From: Gammaproteobacteria bacterium
GTDB taxonomy: Bacteria; Pseudomonadota; Gammaproteobacteria; Steroidobacterales; Rariloculaceae
DNA: 56,592 nucleotides
Assembly: GCA_036526155.1 (NCBI GenBank)
Contig: DATCZB010000147.1
Coordinates: 1 to 56,592, forward strand
Direction: 5' to 3'
The notes under the pieces were generated by a model, which had not been told where the DNA came from, did no database searches, and saw only the letters and a list, made by a program, of their open reading frames with translations. Below, piece after piece: positions 1-56,592 of the stretch (positions are counted from its first letter, which is position 1; every line of letters starts with the position of its first letter). Both the position numbers and the translations under genes were made by a program.

Positions 1-36
1 ACTACTGGCGCTGAAAAAGACAAAAAGAAGCCAGTC

Positions 37-858
37 ATGGAACCGACCGGGGTGCAGGGCGGGGATATCCGTTACGAGGTGTATCTGCAACTCGACAAGC
101 TGCTGGAGGCGCAGCAGCCGCTGAGCGATCCGCCGCATCACGACGAGATGCTGTTCATCATTCAGCATCAGATTGCTGAACTATGGCTCAAGCTGTTTCT
201 GCATGAGCTCGATGCCGTCATCGAGTGTCTGCGGCAGGATCAGATGGCGCGCAGCATCAAGATTCTGGCGCGGATCAACGAGGTCCAGAATCAGCTCGTT
301 TCGCAGTGGTCGGTGCTGGCGACGCTGACACCGCACGCGTACGCGGGCTTTCGCGATCAGTTCGGCACCGCGTCGGGCTTTCAGTCGTTGCAGTACCGCC
401 TGCTCGAGTTCAAGCTCGGCAACAAGGATCGCAACATGCTGCCGATGTTCCGGCACAAGCTGCCCTACTATCGTGCACTCAAGCAGGCGCTCGAGAGCCC
501 TTCCATTTACGATGAGTTCCTGCGGTATCTGTATCGCATGGGTCATCGCGTGCCGCTCGACCTGGTCAAGCGGGACTGGACCGACCGGTACGAGCACCAT
601 CCGGAAGTCGTCGACGTCCTCGAGGTCATTTATCGGCGTCCCGACGAGCACTGGGCGGCGTACGAGGTTTGCGAGAAGCTCGTCGATGTCGAGTCGAACT
701 TCCAGGCCTGGCGTTTCCATCACATGAAGACCGTCGAGCGCATCATCGGCTACAAGTCCGGCACGGGCGGCACGTCCGGCGTCTCTTTCCTCAAGAAGAA
801 TATCGACGTGCAGTTCTTCCCCGAGCTGACGGAGGTCAGAACCCGAATCGGCGCCTGA
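37..858 (+). CDS. kynA: tryptophan 2,3-dioxygenase
   Basis: 273-aa ORF resembling bacterial TDO along its full length (YEVYLQLDKLL, HDEMLFIIQHQ..ELW, SGFQS.QYR, GTGGTSG). Confidence 0.9.
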   Translation: MEPTGVQGGDIRYEVYLQLDKLLEAQQPLSDPPHHDEMLFIIQHQIAELWLKLFLHELDAVIECLRQDQMARSIKILARINEVQNQLVSQWSVLATLTPHAYAGFRDQFGTASGFQSLQYRLLEFKLGNKDRNMLPMFRHKLPYYRALKQALESPSIYDEFLRYLYRMGHRVPLDLVKRDWTDRYEHHPEVVDVLEVIYRRPDEHWAAYEVCEKLVDVESNFQAWRFHHMKTVERIIGYKSGTGGTSGVSFLKKNIDVQFFPELTEVRTRIGA

Positions 859-867
859 GGCGCCTGG

Positions 868-1965
868 TCAAGGCCGGTGTGCGGCCGCCAGGTAGTCGTG
901 GGTTCGCATCTCGGTCAGCCGGCTGCGCGTTCGCTCGAACTCGCGTTCCAGCCTGCTGCCTGCGTAGAGCTCCGCCAGGTCGACCTCGGCTGAGACCATG
1001 AGCTTGACCCTGCGGTCGTAGAACTCGTCAACGAGTGCAATCAAGCGGCGCGCCGGGTTCTCGAGCGTCTTCGTGAGCTGCGGAATGCGCGAGACAACGA
1101 CCGTCTGGAATTCGCGCGCGATCTCGATGTAATCGTCCTGGCTGCGTGGCCCGTCGCAAATTGCATCGAACGTAAACCAGATGACGCCGTCACTGCGGCG
1201 CACGAACTCGATCGGGCGGCCGAGGATTTCCATCGAGCCTGCCGCTTCGCCTTCATCCGGCGATATGGCCGTAAAGGCTTGCTCCAGAAGCGCCTCAGCC
1301 GCTGCATCGTCCGGAAACAGGTACATCCCGGCGTCCTCGAGGACCCTGAGCCGGTAGTCCCGCTCTCCCTGGAGCTCCATGACGAGCGTGTGCTGCTCGA
1401 TGGCGTCGATTGCCGGGAGGAATCGCTGTCGCTGCAGACCGTCGCGATAAAGATCCGGTGGCGCGATGTTCGACGTCGCCGCCAGGGTTACACCACGCTC
1501 GAACAGTGCCTGGAACAGGTTGCCGAGAATCATCGCGTCAGCGATGTCGCTCACGGCGAACTCGTCGAAGCAGATGATGCGACACTCGCCGGAAATCTGA
1601 TCGGCGACGATTTCGAGCGGATTCTCGGCGTCACGTAACTCGCGCAGCCGCGCATGCACGGACGCCATGAACCGGTGGAAGTGCTGACGCTTCTTGTGCT
1701 CGAACGGCAGGCAGTGAAAAAACAGATCCATCAGGCAGGTCTTGCCGCGACCGACGCCGCCGTAAAAATAGATCCCGCGAACAGGCGGTGACGGCTTGCG
1801 TAACAGCCTGTCGAGCCACCCCCTGAGTGAACCCTGACGTCGCTCGGCCGCGGTCAGTTCCCGATAGAGATGGTCGAGCGCCTCGACGGCCGGTCGCTGC
1901 GCCGGGTCGTCTTCGAGCTTGCCAGCGGATACGCGACGCCGGTACTCGGTGCTCGGCCCGGTCAC
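868..1965 (-). CDS. zapE: ZapE/AFG1-family ATPase
   Basis: 365-aa ORF with Walker A GGVGRGKT followed by CLMDLFF and the typical AFG1/ZapE layout. Its GTG start overlaps the stop of the upstream gene. Confidence 0.85.
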   Translation of the reverse strand: MTGPSTEYRRRVSAGKLEDDPAQRPAVEALDHLYRELTAAERRQGSLRGWLDRLLRKPSPPVRGIYFYGGVGRGKTCLMDLFFHCLPFEHKKRQHFHRFMASVHARLRELRDAENPLEIVADQISGECRIICFDEFAVSDIADAMILGNLFQALFERGVTLAATSNIAPPDLYRDGLQRQRFLPAIDAIEQHTLVMELQGERDYRLRVLEDAGMYLFPDDAAAEALLEQAFTAISPDEGEAAGSMEILGRPIEFVRRSDGVIWFTFDAICDGPRSQDDYIEIAREFQTVVVSRIPQLTKTLENPARRLIALVDEFYDRRVKLMVSAEVDLAELYAGSRLEREFERTRSRLTEMRTHDYLAAAHRP

Positions 1966-3899
1966 GCTTCAAGCTCCGGGCAATCAGTGAACGCGGCGAT
2001 TGCCGCGGGGTTGGCAAGTGCCGTCAGGTTCCCGATCGGCCGACCGTGGACGGCATCGCTGACAGCGCGCTCGCTGATCTTCCCGTTGAGCGTGCGCGGG
2101 ATGTCGTCGACTGCGACGATTCGAGCCGGCACGTGACGGGGGCTCGCGCCCGATCGCAAAGCTTGCCGGATCCTGTCGCGCAGCGCGTCGTCGCAGGCCT
2201 GTCCTGCAGCCGGCACCACGAACAGGACGATGCGTGTGTCGCCGTCCCACTGCTGGCCGATGACCACGGCGTCGGATACCTCGGGAAGGGTCTCGAGGAT
2301 GCGATAGATCTCGGACGTGCCGATTCTGACGCCGCCGGGGTTCAGCGTTGCGTCGGAACGGCCATGCATGATGATGCCGCCGTGCTCGGTCAGCTCGGCG
2401 AAATCGCCGTGATGCCAGACCGAGGGAAAGCGCTCGAAGTACGCGCGGTGATAGGCGGCTCCGTCGGGATCGTTCCAGAAGCCGATCGGCATCGACGGGA
2501 ACGGTCTCGCGCAGACGAGCTCGCCTTTACTGCCCCGGATTGCCGTGCCGGCGCTGTCGAAGATCTGCACGTCCATGCCGAGTCCGATGCACTGAATCTC
2601 GCCGCGGTAGACGGGCAGCATCGGGTTGCCGAGGACGAAGCACGAAATCAGGTCGGTGCCACCGGCTATCGATGCGAGCAACACGTCCTGCTTGATCCGT
2701 TCGTAGACGTAATCGAAGCTCGCAGGCGCGAGCGGCGAGCCCGTCGACAGAATCGTTCTCAGTCCACCGAGCCTCGCGCTCGGTGACGGGCCATAGCCGC
2801 TTTCCTCGAGCGCGCTCAGATAGCGAGCGCTGGTGCCGAAGATCGCGATGTCCTCAAGCTCGACCAGCCGCCACAGCGCATCCGGTTCCGGGTGCATCGG
2901 CGCGCCGTCGTAGAGTACGAGCGTTGCCCCGGATGCCAGCGAGGACAACAGCCAGTTCCACATCATCCAGCCGGTCGTGGTGTAGTAGAAGACGCGATCC
3001 CCGGCGTGGATGTCGGTGTGCAGCTGATGCTCCTTGAGGTGCTGCAGCAGCGTGCCGCCGACACTGTGCACGATGCATTTCGGCGGGCCGGTCGTGCCTG
3101 AGGAAAACATGATAAACAGCGGGTGATCGAAGCCGACGTCTGCATATTCGGGAGCTGCAGCTCGTGCGGCGAGCTCGTCGAAGAAGTGAGCGTCGGGCCA
3201 GGCGGCTGGGTCCGCTTCGAACCCGGCATTGCGCGTGACGATGACGTGCTCGATCGAGGGTAATCTGGGGATGACCTCGCGCAGCGTCGGCAGACAGTCG
3301 ATACCCTTCCCGGCGTAGCGGTAGCCCGCGACACCGAACAGCACCTTCGGCTCGATCTGACTCAGCCGATCGAGCAGGCTCGCGCTGCCGAAGTCGGGTG
3401 AGCATGAAGACCAGACGGCGCCGACGCTGGCCGTCGCGAGCGCCGCCACGACGCACTCAACAGAGTTCGGAAGAATCCCGGCGACGCGCTCGCCGCTGGC
3501 GACACCGAACCGCCGCAATGCCGCAGCCACGGCCGCGACCTCGGCCCTGAGCTCGCCGAGCGATACCTCGCGTCTTGCGCCCGTTTCGTCGACTGCGATG
3601 ATGGCCGGGCGCTCCGGGTCGCCCGCGAGCAGATTCTGCGCATAGTTGAGTCGGGCGCCGACAAACCACCTCGCGCCCGGCATCGCGTCGTAGCCCTGCA
3701 CGATCGCATCCGGCGCGGTGGCAAGGTCGAGCCGGCAATAGTCTGCGATGGCACCCCAGAACGCCGCGGGCTCGTCGATGCTCCACCGGTGCAGTGAGCC
3801 ATAGTCCGCGCAGTCGGGCGCGAAGCGCCCGATGAAATGATTCAGGCGGCTCGATTCGACGCGTTCGGCAGTCGGTTTCCAGACGAGATCGGCGGGCAT
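1962..3899 (-). CDS. acetoacetate-CoA ligase (acetoacetyl-CoA synthetase)
   Basis: 645-aa ORF of the AMP-forming acyl-CoA synthetase superfamily ([13 protein letters not shown]-binding motif). The N-terminus [18 protein letters not shown] is typical of acetoacetyl-CoA synthetases. Confidence 0.85.
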
Positions 3900-3913
3900 G
3901 GGCGAATGTTACA

Positions 3914-5605
3914 ATGCGGCTTTCTCGCCGAAAGCCCCCAACCTCAGTGGACCTGGCCCGGGAATCTCTCGAGTTCGACATCGTCATCGTCGGTGCGGGG
4001 CCGGCCGGCCTGGCGGCTGCCTGCCGTCTGGCGCAGCGCTCGAGGCTCGCGGGCTCTGACCTGTCGATTGCCGTCGTAGAGAAGGGTGCCGAAGTCGGTT
4101 CGCACATCGTTTCCGGCGCCTTGCTCGATCCGCGAGCGCTGAACGAGCTGTTCCCCGACTGGAAGGAGCGCGGCGCGCCGCTTACGACGCCCGTCGTCAG
4201 TGAGAGCTTCGGCTGGCTCCGGGACGGCAAGCGCGCGCTGGACCTGCCGTCCTGGCTCGTGCCGGGTCCGCTGCGCAACGCCGACACCTGTATAGCGAGT
4301 CTCGGACGCCTGTGCCGCTGGCTGGCCGACCAGGCCGAGTCCCTCGGCTGTGATCTCCTGACGGGGCTCGCGGCGCAGGAACTGATCTTCGATCGTGACG
4401 GCCGCGTCGCGGGCATCGCGACGGTGCCACACGGGCTCGCAGCTGACGGCAGCACGACGTCAGCCACTGATCCGGGCTACGAGCTCCGCGCGCGTTACGT
4501 GCTGCTGGCAGAAGGTTGCCACGGCAACCTCGGCCGGGAGGCGGAGCGACGGTTCGGCCTGCGCGATGGTCGGGACCCGCAGCACTATGGCATCGGGTTC
4601 AAGGAAGTCTGGCAGGTGCCCGACGAGATCCACCGGCCCGGCCACGTCGACCATACTGCCGGCTGGCCGCTCGACGGCAGGACCGAGGGCGGAGGATTCG
4701 TCTATCACGACGAAGCCAACCGCCTCTATGTCGGTTTCGTCGTCGCGCTGAATTACCGCAACCCGTTTCTCGATCCCTACGAGGAGTTTCAGCGCTTCAA
4801 GCAGCATCCCCGGATTCGCCGCCTGCTCGTCAACGGCAAGCGCCTGGGCTTTGGCGCGCGCGCCGTCAACAAAGGGGGCTTGGGGTCGCTGCCGAGGCTC
4901 AGCTTTCCCGGTGGCCTGTTGCTCGGCTGTGACGCCGGGTTTCTCAACGGCGCGAGACTCAAAGGCATCCATGCGGCAATGAAGTCAGGCATCCTTGCCG
5001 CTGACACGGTCATCGAGGCTGTCGCCGAGGGGTCTGCAGGTACCGACGAGCTGCACAGCTACGAAGTATCGTTCCGCAGCTCATGGCTCTATCGTGAGCT
5101 TCGCGCCGCGCGTAACTTCAGCGCCGGGATCGCCCGGCTCGGTTCGCTCGGCGGCGGCGCGCTCGCGTTCTTCGAGCATACGTTGCTGCGGGGTCGCTCA
5201 CCGTTGCGGCTGCGTCAACCGCGTCCCGATCATTCAGTGTTGACCGAGGCCGCGCGCGCGAAGCCGATCGACTATCCGGCGCCTGATAACGTGGTCAGCT
5301 TTGGCCGACTCGAGTCGATCCACCTTGCCAACCTCGAGCACGATGAGGGCCAGCCCTGCCATCTGTTGCTCGAGGATTCGCGCTTGCCATTGACCGACAA
5401 TCTGCCGCGTTTCGACGAGCCGGCGCGGCGGTACTGCCCTGCCGGCGTCTATGAGGTCGTCGCGGATGCGTCCGGCGAAACGAGGTTTCGCATCAATCCC
5501 GCCAACTGCATCCACTGTAAGACCTGCGAGATAAAGGACCCGGCGCAGAACATCCGCTGGGTGCCGCCCGAGGGTGGCAGCGGGCCCAAATATGCCGAGC
5601 TCTAG
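3914..5605 (+). CDS. electron-transfer flavoprotein:ubiquinone oxidoreductase (ETF-QO)
   Basis: FAD fold FDIVIVGAGPAGLAAA and a C-terminal 4Fe-4S region CPAGVYE...CIHCKTCEIKDP. Comparison with homologues suggests the real start may be the GTG at 3947. Confidence 0.88.
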   Translation: MRLSRRKPPTSVDLARESLEFDIVIVGAGPAGLAAACRLAQRSRLAGSDLSIAVVEKGAEVGSHIVSGALLDPRALNELFPDWKERGAPLTTPVVSESFGWLRDGKRALDLPSWLVPGPLRNADTCIASLGRLCRWLADQAESLGCDLLTGLAAQELIFDRDGRVAGIATVPHGLAADGSTTSATDPGYELRARYVLLAEGCHGNLGREAERRFGLRDGRDPQHYGIGFKEVWQVPDEIHRPGHVDHTAGWPLDGRTEGGGFVYHDEANRLYVGFVVALNYRNPFLDPYEEFQRFKQHPRIRRLLVNGKRLGFGARAVNKGGLGSLPRLSFPGGLLLGCDAGFLNGARLKGIHAAMKSGILAADTVIEAVAEGSAGTDELHSYEVSFRSSWLYRELRAARNFSAGIARLGSLGGGALAFFEHTLLRGRSPLRLRQPRPDHSVLTEAARAKPIDYPAPDNVVSFGRLESIHLANLEHDEGQPCHLLLEDSRLPLTDNLPRFDEPARRYCPAGVYEVVADASGETRFRINPANCIHCKTCEIKDPAQNIRWVPPEGGSGPKYAEL

Positions 5606-6378
5606 CTCCGTGCTTCAGCCGCTGAGGGTTCGGGCTGCTTCGGCAAAGCGGTGTCGAGGTCGGGCTCGCCGAGCCGCTCCAGGATGGCGCGGCGCGTCTC
5701 TCGCGCCAGGCTCAGCTCGTCCTCGAAGTCAGCAGTCGCGATCCGCGGGCAAAACTCGACGGTCAGTGGGCCCGGCCGCGGCAGCCACGAGTCCGCGGGC
5801 AATTTGGTGCGCGAGCCGGTGATGACGACCGGCACAATCGAGAGCTTGCCCAGCATCGCCGCGCGAAAAGCGCCCATTCGGAACGGCTTGAGCCCGGGTT
5901 CGCGATCGAACGTGCCTTCGGGAAAGACGGCAAGTGCCTGACCTTCGCGCGCTGATTCCACCAGCCTGCGTGCGCTGCGGTGCCGGTGATTGGCGCTCGA
6001 CCGGTCGACGAATTGCGAGCCGATCCGACGCAGCACGAATCCGGCAATCGGCACGCGCACCATCTCGCGCTTGATGAGAAAGGTGTAGTGCGGCGGCAGG
6101 ACGGCAGCCAGAATGATGCCGTCGAGATAACTCTGGTGATTGGCGACGACAACGGCACTGTCATCCTCGCCGAGTGCCGTGCCGCGAACCGTCACGCCGC
6201 TGCCGATCAGTCGCAGCATCGTCGCGGCGCCCCGGCGGGCGACGGCGCGGCGCCGGTCCTCACCCGGCAGCAGCAGGCAGCACACCGCCACCGGAATGAC
6301 GACGAAAATGAGCATGAACCAGGCGTATCCGGCATACAGAATACGGACCGAAAAGCTTGCAATTGCGGTAAATGGCAC
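5602..6378 (-). CDS. 1-acyl-sn-glycerol-3-phosphate / lysophospholipid acyltransferase family protein
   Basis: 258 aa with an N-terminal TM helix, the NHQSYLDG (HX4D) motif and the FPEGT motif of PlsC-family acyltransferases. Confidence 0.8.
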   Translation of the reverse strand: MPFTAIASFSVRILYAGYAWFMLIFVVIPVAVCCLLLPGEDRRRAVARRGAATMLRLIGSGVTVRGTALGEDDSAVVVANHQSYLDGIILAAVLPPHYTFLIKREMVRVPIAGFVLRRIGSQFVDRSSANHRHRSARRLVESAREGQALAVFPEGTFDREPGLKPFRMGAFRAAMLGKLSIVPVVITGSRTKLPADSWLPRPGPLTVEFCPRIATADFEDELSLARETRRAILERLGEPDLDTALPKQPEPSAAEARS

Positions 6379-6697
6379 GGTTATGTCAACGCTGCGGGTA
6401 AGCTGGCGGCGAAAATCAAGTGCAGAACTGATAATTTCTGTGACTTGCTTCTCTTTATGTTAATGCTCCGGGGTATTTGTGATTCGGTTCACGCTGATGC
6501 GCTGGAGCCGTAAGCATACTGCCGGCTGTTGCCCTGAGGATGCGGTAGCCCTGAAGCTTTGATGCAACGCGGTGAATTATATCGGAATCGTTGCAGCCCC
6601 AGTGGGACTGACCGCATTTTTCTGAGCTGCCGAGACGCAATGGACTGCGTCTGGGTGGATAGCTCGGATGGGCGTACGGTTAAGGATTAACGGCACT

Positions 6698-7642
6698 ATG
6701 GCGCACAATTTTTTGCATCACGAAAGCACGGGAACGGTTGCCGACGCTGCTAAGGATCCGAAGGCGATGATTGACCGCTTTCTCGACGCGATTTGGATGG
6801 AACGGGGCCTGTCGGAGAACACGCTCGGCGCCTATCGCGCCGATCTCGTCGCTCTGAATCAACGCCTCGAAAGTAAATCGGTCGAGCTCGTCAAGGCTCA
6901 GCGTGCCGACATCATGGATTACATTGCCTGGCGCGTTGAGGGTGGCGCGAAGCCGCGCTCGACAGCAAGGCAGCTATCGAGCTTCCGCCGCTTCTATCGC
7001 TACCTGCTGCGCGAGGGCGTCGTCAGCGAGGACCCCACGGTCAATATCGCGATGCCGAAGATCGGCCGGTCACTGCCGCAATCGCTAAGCGAGCAGGACG
7101 TCGAGGCCCTGCTTTCCGCGCCTAAAGTAGCCGACCCGCTCGGTCACCGTGATCGCGCGATGCTCGAGGTGCTGTACGCCACCGGTGTGCGCGTCTCCGA
7201 GCTCATCAACCTCAAGCTGAGTCAGATCAATCTGAACCAGGGCGTCCTTCGTATTGTCGGCAAGGGCGATCGTGAACGGCTGATCCCGCTCGGCGACGAG
7301 GCGCAGGACTGGATCCGCGAGTTCAACGAGGGCCCGCGAGGCGAGATTCTGCTCGAGCGCCAGACCGAGTACCTGTTCCCGACCCGTCGCGGCGATCGCA
7401 TGACGCGGCAGGCGTTCTGGCACATCATCAAACGCTATGCGAAGAAGGCGGGCATCGAAAAGAAGATGTCGCCGCATACCGTCAGGCATGCATTCGCGAC
7501 GCATCTGCTGAACAATGGCGCCGATCTTCGCGTGGTGCAGCTGCTGCTCGGGCATAGCGACGTGTCGACGACCCAGATTTACACGCACGTTGCCCGCGAG
7601 CGGATGAAGGACCTGCATTCGCGCCACCATCCGCGGGGCTGA
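6698..7642 (+). CDS. xerD: site-specific tyrosine recombinase XerD
   Basis: IDRFLDAIWMERGLSENTLGAYRADL N-terminus and the catalytic region HTVRHAFATHLL...LLGHSDVSTTQIYTHV. It lies upstream of dsbC, as in E. coli. The ORF opens at 6668; plausible starts are 6698 and 6767. Confidence 0.9.
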   Translation: MAHNFLHHESTGTVADAAKDPKAMIDRFLDAIWMERGLSENTLGAYRADLVALNQRLESKSVELVKAQRADIMDYIAWRVEGGAKPRSTARQLSSFRRFYRYLLREGVVSEDPTVNIAMPKIGRSLPQSLSEQDVEALLSAPKVADPLGHRDRAMLEVLYATGVRVSELINLKLSQINLNQGVLRIVGKGDRERLIPLGDEAQDWIREFNEGPRGEILLERQTEYLFPTRRGDRMTRQAFWHIIKRYAKKAGIEKKMSPHTVRHAFATHLLNNGADLRVVQLLLGHSDVSTTQIYTHVARERMKDLHSRHHPRG

Positions 7643-7694
7643 ACATCCCCACAAGTGTTAGAATCCAGTCAAAACCACGACTGAGACGACGATC

Positions 7695-8417
7695 GTGAAC
7701 AAAAGCTGGATACTGATACCTCTGGTCCTCGTGCTCCCAGGCGTCCTGGCACAGGAAGCTCTGCAGCCAACCCGCGAAGATATTGCCGCCCGGCTCAACG
7801 GCGTCGTGGCCGAAGATCTCAAAGACTCGGCGCTCGACGGTTTCTACGAGGTCAACGTCGGCTCCAGGGTGGCGTACATCAGCGTCGACGGCCGCTTTCT
7901 GTTCGAGGGCGAGCTCTACGATCTGCAGCAGAGCCAGAACCTGACCGAGGTCTCGCGCTCGCGAGCCCGCGTGGACCTGCTCGAAGACGTCGACCGCGAG
8001 ACGATGATCGTCTTCTCGCCCGAGGAAGGCCCGGTCGAGCACACGATAACGATCTTCACGGATATCGACTGCGGCTATTGCCGCCAGTTTCACCGTGAGA
8101 TAGAGCAGGTGACGGCGCTCGGAATCGAGGTCCAGTATCTGTTCTTCCCGCGGACCGGCCCCGATACGGATTCCTGGTTCAAGGCGGAGCGGGTCTGGTG
8201 CGCCGAAGATCGCAACTCGGCCCTGACCAGCGCGAAGCTCGGCGGACACGTGCCGGAAGTCACCTGTGTCGCCAATCCTGTGGCGGCTCACTATGACATT
8301 GGCAACCAGGTCGGAGTCACCGGCACACCATCGATCTACACGTCCGGTGGACGACATATCGGCGGCTACCTGCCGCCTCAGCAACTGCTAGCAACCCTGA
8401 CTCAGCTCGTTCAGTAA
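7695..8417 (+). CDS. dsbC: thiol:disulfide interchange protein DsbC
   Basis: Signal peptide, a dimerisation N-domain and a thioredoxin fold with the CGYC active site. Sits in the xerD-dsbC synteny block. Confidence 0.85.
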   Translation: MNKSWILIPLVLVLPGVLAQEALQPTREDIAARLNGVVAEDLKDSALDGFYEVNVGSRVAYISVDGRFLFEGELYDLQQSQNLTEVSRSRARVDLLEDVDRETMIVFSPEEGPVEHTITIFTDIDCGYCRQFHREIEQVTALGIEVQYLFFPRTGPDTDSWFKAERVWCAEDRNSALTSAKLGGHVPEVTCVANPVAAHYDIGNQVGVTGTPSIYTSGGRHIGGYLPPQQLLATLTQLVQ

Positions 8418-8438
8418 TCCTCTCCTCGCGGCAGCACA

Positions 8439-9173
8439 ATGGAGTGGATCGCTTCGCCTGAAGCCTGGGTGGCCCTGGCCACTCTGACCGTCCTCGAGAT
8501 CATTCTCGGGATCGACAACATCGTTTTCATTAGCGTGCTCGTGGGCCGCCTGCCCGAGGAGAACCGGCAGCGCGCGCGCATTCTCGGACTCAGCATCGCC
8601 ATGGGTGCGCGGATTGTCCTGTTGCTGCTGATTACCTGGATCATGCGGCTCGAGGCCGTGCTTTTTTCCGTGCTCGACGTCGAGATCTCGGGGCGGGATC
8701 TGATTCTGATCGTAGGCGGCCTGTTCCTCATCGCGAAAGCGACGCTCGAGATTCATCAGGGTCTCGAAGGGGAGGAAGACGAGCACCGGGCGGGCGTTGC
8801 GCCGAGCCTGATGTCGGTCCTGGCGCAGATCGCCGTCATAGACCTCGTCTTCTCGCTAGATTCGGTCATCACGGCCGTGGGCATGGCCGAGGATGTCGAG
8901 GTCATGATCATCGCAATCGTCGTCGCCGTCGGCGTCATGATGTTCTCGGCCGGCGCCATCGGGCGCTTCGTTGACCGGCACCCGACGGTCAAGATGCTGG
9001 CCTTGAGCTTCCTCGTGCTGATCGGCACGGCGCTCGTCGCGGAGGGCATCGATCTGCATATTCCGAAGGGCTACATTTATTTTGCAATGGCGTTTTCGGT
9101 CAGTGTCGAGATGCTGAACCTGCGCCTGCGCCGAATCACGCGACCGGTTCATTTGCGCAAGAAACAGCCCTAG
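8439..9173 (+). CDS. TerC-family integral membrane protein
   Basis: 244 aa, multi-pass membrane protein with the LEIILGIDNIVFISVL and SLDSVITAVG motifs typical of TerC/YoaE-type proteins. Confidence 0.85.
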   Translation: MEWIASPEAWVALATLTVLEIILGIDNIVFISVLVGRLPEENRQRARILGLSIAMGARIVLLLLITWIMRLEAVLFSVLDVEISGRDLILIVGGLFLIAKATLEIHQGLEGEEDEHRAGVAPSLMSVLAQIAVIDLVFSLDSVITAVGMAEDVEVMIIAIVVAVGVMMFSAGAIGRFVDRHPTVKMLALSFLVLIGTALVAEGIDLHIPKGYIYFAMAFSVSVEMLNLRLRRITRPVHLRKKQP

Positions 9174-9288
9174 ACCAGATCTTACTGCGCCCTCTGCACA
9201 TCTTTGGTGCGATTTCCTTGAGACTTCTTGTGCTTGTCGGTTTGCCCGGCATGGCACTCTCGATGTTGGCAATTTTCGGGGCAGTCCG

Positions 9289-9663
9289 GTGCTGGATCAG
9301 TCGCAGGTGATCAGTGAAAAGGGCCTGGCGCAGAGCACCAGGCGGTGTCGCGAAGAGCTGAGGATTTTCGTGCGCCTGTTCGGTGGGCAGATGACGGTCA
9401 ATCAGCTGCTCGTGCTCTGTTGCATCACGCTCAGTCACCTCGAGGCCCGCCGCTGCACGGTGCAAATGATTGCCGACGAGGAAAATGTCTGCCAGCAGAC
9501 GGTCAGCGGTTGCGTCCGACGTCTGGAGTCCTACGGCCTGGTCAGGCCGGTGCCGGCCCCTGAAGACCGCAGGGTCAGACTGCTCAGTCTCACCGAAAAA
9601 GCGATTGCGCTGCACGCCGAAGCGCACATGGAGGTCGTCACCAAGAATCTGGATACCGTTTAG
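9289..9663 (+). CDS. MarR-family transcriptional regulator (short)
   Basis: 124 aa with a winged-helix core (NQLLVL..L......TVQMIADEENVCQQTVSGCVRRLESYGLV.R..APEDRRVRLLSLTEKA). Co-directional with the lipoprotein cluster and 55 nt upstream of it. Confidence 0.65.
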   Translation: MLDQSQVISEKGLAQSTRRCREELRIFVRLFGGQMTVNQLLVLCCITLSHLEARRCTVQMIADEENVCQQTVSGCVRRLESYGLVRPVPAPEDRRVRLLSLTEKAIALHAEAHMEVVTKNLDTV

Positions 9664-9718
9664 GCCCGCTCGTTCCGGTGCGCGGCCCGACCTTCAGGCT
9701 GCGGTTAATATATAGCGC

Positions 9719-11587
9719 ATGGAGATGTCAGGCATTCGCAGGCTGGCGGTGCTGCCGCTCGGGCTGCTGGCCGCCTGCGGTGGTGCAGGCACTGACGGCC
9801 CCGCGGAACCGCCAGCCCCGCCCGCAGCCGCCCAGCCGGCACCGAGTCAGCCCGAGAGGCCTTTCGTCGAGGTCACGGAAGTCTCCAACATTGCGTACCA
9901 GGTGGGTTACACGCAGCCTTCGCTGATTGGCAGAGATCTCAGCAGTGCGCTCGTCTGGCAGCTGACGACGATGACGATCGGCGGTGCGGCAGCCGGCGAC
10001 TGCGACAACGATGGCGACATCGATTTGTTCATCACTTACGGCAACACCGGCGGGCCCGACGGGGGCGGCGGACCGAATCGCCTGTATCTGAACCAGCTGG
10101 CGGAACAAGGCAATGGCTTGTTGTTCGAAGACGCCGCCGAGGCCGCGGGGGTCGCGAACACGCGCGCCGACGGCAGGGGCAACGATCGCCACAGCGGGCC
10201 GGCCTTTGCCGACATGGATGGTGACGGCGATCTCGATCTGTTTGTCGGCGGTATTTACGACGACCCGAACAAGATCTATGAGAATCGCGGCGGATGTCTC
10301 TTCAGTGACGTCACGTCGAACTCGCCGGACATCGAGAACATGCTTGCCTCGGCTACGGTCTCGGCCGGTTTTGGCGACTACGATCTCGACGGCGATCTCG
10401 ACATGTTTCTCACGCACTGGGGCACGGCCGACGTCCTGTACGGTGACCCGCGGACACTTCAGACCGATCATCTGTGGAGGAACGAGTCCGACGAATCAGG
10501 CATTCGCTATGTAAACGTCAGCGAAGAAACCGGGATTTCCGAACTGGCATGGCTCACCCGTCCCTACCTGTTCTGCGGTCTGCGCTTTTGCAGCGACGGC
10601 GTGGGTCAGACTCAGATCGCGGACTTTACATTCACGGCGACGTTCGCCCGCATCAACAATGACCTCTGGCCTGACATCGCCATCGCGGCAGATTTCGGAA
10701 CGACCCAGCTTGCCATCAATAACGGCGACGGGACCTTTCGCAACTTCGAGAATCGCGTTCTGCGCGAAGTCCAGTTCGGTATGGGTTCGGCGCTCGGCGA
10801 CATCGATAACGACGGTGATCTCGACTGGTTCGTGACCAGCATCCTCGGGCCGGGCAACGAATATTTCACACCCCACGGGAATCGACTCTTCGTGAACGAA
10901 GGAGGCTCCGCCGGGCTAATCGACGAGACCCAAAGGCTCGGCGTCGCCGATGGGTCTTTCGGCTGGGGCACCTGCTTCCTCGATATCGACAACGATTCCG
11001 ATCTCGACATCTATCACACCAACGGCTACCCGGGCTCGTTTATTTCCGATTTCGACGAATTCGATACCGATGCCAGCAGGGTCTTCGTTATGGATGAGGC
11101 AGGCACATACACTGACGAGGCTGAGGCACTGGGACTCGCGGCGCGCACGTCGGGTCGCGGAATCGTCTGTGCCGATTTCGACAACGACGGCGACACCGAC
11201 ATTCTCGAGCTCACCGATGCGCCGGGGAATTCCGCCAGGTTGTGGGAAAACCGGTCGGCAGCAGCCGGCGGTAACTTCTTGCGGCTCAAGCTCGAAGGGC
11301 TGCCGCCGAACACGGAGGCAGCCGGCGCCCGGATATTCGTGCAGGTCGGGGACAAGAGGCAGATGCGCGAAATCGTAATTGGCGGGAACTTCACGTCGCA
11401 GAATCCGACGGTTCAGATATTCGGGCTCGGCGCCGCATCCAGCGTGGACGAGATTCTCGTGGAGTGGCCGGCAATAGATGCCGGCGACGGACCGGAACGG
11501 CTCGGCACGCGAATAAACGGACCCATCGCGGCCGGTCGGCCGGGCGAGACGCTCGTGCTCAGGCACCCGGAGTTGCCGCCGCCCTGA
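9719..11587 (+). CDS. CRTAC1-family lipoprotein (FG-GAP/VCBS repeats plus C-terminal ASPIC/UnbV domain), paralog A
   Basis: Lipobox LLAAC followed by a Pro/Ala linker. Six DxDxDGDxD Ca-loop-like repeats (DCDNDGDIDLF, DMDGDGDLDLF, DYDLDGDLDMF, DIDNDGDLDWF, DIDNDSDLDIY, DFDNDGDTDIL). UnbV/ASPIC-like tail NFLRLKLEG...AAGARIFVQVGD.RQMREI..G.N..SQNP.VQIFGLG. Confidence 0.8.
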   Translation: MEMSGIRRLAVLPLGLLAACGGAGTDGPAEPPAPPAAAQPAPSQPERPFVEVTEVSNIAYQVGYTQPSLIGRDLSSALVWQLTTMTIGGAAAGDCDNDGDIDLFITYGNTGGPDGGGGPNRLYLNQLAEQGNGLLFEDAAEAAGVANTRADGRGNDRHSGPAFADMDGDGDLDLFVGGIYDDPNKIYENRGGCLFSDVTSNSPDIENMLASATVSAGFGDYDLDGDLDMFLTHWGTADVLYGDPRTLQTDHLWRNESDESGIRYVNVSEETGISELAWLTRPYLFCGLRFCSDGVGQTQIADFTFTATFARINNDLWPDIAIAADFGTTQLAINNGDGTFRNFENRVLREVQFGMGSALGDIDNDGDLDWFVTSILGPGNEYFTPHGNRLFVNEGGSAGLIDETQRLGVADGSFGWGTCFLDIDNDSDLDIYHTNGYPGSFISDFDEFDTDASRVFVMDEAGTYTDEAEALGLAARTSGRGIVCADFDNDGDTDILELTDAPGNSARLWENRSAAAGGNFLRLKLEGLPPNTEAAGARIFVQVGDKRQMREIVIGGNFTSQNPTVQIFGLGAASSVDEILVEWPAIDAGDGPERLGTRINGPIAAGRPGETLVLRHPELPPP

Positions 11588-11662
11588 GGCTCGGAAACTC
11601 TTGCTTTCGTCGATGCAGCCTACGGGGAAGGCATCCTGCCGCTCGTTGAGTAGAATGAGCGC

Positions 11663-13507
11663 ATGACGAAATCAGCCGTCAGAAAGCTGGTCGGGTTGGT
11701 TCCATTCGCTCTCATCGCTGCTTGCGATGCAGGCTCTGGCAACGGCGCGCCCGCGTCAGCGCCCGAAGCGGCAGGTCCGGCACCGGCCCCGTCGCCGACG
11801 GCCGAGCCCGGCGCACCGTTCGTCAACGTGGCCGACGCCGCGAATATCAGCTTTCGGGTCGGGTACACCAGGCCCTATCTCTTCCGGGGCCAGCGCGCCG
11901 CGTCTGAAGCGTCTTTCGGTGGCGTTGCAGCCGGCGACTGCGACAGCGACGGCGACATCGATCTCTTCATCACTTACGGCAATACCGGCGGTCCCGATGA
12001 TGGCGGTGGGGCCAACCGGCTGTATCTGAATCAGCTCGCGGAGCAGGACAACGGTCTTCTGTTCGAAGACATTGCGGAGAGCGCCGGCGTCGCGAACACG
12101 CGCGCGGACGGAAAAGGCAACGATCGCCACAGCGGTCCCGCATTCGCCGACATGGATGGCGACGGCGACCTCGACCTGTTTCTCGGCGGCATTCACGGCG
12201 ACCCGAGCAAGATTTACGAGAACCGAGGCGGCTGCCTGTTCGCCGACGTCACCGCAAATTCGCCGGAGATCGAAGCGCTGCGCGCGACGCATACGCTCTC
12301 GGCCGGTTTCGGCGACTACGATCTCGACGGCGACCTGGATATGTTTCTGACGCACTGGGGAACCAGCGATACGGTCTATGTCGGCGATGATTTGCGGTAC
12401 GGCGAGAGCGAGCACCTGTGGCGCAACGATTCGGACGCCTCGGGGATCCGCTTCGTCAATGTCAGCGAGGAAGCCGGAATTTCCGACCTGACCTGGGGGA
12501 CCCGCGCCAGGAATTTCTATATCTGGCCGCAGGATGCGGATTTCACTTTCACGGCGACCTTCGCCCGAATCGATAACGATCTTTGGCCAGACATTGCGAT
12601 CGCGGCGGATTTCGGGACCACCCAGGTCGCCATCAACAATGGAGACGGCACTTTCGCAAGCCTCGACAATCCGGGCCTGTTCGACGCCCAGTTTGGCATG
12701 GGTTCGGCACTCGGCGACTACGACAACGATGGCGATCTCGACTGGTTCGTGACCAGCATCATGGGGCCGGGCGACCCCGAGATCGGCCTCGCTCCCTGGG
12801 GCAACCGCCTGTTCGTGAACGACGGCAGCCCGACGCTGTTTGCCGATGAGACGGATCGACTCGGTGTGGCGGATGGCTCGTGGGGTTGGGCCGCCTGCCT
12901 CGCCGATATCGATAACGACTCCGATCTCGATATCTATCATACGAATGGCTGGTCCGAGCCCTACCTCGGGCACCAGGTCTGGCAGACGCCTGCATCCAGA
13001 GCTTTCGTGCTCGGTGAGGACGGGACCTACACGGAAGCCGCAGCGGCGCTCGGGTTAGCCGAAAACGTCTCCAGCCGCGGTCTCGTCTGCGCCGACTTCG
13101 ACCACGACGGTGACACGGATCTCTTCGAGGTGACTGGTGCCGCGGGCAACTCGGCGCGGCTCTGGGAGAATCGGACCGCCGCCGCGGACAACAACTTTCT
13201 GCGCGTAAAGCTCAACGGCTTGCCGCCCAACACCGAGGCCGCGGGCGCGCGAATCTTCGTGCAGGCAGGTGACACGCGGCAGATGCGTGAGATCATGGTC
13301 GGCAGCAATTACGCGTCACAGAATCCGACCGTGCAGCTGTTCGGGCTCGGTGCGGCTGCAGCGGCTGATGAAATTCTCATCGAATGGCCGCCGCTGGACA
13401 CGGCCGAAGGGCCGGTGCGCCTCGGCACGCTGATCAACGGGCCGATCGCCGCAGGCGGGCCTGGACAGACTCTCGTGATATCGCATCCTGAGTTGCCCCC
13501 GCCCTGA
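11663..13507 (+). CDS. CRTAC1-family lipoprotein (FG-GAP/VCBS repeats plus ASPIC/UnbV domain), paralog B
   Basis: Lipobox LIAAC. Collinear with paralog A and identical at most aligned positions by eye. Both proteins end in HPELPPP. Confidence 0.8.
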   Translation: MTKSAVRKLVGLVPFALIAACDAGSGNGAPASAPEAAGPAPAPSPTAEPGAPFVNVADAANISFRVGYTRPYLFRGQRAASEASFGGVAAGDCDSDGDIDLFITYGNTGGPDDGGGANRLYLNQLAEQDNGLLFEDIAESAGVANTRADGKGNDRHSGPAFADMDGDGDLDLFLGGIHGDPSKIYENRGGCLFADVTANSPEIEALRATHTLSAGFGDYDLDGDLDMFLTHWGTSDTVYVGDDLRYGESEHLWRNDSDASGIRFVNVSEEAGISDLTWGTRARNFYIWPQDADFTFTATFARIDNDLWPDIAIAADFGTTQVAINNGDGTFASLDNPGLFDAQFGMGSALGDYDNDGDLDWFVTSIMGPGDPEIGLAPWGNRLFVNDGSPTLFADETDRLGVADGSWGWAACLADIDNDSDLDIYHTNGWSEPYLGHQVWQTPASRAFVLGEDGTYTEAAAALGLAENVSSRGLVCADFDHDGDTDLFEVTGAAGNSARLWENRTAAADNNFLRVKLNGLPPNTEAAGARIFVQAGDTRQMREIMVGSNYASQNPTVQLFGLGAAAAADEILIEWPPLDTAEGPVRLGTLINGPIAAGGPGQTLVISHPELPPP

Positions 13508-13549
13508 GTGTCGTATCGAAGGGAGGCGACGAGAGAGAAAGCATCTGTA

Positions 13550-15568
13550 ATGAAGAGCAATAAAACGAAAGTTGCACTGACGATGACCGCGGCGCTGGCC
13601 GCTGCGGGTTGCGGTGTCGCGGAGCGCGACCTGCCGCCTCTGACTCTGGACGATCGCGAGGTCTCCGTCGCGCAAGTCTGGAACGAGGTGCTGCTGGAGG
13701 GCATTCGCAACGACTTCGCGCGGCCGACCGTGCATGCGCGCAATCTCTGGCACAGCTCTGCCGCAATGTATGACGCCTGGGCGGCGTATGACGACACGGC
13801 CTCGACCTGGCTGCTCGGAAAGTCCCAGGCCGGTTACGATTGCAGCTATACGCCGCCGGATTTTCCGCGCGACGTGCAGCTCGCGCGCGAGGAGGCAATC
13901 AGCTTCGCCGCCTATCGCATCGTCAGGCACCGATTCCGAGATTCCCCCGGCGCAGATTTCGTCGCCGAGCTCGCCGACGAGACCATGGCGGAGCTCGGCT
14001 ATGACGTTACCGACACGAGCACGGCGTATGCGCGCGGCGCCGCGGCGGCGCTCGGCAATCACATCGCCGAGTGCTATATCGGGTACGGCCTGCAGGACGG
14101 ATCGAACGAGGCAAACCGGTATGCGCCGCTGGTCTATGCGCCGTTCAATCCGCCGATCGAGCCCGAGTTGCCGGGCAATCCCAACATCATCGACCTCGAC
14201 CGCTGGCAGCAGATCACGCTGACGCTGTCGATCGATCAGTCCGGCAACATCGTCGAGGGCACGCCGGACTTCGTCGGCCCGGAGTGGGGCAACGTCCACC
14301 CGTTCTCGCTGACGGCCGAGCAGCGCTCGACCTGTCCGCGCTCGGATTTCGACCTGCCCGTCTATCACGATCCCGGGCCACCGCCGAGCCACGCCGGTCC
14401 GCTGGCCGACAATTACAAGTGGTCGCATTCGCTCGTTTCCGTCTGGTCGAGCCATCTGGATCCGGACCGGGGCCGCGGCGCCGAGCTGATCGACATCTCG
14501 CCGGCGAGCATCGGCAATATCCGGAGCTACCCGACGACCTTCGAGGGGCAGCGGGGCTTCTACGATCTGCTGCTCGGTGGAACTCCCGAGACCGGATACC
14601 CCGTCAATCCGGCCACGGGGCAGCCCTACGAGCCGCAGCTCGTGCCGCTCGCCGACTATGCGCGCGTCATCGCCGAATTCTGGGCCGATGGGCCGGATTC
14701 GGAGACGCCACCGGGGCACTGGTTCGTGATCGTCAACGAGATCAACAGGCATCCGGATCTCGTCAAGCGATTCGAGGGGGAGGGGCCTGAGCTCGGCACA
14801 CTCGAGTGGGACGTGAAGATCTACTTCGCGCTCGGCGGCGCGATGCACGATGCGGCAATCTCGGCCTGGAGCGCGAAGGGATGCTACGACTACGTGCGGC
14901 CGGTCTCTTCGATCCGCGCGATGGCGGCGCTCGGTCAGAGCACAGACCCGGGCGACGCCGACTGTCCCTATGATCCGAACGGCATCCCGTACATTGACGA
15001 TCCCGACGATCCTGCGGGGGACGGCAGCGGACGGCTGATCGATTGCGTACGTCCCGGCGATCCGCTGGCGGACGATCCGAATGTGCCCGGCGTCGACGCG
15101 CGGAATGTCGGCAAGATCAAGCTCTATGCATGGCGAGGACCGGCTTATATCAGCAACGCGGTCTTCGACTATGCCGGCGTCGGCTGGGTTCTGGCCGAGG
15201 ACTGGTGGCCGTACCAGCGCCCGACGTTCGTCACCCCGCCATTTGCCGGTTACATCTCCGGCCATTCGACCTATTCGCGCACGGCGGCGGAGCTCCTGAC
15301 GCTGTTCACTGGCGATCCGTACTTCCCCGGCGGCAAGAGCGAGTTTCCCGCGGAGCAGAACGAGTTTCTGGTCTTCGAGGAAGGGCCGAGCGTCGGCCTG
15401 ACGCTCGAATGGGCCACCTATGTCGACGCGTCGGACCAATGCAGCCTGTCGCGGATCTGGGGCGGGATTCACCCGCCGGCCGACGATATTCCGGGCCGAA
15501 GAATCGGGATGGTGCTCGGTCCCGCGGCATTTACGCACGCGCGCGGGTACTTCAACGGGCAGAACTAG
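13550..15568 (+). CDS. PAP2-superfamily / vanadium-dependent haloperoxidase-like lipoprotein
   Basis: Lipobox LAAAGC. All three PAP2/V-haloperoxidase motifs are present: K-x6-RP (KGCYDYVRP), SGH (GYISGHSTYS) and SR-x5-H-x3-D (SRIWGGIHPPAD). A large N-terminal domain precedes them. The ORF opens at 13508; I chose the ATG at 13550. Confidence 0.75.
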   Translation: MKSNKTKVALTMTAALAAAGCGVAERDLPPLTLDDREVSVAQVWNEVLLEGIRNDFARPTVHARNLWHSSAAMYDAWAAYDDTASTWLLGKSQAGYDCSYTPPDFPRDVQLAREEAISFAAYRIVRHRFRDSPGADFVAELADETMAELGYDVTDTSTAYARGAAAALGNHIAECYIGYGLQDGSNEANRYAPLVYAPFNPPIEPELPGNPNIIDLDRWQQITLTLSIDQSGNIVEGTPDFVGPEWGNVHPFSLTAEQRSTCPRSDFDLPVYHDPGPPPSHAGPLADNYKWSHSLVSVWSSHLDPDRGRGAELIDISPASIGNIRSYPTTFEGQRGFYDLLLGGTPETGYPVNPATGQPYEPQLVPLADYARVIAEFWADGPDSETPPGHWFVIVNEINRHPDLVKRFEGEGPELGTLEWDVKIYFALGGAMHDAAISAWSAKGCYDYVRPVSSIRAMAALGQSTDPGDADCPYDPNGIPYIDDPDDPAGDGSGRLIDCVRPGDPLADDPNVPGVDARNVGKIKLYAWRGPAYISNAVFDYAGVGWVLAEDWWPYQRPTFVTPPFAGYISGHSTYSRTAAELLTLFTGDPYFPGGKSEFPAEQNEFLVFEEGPSVGLTLEWATYVDASDQCSLSRIWGGIHPPADDIPGRRIGMVLGPAAFTHARGYFNGQN

Positions 15569-15581
15569 ACGAGCTATACAG

Positions 15582-15668
15582 TGGTGCCGGGAGAGAGACT
15601 CGAACTCTCACGGGTTTAACCCCACCGGATTTTGAGTCCGGCGCGTCTACCAATTCCGCCACCCCGGC
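15582..15668 (-). tRNA. tRNA-Leu (anticodon CAA)
   Basis: The reverse complement reads GCCGGGGTGGCGGAATTGGTAGACGCGCCGGACTCAAAATCCGGTGGGGTTAAACCCGTGAGAGTTCGAGTCTCTCTCCCGGCACCA. It has a 7-bp acceptor stem, the anticodon stem CCGGA/TCCGG with loop CTCAAAA, a long variable arm, the T-arm GAGAG-TTCGAGT-CTCTC and an encoded CCA. Confidence 0.92.
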
Positions 15669-15731
15669 GCGGAACCGAAGTTTGCCAAAACTTCAGGCCC
15701 CCCGCTCGGGTTTCGTACAATCCGCCGTCCC

Positions 15732-17875
<2,144 letters not shown>

Positions 17876-17939
17876 CCTTGTGTAATAATACGCGGCCAAT
17901 TTGAAAGCGCCGCCCGGGGCGGCTGCCGCAGGAAGCCAA

Positions 17940-18275
17940 ATGGATTCAATGCTCGATTTCTTTATTGCGCCCGCCTATGCGCAGGCGGCGGAGCCGCAGA
18001 GCCCGCTGCTGACGTTTCTGCCTCTGATCGCGATTTTTGCAATCTTCTACTTTCTGATCATTCGGCCGCAGAACAAGAAGCAGAAGGAGCACCGGGAAAT
18101 GGTCGCCGCGCTCGGAACCGGCGACGAGGTCGTGACCTCGGGCGGCGTGCTCGGCAAGGTCACCGCGGTCAGCGAGCAGTTTCTCGATGTCGAGATCGCC
18201 GCCAACGTGACGGTGAAGGTCGAGCGCTACACGGTCTCGAAAGTGCTGCCCAAGGGCACGCTCAAGAGCGCCTGA
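17940..18275 (+). CDS. yajC: preprotein translocase subunit YajC
   Basis: 111 aa with a single TM helix, IRPQ.KK.KEH..M...L..GDEVVT.GG..GKV. Sits in the tgt-yajC-secDF synteny block. Confidence 0.9.
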   Translation: MDSMLDFFIAPAYAQAAEPQSPLLTFLPLIAIFAIFYFLIIRPQNKKQKEHREMVAALGTGDEVVTSGGVLGKVTAVSEQFLDVEIAANVTVKVERYTVSKVLPKGTLKSA

Positions 18276-18295
18276 GCTCAAACGGGTCGCGGACA

Positions 18296-20191
18296 ATGAA
18301 TCGGTATCCGAACTGGGTCAACTGGCTGGTACTGATCGTCATCGTCGGCGGCTGCCTCGTCGCCCTGCCCAACGTCTATGGTGACGATCCGGCGGTGCAT
18401 ATCGCGAGGAACGACGGCCAGCCGGTCACCGGAGCGCTGCTCGATCAGCTCGAGAATTCGCTCGATCAGGCGAACATTGTTCACACGCGCAGCGAGATCG
18501 ACGATGACGCCGCGATTATCCGCTTTGCCGATGTCGAGAATCAGCTGCTCGCCAACGATTTTCTCAGCGACTCGCTGACTCTCTACCGTGTCGCGCTGAC
18601 GCTCGCGCCGCGCGTGCCGCCCTGGCTCGCCTGGCTGGGTCTGGAGCCCATGAACCTGGGCCTCGATTTGCGCGGCGGTGTGCAGTTCCTGTTCCAGGTC
18701 GATCTGGCCGGCGCGATCAACACGTTCCTCGAGAATTACGAGACCACGCTCAGGACGGAGTTTCGCCAGGCGAATATCCGCACCGACATCGAGATCGTCG
18801 ACAACTATCTCAACGTGACGATGATCGACGGCGATATCGATATCGCCGAGCAGATCATCGAGGCGCTCGACTCCCCGCAGGTGCTCGTGACGACACCGCG
18901 CCTCCTCATCGATCGCAGGGAGGTGAACGGGCGTACGGTCTTCCGCGTCGAGCCGACCGAAGTGCTCCTGACCGAGCGTCGCGATTTCGCCATCCAGCAG
19001 AACGTCGTGATTCTCAGGAATCGCGTCAATCAGCTTGGTGTCGCCGAGCCCGTCGTCCAGCGCCAGGGTCTCGACCGCATCCTCGTCGAGCTGCCGGGTG
19101 TCCAGGATCCGGCTCAGGCCAAGGTCGTCCTCGGCGGCACGGCTACGCTCGAATACCGTCCGACCGACGAGCAGAATGATCCGTTCGATGCCGAGCGCCG
19201 CGGCCGGGCGCCGCTCGGCTCGGAGTTGCTTTTCGATCAGACCGGGCAGCCGGTTCTCGTTCGGCGCGAGATCATCGTGACCGGCAACCAGGTCATCGAT
19301 GCAACGCCCGGCTTCGACCAGAATCGGGCGCCGGCCGTGAGTATCAGACTAGATGGCCCCGGCGGGGACCGCATGCTCGAGTTCACGCGCAACAATGTCG
19401 GCAACCGCATGGCGGTCGTTTTTATTGAGGAGCGCCTCGAAGTCACCGAGCGCGACGGTGAGGAAATCATCGAGCGCAGCACGGATCGGACGGTCATCAG
19501 CAACGCCGTGATTCAGGGGGTCTTTTCGAATCAGTTTCAGACGACCGGTCTGACGACTTTCGAGGCTCAGGAGCTCGCGCTGCAGCTGCGTGCCGGCGCG
19601 TTGGCGGCACCCATTGTTCTCGTCGACGAAAGCACGATCGGTCCGAGTCTCGGCGCCGACAACATCGATAAGGGCCGGCTTGCGATTGCCGCCGGGTTCC
19701 TCCTCGTGATTCTGTTCATGGCGGCGTATTACCGGTTCTTCGGCCTGGTCGCCAATCTCGCTCTGATCGCGAACCTCGTGCTGATCATCGCCGCGCTTTC
19801 ATTGCTGCCGACGGCGCTGACGCTGCCCGGCATCGCCGGCATCGTGCTGACGGTCGGCATGGCCGTCGACGCCAACGTGCTGATCTTCGAGCGCATCCGC
19901 GAGGAGCTGCGCAACGGCAACTCGCCCCAGGCGAGCATCAAGGGCGGTTACGAAAAGGCGTTCTCGACGATTGCCGACGCGAACATCACCACGCTGATCG
20001 CGGCGCTCGTGCTGTTCGCCTACGGCACGGGCCCGATCAAGGGCTTCGCCGTCACGCTGTCGATCGGCATCCTGACTTCCATGTTCACCGCGATCGTCGG
20101 CACGCGTGTCGTCGTCAATCTTTTCTATGGCTCGCGCAAGAATCTCGCCGGCCTTTCGATCGGCACCAGGGTCAAAGATGCAGCTGTTTGA
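18296..20191 (+). CDS. secD: protein translocase subunit SecD
   Basis: 631 aa with a large periplasmic domain and a C-terminal 6-TM bundle (GIAGIVLTVGMAVDANVLIFERIREE). Confidence 0.95.
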   Translation: MNRYPNWVNWLVLIVIVGGCLVALPNVYGDDPAVHIARNDGQPVTGALLDQLENSLDQANIVHTRSEIDDDAAIIRFADVENQLLANDFLSDSLTLYRVALTLAPRVPPWLAWLGLEPMNLGLDLRGGVQFLFQVDLAGAINTFLENYETTLRTEFRQANIRTDIEIVDNYLNVTMIDGDIDIAEQIIEALDSPQVLVTTPRLLIDRREVNGRTVFRVEPTEVLLTERRDFAIQQNVVILRNRVNQLGVAEPVVQRQGLDRILVELPGVQDPAQAKVVLGGTATLEYRPTDEQNDPFDAERRGRAPLGSELLFDQTGQPVLVRREIIVTGNQVIDATPGFDQNRAPAVSIRLDGPGGDRMLEFTRNNVGNRMAVVFIEERLEVTERDGEEIIERSTDRTVISNAVIQGVFSNQFQTTGLTTFEAQELALQLRAGALAAPIVLVDESTIGPSLGADNIDKGRLAIAAGFLLVILFMAAYYRFFGLVANLALIANLVLIIAALSLLPTALTLPGIAGIVLTVGMAVDANVLIFERIREELRNGNSPQASIKGGYEKAFSTIADANITTLIAALVLFAYGTGPIKGFAVTLSIGILTSMFTAIVGTRVVVNLFYGSRKNLAGLSIGTRVKDAAV

Positions 20192-21143
20192 CCGCGTTCC
20201 GAGCATCAATTTCATGGGGCCGCGCCGGCTGGCGCTGGCCGTATCGATCGTCGCCATCATCGTTTCGATCGCGTCTCTGGCAACCCGCGGGCTCGAGCTC
20301 GGGCTCGATTTCACGGGCGGCATCCTGATCGTCGTTCGCTACGACCAGCCGGCCGATCTCGAGGGCATCCGAGGGCTGCTCGAGACCAGCGGCTACGAAG
20401 GCGCGGTGGTGCAGAATTTCGGCACGGCGACGGACGTCCAGATTCGTTTGCCTCCAGCCGAGGCCGCGACCGCCGCGGTTGCCGACGACGACGATTCCGT
20501 CGAGGACGCAGCCGATTTCGCCGCGGAGGTTATCGCCACACTGAGGTCGGCAGCGCCGGACGTCGAGCGCTTGCGGGCCGACAACGTCAGCGCGCAGATC
20601 GGCGAGGAGCTCGTCGATAACGGTGGCCTGGCGTTGCTGTTCGTCCTGATCATGGTCTTTTTCTACATCGTGCTCCGGTTTCGCTGGAAGTTCGCGGCGG
20701 GCGCGAATGCCGCGCTCGTGCACGACGTCCTGATCACCTTCGGGTTCTTCTCGATCGTCGGGCTCGAGTTCAATCAATCCGTGCTGGCGGCGATTCTCGC
20801 GGTCATCGGCTATTCGCTGAATGACACGATCGTGGTCTACGACCGGATTCGCGAAAACTTCAGGATGATGCGCAGGGGCACGGCGGAAGCGATCATCAAC
20901 ACGTCGATCAATCAGACGCTGTCGCGAACGATCATCACGGGGGTCACGACGCTGCTCGTGCTCATCGCCCTGCTGGTGCTCGGTGGCGAAGCTGTCAAGG
21001 GCTTTGCCATTGCCCTGATCGTCGGCATCGTCGTCGGCACCTATTCGTCGATCTATGTCGCAAGCGCCGCCGCGCTGTTCCTCGACGTCTCGCCGATGGA
21101 TCTCATGCCGCCGAAGCGCGAAGAAATCGACGATATGCCCTGA
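20178..21143 (+). CDS. secF: protein translocase subunit SecF
   Basis: Starts MQLFDRVPSINFMG and contains YSLNDTIVVYDRIREN. The ATG at 20178 overlaps the end of secD by 14 nt. The 20106 ORF start is an artefactual extension. Confidence 0.93.
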   Translation: MQLFDRVPSINFMGPRRLALAVSIVAIIVSIASLATRGLELGLDFTGGILIVVRYDQPADLEGIRGLLETSGYEGAVVQNFGTATDVQIRLPPAEAATAAVADDDDSVEDAADFAAEVIATLRSAAPDVERLRADNVSAQIGEELVDNGGLALLFVLIMVFFYIVLRFRWKFAAGANAALVHDVLITFGFFSIVGLEFNQSVLAAILAVIGYSLNDTIVVYDRIRENFRMMRRGTAEAIINTSINQTLSRTIITGVTTLLVLIALLVLGGEAVKGFAIALIVGIVVGTYSSIYVASAAALFLDVSPMDLMPPKREEIDDMP

Positions 21144-21159
21144 CAAAAAGGGGTCAGAC

Positions 21160-21182
21160 AAAAAGGGGTCAGACCCCTTTTT
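21160..21182. terminator. bidirectional rho-independent terminator hairpin (copy 1)
   Basis: AAAAAGGGGT-CAG-ACCCCTTTTT: a GC-rich stem flanked by an A-run and a T-run, so it reads as a terminator on both strands. It lies between the convergent genes secF and suhB. Confidence 0.7.
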
Positions 21183-21185
21183 CTG

Positions 21186-21207
21186 AAAAGGGGTCAGACC
21201 CCTTTTT
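21186..21207. terminator. bidirectional rho-independent terminator hairpin (copy 2)
   Basis: AAAAGGGGT-CAG-ACCCCTTTTT, identical to copy 1. It ends 1 nt before the suhB stop codon. Confidence 0.7.
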
Positions 21208-21208
21208 C

Positions 21209-22003
21209 TTATTCGATGCCGCGGGTCAGCGGCGCGAGCAGCTTCGATAAGGCCGCATAGACTTTCGGCGTTCCGGCGACGAGGTTGCCGCTGTCGAGAA
21301 AACCGTCTGTGCCGCGAAAGTCGCTGATCCGGCCGCCGGCCTCGCGAATGATCAGCGCGCCGGCAGCCACATCCCACTTGCTCAGACCAAGCTCCCAGAA
21401 GCCGTCGACTCGACCGGCGGCGAGGTAGCACAGATCGAGCGCCGCCGACCCCGGACGCCGGACGCCGGCCGTCTCGATCATCACCGCCCGCAGCATCTCG
21501 AGGTAGATGTCGATCCGATCTTCGGTCATCCGGTAGGGGAAGCCGGTCGCGATCAGTGCGCCCTTGAGCGCGGTTTGCTTGCTGACGCGAATGCGCCGGC
21601 CATCGAGCTGGGCTCCCTGACCGCGGCTCGCCGAGAAGATCTCCTGTCGCAGCGGGTCGTACACGACGCCATGCCGCAGCTCGCCGTCTTCCATCACCGC
21701 GATCGAGACTGAAAAGACCGGGTTGCCGTGCAGATAATTGGTCGTTCCATCGAGCGGATCAATGATCCACTGCACGTTGCTGTCGCCCGAGGCGCCGCTC
21801 TCCTCGGCCAGAATCGCATGTTCGGGATAGTGGTCGCGGATGACCTCGATGATGGCTTCTTCGGCGAGCTGGTCGACCCGAGAAACGAAATCGTTGCGGC
21901 CCTTCTCGGCGACTTCGAGCGACTCGAGACGATTGAGATGGCGAATCATAATTTCGCCCGCTCGGCGCGCCGCGCGAATCGCAATGTTGACCATCCCGTG
22001 CAT
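21209..22003 (-). CDS. suhB: inositol monophosphatase family protein SuhB
   Basis: Starts MHGMVNIAIRAARRAG and contains EESG, WIIDPLDGTTNY and WDVAAG. Divergent from trmJ, as in E. coli. The ORF extension up to 22453 is Arg-rich junk that overlaps trmJ. Confidence 0.9.
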   Translation of the reverse strand: MHGMVNIAIRAARRAGEIMIRHLNRLESLEVAEKGRNDFVSRVDQLAEEAIIEVIRDHYPEHAILAEESGASGDSNVQWIIDPLDGTTNYLHGNPVFSVSIAVMEDGELRHGVVYDPLRQEIFSASRGQGAQLDGRRIRVSKQTALKGALIATGFPYRMTEDRIDIYLEMLRAVMIETAGVRRPGSAALDLCYLAAGRVDGFWELGLSKWDVAAGALIIREAGGRISDFRGTDGFLDSGNLVAGTPKVYAALSKLLAPLTRGIE

Positions 22004-22054
22004 GAGGCCGTGCAGCGTAGAATAACCGGGCCTTACTGACAAACTTGATTTCGA

Positions 22055-22813
22055 GTGCAGATACCCGTTCGCATCGTTCTCGTCGAGACTTCGCATCCCG
22101 GCAATATCGGCGCGGTTGCCCGCGCGATGAAGACCATGGGCCTCCGCGATCTGGCTCTGGTTGCGCCAAAGCACTTCCCCGATGCCGAGGCGACCGCGCG
22201 CGCATCGGGGGCGGACGACTTGCTTGCCGGCGCGTCGGTCACGACCGACCTGCCGTCGGCGATCGCCGGTTGCAGCTATGTCGTCGGTGCTTCGGCACGT
22301 ACGCGCAGCGGCCGCTGGCCCGTATTGAGCGCCAGGCGCTCGGCCGAGGAGATCGTCGGCCGGCTGCCGGATGAGTCCGTCGCCGTCGTCATGGGCCCTG
22401 AGCAATCCGGGCTGACCAACGAGGACCTGGCGCGCTGTCATGCGCTGGTGCACATTCCGACTGCGCCCGACTATGGCTCGCTCAACCTGGCCATGGCAGT
22501 CCAGGTGCTGTGCTACGAGCTGCGCGTGGCGGTGCTCGACCGGGACGACGATTCATTCGCCGCAGCGCAACCGGAACAGCGCGAGGCGCCCCCGGCAACG
22601 GCGGCCGAGATCGAGGGTTTTCACGCTCAACTCGAGGAGTTGCTCGCGAGAACCGGCTTTCTGCACCCGGATCATCCGAAGGAGCTCAGGCGCAAGCTCA
22701 GGCGCCTGTTCATGCGCGCCGAGCTCGATCGCAACGAGATCAACATCCTGCGCGGCGCGCTCGCATCGCTCGACCCGGCGCGCGCGAGCCGCCGCCGGAC
22801 TGGTGATGACTGA
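22055..22813 (+). CDS. trmJ: tRNA (cytidine/uridine-2'-O)-methyltransferase TrmJ
   Basis: VRIVLVETSHPGNIGAVARAMKTMGL N-terminus of the SPOUT class, and SLNLAMAVQVLCYEL. Confidence 0.9.
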   Translation: MQIPVRIVLVETSHPGNIGAVARAMKTMGLRDLALVAPKHFPDAEATARASGADDLLAGASVTTDLPSAIAGCSYVVGASARTRSGRWPVLSARRSAEEIVGRLPDESVAVVMGPEQSGLTNEDLARCHALVHIPTAPDYGSLNLAMAVQVLCYELRVAVLDRDDDSFAAAQPEQREAPPATAAEIEGFHAQLEELLARTGFLHPDHPKELRRKLRRLFMRAELDRNEINILRGALASLDPARASRRRTGDD

Positions 22814-23972
22814 GCCCGTGATCTATCTCGATTATGCGTCGACTTCGCCCGTCGATCCGGCCGTGGTTGCCGCCATGCTGGCCTGCCTGCCACCTCAAGG
22901 GAAGTTCGCCAACGCGGCTTCGACGCATGCCGCCGGCGCCGAAGCCAGGCGCATCGTGGACGAGGCGCGCGCTCACATCGGGTCGCTCGTCAATGCGGCG
23001 GCCGAACGGCTCGTCTTCACCTCGGGCGGGACCGAGTCCAACAATCTGGCGCTCAAGGGCGTGTTCGGCCGCCTCGAGGAGCCGGGGCACCTGATCACGA
23101 CGCGGATCGAGCATCGTTCGGTGCTCGACACGGCAGGCGCGCTCGAGGCCAGGGGCGTCGCGGTCACGCTGCTCGGGTGTGACGCCGGCGGGCTCGTCGC
23201 CCCCGATGCGGTCGCCGCGGCGCTCAAGCCCGAGACGAGGCTCGTCTCGATCATGCAGGTCAATAACGAGATCGGCACCGTGCAGGATATCGAGGCGATC
23301 GCGAGCATCTGCCGCGAGGCCGGTGTCCTGCTGCACGTCGATGCGGCGCAGGGCGCGGGCAAGGTGCCGCTCGACATCGAGGGCTGGCAGCTCGATCTGT
23401 GCTCGTTGACTGCGCACAAGCTCAACGGGCCTAAGGGGATCGGCGCGCTCTACATTCGCCCCGGCGTCGAGCTCGAGCCCCTGATTCACGGTGGGGAGGC
23501 CGCGCTCGGCGTCCGAGCCGGCACGCTGCCGACCCACCAGATAGCGGGATTCGGCAAGGCATTCGAGCTCGCGTCCGACAGCGACGAGCCGTCGCGCCTG
23601 GCGGCGCTGCGCGAGCAGCTCTGGTCGGGTCTCGCGGCGATTCCGGATGCGCGGCGCAACGGTGATCCTTCGCGCTTGGCGCCGCACATTCTCAGCGTCA
23701 GCTTTCCGGGCGTCGAGGGTGAGAGCCTGCGCTTGGCGCTCGCGGATATCGCCGTGTCGCAGGGCTCGGCCTGCACCTCGAATGACCCGGCGCCGTCTCA
23801 TGTCCTGCGCAGTCTCGGGCTGTCCGATGCGCTGGCCGAGAGCACGCTGCGATTCGGCGTCGGCCGGTTTACGACAGAGCAGGAAATCGCTGCTGCGATC
23901 GGGCGCATCCGGGCGGAGGTCGGTCGTTTACGGGCCGTGGCGGTTGGCGCGCCGGATTGGTGCTCGACCTGA
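22806..23972 (+). CDS. iscS: IscS/NifS-type cysteine desulfurase
   Basis: Starts MTEPVIYLDYASTSPVDP. The PLP lysine context (TAHKLNGPKGIG) and the active-site loop (SQGSACTSNDPAPSHVLRSLG) are both intact. The C-terminus is shorter than in E. coli IscS. Confidence 0.85.
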   Translation: MTEPVIYLDYASTSPVDPAVVAAMLACLPPQGKFANAASTHAAGAEARRIVDEARAHIGSLVNAAAERLVFTSGGTESNNLALKGVFGRLEEPGHLITTRIEHRSVLDTAGALEARGVAVTLLGCDAGGLVAPDAVAAALKPETRLVSIMQVNNEIGTVQDIEAIASICREAGVLLHVDAAQGAGKVPLDIEGWQLDLCSLTAHKLNGPKGIGALYIRPGVELEPLIHGGEAALGVRAGTLPTHQIAGFGKAFELASDSDEPSRLAALREQLWSGLAAIPDARRNGDPSRLAPHILSVSFPGVEGESLRLALADIAVSQGSACTSNDPAPSHVLRSLGLSDALAESTLRFGVGRFTTEQEIAAAIGRIRAEVGRLRAVAVGAPDWCST

Positions 23973-24002
23973 GGCTTTCCGTTAAACTTCTCGTTTAAGT
24001 CT

Positions 24003-24383
24003 ATGGATTACGGCACCGAGGTTCGGCAGCGGTTTTCTGTCCTGGCCTCGGCCGGCACGCTGGCCGCTGACGCCGGCACAGTTGTGGCGGGGGCTGCGGA
24101 AGACCGGAGCCTCGGCTTCTGGGTCCGGTTTCAGGTCGAGTTGCGCGGTGACGGGATAGAGCGCGTGCGCTTTCAGGCTTTCGGCTGTCCGGCGGGTCTG
24201 GCTGCGGCGGATCTCGTCGCCGAGGCGCTCAAGGGGCAGCCGGTTGCGGCGCTGGCCAACCTGAACGTCGACGACATTGCGCGACGGCTCGAGATGCCGC
24301 GAGAGAAGCTCGGCAAACTGTTGCGAATAGAGGATGCGCTGGCCGCCTGTCACCTGATGGCGATATCGAAGGAACAAGGATAG
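24003..24383 (+). CDS. IscU/NifU-N-like protein with degenerate cluster ligands
   Basis: 126 aa, collinear with IscU ([16 protein letters not shown] matches RFKTYGCGSAIASSSL). The positions of the first Cys and of the His-Cys pair are not conserved. Confidence 0.7.
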
Positions 24384-24388
24384 AACAT

Positions 24389-24712
24389 ATGGCTATCTCA
24401 TTGACCGCCAGTGCCGCGGAACGCGTTCGCAGTTATCTGCAGCAGCGCGGCCACGGTATCGGGCTCAGGGTTGGCGTTCGCAAGACGGGCTGCTCCGGTT
24501 ATGCGTATGTCATCGACTACGCCGATGCGATCGAACAGGAAGATGCTGTTTTCGAAGGCCAGGGCGTCAAGGTCATCGTCGACCCCGACAGCCTCGCGCT
24601 CATCGACGGCACCGAGGTTGATTTCGTCAAGGACGGACTCAACGAGGCGTTCAAGTTCCGCAACCCCAACGTCAAGGGCGAGTGTGGTTGCGGCGAAAGT
24701 TTCAACATTTAA
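24389..24712 (+). CDS. iscA: iron-sulfur cluster insertion protein (IscA/ErpA, HesB family)
   Basis: 107 aa containing [16 protein letters not shown] and the C-terminal CGCGESF. Confidence 0.9.
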
Positions 24713-24730
24713 GGATCTCAGGGACGAACG

Positions 24731-25162
24731 ATGGCAGAAGAACGCACTTTATCGATCATCAAGCCGGATGGGGTGGAAAAGAACCTGATCGGCGAGGTTT
24801 ACGGCCGGTTCGAGCAGGGCGGCTTGCGCATCATTGCGGCCAAGATGCTGCGCTTGACGAAGGAGCAGGCCGAGGGTTTCTACGCCGTGCACAAGGCGCG
24901 GCCGTTTTTTCCGGATCTGGTCAGTTACATGACCTCGGGGCCCGTGGTCGTGCAGGTGCTCGAGGGCGACAACGCGATCGCCAGGAACCGCGAGATCATG
25001 GGCGCGACGAATCCGGCCGATGCCGCGCCCGGAACGATCCGCGCCGATTTCGCAAGCTCGATCGAAGAGAACGTGGTGCACGGCTCGGACGGCCCGGACA
25101 CGGCTGCGACCGAAATCGCGTACTTCTTCGACGAGGGGGAGCTTTGTCCGCGAACGCGCTGA
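24731..25162 (+). CDS. ndk: nucleoside-diphosphate kinase
   Basis: 143 aa, starts [15 protein letters not shown], and contains NVVHGSDG with the catalytic His. Confidence 0.95.
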
Positions 25163-26259
25163 CAGTCGAATCGCCCCGGGTAGCCAAGCCGAACCTGCTG
25201 GGCTACTCCGGCGACGAGCTCGAGTCTTTCGTCGCGTCTATCGGTCAGCGCCCGTATCGCGCGCGCCAGCTGATGCACTGGATGCATCGGCGACACGTTC
25301 TCGATTTCGATGCCATGACCGATTTGAGCCTCGCGTTGCGCGAGGCGCTCAAGTCAGTCGCGTCGCTCGCGACGCCGTCACTGTTGCGCGAGGACCGGTC
25401 GGATGACGGCACGATCAAATGGCTGCTCGACGTCGGCGGCGGGCAGGCCGTGGAAGCGGTGCTCATTCCCGAGCCGCGCCGGAACACGCTGTGCATTTCC
25501 TCGCAGGCTGGCTGCGCGCTCGATTGCGCGTTCTGCGCGACGGCACAGCAGGGCTTCAACCGCAATCTGAGCTCGGCGGAAATCCTGGGGCAGGTGGCGT
25601 TCGCGAGCGCGGCTGCCGCCCCCGCCGAGATCAGCAACGTCGTCTTCATGGGTATGGGTGAGCCGCTCGCCAACTACCGCAACGTCGTCGCGGCGACCCG
25701 GCTGCTGCTCGATGACCACGCCTACGGGTTGTCGCGCCGCCGGGTCACGATCTCGACGGCCGGGCTCGTGCCGCAGATTCGTCGGCTGGCCGACGACTGC
25801 AATGTCGCGCTCGCCGTGTCGCTGCATGCGCCGACCAATGACCTGCGCGATGAGCTCGTGCCGATCAACCGGCGCCATCCGATCGAGGAGTTGCTCGACG
25901 CGTGCTGGCAGTATGCCGAGGTGCTCGCTTCGCGCCAGATCACTTTCGAGTACGTCATGCTCGACGGCGTCAACGACAGCGTGCCGCAGGCGAGGGAATT
26001 GATTCGGCTGCTCAAAGGCCGGCCGGCCAAGGTCAACCTGATCCCGTTCAACAGTTTCGAGGGCACGCAATTTCGCTGCTCGAGGCAGGCAGCGATGGAC
26101 GCCTTCTGGCAGACTCTGAACGCTGCGGGTATCGTGGCGACTTTCCGGCGGCCGCGCGGCGACGATATTGCCGCCGCCTGCGGTCAGCTCGCGGGGCAGG
26201 TCCGGGACCGCCGCCGCACGAGATTGAGTCAGAAATTATCCGGGAGCACGAGCTCATGA
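25144..26259 (+). CDS. rlmN: 23S rRNA/tRNA (adenine-C2)-methyltransferase RlmN (radical SAM)
   Basis: [12 protein letters not shown]-domain, radical-SAM motif CALDCAFC, and GMGEPLANY. There is no in-frame ATG in the right place. I propose the TTG at 25144, preceded by GAGGGGGA, which overlaps the ndk 3' end. The start is uncertain. Confidence 0.88.
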
Positions 26260-27032
26260 AGATTGCCCCAGTCAGCATCCTCATCGTCGCCACGATCGCC
26301 ACGATCGCCATGAGCGGTTGTGTCACCGAGGGCTCGATCGCGCGTGAGCCGGCTTCGGAGGCCGAGCAGGCCGAGGCGAACCTCGCGCTCGGGATCGGGT
26401 ACCTCCAGGAGCAGCGCCCGGATCTGGCGATCGATGCGCTGCAGCGGGCGATCGATATCCAGCCCCGATTGGCCAACGCCCACCGCACAATAGCCATCGC
26501 TTACGACCAGACCGAAGAGTTCGAGCTCGCCGAGCAGCATCATCGCCGCGCCACGCAGCTTGCGCCGCGCGACGCCGATACCCAGAACGGCTATGCCGTG
26601 TTTCTGTGCCGGCAAAACCGCTGGGACGACGCCGAGCCCTATTTCGAGCGGGCCATCGATGCCTTGCGCGGTTCGGCTGTTCTGACCCCGGTCATGAATG
26701 CCGCCACGTGCTCGCTGAGTGCCGGTGATTTCGGGGCAACGGAGGCTTATCTGCGTCGGGCACTCGACACCGATGGATCGAATGTCGCCGCGTTGCGCGG
26801 CATGGTCGACGTCTCGATCCGAACCGCCAATTACTTCCAGGGCCGCGCGTTCTGGCAGCGGCTGGAGCGCAGCACGCAGATTCAGGCCCAGGATCTCCTG
26901 TCCTGCTATGTCATCGAAAGACGGCTGAGCTCCGAGGAGGCCGCGACAGCGTGCGCGACGCGGCTGGAGCGCGAGTTTCCGGGCTCGCCGGTCTTGAGTC
27001 AGCTGCAAGATTTCGAGCGAGATGGCGGCTAG
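26256..27032 (+). CDS. pilW: type IV pilus biogenesis/stability TPR lipoprotein PilW (PilF)
   Basis: Lipobox AMSGC followed by TPR repeats. Occupies the conserved slot between rlmN and rodZ. ATGA overlap with the rlmN stop. Confidence 0.75.
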   Translation: MKIAPVSILIVATIATIAMSGCVTEGSIAREPASEAEQAEANLALGIGYLQEQRPDLAIDALQRAIDIQPRLANAHRTIAIAYDQTEEFELAEQHHRRATQLAPRDADTQNGYAVFLCRQNRWDDAEPYFERAIDALRGSAVLTPVMNAATCSLSAGDFGATEAYLRRALDTDGSNVAALRGMVDVSIRTANYFQGRAFWQRLERSTQIQAQDLLSCYVIERRLSSEEAATACATRLEREFPGSPVLSQLQDFERDGG

Positions 27033-27456
27033 GAAGGCACAGGAGACCGACGCGCAGGAGGCGGAATCGGCTGAGACGCTGGGCGTCAAGCTGAAGAGCG
27101 CGCGCGAATCCAAGGAGTTGTCGATCGAGGCCGTCGAGGCGGAGCTTCGCATCGGCGCCGAATTGCTCACTGCGCTCGAGGACGACCGGTTAGACCTGCT
27201 CGGCGCGCCCGTCTTCGCCAGGGGCTATATCAAGCAGTACGGCGCCAGGCTCGGTCTCGATGTCGGCGAGCTGCTGGCCGAATACGATAGCTCGGCCGGC
27301 AATGCGAGCGTGGACATTCGACCGATGACCGAGTTCAGGCTTCGCGACCAGCGCAGCAACGTGCCGTGGATCGTGGCAGGCATCCTGTTGCTCATTGCAG
27401 CCGCATCGATCCTGTGGTGGTTCACCCTCGGCTCGGGGCCGAATCAGGTCTCATGA
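27022..27456 (+). CDS. rodZ: RodZ-like HTH membrane protein, truncated after the TM helix
   Basis: XRE-type HTH (LGVKLKSARESKELSIEAVEAELRI), a basic juxtamembrane segment and the TM helix VPWIVAGILLLIAAASILWWF, followed by only 11 residues. It sits in the syntenic rodZ position. Confidence 0.65.
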   Translation: MAARKAQETDAQEAESAETLGVKLKSARESKELSIEAVEAELRIGAELLTALEDDRLDLLGAPVFARGYIKQYGARLGLDVGELLAEYDSSAGNASVDIRPMTEFRLRDQRSNVPWIVAGILLLIAAASILWWFTLGSGPNQVS

Positions 27457-28724
27457 AAATCATCCAGCCCGTGAGGGGCATGAACGACGTCTTGCCGGCG
27501 GACGCACCCTACTGGGAGCGTGTCGAGTCCAGCGCTGCGGAGCTCTTCAATGGTTACGGCTACGGTCAGATTCGGCTTCCGGTGCTCGAAAGGACCGAGC
27601 TCTTCAGCCGCTCGATCGGTGAGGCGACCGATATCGTCGAGAAGGAGATGTATACCTTTGAGGATCGCAACGGCGATCAGGTCACGATGCGGCCCGAGGC
27701 GACGGCGGGCGTCGTCCGGGCAGGTTTGAGCAACGGACTGCTGCACAATCAGCAACAGAAGCTCTGGTGCACGGGCCCGATGTTTCGCCACGAGCGGCCG
27801 CAGAAGGGCCGCTACAGACAGTTCCATCAGCTGAACATCGAGGCGCTGGGTTACGGCGACCCCGAGATCGACGCCGAGCTGATCGTCATCTCGGCGCGGC
27901 TGTGGCAGGCGCTCGGCATCGAGAGCGCGACGCTGGAGATCAATTCGCTCGGCACCCCGGAGTCCCGGGTCGAATACAAGCGCGAGCTCGTCGAGTATTT
28001 CTCGGCGCACAAGGACCGGCTCGACGAAGACAGCCAGAGGCGCCTCGAGCGCAACTCTCTGCGTATTCTCGACAGCAAGAATCCCGACATGCGCGAGCTC
28101 GTCGCCGCCGCGCCGCTGCTTGCCGATTCGCTCGACGCCGAGTCCAGGGACCACTTCGAGCGTGTCAAGACGCTGCTTGGTGACGTCGGTGTCGACTTCG
28201 TCATCAACCCGAGGCTCGTGCGTGGCCTCGATTATTACTCGCGCACGGTCTTCGAATGGGTCACCGATCGGCTCGGTGCGCAGAGCGCGATCTGCTCCGG
28301 CGGCCGGTACGACGGGCTCGTTGCCGAGCTCGGCGGGCGGCCGACGCCGGCCGTGGGCTGGGCGCTCGGCATCGAGCGGGTGGTCGAGGTGATGCGGGCC
28401 GAAGGGCAGGAGCCGGCAGCAGAGGTCCCGCATGCCTGTGTCGTCGCCGTTGGCGACGCGGCGCGCCGGAAGGGCTTTGCTCTGGCCGAGTCGCTGCGGC
28501 GCAGCATAGACGGCCTCAGGGTCGTGCTGGCGCAGCCGTCAGCGGGCTTCAAAGCGCAGCTGAAGCGAGCCGACAAGTCGGGCGCGCGCTACGCGCTGAT
28601 CCTCGGCGAGGACGAGATCGCCAGCGGCGAGGTCGGCCTCAAGGACTTGCGCGAGGACAAGGGCCAGCAGTCACTGACCGAGTCCGGGCTCGCCGAAGCG
28701 CTCAGCACGCTGCTAAGCCGTTAG
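27453..28724 (+). CDS. hisS: histidine-tRNA ligase
   Basis: Starts MKIIQPVRGMNDVLP and contains MRPEATAGVVRA, FRHERPQKGRYRQFHQ and GGRYDGL. ATGA overlap with the rodZ-like stop. Confidence 0.95.
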   Translation: MKIIQPVRGMNDVLPADAPYWERVESSAAELFNGYGYGQIRLPVLERTELFSRSIGEATDIVEKEMYTFEDRNGDQVTMRPEATAGVVRAGLSNGLLHNQQQKLWCTGPMFRHERPQKGRYRQFHQLNIEALGYGDPEIDAELIVISARLWQALGIESATLEINSLGTPESRVEYKRELVEYFSAHKDRLDEDSQRRLERNSLRILDSKNPDMRELVAAAPLLADSLDAESRDHFERVKTLLGDVGVDFVINPRLVRGLDYYSRTVFEWVTDRLGAQSAICSGGRYDGLVAELGGRPTPAVGWALGIERVVEVMRAEGQEPAAEVPHACVVAVGDAARRKGFALAESLRRSIDGLRVVLAQPSAGFKAQLKRADKSGARYALILGEDEIASGEVGLKDLREDKGQQSLTESGLAEALSTLLSR

Positions 28725-28738
28725 AATAGCGCCGGACC

Positions 28739-29404
28739 ATGGACGAAAACCTTTCAGAAAAAGAGCAAATCGAGCTGATCCGGCAATGGTGGCGGGAGAA
28801 CGGGTGGTACCTCGTCGGCGGCGCCGTTCTCGCGGGTCTCGGCTATTTCGGCTGGGGCCAGTACCAGGCGCGTGAGCTGCGCATCGCCGAGGACGCCGGA
28901 GTCATCTATCGGGAGCTCGTGCAGTCGGTCGAGGATGACGACCGCGAGCAGGTCGACGCGCTGCTGACCCGGCTCGCCACCGACTATGCAGCGAGCGGTT
29001 ACACGGATCAGGCGCGGCTGCTGATCGCCCAGGACAATCTGGTTCGGGATACGGACCGCTCGATTCTCGAGCTCGAAGCCGTGGTCGCGCAAAGCGGCGA
29101 CGCGGGTCTCGCCAACATTGCACGCGAGCGGCTGGCGCGCGTTCTGGCCTACGACGAGCAGTTCGATCGCGCTCTCGATGTCCTGAACGTGGCCGATGCC
29201 GGCGAGTTCGAAGCCCGCTTCAGCGAGATTCGCGGCGACATTCATGCCGCGGCCGGCAACACGGAGGCGGCAATCAGCGCCTATACCGATGCACTGTTCG
29301 GCGCTGCCAACGGGACCGTCGACAGCGACTTCGTGCAGCTCAAGCTCAATGACCTGATTCAGGCGACGGTGCCCGATTCCGCGGAATCGGGAGACGAGGG
29401 ATGA
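28739..29404 (+). CDS. yfgM: YfgM-family membrane-anchored TPR-like protein
   Basis: EKEQIELIRQWWRENGWYLVGGAVLA N-terminal anchor. Occupies the conserved slot between hisS and bamB. Confidence 0.8.
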   Translation: MDENLSEKEQIELIRQWWRENGWYLVGGAVLAGLGYFGWGQYQARELRIAEDAGVIYRELVQSVEDDDREQVDALLTRLATDYAASGYTDQARLLIAQDNLVRDTDRSILELEAVVAQSGDAGLANIARERLARVLAYDEQFDRALDVLNVADAGEFEARFSEIRGDIHAAAGNTEAAISAYTDALFGAANGTVDSDFVQLKLNDLIQATVPDSAESGDEG

Positions 29405-30546
29405 AGGCGCGCATCTGGCTGTTGCTCGTTGCGGGCGGGCTAGGAGCGTGTGGTGGCGGTAACACCATCGAGCCGCCGGCGAATCTCGTTTCTTTCGACG
29501 AGACGCTTGCAATCCGCGAGGTCTGGAGCGCCAGCGTCGGCGAGGGCAGCGAACGGCTGCGTCTCGGGCTCGCGCCTGCGACGGACGGCCGGCTCCTGTT
29601 TGCAGGCGCCCAGGATGGCACGGCGACCGCTTTCAATCTGACCAATGGCGAGCTCGTCTGGAGTCGCGAGACTGGCAGCCGGCTCGCGGCCGGCCCGGGG
29701 GTCGGCGGTGGTATCGTCGTATTCGGCACCACCGACGGCACACTGCTCGCACTCGACGCCGCGACCGGTGAGCCGGTCTGGCAGGAAGACGTTGGCAGTG
29801 AGGTGCTCGCCGCGCCGGTCGTCGATGATGACGGCGTCGCATTTCGCAGCGTCGACGGCAGGCTGACGACGCTTGCAGTCGAGGACGGCAGCGAACTCTG
29901 GACCATCGTCCAGTCGCTTCCGGTCCTGACGCTGCGCGGCAACAGCTCACCGATCGTCATTGGCGAGAATGTCATCGCGGGCTTCGACAATGGCCGCGTG
30001 GGCAACTACGACATGGAGTTCGGGCAATCCAATTGGGAGATCCAGCTCGCGTCACCCGTCGGGCGATCGGAGATCGATCGGCTCGTCGACGTCGGGGTCG
30101 ATCTCGAGGTCTTCGGCAATGATGTCTATGCGGCGACGTTTCAGGGGCGGGCTGCAGCCGTCGACCTGACCTCGGGCGCCGTGCTCTGGGAGCGCGATTT
30201 CTCGTCCTTCACCGGGATCGGTGTCGATATCCAGAACGTCTATGTGACCAGTGACGTCAGCAGCGTCGTCGCATTGAACCGTCGGAACGGGAACGAGGTC
30301 TGGCGGCAGGAGGCCCTGCGGCTCCGCGACGTGACGGCGGCCAGCCGGTTTCGGGATACGGTCGTGGTCGCCGACTACGAGGGCTATGTGCATTTCCTGA
30401 GCGCGAGCGACGGACGCTTTGTCGGGCGTCACCGGGTCGGGTCCGGGCAGATTACGGCGCAGCCGCTTGCGCTCGGCCCGCTGCTGTTCGTTCAGTCCGA
30501 GGACGGCACGCTCGCCGCTCTGGAAATCGTCGACAGGTCGTCCTAG
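29401..30546 (+). CDS. bamB: outer-membrane protein assembly factor BamB
   Basis: Lipobox LGAC and PQQ-like beta-propeller repeats (G.L.ALDA.TG...W). ATGA overlap with yfgM. Followed by der. Confidence 0.9.
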   Translation: MKARIWLLLVAGGLGACGGGNTIEPPANLVSFDETLAIREVWSASVGEGSERLRLGLAPATDGRLLFAGAQDGTATAFNLTNGELVWSRETGSRLAAGPGVGGGIVVFGTTDGTLLALDAATGEPVWQEDVGSEVLAAPVVDDDGVAFRSVDGRLTTLAVEDGSELWTIVQSLPVLTLRGNSSPIVIGENVIAGFDNGRVGNYDMEFGQSNWEIQLASPVGRSEIDRLVDVGVDLEVFGNDVYAATFQGRAAAVDLTSGAVLWERDFSSFTGIGVDIQNVYVTSDVSSVVALNRRNGNEVWRQEALRLRDVTAASRFRDTVVVADYEGYVHFLSASDGRFVGRHRVGSGQITAQPLALGPLLFVQSEDGTLAALEIVDRSS

Positions 30547-30562
30547 GCGGTGGGGACAGAGA

Positions 30563-31948
30563 ATGCTGCCAGCCGTCGCGCTCGTCGGCCGACCCAACGT
30601 CGGTAAATCGACTCTATTCAATCAGCTGACCCGTTCGCGTGATGCCCTGGTCGCCGACCAGCCGGGCGTCACGCGCGACCGCCGCTACGGCATCGCCGAA
30701 TTCGAGGGCGCCCGTTACGTCGCCATCGACACCGGTGGTCTCGGTGGCGTCGGCGAGGTCGAGATCGACCCGGGTGTCGACCGGCAGGTGGCCTACGCGC
30801 TCGACGAGGCCGACGCCATCGTGCTCGTGGTCGACCAGCGGCAAGGCGCGATGGCCGCCGATCTCGCCATTGCCGAGCGATTGCGCCGCTCCGGCAAGCC
30901 TGTCACGCTCGCGATCAACAAGTCCGAGGGCCTCGCGCCCGAGATGGCGGCCGCGGAGTTCCATGCGCTTGGTCTCGGTGAGCCGGCTGTTATTGCCGCC
31001 CGTCATGGACAGGGCATCGGCCGCCTCGTGCGGCACGTGCTCGAGCCGTTCGATCTCGAGCCGGCGCCCGAGCCCGCAGACGAGGACGTTCCGCGGCTTG
31101 CCGTCGTCGGTCGTCCGAATGTCGGCAAGTCGACGCTGATCAATCGGCTGATCGGCAGCGACCGCCTCGTCACTTCGCCCACACCCGGAACGACGCGCGA
31201 CAGCATCGTCGTGCCCTGCGAACGGGAAGGGCACAGTTTCGAGTTGATCGACACGGCCGGTATTCGCCGGCGCGCGCGAATCGACGAGGCGATAGAGAAG
31301 TTCAGCGTCGTGCAGTCGTTGAAGGCGATCGAAGATGCCGGCGTCGTCATCGTGCTCATCGACGCGCGCGAAGGCGTAACGGACCAGGATCTGCATCTGA
31401 TCGGCCTGGCCCAGAGTCGCGGCAGCGCGCTCGTCATCGGCATCAACAAGTGGGACGGCATGGAGATCCCGGCACGCCGACGCGTGGAGCGCGAGGTCGA
31501 CCGGCAGCTCGAGTTCGTCGCCTATGCCGAGGTGCGGTATCTCTCGGCATTGCATGGCAGCGGCATCGCAGAGCTCATCGAATCGGCCATGCGCGCGTAT
31601 GAGTCGGCAGGCCGGCAGATACCGACCCCCAGACTCAACGAGCTGCTGGAGCGGTCGACGACGGCGCATCCACCGCCCATCGTCCGCGGCCGGCGTATTC
31701 GATTGCGCTACGCGCATCAGGGCGGGCGCTATCCGCCGCTGATTGTCATTCACGGCAGCCAGGCGTCGCGCGTTCCGGCGCGCTATCAGCGCTACCTCGA
31801 GAACAGCTTCCGCAAGGCACTGAAGCTCGTCGGCACGCCGGTTCGCATCGAGTTTCGCACCGGCGAGAATCCGTTCGCCGGCCGGCGCAACGTCTTGACG
31901 CCGCGTCAGCGCAAGCGCCGCCAGCGCGTCATTCGGCATAGCCGATGA
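30563..31948 (+). CDS. der: ribosome biogenesis GTPase Der (EngA)
   Basis: Two G-domains (GRPNVGKSTLFN and GRPNVGKSTLIN) plus a KH-like C-terminal domain. The ORF extension from 30419 is rejected. Confidence 0.95.
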   Translation: MLPAVALVGRPNVGKSTLFNQLTRSRDALVADQPGVTRDRRYGIAEFEGARYVAIDTGGLGGVGEVEIDPGVDRQVAYALDEADAIVLVVDQRQGAMAADLAIAERLRRSGKPVTLAINKSEGLAPEMAAAEFHALGLGEPAVIAARHGQGIGRLVRHVLEPFDLEPAPEPADEDVPRLAVVGRPNVGKSTLINRLIGSDRLVTSPTPGTTRDSIVVPCEREGHSFELIDTAGIRRRARIDEAIEKFSVVQSLKAIEDAGVVIVLIDAREGVTDQDLHLIGLAQSRGSALVIGINKWDGMEIPARRRVEREVDRQLEFVAYAEVRYLSALHGSGIAELIESAMRAYESAGRQIPTPRLNELLERSTTAHPPPIVRGRRIRLRYAHQGGRYPPLIVIHGSQASRVPARYQRYLENSFRKALKLVGTPVRIEFRTGENPFAGRRNVLTPRQRKRRQRVIRHSR

Positions 31949-32057
31949 CTTGCCGGCACGACCCCTGCCTCGTGATCTATTGTCATAACGATAAGTTACA
32001 AAGGAATGCTCGGGCCGCCTTTAAACTGCTGCGCTCGATGAGTTCCAGGGGGGCATC

Positions 32058-33149
32058 GTGACGGCCGCACGCCGCCACTTCACCGTTGACGGCCAGTTTT
32101 CGATGCATCTCGGAGGCCGGCTCGAATCGCCGACGATCGCCTACGAGACCTGGGGTGAGCTCGACCAGAATCGCAGCAACGCGATCCTGATCTTCACCGG
32201 GCTCTCACCGTCGGCTCACGCGGCATCGAGCAAGAACGACCCGACCCCGGGCTGGTGGGAGGAAATCATCGGGCCCGGCAAGCCGATCGACACGCGCCGG
32301 TTCTTCGTCATTTGCGTGAACTCGCTCGGCAGCTGTTTCGGCTCGACGGGACCGGCGTCGATCGACCCGAAGACAGGCGAGCTTTATCGCTTGAGCTTTC
32401 CCGTGCTGTCTCTCGAGGACGTCGCCCGCGCCGGCTACGAGACGCTGAAGTATCTGGGCATCGAGCGCCTGCACGCAATCGTCGGGCCCTCGATGGGCGG
32501 GATGACGACGCTGGCATTCGAGATGCAGTTCCCCGGGCTTGCCGACGCAATGGTATTGATGTCGACGGGCACGCGCTCCCTGCCGTTTTCGATCGCGTTG
32601 CGCTCGCTGCAGCGCGAGATGATTCGCAAGGACCCGGCCTGGCGGGGCGGGGAGTATCCGATCGACGCGCCGCCGCTGACCGGCATGCGGCTCGCCCGCA
32701 AGCTCGGCATGATCACCTATCGATCGGCGGAAGAGTGGAGGCTGCGTTTCGGCCGCGAGCGCGTCGGTGCCGAGCACGTGGAGGGCGACCCCTTCGGCAT
32801 GAACTTCGAAGTCGAGTCCTACCTCGAGCACCACGCCAAGAAGTTTGTCGGCCAGTTCGACGCCAACTGTTATCTTTACCTCTCACGCGCGAGCGACCTG
32901 TTCGATATTGCCGATCACGGCGCATCGGTTGCGGGCGCGCTCGGCAGGGTCCAGGTCAAACGGGCCCTGGTCATCGGCGTGAAGACCGATTTCCTGTTCC
33001 CGATCCAGCAGCAGCAGGAGCTGGCCGACGGCCTCTCGGGCCACGGCCGCAGCGTCGAATATCATGAATTCGAATCTTTGCAGGGTCACGACGCGTTTCT
33101 CGTCGATATGGACCGTTATCGACCGACGATCGCGAAATTCTTGGCCTGA
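32058..33149 (+). CDS. metX: homoserine O-acyltransferase (MetX family)
   Basis: 363 aa with an alpha/beta hydrolase fold, the nucleophile elbow GPSMGGM and the C-terminal HDAFL. GTG start. No metW follows. Confidence 0.85.
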   Translation: MTAARRHFTVDGQFSMHLGGRLESPTIAYETWGELDQNRSNAILIFTGLSPSAHAASSKNDPTPGWWEEIIGPGKPIDTRRFFVICVNSLGSCFGSTGPASIDPKTGELYRLSFPVLSLEDVARAGYETLKYLGIERLHAIVGPSMGGMTTLAFEMQFPGLADAMVLMSTGTRSLPFSIALRSLQREMIRKDPAWRGGEYPIDAPPLTGMRLARKLGMITYRSAEEWRLRFGRERVGAEHVEGDPFGMNFEVESYLEHHAKKFVGQFDANCYLYLSRASDLFDIADHGASVAGALGRVQVKRALVIGVKTDFLFPIQQQQELADGLSGHGRSVEYHEFESLQGHDAFLVDMDRYRPTIAKFLA

Positions 33150-33151
33150 CG

Positions 33152-33562
33152 CTATTGCGCGTCGCGGCTCGAGCCCGCGAGCATCCGCTGGCCAGTGCTT
33201 GTCAGAACGATTGATTCCGCATTCGCCAGATTACTGCCGTCGCGCGCGAGGGCGCCGTCCACGGTGATGACGTCACCGGGCTTGAGCGAGTCGCGCTTCC
33301 AGCCGAGACGCAGCAGCGCGTTCGGCCCGCCCATTTCCAGCGCCCAATTAACGGCCTCGCCCGAGTTGTCATCGGTGACGTCGATATAGATGAAGATGTG
33401 CGGGTTGGTCCACTGGACGTCCGTCACCGTGCCCGTCAGCGTGACGGTTTTGTCGGCATCGTATTGAGCCGGAAACGAGTGGTGCGCGCTGGCGGTTGCG
33501 ACAACGGCAGCAAGCACGGCAATCAGTGTCAGCCTTCGCTTCAATCTTGCGGTCACGCTCAT
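33152..33562 (-). CDS. DUF6152-like small secreted protein
   Basis: 136 aa. Signal peptide ending ATASA, mature N-terminus HHSFPAQYD, then VQWTNPHI. This matches my recollection of the DUF6152 signature (HHSF...D....V.L.G.V....W.NPH). Confidence 0.7.
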   Translation of the reverse strand: MSVTARLKRRLTLIAVLAAVVATASAHHSFPAQYDADKTVTLTGTVTDVQWTNPHIFIYIDVTDDNSGEAVNWALEMGGPNALLRLGWKRDSLKPGDVITVDGALARDGSNLANAESIVLTSTGQRMLAGSSRDAQ

Positions 33563-33585
33563 CTCATGCTCCTCGCCGGGCAGGT

Positions 33586-34440
33586 CTAGTTGGGGAGCCC
33601 CATGCGCTCGACGAACTGCTCGTTCTCGAGACAGATCTCGTCGATGAGCTCTCCGTCCACAACGATGCGTTGTCGCAGGTTGACCGTCCAGGGCTCTGTG
33701 TATGCTCTCGGATCATCGACCGTGACCTGAATCTCCAGGTGGCCGAAGTCGGGCCGGCGGATTTCCTCGCGGACTCTGGCGGCCTCGGTGATGACGCTGC
33801 CGCTCCAGTCGATCCAGCTCCCGTCACGAACGCCGATCGTGTCGACGACGAGCGTGTCGCCCGACCAATGCGCCGAGGAATAGCCCTGCCATGAAGGCGT
33901 CGGATCATCCGGTAAGGGTCGGGCGTCGGTAAAGACCTGGCGGTAGCCTGCGTTCATCTCGTTCAGGACGACGAGCAGATCCGGCGTGTGTACGAATTTG
34001 AGCATGTGCGGCAGGCCGTAAGCCCGCAGGAAGTTGTCCGGCAGGCAACGAATATGCGGGTCGTTGATCGCGAGGTTGGCGGAGTGCTCCTCGACGATAG
34101 GTACGAGCCAGTCCTGGTAGGGGAGCCCCTCGGGCAGATCGACGCCGATGTTCTGCATATGCCTGGAGGACGGCAGGGTGAAGGGGTCGCTCGGGCTTTC
34201 CTCGCCTTCGGGCGTCACATCGGAAATCCAGATTCCCGACAGGTCGGGCTTGCCGTCGGCGAGTCGTGGTGCCGGGGCCGACATGTCGACCGACCCGTCA
34301 GCCCGCCGAGGCACGTCGGCGGTCGGGTAGCCGATCCACTGGGCGCTGGCGGCGATGCCTAGCAGAGCCAGGCCGGTGCCAGCGAACGCGGAAATCAGGG
34401 CGCTTCGGTTTCGATCCATGGGCAGATAGTAAATCGTCAT
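33586..34440 (-). CDS. secreted protein of unknown function (partner of the DUF6152-like module)
   Basis: Signal peptide (LALLGIAASA|QW) and conserved blocks NDPHIRCLP, HWSGDTLVVDT and DDPRAYTEPW, shared with the C-terminal part of 35018..36133. Start is at 34440 or 34419. The upstream part of the 34749 ORF is non-coding-like. Confidence 0.65.
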   Translation of the reverse strand: MTIYYLPMDRNRSALISAFAGTGLALLGIAASAQWIGYPTADVPRRADGSVDMSAPAPRLADGKPDLSGIWISDVTPEGEESPSDPFTLPSSRHMQNIGVDLPEGLPYQDWLVPIVEEHSANLAINDPHIRCLPDNFLRAYGLPHMLKFVHTPDLLVVLNEMNAGYRQVFTDARPLPDDPTPSWQGYSSAHWSGDTLVVDTIGVRDGSWIDWSGSVITEAARVREEIRRPDFGHLEIQVTVDDPRAYTEPWTVNLRQRIVVDGELIDEICLENEQFVERMGLPN

Positions 34441-34784
34441 TCTGGCCTTTGCGAGTTGTCGGATCCGGTTCGGATTCGCCCCCGGCGAGCAGATGCACGC
34501 TCCCGAAGAACGCTTGGCAGCTGCAGCAGGCAGCATGCCGCGGTGACCGTGAGCAAGCGCAGGTGCAGAATGTTCCTGACGAGGCAGGAACCAAGGCGGA
34601 GCAGATTTTCCGTGTAGATCAGAGCTTCCGTCGTGTTCTCCCGCGCGCCCTCGGGGCCTGGAGTTACGATAGATCCGGGTCAGGCCTCTCGTAAGATGGA
34701 TTCTCGACAAAAACAGGCCATTTGTGCCAAGAGTATTCGGCAGTCGCACGCTTCGTCAGGCATACGCGGCCGAGGCGGGTCGTT

Positions 34785-34961
34785 GTGAGACGTAAATTTC
34801 TGGCTTCCGCTATCGTTGTAACGGGCCTGGTCCTCGCCGTCGCGGGCATCTGTATCGGTGAAGTCGACGACGCTCCCGGCGCCATGCTCATGGGTATCTT
34901 GCTGCTGATTGGCGCGATCTGGGTTGCCATCAGGGTCGTAAGGCGCAGATGGGCTTCCTAG
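34785..34961 (+). CDS. possible small two-TM membrane protein
   Basis: GTG-initiated reading frame of about 58 aa (RRKFLASAIVVTGLVLAVAGICIG...MLMGILLLIGAIWVAIRVVRRRW), with two hydrophobic helices and positive-inside ends. It lies 56 nt upstream of the fusion gene. No homology support. Confidence 0.3.
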   Translation: MRRKFLASAIVVTGLVLAVAGICIGEVDDAPGAMLMGILLLIGAIWVAIRVVRRRWAS

Positions 34962-35017
34962 CCCGATTTTCGGGAGTAGAATCACGCTTTGGCTCGAATG
35001 CGTATGGAGGGGGAGCT

Positions 35018-36133
35018 ATGTCGCGATCATCTGGACTGAATGCAGTGGCCAGCGTGGCTGCTATCTGGTTAGCTTTCCACGCCTTGCCCGTCTGGAGCCA
35101 TCATTCGGTGGCCGCAGAGTTCGATACGAGTCAGCAGGGCGAGCTTCAGGGCGAGATCACGCGCGTCTGGTTCACGAATCCGCACGTCCGCTACCGGCTG
35201 ACGGTGACCAACGCCGACGGCTCCACCGAGGACTGGGAGCTGCAGGGCGGAAACGTCACCACGCTGCGTGGCCGGGGCTGGTTCGAGAATTCGATCGAGG
35301 TGGGTGACGAGGTCACGGTCTCCGGCAGTCTCGGCCGCGGTGGCGCGAAGAAGCTGCAGATTCGCCAGATGGTGAGCGCCGCTGGCGTGGAGGTCCCGCC
35401 GCCGGCGGAAGCGACTGCAACGACTCGCCGCGCGGGTGATCGCAACGCCGTAAACGCGAGCGCGGACTCGGATTACACCTACTCTGCCGGCGGCAACCGA
35501 TACCCGGTGGACATCACGGGCCCGTGGCGCAACACGTATCGCTGGACGGTGACGGTCAACGACCTCGAGCCCAAGCCGACGCCGTTCACGGCCGCAGGGC
35601 GGGCGCTGTTCGAGGCGACCGAGGCCTGGCACGATCCGTCGCTGCGCTGCGTCGCGCCGGGCCTGCCCCGCATTTTCGGCGCGCCTTACCATGCCGACAT
35701 CATCGACGCCGGCAATCACTACCTGATGGTCTACATCGAGCACAACACGCCGAGGCGCGTCTGGATGGATGGCCGCTCGGCGCCCTCCGACACGCCGCCG
35801 ACGCCGATGGGTTTCTCGGTCGGCCGCTGGGAAGGCAATGAGCTCGTCATCGAGACCACGCATCTGAGCGCTGCCTGGATCGACGGCTCAGGGCTGCCGA
35901 TGTCTGGCGAGGGGACCCGTATCGTCGAGCGCTATGTGCCGAGCGAAGACGGTCTGACGATCGATCGGAAGATGACGATTTACGACCCCTATTACACCGA
36001 GCCACTCGTGCGCCAGCGCTATTCGGCCCGCGACGACGCCGTCGATCTGACCGAGCAGGCGCCCTGCGATCCCGACAGCTACTTTAGAGATCTCGTTGCG
36101 ACTGGCAGGCTGGAGGAGCACTTCGCGCGTTAG
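35018..36133 (+). CDS. secreted fusion protein: DUF6152-like N-domain plus a domain homologous to 33586..34440
   Basis: ATG at 35018 preceded by GGAGGGGGA. Signal peptide ending VWS, then HHSVAAEFD...VWFTNPHV (DUF6152-like), then HDPSLRCVAPGLPR...GRWEGNELVIET...YDPYYTEPL (partner-like). Confidence 0.7.
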   Translation: MSRSSGLNAVASVAAIWLAFHALPVWSHHSVAAEFDTSQQGELQGEITRVWFTNPHVRYRLTVTNADGSTEDWELQGGNVTTLRGRGWFENSIEVGDEVTVSGSLGRGGAKKLQIRQMVSAAGVEVPPPAEATATTRRAGDRNAVNASADSDYTYSAGGNRYPVDITGPWRNTYRWTVTVNDLEPKPTPFTAAGRALFEATEAWHDPSLRCVAPGLPRIFGAPYHADIIDAGNHYLMVYIEHNTPRRVWMDGRSAPSDTPPTPMGFSVGRWEGNELVIETTHLSAAWIDGSGLPMSGEGTRIVERYVPSEDGLTIDRKMTIYDPYYTEPLVRQRYSARDDAVDLTEQAPCDPDSYFRDLVATGRLEEHFAR

Positions 36134-36154
36134 CCGCGGCTGGCTCCACCGGCG

Positions 36155-37390
36155 CTACTTGCCGGCTTTGCGAACAGAGACCCGCTCGGCGCGGAGCTCG
36201 GATGCCGCGAGCACCTCGATCACGTGGCCTTGCCACTCGATCGTGTCACCGGCCTGCGGCAGCCGGCCGAGCTTGTCCATCACGAGCCCGTTGACGTTGC
36301 GGGACCTTTCCGCCGGGTTCCAGTCGACCTCGAGAATTGCGGCGACGCGGCGCAGGTCGATGTCGGCGTCGACTTCGAGGCTGCCGTCCTCGTGACGGAC
36401 GAACAGCTCGGTCTCCATGTCGCTCTCGTCGATGATGTCACCGACGATTTCCTCGAGCACGTCCTCGATCGTGACGATACCGAGAAACTGACCGTACTCG
36501 TCGACGACGAACGCCATGTGTCTGCGCTCTTCCTGAAACGTCCGGAGCAGCATATTCAGAGGCTGATACTCGGGAACGACGACGGGCTCGTGGACCAGCT
36601 CGTTCCAGTCGATCTCATCAGAGTCGCCCGCGTCGAGCTGCAGCAGGAGTTCCTTGGCGAGCACGACGCCGGAGAACTGGTCGACGGCGTCGGTCGGGGT
36701 GTACGGAAAGCGGCTGTGGCGCGATTCGCGCACGCGATCAACGACAGTCCGGCGTGACTCGAGCCCCGAGAGATAGACGACCTCGCGCCGGGGCAGCATC
36801 ACGTCGACGGCACAAAGTTCGCGCAGCTGCGTGGCGCCGACGATGATGCCGGCCGTGCGTGCCCCGACGGCGCCCTCGCTCCGGCCGAGCTGTGCGAGCA
36901 GGCGAATCTCCTCGATCGACGTGATCGGCGATTTCGCATCGCCGCGCAAGGCCGCCGAGATCTTTTCCGTGACCGCAACGATGGGCCTCAAAACGACGAT
37001 CAAGGCCTGGATGCCGTAGGCGACGACCGGCGCCAGGGCCATGGCATGGGTCACGCCGAGCGTCTTCGGGATGATCTCGGTGAACAGCAGCACCGCGAGG
37101 GTGAATACGATAGAGAAGATCCATAAGGTGCCGGGGTCGAAGACGTTCTGATAGCTCGCGCCGGCCACGGCCGCGCCGATCGTATGGGCGATCGTGTTGA
37201 CGATCAGAATGGCCGCGATCGGCACGTCGATACGTTCCTTGAACTGGCGCATGAGCCGACCCGATCGCGCACCCGTCTTGGCGAGGGCCTCGACCTGAGC
37301 GGTATTGATCGACAGCACGACCGATTCGAATACCGAGCACATGAACGAGATGATCAATGCGGACGAAACTGCTGCGATAAAGGTTTGCAT
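36155..37390 (-). CDS. HlyC/CorC-family transporter (CNNM/DUF21 TM domain, CBS pair, CorC_HlyC domain)
   Basis: 411 aa with an N-terminal 4-TM DUF21 region (PKTLG), a CBS pair (HSRFP, FVVDEYG...GIVTIEDVLEEIVG) and a C-terminal transporter-associated domain. Confidence 0.85.
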   Translation of the reverse strand: MQTFIAAVSSALIISFMCSVFESVVLSINTAQVEALAKTGARSGRLMRQFKERIDVPIAAILIVNTIAHTIGAAVAGASYQNVFDPGTLWIFSIVFTLAVLLFTEIIPKTLGVTHAMALAPVVAYGIQALIVVLRPIVAVTEKISAALRGDAKSPITSIEEIRLLAQLGRSEGAVGARTAGIIVGATQLRELCAVDVMLPRREVVYLSGLESRRTVVDRVRESRHSRFPYTPTDAVDQFSGVVLAKELLLQLDAGDSDEIDWNELVHEPVVVPEYQPLNMLLRTFQEERRHMAFVVDEYGQFLGIVTIEDVLEEIVGDIIDESDMETELFVRHEDGSLEVDADIDLRRVAAILEVDWNPAERSRNVNGLVMDKLGRLPQAGDTIEWQGHVIEVLAASELRAERVSVRKAGK

Positions 37391-37420
37391 TGGACCTCCG
37401 GGGCCAGCGGGCTGACCCTG

Positions 37421-38668
37421 CTAAGTTCGTTTACCTCCGGTGGTGGAATTCACGGTGGCGGCCAGACCGCCCTCGGCGAGGCGAACCTCGATACCCGCGC
37501 CCGGCTCGACGGCATCGCCGCGCGTCACGAGCTCGCCGTCGCTCTGCCGCGTGACGATGGCGTAGCCTCGGTCCAGCGTGGCCAGCGGGCTGAGCGCCGA
37601 CAGGCCGCGCTCGATGAGCTTCAGGCGTGATGTCGTCGAGGTCATTGCGTCCTTGAGCGCGCGCTTCAGCCGGCCCTCGATGTCGTCGACGCGTTGGTGT
37701 TTGGTCTTGAGCGTCATGCCCGGATGCGCGCGGCTGAGCCGGTGCTCGAGCGTATCGAGGCGTCGCTGCTCGTCGCGCATCAGCCGGCGCAAGGCACGCG
37801 AGAGCAATTCCGCCAGGCCCAGCAGCCGTTCGAAGTAATCACGCTGCTCCGGCACGGCGAGCTCGGCGGCCTGCGATGGCGTCGGGGCCCTGAGGTCGGC
37901 AACGAACTCGGCGATCGTGAAATCGGTCTCGTGGCCGACGCCAACGATGATCGGAATCGAAACCCCGGCGACGGCTCGAGCCACGGCCTCCTCGTTGAAA
38001 GGCCAAAGGTCCTCCAGCGATCCGCCGCCGCGCGTCAGAATCAGCAGGTCGCACTCGGCCCGGCTCGAGGCGCGCTCGAGCGCGGCGACGATTTCCCCGG
38101 CGGCCTTGTCGCCCTGGACGCTGGTCGGGTAGATCAGCACCTGGGCCGCGGGAAAGCGACGCCGGAGCGAGATCAGGACGTCGCGGAGCGCCGCCCCCGT
38201 CGGCGAGGTGATGACGCCGATTCGTTCGGGAATTTCCGGCAGCTCGCGCTTGCGCTCGGGGTCGAACAGGCCCTCGTCCGCGAGCCTGGCCTTGAGCTGC
38301 TCGAAGCGTCGCCGGAGCGCGCCTTCGCCGGCTTCCTCCATGTGCTCGACGATGAGCTGGTAGTCGCCGCGCGCCTCGTAGAGGCCGGCCTGCGCCCGGA
38401 CCAGAACCTGGAGCCCGTCGGTCGGCGCGAAGCCGAGCCGCCGGTTTGCCTGGCGAAACATCGCGCAGCGGACCTGGGCCTTTTCGTCCTTGAGCGAGAA
38501 GTAGATGTGCCCCGAGGAGGGGCGGGCCAGATTCGAGATTTCGCCTTCGACCCAGACTCGGCCGAGACCCTCCTCGATCAGCTGCCGGACTTCGCGGTTG
38601 AGCGCGCTGACCGAGAGCACCTCGGTGTTTTCGTCCAGACCGAGGGTCAGTGATTTCGTGCGCGCCAT
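37421..38668 (-). CDS. xseA: exodeoxyribonuclease VII large subunit
   Basis: SVSALN..V..L.E......WV.GEISN....SGH.YF.LKD N-terminal OB fold. Divergent from guaB, as in E. coli. Confidence 0.93.
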   Translation of the reverse strand: MARTKSLTLGLDENTEVLSVSALNREVRQLIEEGLGRVWVEGEISNLARPSSGHIYFSLKDEKAQVRCAMFRQANRRLGFAPTDGLQVLVRAQAGLYEARGDYQLIVEHMEEAGEGALRRRFEQLKARLADEGLFDPERKRELPEIPERIGVITSPTGAALRDVLISLRRRFPAAQVLIYPTSVQGDKAAGEIVAALERASSRAECDLLILTRGGGSLEDLWPFNEEAVARAVAGVSIPIIVGVGHETDFTIAEFVADLRAPTPSQAAELAVPEQRDYFERLLGLAELLSRALRRLMRDEQRRLDTLEHRLSRAHPGMTLKTKHQRVDDIEGRLKRALKDAMTSTTSRLKLIERGLSALSPLATLDRGYAIVTRQSDGELVTRGDAVEPGAGIEVRLAEGGLAATVNSTTGGKRT

Positions 38669-38769
38669 TGCCCTCAGCGTACTGAATCGGCCGGAATCCT
38701 GCCAGCCGTTTACTGCGCCGGTCGAGACCTTTACACTTGCGCGCCTACTCGAGACAGCAGGGGCACTGC

Positions 38770-40236
<1,467 letters not shown>

Positions 40237-40242
40237 CCCGTC

Positions 40243-42293
<2,051 letters not shown>

Positions 42294-42305
42294 AGCCGCC
42301 AGGTG

Positions 42306-43691
42306 CTAGATCGGGTCGCCGGCCTCGGCGGCCGACTCCACCAGCGACGCGTAGATCTCTGTGCTGCTCAGACGATCGAGCAGCCAGTAGTAGTGGCGCA
42401 CGTTGTCGACGTATTGCACCGGGACCGAGCCCTGCGCGTAACCTCGGCGCAGCGCCGGGTACCAGCGTTCATCGGCGAGCAGGGGCAGGTGTGCCCGGAC
42501 GTCGTCCCAGCTGTCCTTGTCGGCGCCGCTGCTCTCGGCAATGATCCGGGCGTCCTCGACGTGGCCGAAACCGATGTTGTAGGCCGCCACGGCCATCAGC
42601 ATTCGATCCTCTTCGGGGATGCGGGTCGGAAACTTGTCGTGCACGCGGGCCAGATAGCGCGCGCCGCCGAGGATACTCTCCTTGGGGTCTGCGCGGTCCT
42701 GCACGCCAACGAGCCTCGCGGAGTTTACCGTCAGCATCATCAGGCCCTTGACGCCCGTCGGCGAGACAGCTGCCGGATCCCAGTGCGATTCCTGATACGC
42801 GATGGCGGCCAGAAGCTTCCAGTCGATGCCCGTTTGTCGCGCGGCTTCCCGGAACGTTGCCTCGAGCGCCGGGAAGCGCTGATTCAGGTGACGCACGAAG
42901 GCGCGTGAGCCGACAAAATCGAAGTCGCGCTGAGCCATGTAGTAGCGCTCGAGAATGTCCTGTAGCCTGCCCGTCGATTCGATCTCGGCAAAGAACGCGC
43001 TGACGGCCTGGCGCAGATCCGGGGCGTCAGGGGGCAGCGCCCAGGCCAGCTCGCCGCGGGACTTGAGGTCGAAGGCGATCCTGACCTCGGGATAATAGTG
43101 ACGCAGCATGTCGAATTCGTTGGAATTGACCACGGCGTAGTCGATGGTTCCGTCTGCAACCCGGCGCATGAGGGTCTCCGCGCTCGTCGTGCGGTACTCG
43201 GCCCAGGTCAGGCCGGGCGTTTTTTCGAGCGCGCGGTGCATCAGATCGACATGACTCGAGCCCGCCCGAACCTCGATCGTGCCGCCGATCGTCTGCTCCA
43301 GTGAGCGCGGCCGCTTCCTGCCCATGCGATAGATCAGCTGGGTCGAAACGCTCTGGTAGCTCGGACCGAAGGTCACGACTTCCTCGCGCGAGGCCGTGAT
43401 CGTGAGGCCGGCAGCGGCGATATGCGCCTTCTCGTCCGACACGGCGGGAATGATCGGCTCGATACGATCCTTCGTCTCCAGACGCAGGCGCACGCCGAGA
43501 TGGTCCGCAAACGCCTGCGCGAGCTCGTACTCGACGCCATAGCGATCGGTTGCGCCATAGTAGTACGTCGTCGGCGCGTTTCTGGTGACTACACGCAACT
43601 CCCCGAGTAGACGGATCTGGTCGAGCAAAGGGAGATCGGGCGTGCAGGAGCCAAGCGCTGCGCTGCAAACGACGGCGAAGACAACTTTCAC
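42306..43691 (-). CDS. mltF: membrane-bound lytic murein transglycosylase F
   Basis: N-terminal solute-binding-like domain followed by an SLT domain (AIAYQESHWDP, AYNIG). Convergent with tadA, as in E. coli. Confidence 0.85.
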   Translation of the reverse strand: MKVVFAVVCSAALGSCTPDLPLLDQIRLLGELRVVTRNAPTTYYYGATDRYGVEYELAQAFADHLGVRLRLETKDRIEPIIPAVSDEKAHIAAAGLTITASREEVVTFGPSYQSVSTQLIYRMGRKRPRSLEQTIGGTIEVRAGSSHVDLMHRALEKTPGLTWAEYRTTSAETLMRRVADGTIDYAVVNSNEFDMLRHYYPEVRIAFDLKSRGELAWALPPDAPDLRQAVSAFFAEIESTGRLQDILERYYMAQRDFDFVGSRAFVRHLNQRFPALEATFREAARQTGIDWKLLAAIAYQESHWDPAAVSPTGVKGLMMLTVNSARLVGVQDRADPKESILGGARYLARVHDKFPTRIPEEDRMLMAVAAYNIGFGHVEDARIIAESSGADKDSWDDVRAHLPLLADERWYPALRRGYAQGSVPVQYVDNVRHYYWLLDRLSSTEIYASLVESAAEAGDPI

Positions 43692-43792
43692 AGGTTTCGG
43701 GGCCTATGCTGCCGCGTTGGGCGCAAATTATACGCACAATTGGTCGCGGGCGAAGCCCTTGGCTAGAATTCTAAAGATTATCTCGGAAATAC

Positions 43793-45019
43793 ATGATGTT
43801 AGAGCGTCTGGAAAGCATTCACCCCTGGCTGCCCGCGATTGCCGGCGTGGCTATCTTGTTGATTATTGGTCTGATTTCGGATCTCGTGATCCGTCGCGGC
43901 CTGATTGCCGTAGTGCACTTGCTGGCGAGTCGCACGGAATCGCAATGGGATGACGTGTTCAAGCGTCACAAGGTGGTGACGCGCCTGACCCACGCGATTC
44001 CCGCGCTCGTGATCCACACCGGCGTCCTGCTGGTTCCGGATCTGCCCGAGACCGCAGTGACGATTACGCAGAACGTGGCGCTGGCCTACGTGGCCCTGAC
44101 GCTGACGCTCGCGATTGTGGCCGCGCTTTCCGCGGCCAACGAGATTTACGAGTCGTATCCGGTCTCGCGCGAGCGTCCGCTCAAGGGGATCGTGCAGGTG
44201 CTGCAGATCGTCGTCTACGTCATCGGCGGCGTGATCCTGATCAGTAACCTGATTGGCGAATCGCCTCTGATTCTGCTCGGCGGGTTCGGGGCCATGACGG
44301 CCGTGCTGCTTCTCGTGTTCAAGGACACGATTTTAGGCCTCGTCGCGAGCGTGCAGCTGACGGCCAACGACATGGTGCGGGTCGGCGACTGGATCGAGAT
44401 GCCGGCCTATGGCGCCGACGGCGACGTCATCGACGTTGCCCTGCACACGGTCAAGGTCCAGAACTGGGATAAGACAATCACGACGATTCCGACCTACAAG
44501 CTCATTGCGGAGTCATTCAAGAACTGGCGTGGCATGTCCGAGTCGGGCGGGCGGCGGATCAAGCGGGCCATCCACATCGACCAGTCGTCGATCCGGTTTC
44601 TGACCGATGCGGAGCTCGAGAAGCTCAACGCGTTCGCGCTGTTGCACGAGCACTTCGAGGCGAAGCGGCTGGAGCTCGAGCAGGCGGCCGAAACCCTCGG
44701 TGCAGCGGGCAAGTACGCCGTGAACCGGCGTCGGCTGACCAACGTCGGCGTGTTTCGCGCCTACGTCCTCAATTACCTCAAGACCCATCCCGAACTGCAT
44801 GACGACATGACGTTGCTCGTCCGCCAGCTGAAGCCCGGCCCCGACGGTCTGCCGATCGAGATCTATTGCTTTACGCAAACCACCGAATGGCTCAAGTATG
44901 AGGACGTGCAATCCGATATATTCGACCATATTCTCGCGATCCTGCCCGAGTTCGGGCTGCGTCTGTTTCAGAAGCCAACGGGCGCGGATCTCGCAGACCT
45001 TTCAAGGAGCGCCGCCTGA
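43793..45019 (+). CDS. mechanosensitive ion channel family protein (MscS-like)
   Basis: Several N-terminal TM helices, then the MscS pore/beta-domain signature (FKDTILGLVASVQL...VRVGDWIEM...GDVIDV.LHTVKVQNWDKTITTIPT). Confidence 0.85.
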   Translation: MMLERLESIHPWLPAIAGVAILLIIGLISDLVIRRGLIAVVHLLASRTESQWDDVFKRHKVVTRLTHAIPALVIHTGVLLVPDLPETAVTITQNVALAYVALTLTLAIVAALSAANEIYESYPVSRERPLKGIVQVLQIVVYVIGGVILISNLIGESPLILLGGFGAMTAVLLLVFKDTILGLVASVQLTANDMVRVGDWIEMPAYGADGDVIDVALHTVKVQNWDKTITTIPTYKLIAESFKNWRGMSESGGRRIKRAIHIDQSSIRFLTDAELEKLNAFALLHEHFEAKRLELEQAAETLGAAGKYAVNRRRLTNVGVFRAYVLNYLKTHPELHDDMTLLVRQLKPGPDGLPIEIYCFTQTTEWLKYEDVQSDIFDHILAILPEFGLRLFQKPTGADLADLSRSAA

Positions 45020-46224
45020 TGCCGAACCTGCTGCGAAGTCATGCTGCTTTGCGAATCCTGGGTTGCCTGGCTCTCTTGACCGTTGCGCCCGTCGTGGCCG
45101 CGCAGGAGTCGTTCGACCAGTGCCGTAATCGCCTGGCCTCGCTGGCGGTCGAGCGCGGTATCTCGGAGTCCGTTGCCACCGGGATCATGGCGGGCGTGGA
45201 GCCGCTCGAGCGCGTCATCCGGGCGGACCGCAATCAGCCGGAGTTCATTCAGAGCTTCGATCGCTACCTCGGGTTACGGGTGACGGCGGGCCGGGTATCG
45301 ATGGGACGCGCCCTGTACGCCGAGCACCGGTCGCTGCTCGATCAGCTTGCGGCGCAGCATGGCGTGCCGGGCCAGTATCTCGTGGCTTTCTGGGGGCTGG
45401 AATCGGACTTCGGGCGAGTCCTCGGCGACATCCCGGTCTTCGATTCGCTGACAACCCTGGCCTGCGATCAACGCCGCAGCGGGCTGTTTACGGACGAGCT
45501 GATCAATGCGCTGACCATCGTCGATCGCGGCGATGCAACGCCGGACGAAATGACGGGTTCGTGGGCAGGCGCGATGGGGCAGACGCAATTCATGCCATCC
45601 ACTTACCTGGCCCACGCAACGGACGGTGACGGCGACGGGCGCGCCAACCTGTGGCAGAGCACCGCCGACGCGCTGTCGTCCGCTGCCCGGTTCGTCGCGA
45701 GCATGGGTTGGGTGCCGGGCTACCGCTGGGGCCGCGAAGTCCTGCTGCCGGCGGGTTTCGATTACTCGCTGGCCGGCAGTGATCGGCCGCGGTCGCTTGC
45801 GGCCTGGCGCGAGCTCGGCCTGACCAGCGTCACCGGCGCACCGATTCCCGTTGCCGAGCTCGATGCCGCTTTAATCGTGCCGGCCGGCAGCGACGGGCCC
45901 GCATTCCTCGTCTACCGCAACTTCGATGTCATCATGCGCTGGAACCGCTCGGAGTTTTTTGCGCTCTCGATCGGCCATCTCGCCGATCGCATCGCGGGCG
46001 CCGGCGGCTTGAACCGTCCGCCGCCGAACGGTGAGCAGCTGACGCGAGATCAGATGAGCGCGATCCAGGCCGCGCTGGCCAACAACGGCTTCGATCCCGG
46101 GCCGGCCGACGGCGTGCCGGGGCCCGCAACCCGAGCGGCCATTCGTGCCTTCCAGGCCAGCCGCAATGTCGTGGCGGACGGGTTTGCCGATCTTGAACTT
46201 CTCGCGCTCCTGGGAATCGATTGA
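45019..46224 (+). CDS. lytic murein transglycosylase (MltB-like) with C-terminal peptidoglycan-binding domain
   Basis: FWGLESDFG and GQTQFMPSTY motifs of family-3 lytic transglycosylases, and a PG_binding_1-like tail (IQAALANNGFDPGPADGVPGPATRAAIRAFQ). The ATG shares 1 nt with the upstream stop codon. Confidence 0.85.
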   Translation: MPNLLRSHAALRILGCLALLTVAPVVAAQESFDQCRNRLASLAVERGISESVATGIMAGVEPLERVIRADRNQPEFIQSFDRYLGLRVTAGRVSMGRALYAEHRSLLDQLAAQHGVPGQYLVAFWGLESDFGRVLGDIPVFDSLTTLACDQRRSGLFTDELINALTIVDRGDATPDEMTGSWAGAMGQTQFMPSTYLAHATDGDGDGRANLWQSTADALSSAARFVASMGWVPGYRWGREVLLPAGFDYSLAGSDRPRSLAAWRELGLTSVTGAPIPVAELDAALIVPAGSDGPAFLVYRNFDVIMRWNRSEFFALSIGHLADRIAGAGGLNRPPPNGEQLTRDQMSAIQAALANNGFDPGPADGVPGPATRAAIRAFQASRNVVADGFADLELLALLGID

Positions 46225-46226
46225 GT

Positions 46227-48053
46227 ATGCGCTCGAGTCGGTTCAAATGGTTGCTGTTGCTGCCTGTGGTCTCGTTCGCGATTGCGCATTTCGATCGCGC
46301 CGCCAACCTGTCGCCCGGTAACTGGCGCGAGGCCAGTCGCGAGCCTGTCGGGCTCGCGCCGGACCCGGCCGAGCACGCCGAAGCCGTGGCCCAGGTCTAT
46401 GCCGCGCGCGCCGTGCGCTGGCGCGGCTACTTCGGCGTGCATACCTGGATTGCGGTCAAGCCCAGGGATGCATCGGCCTACAAAGTCTACGAGGTGACTC
46501 GCTGGAATCGGCGCCGCAACGGTTCCATGGTGTCCGTCAGCGACCGTATTCCCGACGGCCGCTGGTATGGCAACGCCCCGATCCTGCTGGCGGACCTGCG
46601 TGGCCCGGCGGTCGAAGCGCTGATCGGGCGCATCGACGCGGCCGTCGAGGCGTATCCGTATACCGATGAGTATCAGGTCTGGCCGGGGCCCAACTCGAAC
46701 ACCTTCACGGCCTGGGTGCTGCGCGAGGTGCCCGAGCTGCGCGTCGACCTGCCGCCCACCGCAATCGGTAAGGACTTCCTCGGGCAGCGGTTCGTCGCCC
46801 GTTCGCCGAGCGGGACCGGCGGTCAGCTCAGCGTCTTCGGGCTCCTCGGTGTCACGGCCGGGCTCGAGGAGGGTCTCGAGATCAACGTGCTCGGGTTTCA
46901 TTTCGGGATCGATCCACTCGATCTCGCCCTGCGTCTGCCGTTCGCCGGCAACTTCGGCCTGCTCGGAGGCCAGGCAGCGGAAGCCGCCGAGCCCGAAGAG
47001 TCGGCAACTGAGCCGTCCCGCCGCTACACGTTCAGCTGGCCGTATTCGGAGAGCAGCCTCATGCAGCCCCGCGGGGGCACCTCGATCGGGCCCGAGGTCA
47101 CGTTGCACGCCGGCCCCACCGATGCCTGGCTCGGCCTGCAGGAACCCGGCTTGTCGAAGTTCGAGCGCGACCGGCGCGCGATTCTCGCGATGGCAGGCGA
47201 GTATCGAACCAGTTTCGATTTCATCGAAACCGTCGGCTTCACGCCCGGGTTCGAGCCCGGGCAGCCGTATCAGTCCTGGGCCACGGAGCGCATCGACGTG
47301 ATCGAGGATTCGGGCGACAGGATCGTGCTGCAGCACGTCATCGTCATGCGTTACGTCGACGCCGACGGCAATGTGCAGGGTCCCGTCGTGCAGAAGCACT
47401 GGCGCCAGGACTGGGTTTACGAGGACATGTCGCTGCACGAATTCAGCGGCCACAGCAGCTGGACGGCGCAAGAACGCTCGCCCGCCGAGGTGTCGGGCCG
47501 CTGGTCGCAGGCCGTGTATCAGGTTGACGACTCACCGCGCTACGAGGCGCTCGGCGACTGGGTGCACCGCGGTAATTATTCCGCCTGGACGTCCGCCGAG
47601 ACCTGGCGGCCGCTGCCGCGCCGTGAGTCGAGCGTTCGCGACGATTACCACGTGCTGATCGGCACCAACCGGCACACGATCACGCCGACCGGTTGGGTCC
47701 ACGAGGAGGAGAACCTCAAGGTCGTGCTCGACCCATCGGGCGCAATCGCCGCAGACCAGGCGATCCTGTCCCGGGAGCTCGGCGTTAACCGTTACGAGCA
47801 GGTCGTCGACTTCGACTTTTCGGCGCGCGATGACTACTGGGAGGCGACGGCCGCGTTCTGGGCCGACGTGCGCGAGGAATGGACGCGAATCTACGCCGAG
47901 CGCGAGCGCTTCGAGCTGACCGCCCCGCCCGGGGAGCCGCCGTTGTTCATGCCGATGTTCATCTACGCGGCCGAGCTCGAGGCCGGGCAGCCATATGACG
48001 CCGCAGCGGGGCGCCTGTTTATCCGCGAGACGCTGGCCAGATACGTCAACTGA
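46227..48053 (+). CDS. two-domain protein: DUF3750-like N-domain plus an uncharacterised C-domain of about 300 aa
   Basis: N-terminal anchor or signal sequence. VYAARAVRWRGYFGVHTWIAVKP...WPGPNSNTFTAWVLREVPEL matches my recollection of DUF3750. The C-terminal part (YRTSFDFIETVGF...VVQKHWRQDWVYE) resembles DUF6607-type proteins, with low certainty. Starts 2 nt after the upstream stop. Confidence 0.65.
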   Translation: MRSSRFKWLLLLPVVSFAIAHFDRAANLSPGNWREASREPVGLAPDPAEHAEAVAQVYAARAVRWRGYFGVHTWIAVKPRDASAYKVYEVTRWNRRRNGSMVSVSDRIPDGRWYGNAPILLADLRGPAVEALIGRIDAAVEAYPYTDEYQVWPGPNSNTFTAWVLREVPELRVDLPPTAIGKDFLGQRFVARSPSGTGGQLSVFGLLGVTAGLEEGLEINVLGFHFGIDPLDLALRLPFAGNFGLLGGQAAEAAEPEESATEPSRRYTFSWPYSESSLMQPRGGTSIGPEVTLHAGPTDAWLGLQEPGLSKFERDRRAILAMAGEYRTSFDFIETVGFTPGFEPGQPYQSWATERIDVIEDSGDRIVLQHVIVMRYVDADGNVQGPVVQKHWRQDWVYEDMSLHEFSGHSSWTAQERSPAEVSGRWSQAVYQVDDSPRYEALGDWVHRGNYSAWTSAETWRPLPRRESSVRDDYHVLIGTNRHTITPTGWVHEEENLKVVLDPSGAIAADQAILSRELGVNRYEQVVDFDFSARDDYWEATAAFWADVREEWTRIYAERERFELTAPPGEPPLFMPMFIYAAELEAGQPYDAAAGRLFIRETLARYVN

Positions 48054-48101
48054 CAAACCAACCACATCGATTCAAGCATTCCGAGCGGGGGACTCTCAAC
48101 A

Positions 48102-49124
48102 ATGATTCGTAGCCTGTTTCCGGCGACGCTGACACTTGGCGCGCTGTTGGTATCCGTTCCGGCCTGGTCACAGTCGTGCGACCGCGCCTGCCTCGAGGGC
48201 CGGGTGGACACTTACCTCGATGCCGTGATCGACAACGACCCGGCTGCCGTGTCGATGACGCGCGATGTGCGTTTCACCGAGAACGGCGTTCGGCTCGAGA
48301 TCGGCGACGGGCTCTGGCGCAGCATGAAGTCGAAGGGCGGCTATCGCCTGTTTGTGACTGACGTGCCGGCCCAGCAGGTCACGCTGCTGACGACGATTGC
48401 CGAAGACGATCGCACCCCGCAAGGCAGTGTGCCGGCGCTGATGGCGCTCAGGCTCAAGCTTGATGGCGGCAGCGTCAGCGAGATCGAGCAAATGGTCGTG
48501 CGCGACGCGGCTGCCGCCGAGCGGGTCGAGGCGATGGGCCGGCCGCACCCGATGTATCTGGAGTCGATACCTGAGGGCCGTCGCATGTCCAGGCGTGACA
48601 TGCTCGAGACGGCGAACAAGTACTTCACCGGCATGCAGCAGAACGACGGCCAGGGCGACTACCCGTTCTCGGCGGACTGCAACCGGATCGAGAACGGCAA
48701 CCAGTCAACCAACGCCCCGACGCCGGCCGGACAGACCCGACCCGATCCGGCAACGGCAACGGGCTATTCCGGGCAATGGACCTGCCTCGAGCAGTTCGAG
48801 TCGGGCCTGCTGTATTTCGTGACCCGAATTCGCGACCGGCGCTTCGTCGCGCTCGACGAGGAGCGCGGTCTCGTCTTCAGCTTCGTCTTCTTCGATCACG
48901 CGGCCGGTGAGACGCGGACCTTCCGGACGCCGGACGGCCGAACGGTCACTGCCGGTCCCGCGCAGCCCTGGACCTGGGGCATCGCCGAGATCTTCAGGGT
49001 CGAGGATCAGCAGATCCGGCAGATCGAGGCGATCCTGCATCGCGTCCCGTACGGCATGAATGCGGGCTGGAGCAGCTACGAGGACGGGCTGTCCGATCGG
49101 TTGCTGGACCACACAGGCATCTAG
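48102..49124 (+). CDS. secreted hypothetical protein
   Basis: 340 aa. Signal peptide (LVSVPAWS|QS), coding-like composition and GC3 bias. I do not recognise a family. Confidence 0.55.
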   Translation: MIRSLFPATLTLGALLVSVPAWSQSCDRACLEGRVDTYLDAVIDNDPAAVSMTRDVRFTENGVRLEIGDGLWRSMKSKGGYRLFVTDVPAQQVTLLTTIAEDDRTPQGSVPALMALRLKLDGGSVSEIEQMVVRDAAAAERVEAMGRPHPMYLESIPEGRRMSRRDMLETANKYFTGMQQNDGQGDYPFSADCNRIENGNQSTNAPTPAGQTRPDPATATGYSGQWTCLEQFESGLLYFVTRIRDRRFVALDEERGLVFSFVFFDHAAGETRTFRTPDGRTVTAGPAQPWTWGIAEIFRVEDQQIRQIEAILHRVPYGMNAGWSSYEDGLSDRLLDHTGI

Positions 49125-49508
49125 CAACCCGTCACCGCCGCTTTTCGCGCTTTCTTCCGGCGGGAGCCCGGCCACAGTCGGCCCTGCCCGGGACACGCCG
49201 GAAGAGCATCCCTGCGGCTCGGCAGCGGCCCTCCCTGGCCGCTGACGGTCCCGTGCAAGCCCGACTGCGTCCACGCTCCACCAAGTCATCGCCAGCCGAA
49301 AGCGGCAGCGCCATTTACGGTCTGGCGAGTTGGGTTGAGCGCTCGGGTGCAGATGTTTTGGCGCGACCGTTGCCCGCCAGCTCGGCGGCAAAGCCGCCTG
49401 AGAAGGCGGGCACGAGCCTACAGGGATGTATTCACGGCGTGTCGCGACAAAACGGTCTGCGCCTGAGCGCGCGCACGCGAACACCCAACCGAGCAGGAGG
49501 GGCTGGCG

Positions 49509-50768
49509 TCAGGGTTCGGGATATGGCTCCGCCAGCCGGTACCGCGGGTGCTGCTCGAGCCAGGCCGCGCAGCGGTCGGTGCGTTCGAGCGCGACCGGGA
49601 TGAAGTCGAGTGCCTGCTGCAGGCGATCGTTTGGTTCGGCGCAGGAGAATCGCAGAAAACCGTGGCCGGCCTCGCCGAAGCACTCGCCGCCGAGGCAGGC
49701 GATGCCGAAGTCGTCGTCGGCGCCTTCGAGCAGGAAGAGCGCAAGGCCGTGACTCGTCACGCCGAGGCGATTGCAGACTGGCGCAACATTCGGGAACACA
49801 TAAAACGTCGCCGTGGGCGGCAGCGAGTGAAACCCGTCGATTGCATTCAGACCCTCGGTCAGCAGCACGACCTTGTCGCGGAACTTCTCCATCGTCTCCG
49901 AGCGTTCCTGCCGGTCTTTGGTCAGCGCCGCCACGCCGGCGAGCTGCACGATTGGCGGCGTGCAGGACAGGGTCGTGTTGATCATCTTGCCGATCGCGTC
50001 GGCAATCTCCGCCGACGAGACGGTGAAACCGAGCCGCCATCCGCTCATGCTGTAGGACTTGCTGAACGTATACGCCGCAACGCCCTGGTCGAGCATGCCG
50101 GGCTGGCTCAGGATCGAATGGTGCGACCCCTTCCAGACCATGTGGCAGTAGGGCTCGTCGCTGAAAACTGCGATCTCGCGACCGCGGATCAGATCGGCGA
50201 TCTGTTTCAGGTCGTCTTCGCTCGCCACGCCGCCGGTCGGGTTGTGCGGCGAGTTCAGAAAGATGGCACGCGGCGACGGGTCGTCGGCGATGAACTTCTC
50301 GATGTCGGCCAGCGCCGGGCGAAACTGATTCGATTGCAGTAGTGGCGCAAAGACCGGGCGCGCGGCGCGACGCTCGATGTTCGGGATGTAAGTCGGAAAA
50401 TACGGGCTGAAAACCAGGACGCCGTCGCCGGCATTCAGGAAGGCCTCGCAGAAGAATTGCTCGAAGATCTTGGCGCCGGGCCCCGCGACGATGTTCTCCA
50501 TTTGCGCCGGGATGCCGAATTCTCTTTGCACAAACTCGGCCGCGGCTTGACGAAACTCCGGAATACCCGGTGAAGGGCAATAGTGGGTCTGGTTGGCGGC
50601 GATGGCGTCCATGCCGCCGGTGCGGGCGTTCTCGGTGCTGTCGAACGGGCTGTCGCCGATTTCGAGCTCGACCACATCCTTGCCCGCAGCCTTCAGTGAT
50701 TTCGCGACGGCCAGGACGGTAAACGCTGTCTCGACGGTCAGGGACTTCGCAAATTCGCTGAGCTGCAT
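49509..50768 (-). CDS. pyridoxal-phosphate-dependent aminotransferase (class I/II)
   Basis: Starts MQLSEFAKSL. Contains NSPHNPTG and the PLP-lysine motif FSKSYSMSGWRLGF. The ORF extension to 50861 is rejected. Confidence 0.85.
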   Translation of the reverse strand: MQLSEFAKSLTVETAFTVLAVAKSLKAAGKDVVELEIGDSPFDSTENARTGGMDAIAANQTHYCPSPGIPEFRQAAAEFVQREFGIPAQMENIVAGPGAKIFEQFFCEAFLNAGDGVLVFSPYFPTYIPNIERRAARPVFAPLLQSNQFRPALADIEKFIADDPSPRAIFLNSPHNPTGGVASEDDLKQIADLIRGREIAVFSDEPYCHMVWKGSHHSILSQPGMLDQGVAAYTFSKSYSMSGWRLGFTVSSAEIADAIGKMINTTLSCTPPIVQLAGVAALTKDRQERSETMEKFRDKVVLLTEGLNAIDGFHSLPPTATFYVFPNVAPVCNRLGVTSHGLALFLLEGADDDFGIACLGGECFGEAGHGFLRFSCAEPNDRLQQALDFIPVALERTDRCAAWLEQHPRYRLAEPYPEP

Positions 50769-50936
50769 CTTTCTTTTCAGGCGGGCCGAAACGGCCGGAA
50801 AGTATGCGGCTCCGTGCCAGGTGGCGCAAGCGCCCCCCGGTTGTGTCTGCCCGTATTTCACTGGCTGCTTTCGGCGGATTGCCGGCTCAGCCTATACTTG
50901 CGTCGAACGAATCATTACAGCAACGAGGGGGATCTC

Positions 50937-51623
50937 GTGTACATCATCAAACGACTCTTTGTGGCGACGGCCTGCCTGATCGGATTCTGGGGCACGGCAG
51001 CGGCGGTTGCGCCGGACTTCATGGACAAGCTCGGGGCGGAATCCCGGCCGATGGAGGACCGGATTCGCGACGGTGCGCGCCGCCCGTATCAGGTCATGAT
51101 GCTGCTTGGCGTCGAAGAGGGGATGACGGCGGTCGACGTTGGCGCCGGTGGCGGCTGGTGGACGCGCGTCTTCTCGGCGGCCGTTGGCCCGAGCGGCACG
51201 GTGCTGGCGCAGGGCGTTCGTCGCGGCGGCGATGACCTGCCGGGTCTGGGCAATGTCGAGCTCGTCGATGGCCTTGGTGATATCGACGACAACACGGCCG
51301 ACGTCGCCGTGACGGCGCTGAACATCCATCACATGAATGCGGAGCGCGCCGGCCCGTACATGGCGGAGCTGCTCAGGATTCTGAAGCCCGGGGGACATGC
51401 CGCGATCATCGACCACGTCGGCGATCCGGCAAACAACAACGCGCAACTGCACCGCCTGCCGATCGCGAGCGCGCGCGGCTGGATCGAGGCCGCCGGCTTC
51501 GAGATCGTCGCGGAGTCCGATATTCTGCGCCAGAACGCGGACGACCTGACGATGTCTGCGACCGCTCCGGAGCTCGGCCGCAACCCGGCTCGCTTTCTGT
51601 TCGTCGTGCGCAAGCCTCAATAA
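50937..51623 (+). CDS. class I SAM-dependent methyltransferase-like protein with N-terminal signal-like sequence
   Basis: GTG at 50937 preceded by GAGGGGGA. Hydrophobic N-terminus (LFVATACLIGFWGTAAAVA) and SAM motif I VDVGAGGGWWT. Resembles the predicted-methyltransferase COG4798 type as I recall it. Confidence 0.7.
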   Translation: MYIIKRLFVATACLIGFWGTAAAVAPDFMDKLGAESRPMEDRIRDGARRPYQVMMLLGVEEGMTAVDVGAGGGWWTRVFSAAVGPSGTVLAQGVRRGGDDLPGLGNVELVDGLGDIDDNTADVAVTALNIHHMNAERAGPYMAELLRILKPGGHAAIIDHVGDPANNNAQLHRLPIASARGWIEAAGFEIVAESDILRQNADDLTMSATAPELGRNPARFLFVVRKPQ

Positions 51624-51641
51624 AGAGGCTTCCGTCAGCGC

Positions 51642-53666
51642 CTAGAAACTGAAGCTGATCTGAGCGTCGACCCGTCGGTCGATGATGTCGCCGAAGATGT
51701 GCTGTTGCAGCTCGTCGTCGAAGATATTCTGACCGATGATCTTGAAGGTCATGCTCTCGTCGCGGAACCGCCAGCCGACTGATGCGTTCACCGCGGTGAA
51801 TGCATCGGTCGGTGCGCGGGCAAACAGCACGTCGGCCCAGTAGGACTCATCCTGATAGTTGACCGTCGCGTTCCAGAAGAACCCGCCCATATCCTGACCG
51901 ACGCCTACGTTGGCCCGCCATTCCGGGGCGCGGTTGACATCGGTCGGATCGGCGCCGGTGATGTCCGGATCGTCCTGCCACGACAGGTTCAGCCACCAGT
52001 ACCAGTCTTCCAGCTGCTGGTCGAGCGAGAACTCGACGCCCTTGTCCACCGTCTTGCCGACGTTGCGGTAGCTGTAATCTGAAGGCACGACGCCGGCGAG
52101 GCCGCCGAAAGGGCAGGCCGGCAGGGTTCCGGGCGCGAGCGCAAAGCAGGGAATCAGCTGCGCCGGCATCGTCGGGCCGGGCGACGGCAGGTTGGTTGGC
52201 CCATAAAGATCGGCGGTGAAGAAGTCGATCGAGTCCCTGGTCTCGTTGCGGTAGGCGGCGACCGTCACCGCCATGCCGTTGTCGAGGTTGCCGACATAGC
52301 CGATCTCCCAGGCTTCGAGCGACTCCTCGGTCAGGGCCACGTCGCCGTAAGCGTCGCCGACGGCGGCGACCCCGGGAGCGAGCGGCTGCAGGATGCTGAT
52401 CTGCAGGTAGTTGTTGATCGCCGAGGGCGTGCGGAAGGCTTCGTTGTAGGAAATCCTGAACGTGTGGTTCGGCGAGAACGAGTAGAGCAGGCTGGTGCGC
52501 GGCGTGACGACCGAATCCTTGAGCGGGTCGATATCGTCGTAGCGCAGCCCGAGAACCCAGCGCCATTGATCGCTGAGCTGGATCTCGTCCTGGATGAACA
52601 CGCCCCATTCGTCCTTGTCGTCGGCAGCCGGCGCGATGTTGAGATCGAAATCGTGCATGCGGACGTTGCCGCCGTAAGTGACGAGATGCCGGTCGCCGAC
52701 CTGGGTCGAATTCGAAACGTCGATGTTGAACGTATCGTTGATGAAGCGGAACCCCAGCGGCTGCCCGGTCGTGTCTACCGTCAGGAGGTTCGTGCCGAAG
52801 CCGTCGAGGAACTGCGCCGAGGCACCGAAATGGAAATTGCCCTTGTACCAGTCGGCATGGAAATACTGAAGGTCCGTGTCGTCTTTGATGTCGAACGGCC
52901 CGATTCCGGTATGGATGATGCCGTCGGTCGACGCCGCGCCGGCGCCCAGCGAGAAATAGCCGTCCTCCAGTCCCCAGTCGAAACTGACGTCGGCGCGCCG
53001 CTGCGTCGTGCCGTCGTTCTGAAACGGAGGATAGGTTTGCGGCGGGTTCGAGCCCGGCACCTCGCCCTGAGGCCGATCATAGGCATCCTGATCGAAGACG
53101 CCGCCTGAAATCTTGTAGGCAAAATCGGAGTCGCCGCCTGCATGGACGACATTGGCCGTGTTCGTGCCGATCACCACATTGGTGCCGACGATTTCCTGCG
53201 GGCGCTTGGTGATGATGTTGGTCACACCGGACATCGCGTTCGCGCCCCAGACCGCGCTGCCCGGCCCGCGAACGACCTCGATCTGCTTGATCTCCGTCGA
53301 CTGGATCGGCAGCAGATCCCAGAGCACGATGCCGAAGAAGTCGAGATACACCGAGCGCCCGTCGAGCAACACGAGCTGGGAGGTCGACAGCGTGTTGGTG
53401 GCGCCGCGAGCCGTCATGTTGATATCGCGCGTGCTGGTCTGGGCAATGTTGACGCCGGGCACGTTGCGCAACAGGTCGCCGAGGTCGTCGGCCGGCGTTC
53501 GCTCGATGTCGGCGGCAGTGATGACCGTCACGGCCGCAGGCGCCTGGGCGATGCTGTTTTCCGTCCGCGTTGCCGAAACGACGACCGTTTCCTCGTCGCC
53601 CTGGGCCCATGCCGTTGCTGAGCTAACTGCAAGTGCAAGTGCAGAGAACCGGATTGCATTGCGCAT
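51642..53666 (-). CDS. TonB-dependent receptor
   Basis: Signal peptide (AVSSATAWA|QG), TonB box ETVVVSATR, plug domain (IEVVRGPGSAVWGANAMSGVTNIITK), a beta-barrel and a terminal ...ISFSF. Start chosen at M104 of the 777-aa ORF. Confidence 0.88.
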   Translation of the reverse strand: MRNAIRFSALALAVSSATAWAQGDEETVVVSATRTENSIAQAPAAVTVITAADIERTPADDLGDLLRNVPGVNIAQTSTRDINMTARGATNTLSTSQLVLLDGRSVYLDFFGIVLWDLLPIQSTEIKQIEVVRGPGSAVWGANAMSGVTNIITKRPQEIVGTNVVIGTNTANVVHAGGDSDFAYKISGGVFDQDAYDRPQGEVPGSNPPQTYPPFQNDGTTQRRADVSFDWGLEDGYFSLGAGAASTDGIIHTGIGPFDIKDDTDLQYFHADWYKGNFHFGASAQFLDGFGTNLLTVDTTGQPLGFRFINDTFNIDVSNSTQVGDRHLVTYGGNVRMHDFDLNIAPAADDKDEWGVFIQDEIQLSDQWRWVLGLRYDDIDPLKDSVVTPRTSLLYSFSPNHTFRISYNEAFRTPSAINNYLQISILQPLAPGVAAVGDAYGDVALTEESLEAWEIGYVGNLDNGMAVTVAAYRNETRDSIDFFTADLYGPTNLPSPGPTMPAQLIPCFALAPGTLPACPFGGLAGVVPSDYSYRNVGKTVDKGVEFSLDQQLEDWYWWLNLSWQDDPDITGADPTDVNRAPEWRANVGVGQDMGGFFWNATVNYQDESYWADVLFARAPTDAFTAVNASVGWRFRDESMTFKIIGQNIFDDELQQHIFGDIIDRRVDAQISFSF

Positions 53667-53949
53667 ATCGTGTAATCCCCTGTTGTTTGTCAAAGCCAGC
53701 TGTTTCGGGATAAGACAGAAAAAGTTCTCTGCCCCCAGGGCCGGTTTGTATTCAGCGGGTGTCGAGATTGTACCCGTATACGCGCGGTCGCCGATATAGC
53801 GCAATAGACGGTAAACTAGCGGAAAACTGAAACGACCGTTTTCGATTGCGTTCCGCGCAGTCCCTGAGCGCACTGGCGGCGAATGGTGCGGCAAGGCCAA
53901 CGGGTAAGTGGGTGAGGGGAGCCCGCCAACCGCAGTATTCAGCATTTCT

Positions 53950-55551
53950 ATGGACATCAAACGCGGATTCCGCATTGGCTCATGGGCCGTCTCGCCGTTG
54001 ACGGGAGAGATCCGCTCGGCCGATCAGGCTGTCCACCTGGAGCCAAAAGTCATGGAAGTGCTGATGGTGCTCGCCGAGAAAGCGGAGAGCGTCGTGCTTC
54101 GGGACGAATTGCTCGCAAGCGTATGGGGGGCGCGCGCAGCAACCAGCGACGAGCCTTTGACCCGCTGCATTGCGCAGTTGCGCCAGTCGCTCGGCGACTC
54201 CTCCCGCAACCCCAGCTACATTCAGACAGTGCCCAAGCGCGGCTACCGGCTCATGGTTCCCGCGCTGCCTCTCGAGGATCAGCGGGAAGCGGTTCGTCCC
54301 GCGGCATCGGCCAAAGCAGGGGCGCCGTCGGCCGGGCGTCCGGCGGCAGCGCTCGGGCCGGCGCAGCGCGTCGCCTGGCTCGGGGCCATTGCCGTTGCGG
54401 GGCTGGCTGCTTACGTTGCGCTGCCGATCCTGTTCGGTCCGAACGAATCCGGGCAACTCGATCCATGCTACGTCGAGGAAGTCGAGCAGCCGCTGCGCAG
54501 CATCCATCCCGACGCCCTCGAGGCGTGCACGGACGGCGTCAAGGAGATGGGCGAGCGCACGGCTGACTCGCTCCGATTCGCCATGAACTACTTCCGGCGT
54601 GCGATGGATGTCGAGCCGGAATACGGTTCGGCCATTATCAATCTGGCCCGGGCGATGGTGCTCCTTCCGACCTACGAAGAATTTCCTGACCCCGCTGATT
54701 GTGCTTACGATCGCAAACTGTCCGACCAGTCCGACTGCTATGACGCGGCAATCAAGCTCGTCGATCTGCACATCGGCGACGTCGCTTACATCGGCGACTA
54801 CGTTTACGGAATCAAGGGGTACGTCTATACGCAGCAGCTGAGATGGCGCCTGGCTTCCGGTCAGTTCGCCCGGGCTGTGGAGATGACGGGCAACGACGCC
54901 GACATGTGGCAATGGTATTCGCAGTTTCTTGCGGCGGTCGGCGATCTGGATGGTGCGCTCGAGGCAATCGCCAGAGCCTACGAATTGAATCCGCGCTCCG
55001 GCGTCATTCTGGATCGTTATGCCATTCTGTTGATGTGGCACGAGCGGCACGACGAGGCGGGGCGAAGGTTCGACGAGGCGGCGCAGTATCCGCATGTGCC
55101 TTTCGAGGCGGGGCGCCTCATCTGGAGCATCCACCAGGGTCGCTGGGACGAGGTCGGTGAGCTTCTCGCAGGGCATGCGGGCGGCGCCGATGACGCATGG
55201 ATCGACGAGCTCGTTGCCGGACTCAGAGATCCGGCATTGCGCCCGCGAGCCGCGGCTGCCGTGGAGCGGGCGAGCCTCAGCGGCAGCCTTTCCGGGCAGT
55301 ATGTCTACGGCGCCTGGGTGTTACTGGGTGAAACCGAGCGCGCCATCGAGGCGGCGCTCGACCTGATCGACGAGCGCCCTGGCTCGATGTCCGTCGAATT
55401 CCTGTTTGCACCCGAGACCAGACTGCTGCGCCAGCATCCGCGTTTTGCAGAGATTGTTCGGGAGCTCGAGCTCGACGACTACTGGGCCGCGGATCCCGCG
55501 AATTGTCCGCAGCAGTTTCAGATGCCCGGCGCGACTAACTGGTGTATCTGA
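53950..55551 (+). CDS. ToxR/CadC-like membrane-anchored winged-helix regulator with periplasmic TPR-like domain
   Basis: The N-terminal OmpR/PhoB-type DNA-binding domain (LEPKVMEVLMVLAE..VVLRDELL..VW......DEPLTRCIAQLRQSL......IQTVPKRGYRL) has no receiver domain. It is followed by one TM helix (VAWLGAIAVAGLAAYVALPILF) and a helical-repeat C-terminal region. Confidence 0.75.
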   Translation: MDIKRGFRIGSWAVSPLTGEIRSADQAVHLEPKVMEVLMVLAEKAESVVLRDELLASVWGARAATSDEPLTRCIAQLRQSLGDSSRNPSYIQTVPKRGYRLMVPALPLEDQREAVRPAASAKAGAPSAGRPAAALGPAQRVAWLGAIAVAGLAAYVALPILFGPNESGQLDPCYVEEVEQPLRSIHPDALEACTDGVKEMGERTADSLRFAMNYFRRAMDVEPEYGSAIINLARAMVLLPTYEEFPDPADCAYDRKLSDQSDCYDAAIKLVDLHIGDVAYIGDYVYGIKGYVYTQQLRWRLASGQFARAVEMTGNDADMWQWYSQFLAAVGDLDGALEAIARAYELNPRSGVILDRYAILLMWHERHDEAGRRFDEAAQYPHVPFEAGRLIWSIHQGRWDEVGELLAGHAGGADDAWIDELVAGLRDPALRPRAAAAVERASLSGSLSGQYVYGAWVLLGETERAIEAALDLIDERPGSMSVEFLFAPETRLLRQHPRFAEIVRELELDDYWAADPANCPQQFQMPGATNWCI

Positions 55552-55747
55552 TCCGCACCGCTCGTCCATGGCAACCGGCCGCCTCCCGTTAAGGGGCTGC
55601 AGCGGGAAAGCCGGCGGCTTCCGATCGTTTCGTCGGGCGCGGTCAGCAGAGTTTCATCAGAAAAACCAAAGCCGACGATCAGGCCCCGGGGGAATCGTAT
55701 TTGCAAGCATTCATGCCGTGTAAGAAGCCATGAGTCGGAGTCGCGTC

Positions 55748-56592
55748 ATGAAGAGACTGCAATTCCTGATATTTCTACAGTCAGCCATCATCGCGGTGAT
55801 GCTCCTCGCCGGCTGCTCGACCTCGACCCGGTTCGTGGCTGATACGCGCGTCGATGTGCAGGGCAACGTCGTGCGCACGACCCGTCTCGAGTCTTCCGGC
55901 AGCGCCGCCTTCGACAGGCTCACGACCCACTACCTGCTTTTGCCCGGCGGTGAGTGGGCCGAAACCACTGTGGAGGAACCGGGGCTGTTCGAGGATGCGC
56001 CGCCGCGGCGCGTATTGCAGCACAGCTATTCCGTGGTCAGACGATTCGCGCGCGGAGATGATATTGCGCCTGATTTCGAGCGGCGAGCGGCGGTTGCTGC
56101 CGGGGCTGCACGTAACGAGATTGCGGTGCGCACGCGCCGGCTGTGGTTCGTCGATACTTTCAGTTATCAGGAGACGTTCAGCGATATCCCGACGCTGGAA
56201 TCCGTCACCTTCGCGCTCGATCGCCTGTTCGAGATGGCTGTGGAGATTATCGCGGAGGAAGTCGCCGCGCTCGACCCCGCGCTGACAATCGGGCAGGCCC
56301 GCGCTCGCCTCGTCGCCCGGTTCGGGCCGCTCCTCGACGCGATCGGGGCAGCCGTGCAACGGCATTGTGTTGACGAGGTCGACGCTGCCACCGACTGCAT
56401 TGCGCAGGTCGAGCAGGCCGAGGAGATGGAATTGATCGTGGCGATGTTCGAGGACGACACGTTCATACTCGACGAGATCGAAGCGCTGTTTCCGGCGCCA
56501 GCCGGCACCGCTGCGGGCCGTTGGCGCGAGTTGCTGCACACGGAGGTCATGGACGATGCCGAGATCCGGGCCGACAGGGAGCTGACCGAAAG
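55748..56592 (+). CDS. lipoprotein of unknown function (3'-truncated by the window end)
   Basis: This frame is not in the supplied ORF track because it runs off the window. ATG at 55748, lipobox MLLAGC, and no stop codon through 56592, with GC3-rich codons throughout. Confidence 0.5.
   Translation, partial: MKRLQFLIFLQSAIIAVMLLAGCSTSTRFVADTRVDVQGNVVRTTRLESSGSAAFDRLTTHYLLLPGGEWAETTVEEPGLFEDAPPRRVLQHSYSVVRRFARGDDIAPDFERRAAVAAGAARNEIAVRTRRLWFVDTFSYQETFSDIPTLESVTFALDRLFEMAVEIIAEEVAALDPALTIGQARARLVARFGPLLDAIGAAVQRHCVDEVDAATDCIAQVEQAEEMELIVAMFEDDTFILDEIEALFPAPAGTAAGRWRELLHTEVMDDAEIRADRELTE

Follow-up and report, generated by a model that had tools for sequence, protein, structure and literature searches.

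Do the two propeller lipoproteins of the CRTAC1/UnbV type and the haloperoxidase-like lipoprotein that are encoded side by side in a gammaproteobacterial genome belong to one functional system, and if so, what chemistry would it carry out and what controls it? We addressed these questions with a stretch of 56,592 nucleotides (the window; GCA_036526155.1, DATCZB010000147.1), in which a MarR-like gene, the propeller genes P2 and P3 and the haloperoxidase-like gene P4 follow each other as four + strand ORFs. To our knowledge the bacterial role of the CRTAC1/UnbV family is undefined. The ORF calls gave spacers of 55, 75 and 42 nt between the four genes (Table 1), in line with the original prediction of a co-directional cluster with short spacers, and the flanking genes were located where they had been proposed, with terC on one side and tRNA-Leu/queA on the other. 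The ORF of P4 opens earlier, at GTG 13508; its length is counted from ATG 13550. The tRNA-Leu(CAA) gene forms the right edge of a variable interval between terC and queA, and it adjoins queA in the two closest relatives (loci L085 and L086) too. An Rfam scan of positions 8000-17000 returned no RNA other than tRNA, the GC profile was flat at 0.60-0.66 with no recent-island signature, and PADLOC gave no defence-system matches except for a generic resemblance of the MarR-like protein to the wHTH of Csa3. No gene for an H2O2 source or for vanadate uptake was evident in the window.

Table 1. Positions of the cluster genes, their spacers, the P4 motifs and the flanking genes in the window.
Feature	Position	Strand	Description
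TerC-like ORF	8439-9173		88-91% identity to Pfam-TerC genes of L085 and L086
MarR-like gene	9289-9663	+	124 aa, GTG start; Pfam MarR, HTH_27, MarR_2
P2 spacer	9664-9718	+	55 nt, ends in TTAATATATAGCGC just before ATG
P2	9719-11587	+	622 aa CRTAC1/UnbV-type lipoprotein; Pfam, six Ca-loop motifs, lipobox
P3 spacer	11588-11662	+	75 nt with GAGTAGAATGA element; TAGAAT ends 7 nt before P3 ATG
P3	11663-13507	+	614 aa CRTAC1/UnbV-type lipoprotein; Pfam, lipobox
P4	13550-15568	+	672 aa lipoprotein from ATG; DUF6851 + VCPO_2nd; VHPO fold predicted
P4 motif 1	14867-14902	+	W440-x-x-K443-x6-R450-P451
P4 motif 2	15257-15265	+	S570-G571-H572
P4 motif 3	15449-15484	+	S634-R635-x5-H641-x3-D645
tRNA-Leu(CAA)	15582-15668	-	ARAGORN; Rfam 58 bits; convergent with P4
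queA	15732-16757

According to the original prediction, the four genes would form one operon under the dedicated control of the neighbouring MarR-type protein. The co-directional order, the short spacers, in which no terminator-like site was found, and the identical position of the MarR-like gene in L085 and L086 speak for such an arrangement. However, these two loci occupy the same terC-queA site as the window and share its whole xerD-dsbC-terC...queA synteny, so that the adjacency carries little information. The Pfam MarR match (31.1 bits versus a cutoff of 24.6) covers residues 36-96, and MarR, HTH_27 and MarR_2 were all at about 2e-7 and above gathering. Full-length MarR proteins have about 140-150 residues with N- and C-terminal dimerisation helices; the 124-residue protein has about 19 residues after the wHTH, and its NCBIfam matches reached 17-25 bits versus cutoffs of 55-240. 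The gene is 75-87% identical to the counterparts that occupy its place in L085 and L086 and 90% identical to one on a short contig (L087), the one further relative that a metagenome scan with the MarR-like alignment returned. By tblastn no homolog was found in 80 species-level loci, and none of six related clusters with Pfam annotation, in which the haloperoxidase-like or propeller proteins were about 68-83% identical to those of the window, contained a MarR gene. Judged by this distribution, the MarR-like gene is a clade-specific neighbour and not part of the conserved module.

The spacers were also inspected for regulatory sequences. In L085 and L086, as in the window, the GAGTAGAATGA element precedes the P3 ortholog, and its conserved -10-like TAGAAT suggests that P3 has a promoter of its own, which argues against a single operon. 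The TTAATATATAGCGC sequence upstream of P2 was read from the DNA and aligned with the P3 upstream region; the 55-nt spacer may hold a candidate -10-like element for P2. A consensus scan for promoters and terminators was uninformative, with counts at or near shuffle expectation, and a search for inverted repeats revealed no palindromic operator in the spacers, the sole one being inside the MarR-like gene. Taken together, the distribution of the gene and the spacer sequences do not support the proposed four-gene unit under a dedicated regulator, and the MarR-like gene may or may not regulate the cluster genes.

Both propeller proteins gave Pfam matches to FG-GAP_3, in five stretches each (7.5e-31 for P2 and 1.2e-26 for P3), and to UnbV_ASPIC (1.7e-11 and 4.3e-12, respectively). 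The motif D-x-[DN]-x-[DN]-[GS]-x-x-D, which predicts Ca2+ loops, occurs exactly six times in P2 and six times in P3, and the motif count and Pfam together bear out the earlier description of both proteins as six Ca-loop FG-GAP repeats with an ASPIC/UnbV domain. Integrin-alpha-like/VCBS propellers have DxDxDG Ca2+ loops between the blade strands, as in P2 and P3, and their seven-blade-type repeat organisation (PMC8023676) is predicted for P2 and P3 from sequence; with six loops counted, one of the seven expected blades would be without a Ca loop. Lipoboxes had been announced for all three large products. Judged by motif as an invariant Cys after a hydrophobic region, they were found at Cys20 in P2 (LLAAC), Cys21 in P3 (LIAAC) and Cys21 in P4 (AAAGC, less canonical with Ala at -3). 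The surface exposure suggested earlier is putative, and in P3 the Cys is followed by Asp at +2, which in E. coli is a signal for inner-membrane retention.

P2 and P3 are paralogs with 66% identity but they are not equivalent, because only P3 has orthologs in the closest relatives. These orthologs (85% identity in L085 and 88% in L086) lie directly upstream of the haloperoxidase-like gene, and P2 is about 66% identical to each CRTAC1-like gene of the two loci. By orthology, P3 alone is the conserved partner of P4 and P2 is a lineage-specific extra paralog. Homologs of P2 are named 'CRTAC1 family protein' (NCBI) or 'enediyne biosynthesis protein E4' (JGI), and the FG-GAP_3 repeats and UnbV_ASPIC domain of P2 and P3 are common to the vertebrate cartilage acidic protein CRTAC1/ASPIC and to UnbV/E4 of enediyne clusters. 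Unlike either of these, P2 and P3 are bacterial lipoproteins with a haloperoxidase-like partner. Vertebrate CRTAC1 carries a C-terminal EGF-like domain, and Pfam reported no EGF family in P2 or P3. There were no polyketide synthase or enediyne genes near P2 and P3, and a PDB sequence search with the propeller protein found no relative. By domain content P2 and P3 classify as bacterial-type CRTAC1/UnbV members and not as orthologs of vertebrate CRTAC1.

A domain scan had been proposed for the CRTAC1, UnbV_ASPIC, VCBS, PAP2_haloperoxidase and DUF6851 families. Pfam assigned DUF6851 (6e-8) and VCPO_2nd (2e-8) to P4, both above gathering, beside the FG-GAP_3 and UnbV_ASPIC families of the propellers. 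The complete PAP2/vanadium-haloperoxidase motif set that had been claimed for P4 can be read directly from its sequence. Motif 1 aligns to W-H-H-K-x6-RP of NapH3 and W-Y-N-K-x6-RP of XhnO11, motif 2 to PPFPEYTSGHS of the Zobellia iodoperoxidase, and motif 3 to SRVWGGVH of XhnO11 and SRMYGGIH of the Zobellia enzyme (VIPO). By alignment to solved vanadium haloperoxidases (VHPOs), P4 thus has the full vanadate-coordinating residue set (Lys, Arg, Ser-Gly-His, Arg, His). W440, K443, R450 and P451 are invariant in 105 sequences, and K443, R450, S570, G571, H572, R635 and H641 are kept in 24-27 of 27 homologs; in the latter alignment R635, H572 or H641 is missing from a few members. W440, three residues before the motif-1 Lys, presumably corresponds to a halide-pocket residue of VCPO.

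The identity of P4 to solved VHPOs is only 14-18%, and about 200 residues of insertions are without a solved counterpart. An AlphaFold (AF2) model based on 27 close homologs had a pLDDT of 56.7 and was not used; addition of 78 more, mostly fused, sequences gave a model with a pLDDT of 90.7 and a pTM of 0.92. This model shows the predicted two-helical-bundle VHPO fold, in agreement with the fold expected at the outset. Foldseek matched it to NapH3, NapH1, XhnO11 and Zobellia VIPO with E values of 1e-17 to 7e-12 and to fungal VCPO with E of about 1e-12; TM-scores to bacterial VHPOs were 0.73-0.78 when normalised to the target and about 0.5 when normalised to the query. The PDB sequence matches were NapH3, XhnO11, Zobellia VIPO and 9ptr. 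The predicted fold and the sequence together place P4 with the VHPOs and not with the PAP2 phosphatases.

The best matches by sequence and fold were Streptomyces NapH1/NapH3 and XhnO11 (PDB 3W35/3W36, 8CXL, 9L8X), which share with P4 the W-x-x-K-x6-RP and SR-x5-H motifs and an N-terminal bundle matching the DUF6851 region. Unlike P4, these natural-product pathway enzymes have no lipid anchor and no propeller. The vanadium iodoperoxidase of Zobellia galactanivorans (PDB 4CIT/4USZ), also from a marine bacterium, has the same two-helical-bundle fold (Foldseek E 5e-13 to 7e-12, target-normalised TM-score 0.73-0.74), and the PPF-x-Y-x-SGHS and SR-x5-H segments match those of P4 residue for residue. 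The two proteins have 16% identity, P4 being a lipoprotein, in contrast to Zobellia VIPO, and about 220 aa larger, with insertions around 183-390 and 462-560. We know of no propeller partner for Zobellia VIPO, whereas a propeller partner or fusion is always present in the gammaproteobacterial clade of P4 and frequent elsewhere.

P4 might instead be a surface or periplasmic PAP2-type phosphoesterase that scavenges phosphate, with the propeller binding a phosphorylated polymer. The catalytic motif logic of PAP2 class A acid phosphatases such as PhoN, PhoC and the E. blattae enzyme (K, R, SGH, SR, H, D) is common to P4, in which the acid phosphatase motif KX6RP / PSGH / SRX5HX3D is complete. This includes Asp645, which is absent from NapH3 and XhnO11, the alignments of which also have F or S at the position of His572. 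Furthermore, P4 carries an export signal, and phosphatases are common in marine settings such as the one it comes from. VCPO itself forms a phosphate intermediate (PDB 3bb0), and apo-VCPO can dephosphorylate substrates; hydrolytic chemistry is conceivable for P4 because of this activity and the motif set shared with PAP2. However, the P4 motifs are separated by 118 and 62 residues, far above the 12-54 and 31-54 of PAP2 phosphatases, and P4 has both VHPO helical bundles whereas the class A enzymes are single-bundle proteins of about 220 aa. Pfam gave VCPO_2nd and no PAP2 domain, there was no PAP2 phosphatase chain among the PDB sequence matches, and in the fold search PAP2 phosphatases appeared only with E of about 1 and a TM-score of 0.26. 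Related clusters had no Pho-regulon neighbours, and a search for E. coli-type Pho boxes gave no site near the cluster. Since more distant related clusters contain 2OG-Fe(II) oxygenases and one Trp_halogenase-family (flavin-halogenase-like) gene, and Pho-box-like sites were not found, the gene context points to oxidative or halogen chemistry over phosphorus scavenging. On this evidence phosphate scavenging by P4 is unlikely.

We consider it quite improbable that the P4 domain is devoid of vanadate or phosphate chemistry, acting as an isomerase like NapH3 or as a non-catalytic module for oxyanion or ligand binding or adhesion beside the integrin-like propeller. This reading draws on the best structural match, NapH3, being a VHPO homolog that catalyses a rearrangement and not halogenation, on the loss of catalytic residues in some family members, and on the common use of integrin-like VCBS propellers as binding scaffolds (PMC8023676). 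Against it, P4 retains the His of SGH, which is SGF in NapH3, along with all of the other oxyanion ligands. Across the 105 sequences these positions vary little or not at all, which argues for selection on catalysis.

The relation between the propellers and P4 was examined in other genomes. In 36 of 80 species-level loci the propeller and haloperoxidase-like parts were neighbours or joined in a single ORF, a linkage that, by these counts, is far beyond chance. About 20 of the 80, from two phyla, have the propeller, UnbV and haloperoxidase-like domain in a single ORF of about 1,230-1,370 aa, and 119 of the best 120 database matches to such a fusion carry PF13517 + PF07593 + PF18998 + PF22778, most of them with PF21167 too, in independently called genes. 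Assembly or frameshift artefacts are an unlikely source of the fused ORFs because these represent about 120 independent clusters. In a rough NJ tree the fusions fall in at least three separate clades. The linker domain is PF18998 in Gammaproteobacteria and PKD_6 in Bacteroidota, and in five further loci the haloperoxidase-like part is joined to another kind of FG-GAP propeller, one without UnbV. Each close relative examined has 1-3 CRTAC1-like genes adjoining the haloperoxidase-like gene, and all three P2 homologs that were chosen blind to their neighbours were in such clusters. These data substantiate the earlier proposal of functional coupling between propellers and haloperoxidase-like protein, and the co-occurrence across phyla that it called for was found. 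With the parts adjacent in all close relatives examined, the fusions effectively refute a coincidental adjacency of functionally unrelated genes. When the neighbour ORFs of the 80 loci were clustered all against all, no other broadly conserved neighbour emerged.

On balance we regard it as somewhat probable that P2, P3 and P4 represent a widespread extracytoplasmic enzyme of two modules in its split form, in which P4 would carry out vanadate-dependent halide oxidation. The window is read as a split version because the propeller and haloperoxidase-like parts are one polypeptide of about 1,240 aa elsewhere, and very probably the propellers and P4 work together as one cell-envelope enzyme. One module would be the Ca2+-loop FG-GAP beta-propeller with its UnbV/ASPIC domain, and the other the catalytic domain with the predicted two-helical-bundle fold and the full vanadate-binding residue set of VHPOs. 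The three proteins would be lipid-anchored via flexible N-terminal linkers and, by analogy with the fusions found elsewhere, would associate at the cell envelope in a way that mirrors the covalent join of the fused homologs. An extracytoplasmic location fits the putative lipoprotein signals and the Por_Secre_tail (T9SS sorting) domains carried by Bacteroidota homologs. Most likely P4 would perform vanadate-dependent, H2O2-driven halide oxidation on an exogenous molecule, and the propeller may bind or present the substrate or position the enzyme. The closest functional precedent, by analogy, is the group of alkyl-quinolone-brominating VHPOs (PMC11312541). These secreted, mostly gammaproteobacterial enzymes have Sec/SPI or Sec/SPII signals and a variable genomic context and brominate exogenous quinolone signals; they belong to a different VHPO subfamily from P4, and no propeller partner is described for them.

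The family to which P4 belongs is large. At 50% identity, 793 clusters match P4 with E<=1e-30, and the clade runs to thousands of sequences, which derive from marine Gammaproteobacteria, Bacteroidota, Rhodothermales and Phycisphaerales, with sponge-associated MAGs among them. Algae, fungi, cyanobacteria and Streptomyces pathways are the best-known sources of VHPOs. The much larger P4 clade, in which integrin-like propellers recur as partners or fusion parts of the putatively exported members, appears unstudied; our literature search found no relevant paper on propeller/haloperoxidase pairing, UnbV with haloperoxidase, DUF6851, or UnbV with TonB. If its members are active haloperoxidases, they could add significantly to marine halogen cycling, dissolved organic matter turnover or signal interference. 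With the fusions, the CRTAC1/UnbV family gains its first functional partner that is concrete and testable. More tentatively, CRTAC1/UnbV-type propellers could be obligate subunits of this very large clade of putatively cell-surface VHPOs in marine heterotrophs, and the two parts together would direct oxidative halogenation at organic matter or signals of exogenous origin. If true, this would be the first biochemical role for the UnbV/ASPIC family. It might then also help to explain the E4/UnbV protein of enediyne clusters, whose pathway is reported, in a title listed by PMC12308405, to pass through a diiodinated intermediate.

Of the 80 species-level loci, 9 had genes for TonB-dependent receptors, as did three close-relative loci; most of these were gammaproteobacterial, and in five loci the receptor gene was directly upstream and co-directional. 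On the obligate-subunit reading, halogenated products might be passed to these adjacent receptors. The split arrangement in the window is convenient in that its modules are separately expressible and deletable.

The original prediction of a co-directional cluster with a MarR-like gene, two genes for CRTAC1/UnbV-type propeller lipoproteins (P2 and P3) and one for a haloperoxidase-like lipoprotein (P4) was right in every checkable detail of ORFs, spacers, Pfam domains, lipoboxes, motifs and flanks. The four ORFs are separated by 55, 75 and 42 nt. The MarR-like protein matches Pfam MarR/HTH_27 above the gathering threshold (about 2e-7). FG-GAP_3 in five stretches plus UnbV_ASPIC is present in both P2 and P3, and P4 contains DUF6851 and VCPO_2nd; no specific NCBIfam model was found for any of the four. 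In both P2 and P3 the D-x-[DN]-x-[DN]-[GS]-x-x-D loop occurs six times. Lipobox cysteines are present in P2 (LLAAC, Cys20), P3 (LIAAC, Cys21) and P4 (AAAGC, Cys21). In P3 the lipidated cysteine is followed by Asp at +2 (Cys21-Asp22, 11723-11728), where P2 and P4 have Gly. Asp at this position is an inner-membrane retention signal in E. coli lipoproteins, and P3 could be sorted differently from P2 and P4, or the +2 rule may differ in this organism. The GC profile of the window is flat (0.60-0.66), so the cluster has no island signature.

Features of the cluster and its surroundings in the window
Feature	Position	Strand	Remarks
xerD, dsbC, terC			left flank
MarR-like ORF	9289 (GTG start)	+	124 aa
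P2	9719-11587	+	622 aa
GAGTAGAATGA element	11640-11662		before P3
P3	11663-13507	+	614 aa
P4	13550 (likely ATG) to 15568	+	672 aa; ORF opens at GTG 13508
tRNA-Leu(CAA)	15582-15668	-	right flank
queA, tgt, yajC, secD			right flank beyond tRNA-Leu(CAA)
TonB-dependent-receptor-like ORF	51642-53975	-	sole one detected in the window; 36 kb from cluster

All PDB sequence matches to P4, obtained with P4 alone or with a 27-sequence profile, were chains of the vanadium haloperoxidase (VHPO) family. P4 alone retrieved NapH3 8cxl (7e-7), 9l8x, the Zobellia vanadium iodoperoxidase (VIPO) 4cit and 9ptr, and the profile retrieved 9l8x and 9ptr (5e-11), 8cxl (2e-9), 4cit (1.5e-5) and NapH1. An AlphaFold model based on 27 close homologs reached a pLDDT of just 56.7; with 105 sequences the pLDDT was 90.7 and the pTM 0.92. 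Foldseek searches of the PDB with the P4 model gave NapH3, NapH1, XhnO11 and Zobellia VIPO at E 1e-17 to 7e-12 with target-normalised TM-scores of 0.73-0.78, the fungal Curvularia enzyme VCPO at about 1e-12, and algal and cyanobacterial bromoperoxidases more weakly. The query-normalised TM-score was about 0.5 because roughly 200 inserted residues lack a solved counterpart, the insertions lying at about residues 183-390 and 462-560. The main rival explanation, that the P4 active site acts as a phosphoesterase, is allowed by the motif, but PAP2 acid phosphatases reached E about 1 and a TM-score of 0.26, and sequence neighbours and gene context also argue against it. By these comparisons the modelled fold of P4 is that of a vanadium haloperoxidase and not of a PAP2 phosphatase.

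The active-site motifs of P4 are W440-x-x-K443-x6-R450-P451, S570-G571-H572 and S634-R635-x5-H641-x3-D645. The first aligns with W-x-x-K-x6-RP of NapH3 and XhnO11, and the PPF-x-Y-x-SGHS segment of the experimentally characterised Zobellia iodoperoxidase also aligns with P4. Of 27 homologs, 24-27 keep each oxyanion-binding residue, and across 105 sequences these residues vary little or not at all. Catalytic residues are replaced in a few of the 27 aligned homologs (R635 by N or S in three, H572 by P in one, H641 by Q in one), which may be inactive paralogs. The PDB sequence and Foldseek searches placed none of P4's clade among solved or characterised VHPOs.

Relatives of P4, the close ones named 'vanadium-dependent haloperoxidase' by NCBI, number at least 7,994 among 90%-identity clusters and, among 50%-identity representatives, 4,358 (E<=1e-3), 2,360 (E<=1e-10) or 793 (E<=1e-30). 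Among 92 near-full-length matches within the best 150 representatives, 17 were stand-alone proteins and the others had long N-terminal (21), C-terminal (47) or two-sided (7) extensions. These matches point to a very large family whose members are mostly multidomain proteins. Two Bacteroidota homologs carry five MopE-type putative copper-binding motifs or Ig-like repeats of ~600 aa, followed by a T9SS sorting domain (L025 9929-13045, L043 9938-13858); the MopE repeats may point to a connection with redox metals.

A neighbourhood survey, as proposed with the original prediction, scanned a single genome for each GTDB species; it yielded 80 loci, belonging to Gammaproteobacteria, Bacteroidota, Rhodothermales and Phycisphaerales, and showed that propeller and haloperoxidase-like genes co-occur across phyla. 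A P2-like propeller ORF was found within the flanks of 36/80 loci, and in 22 of the 65 with enough upstream sequence it immediately precedes the haloperoxidase-like gene on the same strand. In about 20/80 loci a single ORF of about 1,230-1,370 aa joins propeller, UnbV and haloperoxidase-like domain, including gammaproteobacterial (L003-5, L011, L012, L015, L017, L019, L021, L022, L035, L058, L059) and Bacteroidota loci (L047, L064, L072, L074, L075, L079), the latter with a PKD_6 linker and a terminal T9SS sorting domain. Five further loci have a different FG-GAP propeller, without UnbV, fused. The fusions are not artefacts of our ORF calling, since a protein database search with one of them returned independent gene calls: of the 120 best matches (1,141-1,754 aa), 119 contain FG-GAP_3, UnbV_ASPIC, PF18998 and VCPO_2nd, mostly also DUF6851. 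A rough NJ tree built from the catalytic modules pairs the fused clade of Gammaproteobacteria, as its sister, with the clade containing the window's split form, in which propeller and haloperoxidase-like parts are separate genes; the Bacteroidota and FG-GAP-only fused clades are placed elsewhere. This distribution indicates that the coupling is maintained repeatedly, whether several fusions or several fissions lie behind it. By the Rosetta-stone argument from the fusions, P3 and P4 would function jointly, probably in physical contact. A sponge-associated gammaproteobacterial MAG carries the fused gene in three tandem copies (L035 2451-12206), and another genome has four paralogs (P0329, P0340, P0346, P0359) on a single contig.

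Two close relatives share the genomic site. L085 (P4 88% identical) has the order xerD-dsbC-terC, MarR-like, one CRTAC1-like and haloperoxidase-like gene, then unrelated genes missing from the window (MipA, a cytochrome b/molybdopterin oxidoreductase pair, an HTH gene and small ORFs; 6673-13328) before tRNA-Leu-queA. The oxidoreductase pair is reminiscent of MsrPQ, and the interval before tRNA-Leu is variable. L086, the closest relative (95%), has the order terC, MarR-like, CRTAC1-like, haloperoxidase-like, second CRTAC1-like, tRNA-Leu, queA, on a 3x-coverage contig in which frameshifts seem to affect the haloperoxidase-like gene and queA/tgt. The upstream CRTAC1-like genes of L085 (85%) and L086 (88%) are orthologs of P3. 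P2 shares only about 66% identity with each copy compared (P3, L085, L086) and is therefore an extra paralog, gained or placed independently since in L086 (7666-13413) the CRTAC1-like genes enclose the haloperoxidase-like gene whereas in the window both precede it. Six further clusters, three with P4 78-83% identical (L081, L082, L084) and three from P2 homologs picked regardless of neighbours (L088-L090), occupy other genomic sites, and in each of them a haloperoxidase-like gene comes after two or three CRTAC1-like genes.

The MarR-like gene, taken in the original prediction to encode a dedicated regulator, is real and conserved (75-90% identical in L085, L086, L087), but the linkage is not general: tblastn found it in none of the 80 species-level loci, and it is absent from the six further clusters. 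The protein is short and all NCBIfam equivalogs score far below cutoff. Because the gene occurs solely with conserved terC-queA synteny (L085 and L086 where flanks are informative), its adjacency says little on function. The GAGTAGAATGA element is kept before the CRTAC1-like gene in the window, L085 and L086, its -10-like TAGAAT ending 7 nt before the P3 start codon, and TTAATATATAGCGC lies at the equivalent place before P2. These elements hint at separate promoters directly ahead of the propeller genes; TAGAAT as -10 would leave little or no leader. Spacer inverted-repeat, Rfam and consensus scans found no operator-like palindrome, riboswitch or informative consensus promoter or terminator.

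The individual families are already known and named by annotation pipelines. Literature searches found no paper linking UnbV/CRTAC1-type proteins with haloperoxidases and none mentioning DUF6851. As the structure and sequence searches also placed no clade member among characterised VHPOs, what appears new is an exported, propeller-partnered VHPO clade, of which the window holds a split form. Established here are the VHPO fold with a complete conserved oxyanion site, the export signals and the repeated coupling to a Ca-loop propeller. In the proposed mechanism the P2-P4 products would form a lipid-anchored complex, in which P4 would bind vanadate and oxidise halide using H2O2 and the propeller would bind or present an exogenous substrate, or position the enzyme. 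One functional precedent is the bromination of exogenous quinolone signals by secreted bacterial VHPOs, some of which bear lipoprotein-type signals (PMC11312541). In integrin-like VCBS propellers Ca2+ is bound through DxDxDG loops, and sugars or metals are frequent ligands (PMC8023676). The cluster, with the chemistry of P4 putative, would be helpful as a lead on marine halogen chemistry and on CRTAC1/UnbV family function.

Besides the propeller, neighbour ORFs across the 80 loci included no further broadly conserved gene, and on this criterion the propeller and haloperoxidase-like pair is the likely functional unit, all else being clade-specific. In five loci (L011, L012, L015, L044, L058) the gene immediately upstream of the fused one encodes a TonB-dependent receptor, and other fused genes have unrelated contexts. 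The six further clusters are flanked by large TonB-dependent receptors, 2OG-Fe(II) oxygenases (PF13640, PF13759, DUF6445), a Trp_halogenase-family gene and sulfotransferases; with the only receptor-like ORF 36 kb off, this receptor linkage is absent in the window. PhyH-type dioxygenases and sulfatases recur near some gammaproteobacterial MAG fused genes (L019 1988-3031, L021 11860-13287, L091 13990-19726). In related clusters a Trp_halogenase-family (flavin halogenase-like) gene adjoins the haloperoxidase-like gene on the opposite strand (L082 12093-13601, L083 2389-3897, L088 13980-15461 and neighbours), and the receptors nearby are 1,150-1,210 aa long, with 2OG-Fe(II) oxygenases, DUF6445 and a sulfotransferase also there. 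It is suggestive that a single receptor-flanked cluster combines two halogenase-type families.

Follow-up and report, generated by a model that had tools for sequence, protein, structure and literature searches.

Two families of secreted protein, one built on the DUF6152 domain and the other on a calycin-like barrel, form a recurrent pair. In a 56,592-nt stretch of gammaproteobacterial DNA (the window), the two modules are encoded by neighboring genes, B and A, and, divergently, by a single gene, C, that joins both in one chain. Of 119 DUF6152 domains in 82 related loci, 106 are either joined to a B-type domain in one chain or encoded beside one, which supports the original prediction that the modules act as one secreted unit. 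From this pairing and from three conserved DUF6152 histidines, we tentatively propose that A and B are the halves of a conserved two-module periplasmic metalloprotein—a ligand barrel carrying a metal cap—and that C holds both; we regard this reading as plausible though short of probable.

A Split Pair and a Fusion Protein in One Locus

The genes and spacers of the locus, in window coordinates, are
33152–33562, minus strand: gene A, 136-aa secreted DUF6152 protein, OB-fold module (Pfam PF19649; BLASTP to the N-terminal part of C)
Residues 1–26 of A: Sec-type signal peptide, predicted cleavage between ASA and HH
33563–33585, minus strand: B–A spacer, 23 nt, with a GAGGAG ribosome-binding site ahead of the A ATG (from sequence)
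33586–34419, minus strand: gene B, 277-aa secreted protein, calycin-like barrel (BLASTP to the C-terminal part of C; AF2)
34420–35017, no strand: spacer between divergent B and C, not conserved in relatives
35018–36133, plus strand: gene C, 371-aa secreted fusion protein (Pfam PF19649, BLASTP, AF2)

The three predicted reading frames are present. A matches the Pfam DUF6152 model (PF19649, 98 positions) at positions 2–94 (E 8.8e-31, 106.3 bits), and residues 20–110 of C match it at positions 4–93 (E 1.2e-19, 70.6 bits), both far above the gathering threshold of 27 bits. For B the frame stood, with a probable change of start: translation probably begins at the ATG at 34419 (277 aa, MDRNRS...), matching 277-aa orthologues, and the start first proposed, 34440, is a less likely upstream alternative that would give 284 aa. 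The 23-nt spacer between B and A, with its ribosome-binding site, points to a two-gene operon in which B precedes A; a GGAGG site lies upstream of the ATG of C.

The alignments on which the fusion had been proposed are significant. BLASTP places residues 26–119 of A on residues 27–119 of C (34% identity, E 7e-16) and residues 121–267 of B on residues 200–343 of C (31% identity, E 4e-14), on separate, non-overlapping stretches, and HMMs from each half recovered only A, B, and C within the window. C thus joins an A-like N-terminal to a B-like C-terminal part: a signal peptide (1–27), a DUF6152 OB module (28 to ~125), a linker, and a B-type barrel module (~163–371). As predicted, its module order, DUF6152 then barrel, is opposite to that of the split genes. 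B has a signal peptide and, after it, the mature N-terminus QWIGYP, followed by a DLSGIW motif, a helical insert, and a modeled eight-strand calycin-like barrel; it has no Pfam or NCBIfam match. DUF6152 proteins in Pfam are typically small and stand-alone (~110–140 aa); A fits that size, and C departs from it through an added 210-aa C-terminal domain. The Pfam entry PF19649 records no function, and our literature and database searches found the DUF6152–barrel fusion, the mature N-terminal His-His, and the partner family neither named nor described, nor any characterized function for the partner.

Comparison with Escherichia coli K-12 (hisS-yfgM-bamB-der-yfgJ-xseA-guaB-guaA) confirmed the proposed insertion into a conserved der–xseA backbone, the window reading hisS-TPR_21-bamB-der-(metX, A, B, C, CNNM/CorC)-xseA-guaB-guaA. 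The presence of B-A together with C in one locus is lineage-specific. Locus L001 has the split pair and the fusion, B being separated from C there by two additional genes (one of 121 aa and one for OmpW), and L003 reads der-metX-C, with B-A absent and corC 5 kb off. The 577-nt "divergent promoter" region (34441–35017) of the original prediction is therefore not a conserved feature, and no sigma-70-like site was found in the B–C spacer (34420–35017).

The Modules Pair as Fusions and in Both Gene Orders

Surveying gene neighborhoods, we saw the expected preference of DUF6152 for adjacency to or fusion with the barrel partner. The 82 loci comprise 41 N-to-C fusions, 54 split pairs with the barrel gene before the DUF6152 gene, and ~11 split pairs in the opposite order; the one opposite-order pair checked is encoded by two distinct genes, of which the second starts with a signal peptide of its own. 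Adjacency in both orders occurs in Gammaproteobacteria and in some Acidobacteriota, and fusions and adjacent genes in either order coexist inside single genomes. At all 40 of 40 loci from outside the Acidobacteriota, the B orthologue is followed by a DUF6152 gene amid unrelated flanking genes; likewise, in L083–L086 each A orthologue is preceded by a 282–294-aa protein without a Pfam match. The fusion architecture is conserved, with more than 800 homologues of ~360 aa carrying PF19649; among 150 representative clusters, 47 are fusions and 92 barrel-only. One family member bears a C-terminal OmpA-like peptidoglycan-binding domain.

Homology of A and B to separate parts of C is the classical Rosetta-stone criterion for a functional link, and it recurs here as the 41 fusions and ~65 adjoining pairs; unlike in the usual Rosetta-stone case, the split and fused versions occur together as paralogues of one genome and one locus. 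No recurrent third gene was found near the units in the neighborhood survey, so the pair looks self-contained. A profile spanning both modules retrieved 7,026 clusters at 50% identity with E ≤1e-10 and 17,849 with E ≤1e-3, metagenomes contain thousands of 90% clusters, and the pairing recurs in many soil and sediment bacteria.

Such proximity could also arise from co-regulation or paralogue clustering with no physical cooperation, the co-location of B-A and C in the window being a side effect of tandem duplication in a variable region. Units are indeed multicopy per locus and per genome, another unit lies within ~6 kb in 26 of 40 B-A loci, the barrel family is often found alone, and the co-location of B-A with C is not conserved, as L001 and L003 illustrate. 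Independent same-order fusions, adjacency in both gene orders, retention of the B-then-A operon among unrelated neighbors, and the predicted structure of C (below) all argue otherwise, and we consider clustering alone very unlikely.

Invariant Histidines at the Predicted Mature N-Terminus of DUF6152

The conserved residues of the DUF6152 module map to
33479–33484, minus strand: His27-His28 codons of A, residues 1 and 2 of the predicted mature chain
33398–33406, minus strand: Asn-Pro-His motif of A (N53-P54-H55), third invariant His, end of OB strand 1
35099–35104, plus strand: His28-His29 codons of C, predicted mature N-terminus
35177–35185, plus strand: Asn-Pro-His motif of C (N54-P55-H56)

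Directly behind the signal peptide, an Ala, Gly, or Ser followed by His-His is found in all 118 of 118 DUF6152 domains from the 82 loci, with cleavage before His-His predicted from the A-x-A pattern. A Pro-His motif is present in 117 of 118, in the form Asn-Pro-His (NPH) in 114. In alignment A6, which comprises DUF6152 domains of 25–73% identity, invariance is confined to Ala at −1, His1, His2, and both residues of the Pro-His in NPH, and Met is conserved at no position. A single true fusion in barrel-then-DUF6152 order was found, P0387; its DUF6152 domain is internal, thus has no free N-terminus, and has lost both the His-His and the NPH histidine, a loss that fits a role requiring a free N-terminal His.

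Judged by sequence, a predicted His-His mature start combined with Pro-His is the signature of secreted N-terminal-histidine metalloproteins, a concept defined in PMC10952591 and PMC12537917. Conservation of an N-terminal His after the signal peptide has served to find new proteins of this kind, at 79% in DUF4198 and 65% in DUF6702 (PMC12537917), compared with 100% in DUF6152 here; DUF6152 is absent from that signal-strapping paper and its supplements. The DUF6152 module resembles these proteins (LPMO, CopC, YcnI, and X325 brace proteins; Ni-binding DUF4198; DUF6702; anglerases) in having His as residue 1 and a second His downstream. It differs in its OB fold, which replaces their Ig-like/cupredoxin-like β-sandwiches, in the invariant His at residue 2, and in lacking sequence homology to them. 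Membership in the LPMO (AA9/AA10) or CopC families was rejected on the OB fold and on the absence of Pfam LPMO_10, Glyco_hydro_61, and CopC matches.

AF2 models the DUF6152 module as a five-strand OB fold, with Foldseek matches to SSB, anticodon-binding, and LysRS-type OB folds; the His-His segment has pLDDT <50 in the model of C. Canonical OB folds place the N-terminus at one end of strand 1 and the strand 1–2 loop at the other, a topology that counts against a metal site formed by the His triad.

The module might bind no metal and serve the barrel as a lid or as a glycan-, peptide-, or envelope-binding domain, its histidines serving acid–base, pH-sensing, or structural roles. OB folds often bind oligosaccharides, oligonucleotides, and peptides; none of the Foldseek matches listed is a metalloprotein, the OmpA-like domain of one member suggests envelope association, and the genomic context shows no recurrent link to metals (below). 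We nevertheless think a metal-free role rather unlikely, as the only invariant DUF6152 residues are three His, one Pro, and the signal-peptidase −1 residue, and a His pair that is always mature residues 1–2 and is lost when internal is hard to explain without a free-N-terminus role.

A Predicted Calycin-Like Barrel with Two Conserved Cysteines

The marked positions of the barrel module are
34228–34245, minus strand: DLSGIW motif of B, counterpart of DITGPW in C
34045–34047, minus strand: Cys125 of B (RC.P block), first of two Cys; column 98–100% Cys in all architecture classes
33631–33633, minus strand: Cys263 of B (EICLEN), second Cys; column at least 92% Cys, invariant in alignment A5
35510–35527, plus strand: DITGPW motif of C, barrel module start, carrying the invariant G-x-W
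35648–35650, plus strand: Cys211 of C (LRCVAPGLPR), first of two Cys
36065–36067, plus strand: Cys350 of C (QAPCDPDS), second of two Cys

AF2 models of B (pLDDT 77.5) and of C (pLDDT 83.6) each contain, by DSSP, eight consecutive strands, consistent with an antiparallel barrel. For C, pTM is 0.79 over both domains, which suggests a defined interdomain arrangement. The top Foldseek matches of the barrel are mostly calycins (CRABP2, CRBP1/4, FABP, streptavidin, Tp0751, SAHS), and they are weak (best E 0.016–0.1, TM ~0.4–0.55). Like calycins (lipocalins, FABP/CRABP, avidins, Blc, ZinT/YodA), the module has a modeled eight-strand barrel with G-x-W early and Arg late, reminiscent of the calycin signature in which a first-strand G-x-W packs against a conserved basic residue of the last strand. 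It is set apart from calycins by a 75-residue helical insert (DP..RC.P..PR motif) that separates the G-x-W strand from the barrel, by a putative disulfide whose cysteines are conserved, and by an extended, conserved N-terminal arm (QW.YP..PR..DG..DLS). Searches of B, C, and 40 diverse relatives (Pfam, NCBIfam, PDB sequences) gave no lipocalin, FABP, avidin, or ZinT profile match.

B contains exactly two cysteines (C125 and C263 in the 277-aa form), C exactly two (C211 and C350), and A none. Both columns are at least 92% Cys in each architecture class, bearing out the predicted conservation of the pair in partner-type domains, and Cys263 of B is the likely disulfide partner of Cys125. The G and W of G-x-W are invariant in alignments A2 and A5, as is an Arg near the barrel C-terminus; the barrel also has an invariant set of Arg, Asp, Glu, Trp, and Tyr residues. 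The barrel often occurs without DUF6152, notably in Acidobacteriota (11 B-like loci without an adjoining DUF6152), and its conserved residues are the same in partnered and lone forms; the barrel can therefore work without DUF6152.

Genomic Context and Metal Handling

In the neighborhood survey, no metal-homeostasis gene, transporter, TonB receptor, or metal regulator recurred beside the units. HlyD/CusB-like neighbors occur in 2 of 105 cases, with otherwise no CusCBA-type context, and no Fur, Zur, NikR, CueR, or CusR-type boxes were found upstream of 47 B orthologues.

CusF, a periplasmic chaperone for Cu(I) and Ag(I) built on an OB fold, uses one His, two Met, and a Trp of its barrel face to bind metal; ZinT, a Zn binder of calycin-like fold, carries a His-rich segment at its N-terminus. 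The DUF6152 module resembles CusF as a small periplasmic OB fold of ~100 residues for which metal handling is proposed; it differs in having no conserved Met and in its invariant residues, the N-terminal His-His and NPH. Membership in the CusF family was rejected, given no Pfam CusF match at E ≤1 and no conserved His/Met/Met site; CusF is not among the 50 Foldseek matches listed.

These parallels bear on the idea of a metal capture and hand-off device, in which the DUF6152 His triad would take periplasmic Cu, Ni, or Zn, much as anglerases, CopC, CusF, or ZinT do, and the barrel would be a docking scaffold only. It would account for the same His-His and NPH conservation, noncatalytic N-terminal-His metal binders have precedent (PMC12537917), and a CNNM/CorC-type divalent-cation transporter gene adjoins C in the window. 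That gene, however, belongs to the variable backbone and is 5 kb off in L003, and the absence of recurrent metal transport or regulatory genes and of metal-regulator boxes speaks against hand-off. Several unit copies per locus and genome would be unusual for a chaperone, and barrel polar residues that stay invariant regardless of partner point to a function of the barrel's own. We think the capture and hand-off explanation rather unlikely.

Discussion

We favor, tentatively, the metal-cap reading. In DUF6152, the His-His pair, the NPH histidine, and the free N-terminal amine would together coordinate a transition-metal ion, the site resembling a histidine brace or being of facial N3 type. The barrel, as B or as the C-terminal part of C, would be stapled by its single disulfide and hold a small ligand or substrate. 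The modules would dock noncovalently in B+A and be tethered in C, and the metal cap seated on the barrel would yield a metal-dependent small-molecule-binding or oxidizing periplasmic protein. This reading draws on the homology of both halves, on the invariant His-His and near-universal Pro-His motifs and their loss in P0387, on fusion and adjacency in both orders, on the modeled folds and the pTM of C, on the self-contained look of the pair, and on the precedent that conserved N-terminal His led to new secreted metalloproteins (PMC12537917). The analysis shows the homology, the secretion signals, the folds, the conservation of His and Cys, and the counts of fusions and adjacent pairs; docking, ligand and metal binding, and any catalysis are inferred. 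The lack of metal-regulator boxes and of recurrent metal-homeostasis genes counts against it, as do the low pLDDT of the His-His segment, the frequent lone barrels, whose conserved residues match those of partnered ones, and the weak Foldseek matches of the barrel.

A more specific form of the proposal, which we hold to be quite unlikely, makes DUF6152 a new histidine-brace-type Cu or Ni center on an OB fold. Joined to its barrel by docking or fusion, it would make up an overlooked and very widespread family of soluble periplasmic oxidoreductases (oxygenases or peroxygenases) acting on small, probably hydrophobic, barrel-held substrates, and the many paralogous units per genome would differ in substrate specificity among the Gammaproteobacteria and Acidobacteriota of soil and sediment.

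Two very large families, DUF6152 and a barrel without a Pfam or NCBIfam model, are now linked into one testable system. Fusion, adjacency in both orders, and the invariant His-His make the pair a candidate for a new class of secreted metalloproteins that have a ligand-binding partner dedicated to them. Should the His triad bind metal, the N-terminal-histidine principle known from LPMOs, CopC, DUF4198, and anglerases would extend to the OB fold and to a two-component architecture, and a family abundant in soil and sediment bacteria would gain a function.

Two secreted modules occur as a gene pair and as a fusion

Three genes of the window encode two modules, a DUF6152 domain and a B-type barrel domain, on separate proteins or on one:

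33152–33562, minus strand: gene A, 136 aa; Pfam DUF6152 (PF19649), E 8.8e-31
33586 to ATG 34419 (277 aa) or ATG 34440 (284 aa), minus strand: gene B, the secreted barrel protein
35018–36133, plus strand: gene C, 371 aa, the DUF6152–barrel fusion; DUF6152 over residues 20–110, E 1.2e-19

All three proteins carry Sec-type signal peptides at the N-terminus. The 277-aa form of B agrees in length and start with the closest orthologues. Gene A follows B on the minus strand after a 23-nt spacer with a GAGGAG ribosome-binding site, and the ATG start codon of C is preceded by GGAGG. The similarities claimed in the original prediction proved significant by BLASTP: A matches C residues 27–119 (34% identity, E 7e-16), and B matches C residues 200–343 (31% identity, E 4e-14). 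A mixed alignment was divided in two, and in the 56.6-kb window the HMMs built from its halves matched A, B, and C only. Profile searches place A and the N-terminal portion of C in the DUF6152 family and leave B without a Pfam/NCBIfam match. Module order is reversed between the two forms, as had been proposed: C runs DUF6152 then barrel, whereas in the split pair the barrel gene precedes the DUF6152 gene. B and C contain exactly two Cys each and A contains none; conservation of the two Cys positions is 92% or higher in each architecture class, which supports the predicted disulfide within the barrel module. The locus is a Rosetta-stone arrangement, and the association is common to many genomes.

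Downstream of the pair, metX (plus) and A (minus) converge at 33147–33154 with 2 nt between their stop codons, leaving no space for an intergenic terminator. The sole Rfam match of the window is a tRNA gene at 15585–15668 (minus; 58 bits).

The surrounding block is a variable insertion

In Escherichia coli K-12, the gene order is hisS-yfgM-bamB-der-yfgJ-xseA-guaB-guaA. The window has the same backbone and carries metX (an Abhydrolase_1 protein), A, B, C, and a CNNM/CBS/CorC transporter gene between der and xseA, which bears out the originally proposed insertion into a conserved backbone. The closest relative found, Logan contig L001 (proteins 85–92% identical), has the order der-metX-A-B, a 121-aa gene, an OmpW gene, and C; locus L003, whose C orthologue is 81% identical, has der-metX-C…corC without the B-A pair. 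B-A synteny with der/metX is not kept beyond L001. Given these differing arrangements, the der–xseA block is a variable insertion, and the placement of B-A beside this fusion gene is lineage-specific.

The divergent 577-nt B–C spacer that had been described is present in the window but is not conserved in relatives. In L001, the corresponding segment (6579–7587, against window 34420–35017) contains two genes that the window lacks, one encoding a 121-aa lipoprotein-like protein and the other an OmpW-family member, which points to an indel in the spacer. The window's spacer contains a small ORF at 34785–34961 (plus; longer form from 34722; 58–79 aa) with two predicted hydrophobic helices (VRRKFLASAIVVTGLVLAVAGICIG...MLMGILLLIGAIWVAIRVV). 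It has no counterpart across 86 related loci, and its GC3 is 0.69 against 0.78–0.84 in neighbouring genes; not conserved and low in GC3, it was rejected as a system component and may not be a real gene.

The two modules are linked across genomes

We surveyed 82 loci: 80 from a scan with one genome per GTDB species, plus L001 and L002. Two domain HMMs delimited 41 N-to-C fusions, 54 adjacent barrel-then-DUF6152 pairs, ~11 pairs in the opposite order, and lone genes (~45 barrel, 13 DUF6152). DUF6152 is preferentially fused to or beside a barrel module (106/119 domains, 89%), a figure somewhat biased because the loci were found via the barrel domain. A profile search from the DUF6152 side retrieved A orthologues only, and the four loci checked in this way (L083–L086) all carry a B-A pair. 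The split pair of L012, in the order DUF6152 then barrel, was confirmed by eye as two genes, the second with its own signal peptide. The C-type fusion is conserved (>800 homologues of ~360 aa with PF19649), and B homologues, all annotated hypothetical, number thousands. The B-then-A operon is retained in 40/40 non-acidobacterial loci having a B orthologue; across lineages, B orthologues are 64–86% identical and flanking genes differ. The survey supports the proposal that the two modules form one functional unit, since they recur across genomes both fused and as neighbouring genes in either order, and we consider it very probable that they work together.

A rival explanation is mere co-regulation or paralogue clustering of modules that do not physically cooperate. 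Clustering does occur: another unit (barrel plus DUF6152, split or fused) lies within ~6 kb at 26/40 B-A loci, and in L033 and L034 the B-A pair is divergent beside a fusion gene only 28–29% identical to C, repeating the geometry of the window with a different paralogue. The co-occurrence of B-A with C in the window is partly an accident of such clustering. As an account of the association between the modules themselves, which extends to their fusion in one protein, we judge this explanation quite improbable. No third family recurs among 215 flanking genes searched against Pfam (105 near C orthologues, 110 near B-A pairs), so the B-A pair looks self-contained.

Several local contexts were also observed. 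A ~700-aa M49 (dipeptidyl-peptidase III, zinc) peptidase gene adjoins the fusion gene, usually divergently, in L011–L019, L026, and L030. It makes up 8/105 neighbours, at 8/28 C-orthologue loci. All cases fall in one clade (56–68% identity), so common descent of the gene order, and not a functional link, may explain the adjacency, which was not taken as evidence of function. In L004, L005, L007, L008, L011, and L029, a ~127–150-aa gene without a Pfam match follows the fusion gene, and next comes a DUF6152 gene on its own, in divergent orientation (27 bits to PF19649); these extra genes sit ~100–1500 nt downstream of the C orthologue and, with the fusion, may constitute a third arrangement of the system. 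In L083 and L084 (6009–7828), the B-A operon is divergent beside genes for an NHL-repeat protein and a thioredoxin/AhpC-type redoxin, a context seen in these two related genomes only, both complete-genome-scale assemblies. B-A pairs 77–80% identical to that of the window carry Klebsiella pneumoniae (L071) and Enterobacteriaceae (L067) MAG labels, most likely from mis-binned or mislabelled metagenome contigs.

The barrel family is large and occurs in further architectures

An exhaustive profile search returned 17,849 clusters (50% identity) at E ≤ 1e-3 and 7,026 at E ≤ 1e-10. The best 150 of the 17,849 comprise 92 barrel-only clusters, 47 N-to-C fusions, 7 tandem barrel-barrel forms, and 3 apparent barrel-then-DUF6152 fusions. 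Two of these three are probably merged gene calls, since an internal signal peptide still precedes the His-His of DUF6152; only P0387 (375 aa) appears to be a genuine fusion in this order. Other representative clusters were as follows:

P0297: barrel plus OmpA-like peptidoglycan-binding domain
P0279 and seven others: barrel plus DUF3471
P0249, P0255, P0262, P0265, P0270: tandem barrel-barrel
P0254, P0257, P0264: DUF6152, ~110-aa insert, barrel

No curated Pfam/NCBIfam family was found for the barrel in B (at E ≤ 1), C, or 40 diverse relatives; accessory domains are the sole matches in barrel relatives (DUF3471 in 8/41, OmpA in one). Eleven B-like loci in Acidobacteriota have no adjacent DUF6152 gene. 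As these loci and the barrel-only clusters indicate, the barrel family does not depend on DUF6152 for its occurrence, whereas DUF6152 without a barrel is rare in the sample. B-like proteins 59–74% identical to gammaproteobacterial B occur in Acidobacteriota MAGs (Vicinamibacterales, Bryobacterales, Terriglobia: L044, L050, L062, L070, L074, L076, L079–L082), an unusually high cross-phylum identity for which horizontal transfer, very strong constraint, and mis-binning are possible explanations.

Predicted folds are an OB domain and a calycin-like barrel

The AlphaFold2 model of C (pLDDT 83.6, pTM 0.79) comprises a five-strand OB fold (residues ~35–120), a poorly ordered linker, a helical segment, an eight-strand antiparallel barrel, and C-terminal helices. 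The B model (pLDDT 77.5) has the same helical segment and barrel, with a conserved extended arm ahead. Foldseek found no close structural relative in the PDB, with no match at E < 1e-3, so fold class alone is assignable. For the OB domain, the similarity is to SSB and LysRS-type OB folds (E ~2e-3, target TM ~0.6). Calycins (CRABP2, CRBP, FABP, streptavidin, Tp0751, SAHS) account for nearly all of the best barrel matches of either model; the matches are weak (E 0.016–0.1, TM 0.4–0.55). A G-x-W motif with a C-terminal Arg is the calycin signature; the invariant G-x-W of the barrel (DLSGIW in B, DITGPW in C) and its invariant Arg near the C-terminus appear to resemble it. The barrel is similar to calycins in fold only and belongs to no curated family. 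PDB sequence-profile searches returned nothing for the barrel or DUF6152; a DUF6152-profile match to the 6xi3 adhesin (E 5e-4) was rejected because its score adds up four matches to Ig-like repeats, each of them sub-threshold.

In B, A26-Q27-W28 (window 34336–34344) lies at the predicted signal-peptide cleavage site, and A/G-Q-W stands at this site in 48/48 extracted B orthologues (L031–L082). Mature B would start with Gln-Trp, possibly as pyroglutamate. A tandemly repeated PR..DG..DLS motif follows in B orthologues (VPRRADGSVDMS / APRLADGKPDLS). Barrel genes placed after a DUF6152 gene (L012) lack the arm.

DUF6152 is predicted to begin with His-His

Among DUF6152 domains of 25–73% identity, only five alignment columns are invariant. 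Three flank the signal-peptidase site (the position just ahead of it, His1, and His2), and the other two are Pro and His of the Asn-Pro-His motif. A/G/S followed by His-His directly after the signal peptide is found in 118/118 DUF6152 domains from the fetched loci, and the Pro-His motif, 20–30 residues further on, in 117/118. The residues are H27, H28, and H55 in A and H28, H29, and H56 in C, so both mature proteins are predicted to begin with His-His. The DUF6152 part of P0387 has no free N-terminus, has lost the His-His, and carries NPY instead of NPH.

A conserved N-terminal His after the signal peptide defines the histidine brace (PMC10952591), and a search on the N-terminal-His principle uncovered new secreted metalloproteins: Ni-binding DUF4198, DUF6702, and anglerases, with N-terminal His conservation of 79% in DUF4198 and 65% in DUF6702 (PMC12537917). 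Neither that paper nor its supplements mention DUF6152, and the searchable literature yielded no publication on DUF6152/PF19649, Rariloculus, or a periplasmic OB fold with N-terminal histidine. The N-terminal-His metalloproteins may be a functional parallel for A and the DUF6152 part of C. Neither belongs to the LPMO, CopC, or CusF families, for which fold and motif tests fail and homology is absent.

A candidate metal-dependent two-module protein

We propose that A+B is the split form, and C the fused form, of a single secreted protein with two modules. Its OB module would most likely hold a transition-metal ion through the N-terminal amine and His triad, and its calycin-like barrel, stapled by the putative disulfide, would most likely hold a small ligand or substrate. 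Docking of the metal-holding module on the ligand barrel would yield a periplasmic metal-dependent binding protein or enzyme. The analysis shows homology, secretion signals, folds, conservation, and linkage; the metal, the ligand, the docking, and any catalysis are inferred. We put this mechanism, taken whole, forward tentatively.

Three observations count against it. Upstream of 47 B orthologues, boxes for Fur, Zur, NikR, CueR, CusR, MntR, PhoB, and Crp matched no better than in shuffled sequence, and no 8-mer was enriched; no metal-homeostasis genes recur among the 215 flanking genes; and comparison of fused, paired, and lone barrels found no partner-specific ligand residue. The first two also bear on a pure metal capture and transfer device, which would share the His triad; we regard it as unlikely. 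They would suit an OB module serving as a non-metal lid or envelope-binding part, a reading that sits poorly with the invariant His-His and that we rate as just as unlikely as the capture device.

Neither the folds nor the N-terminal-His principle is new. We found no record, however, of the combination described here: an OB fold whose predicted mature chain invariably starts with His-His, a dedicated calycin-like partner, the two modules fused or encoded separately in either order, and very large uncharacterised families. As a lead to a putative function, the DUF6152–barrel system is genuine and general and can be tested directly.
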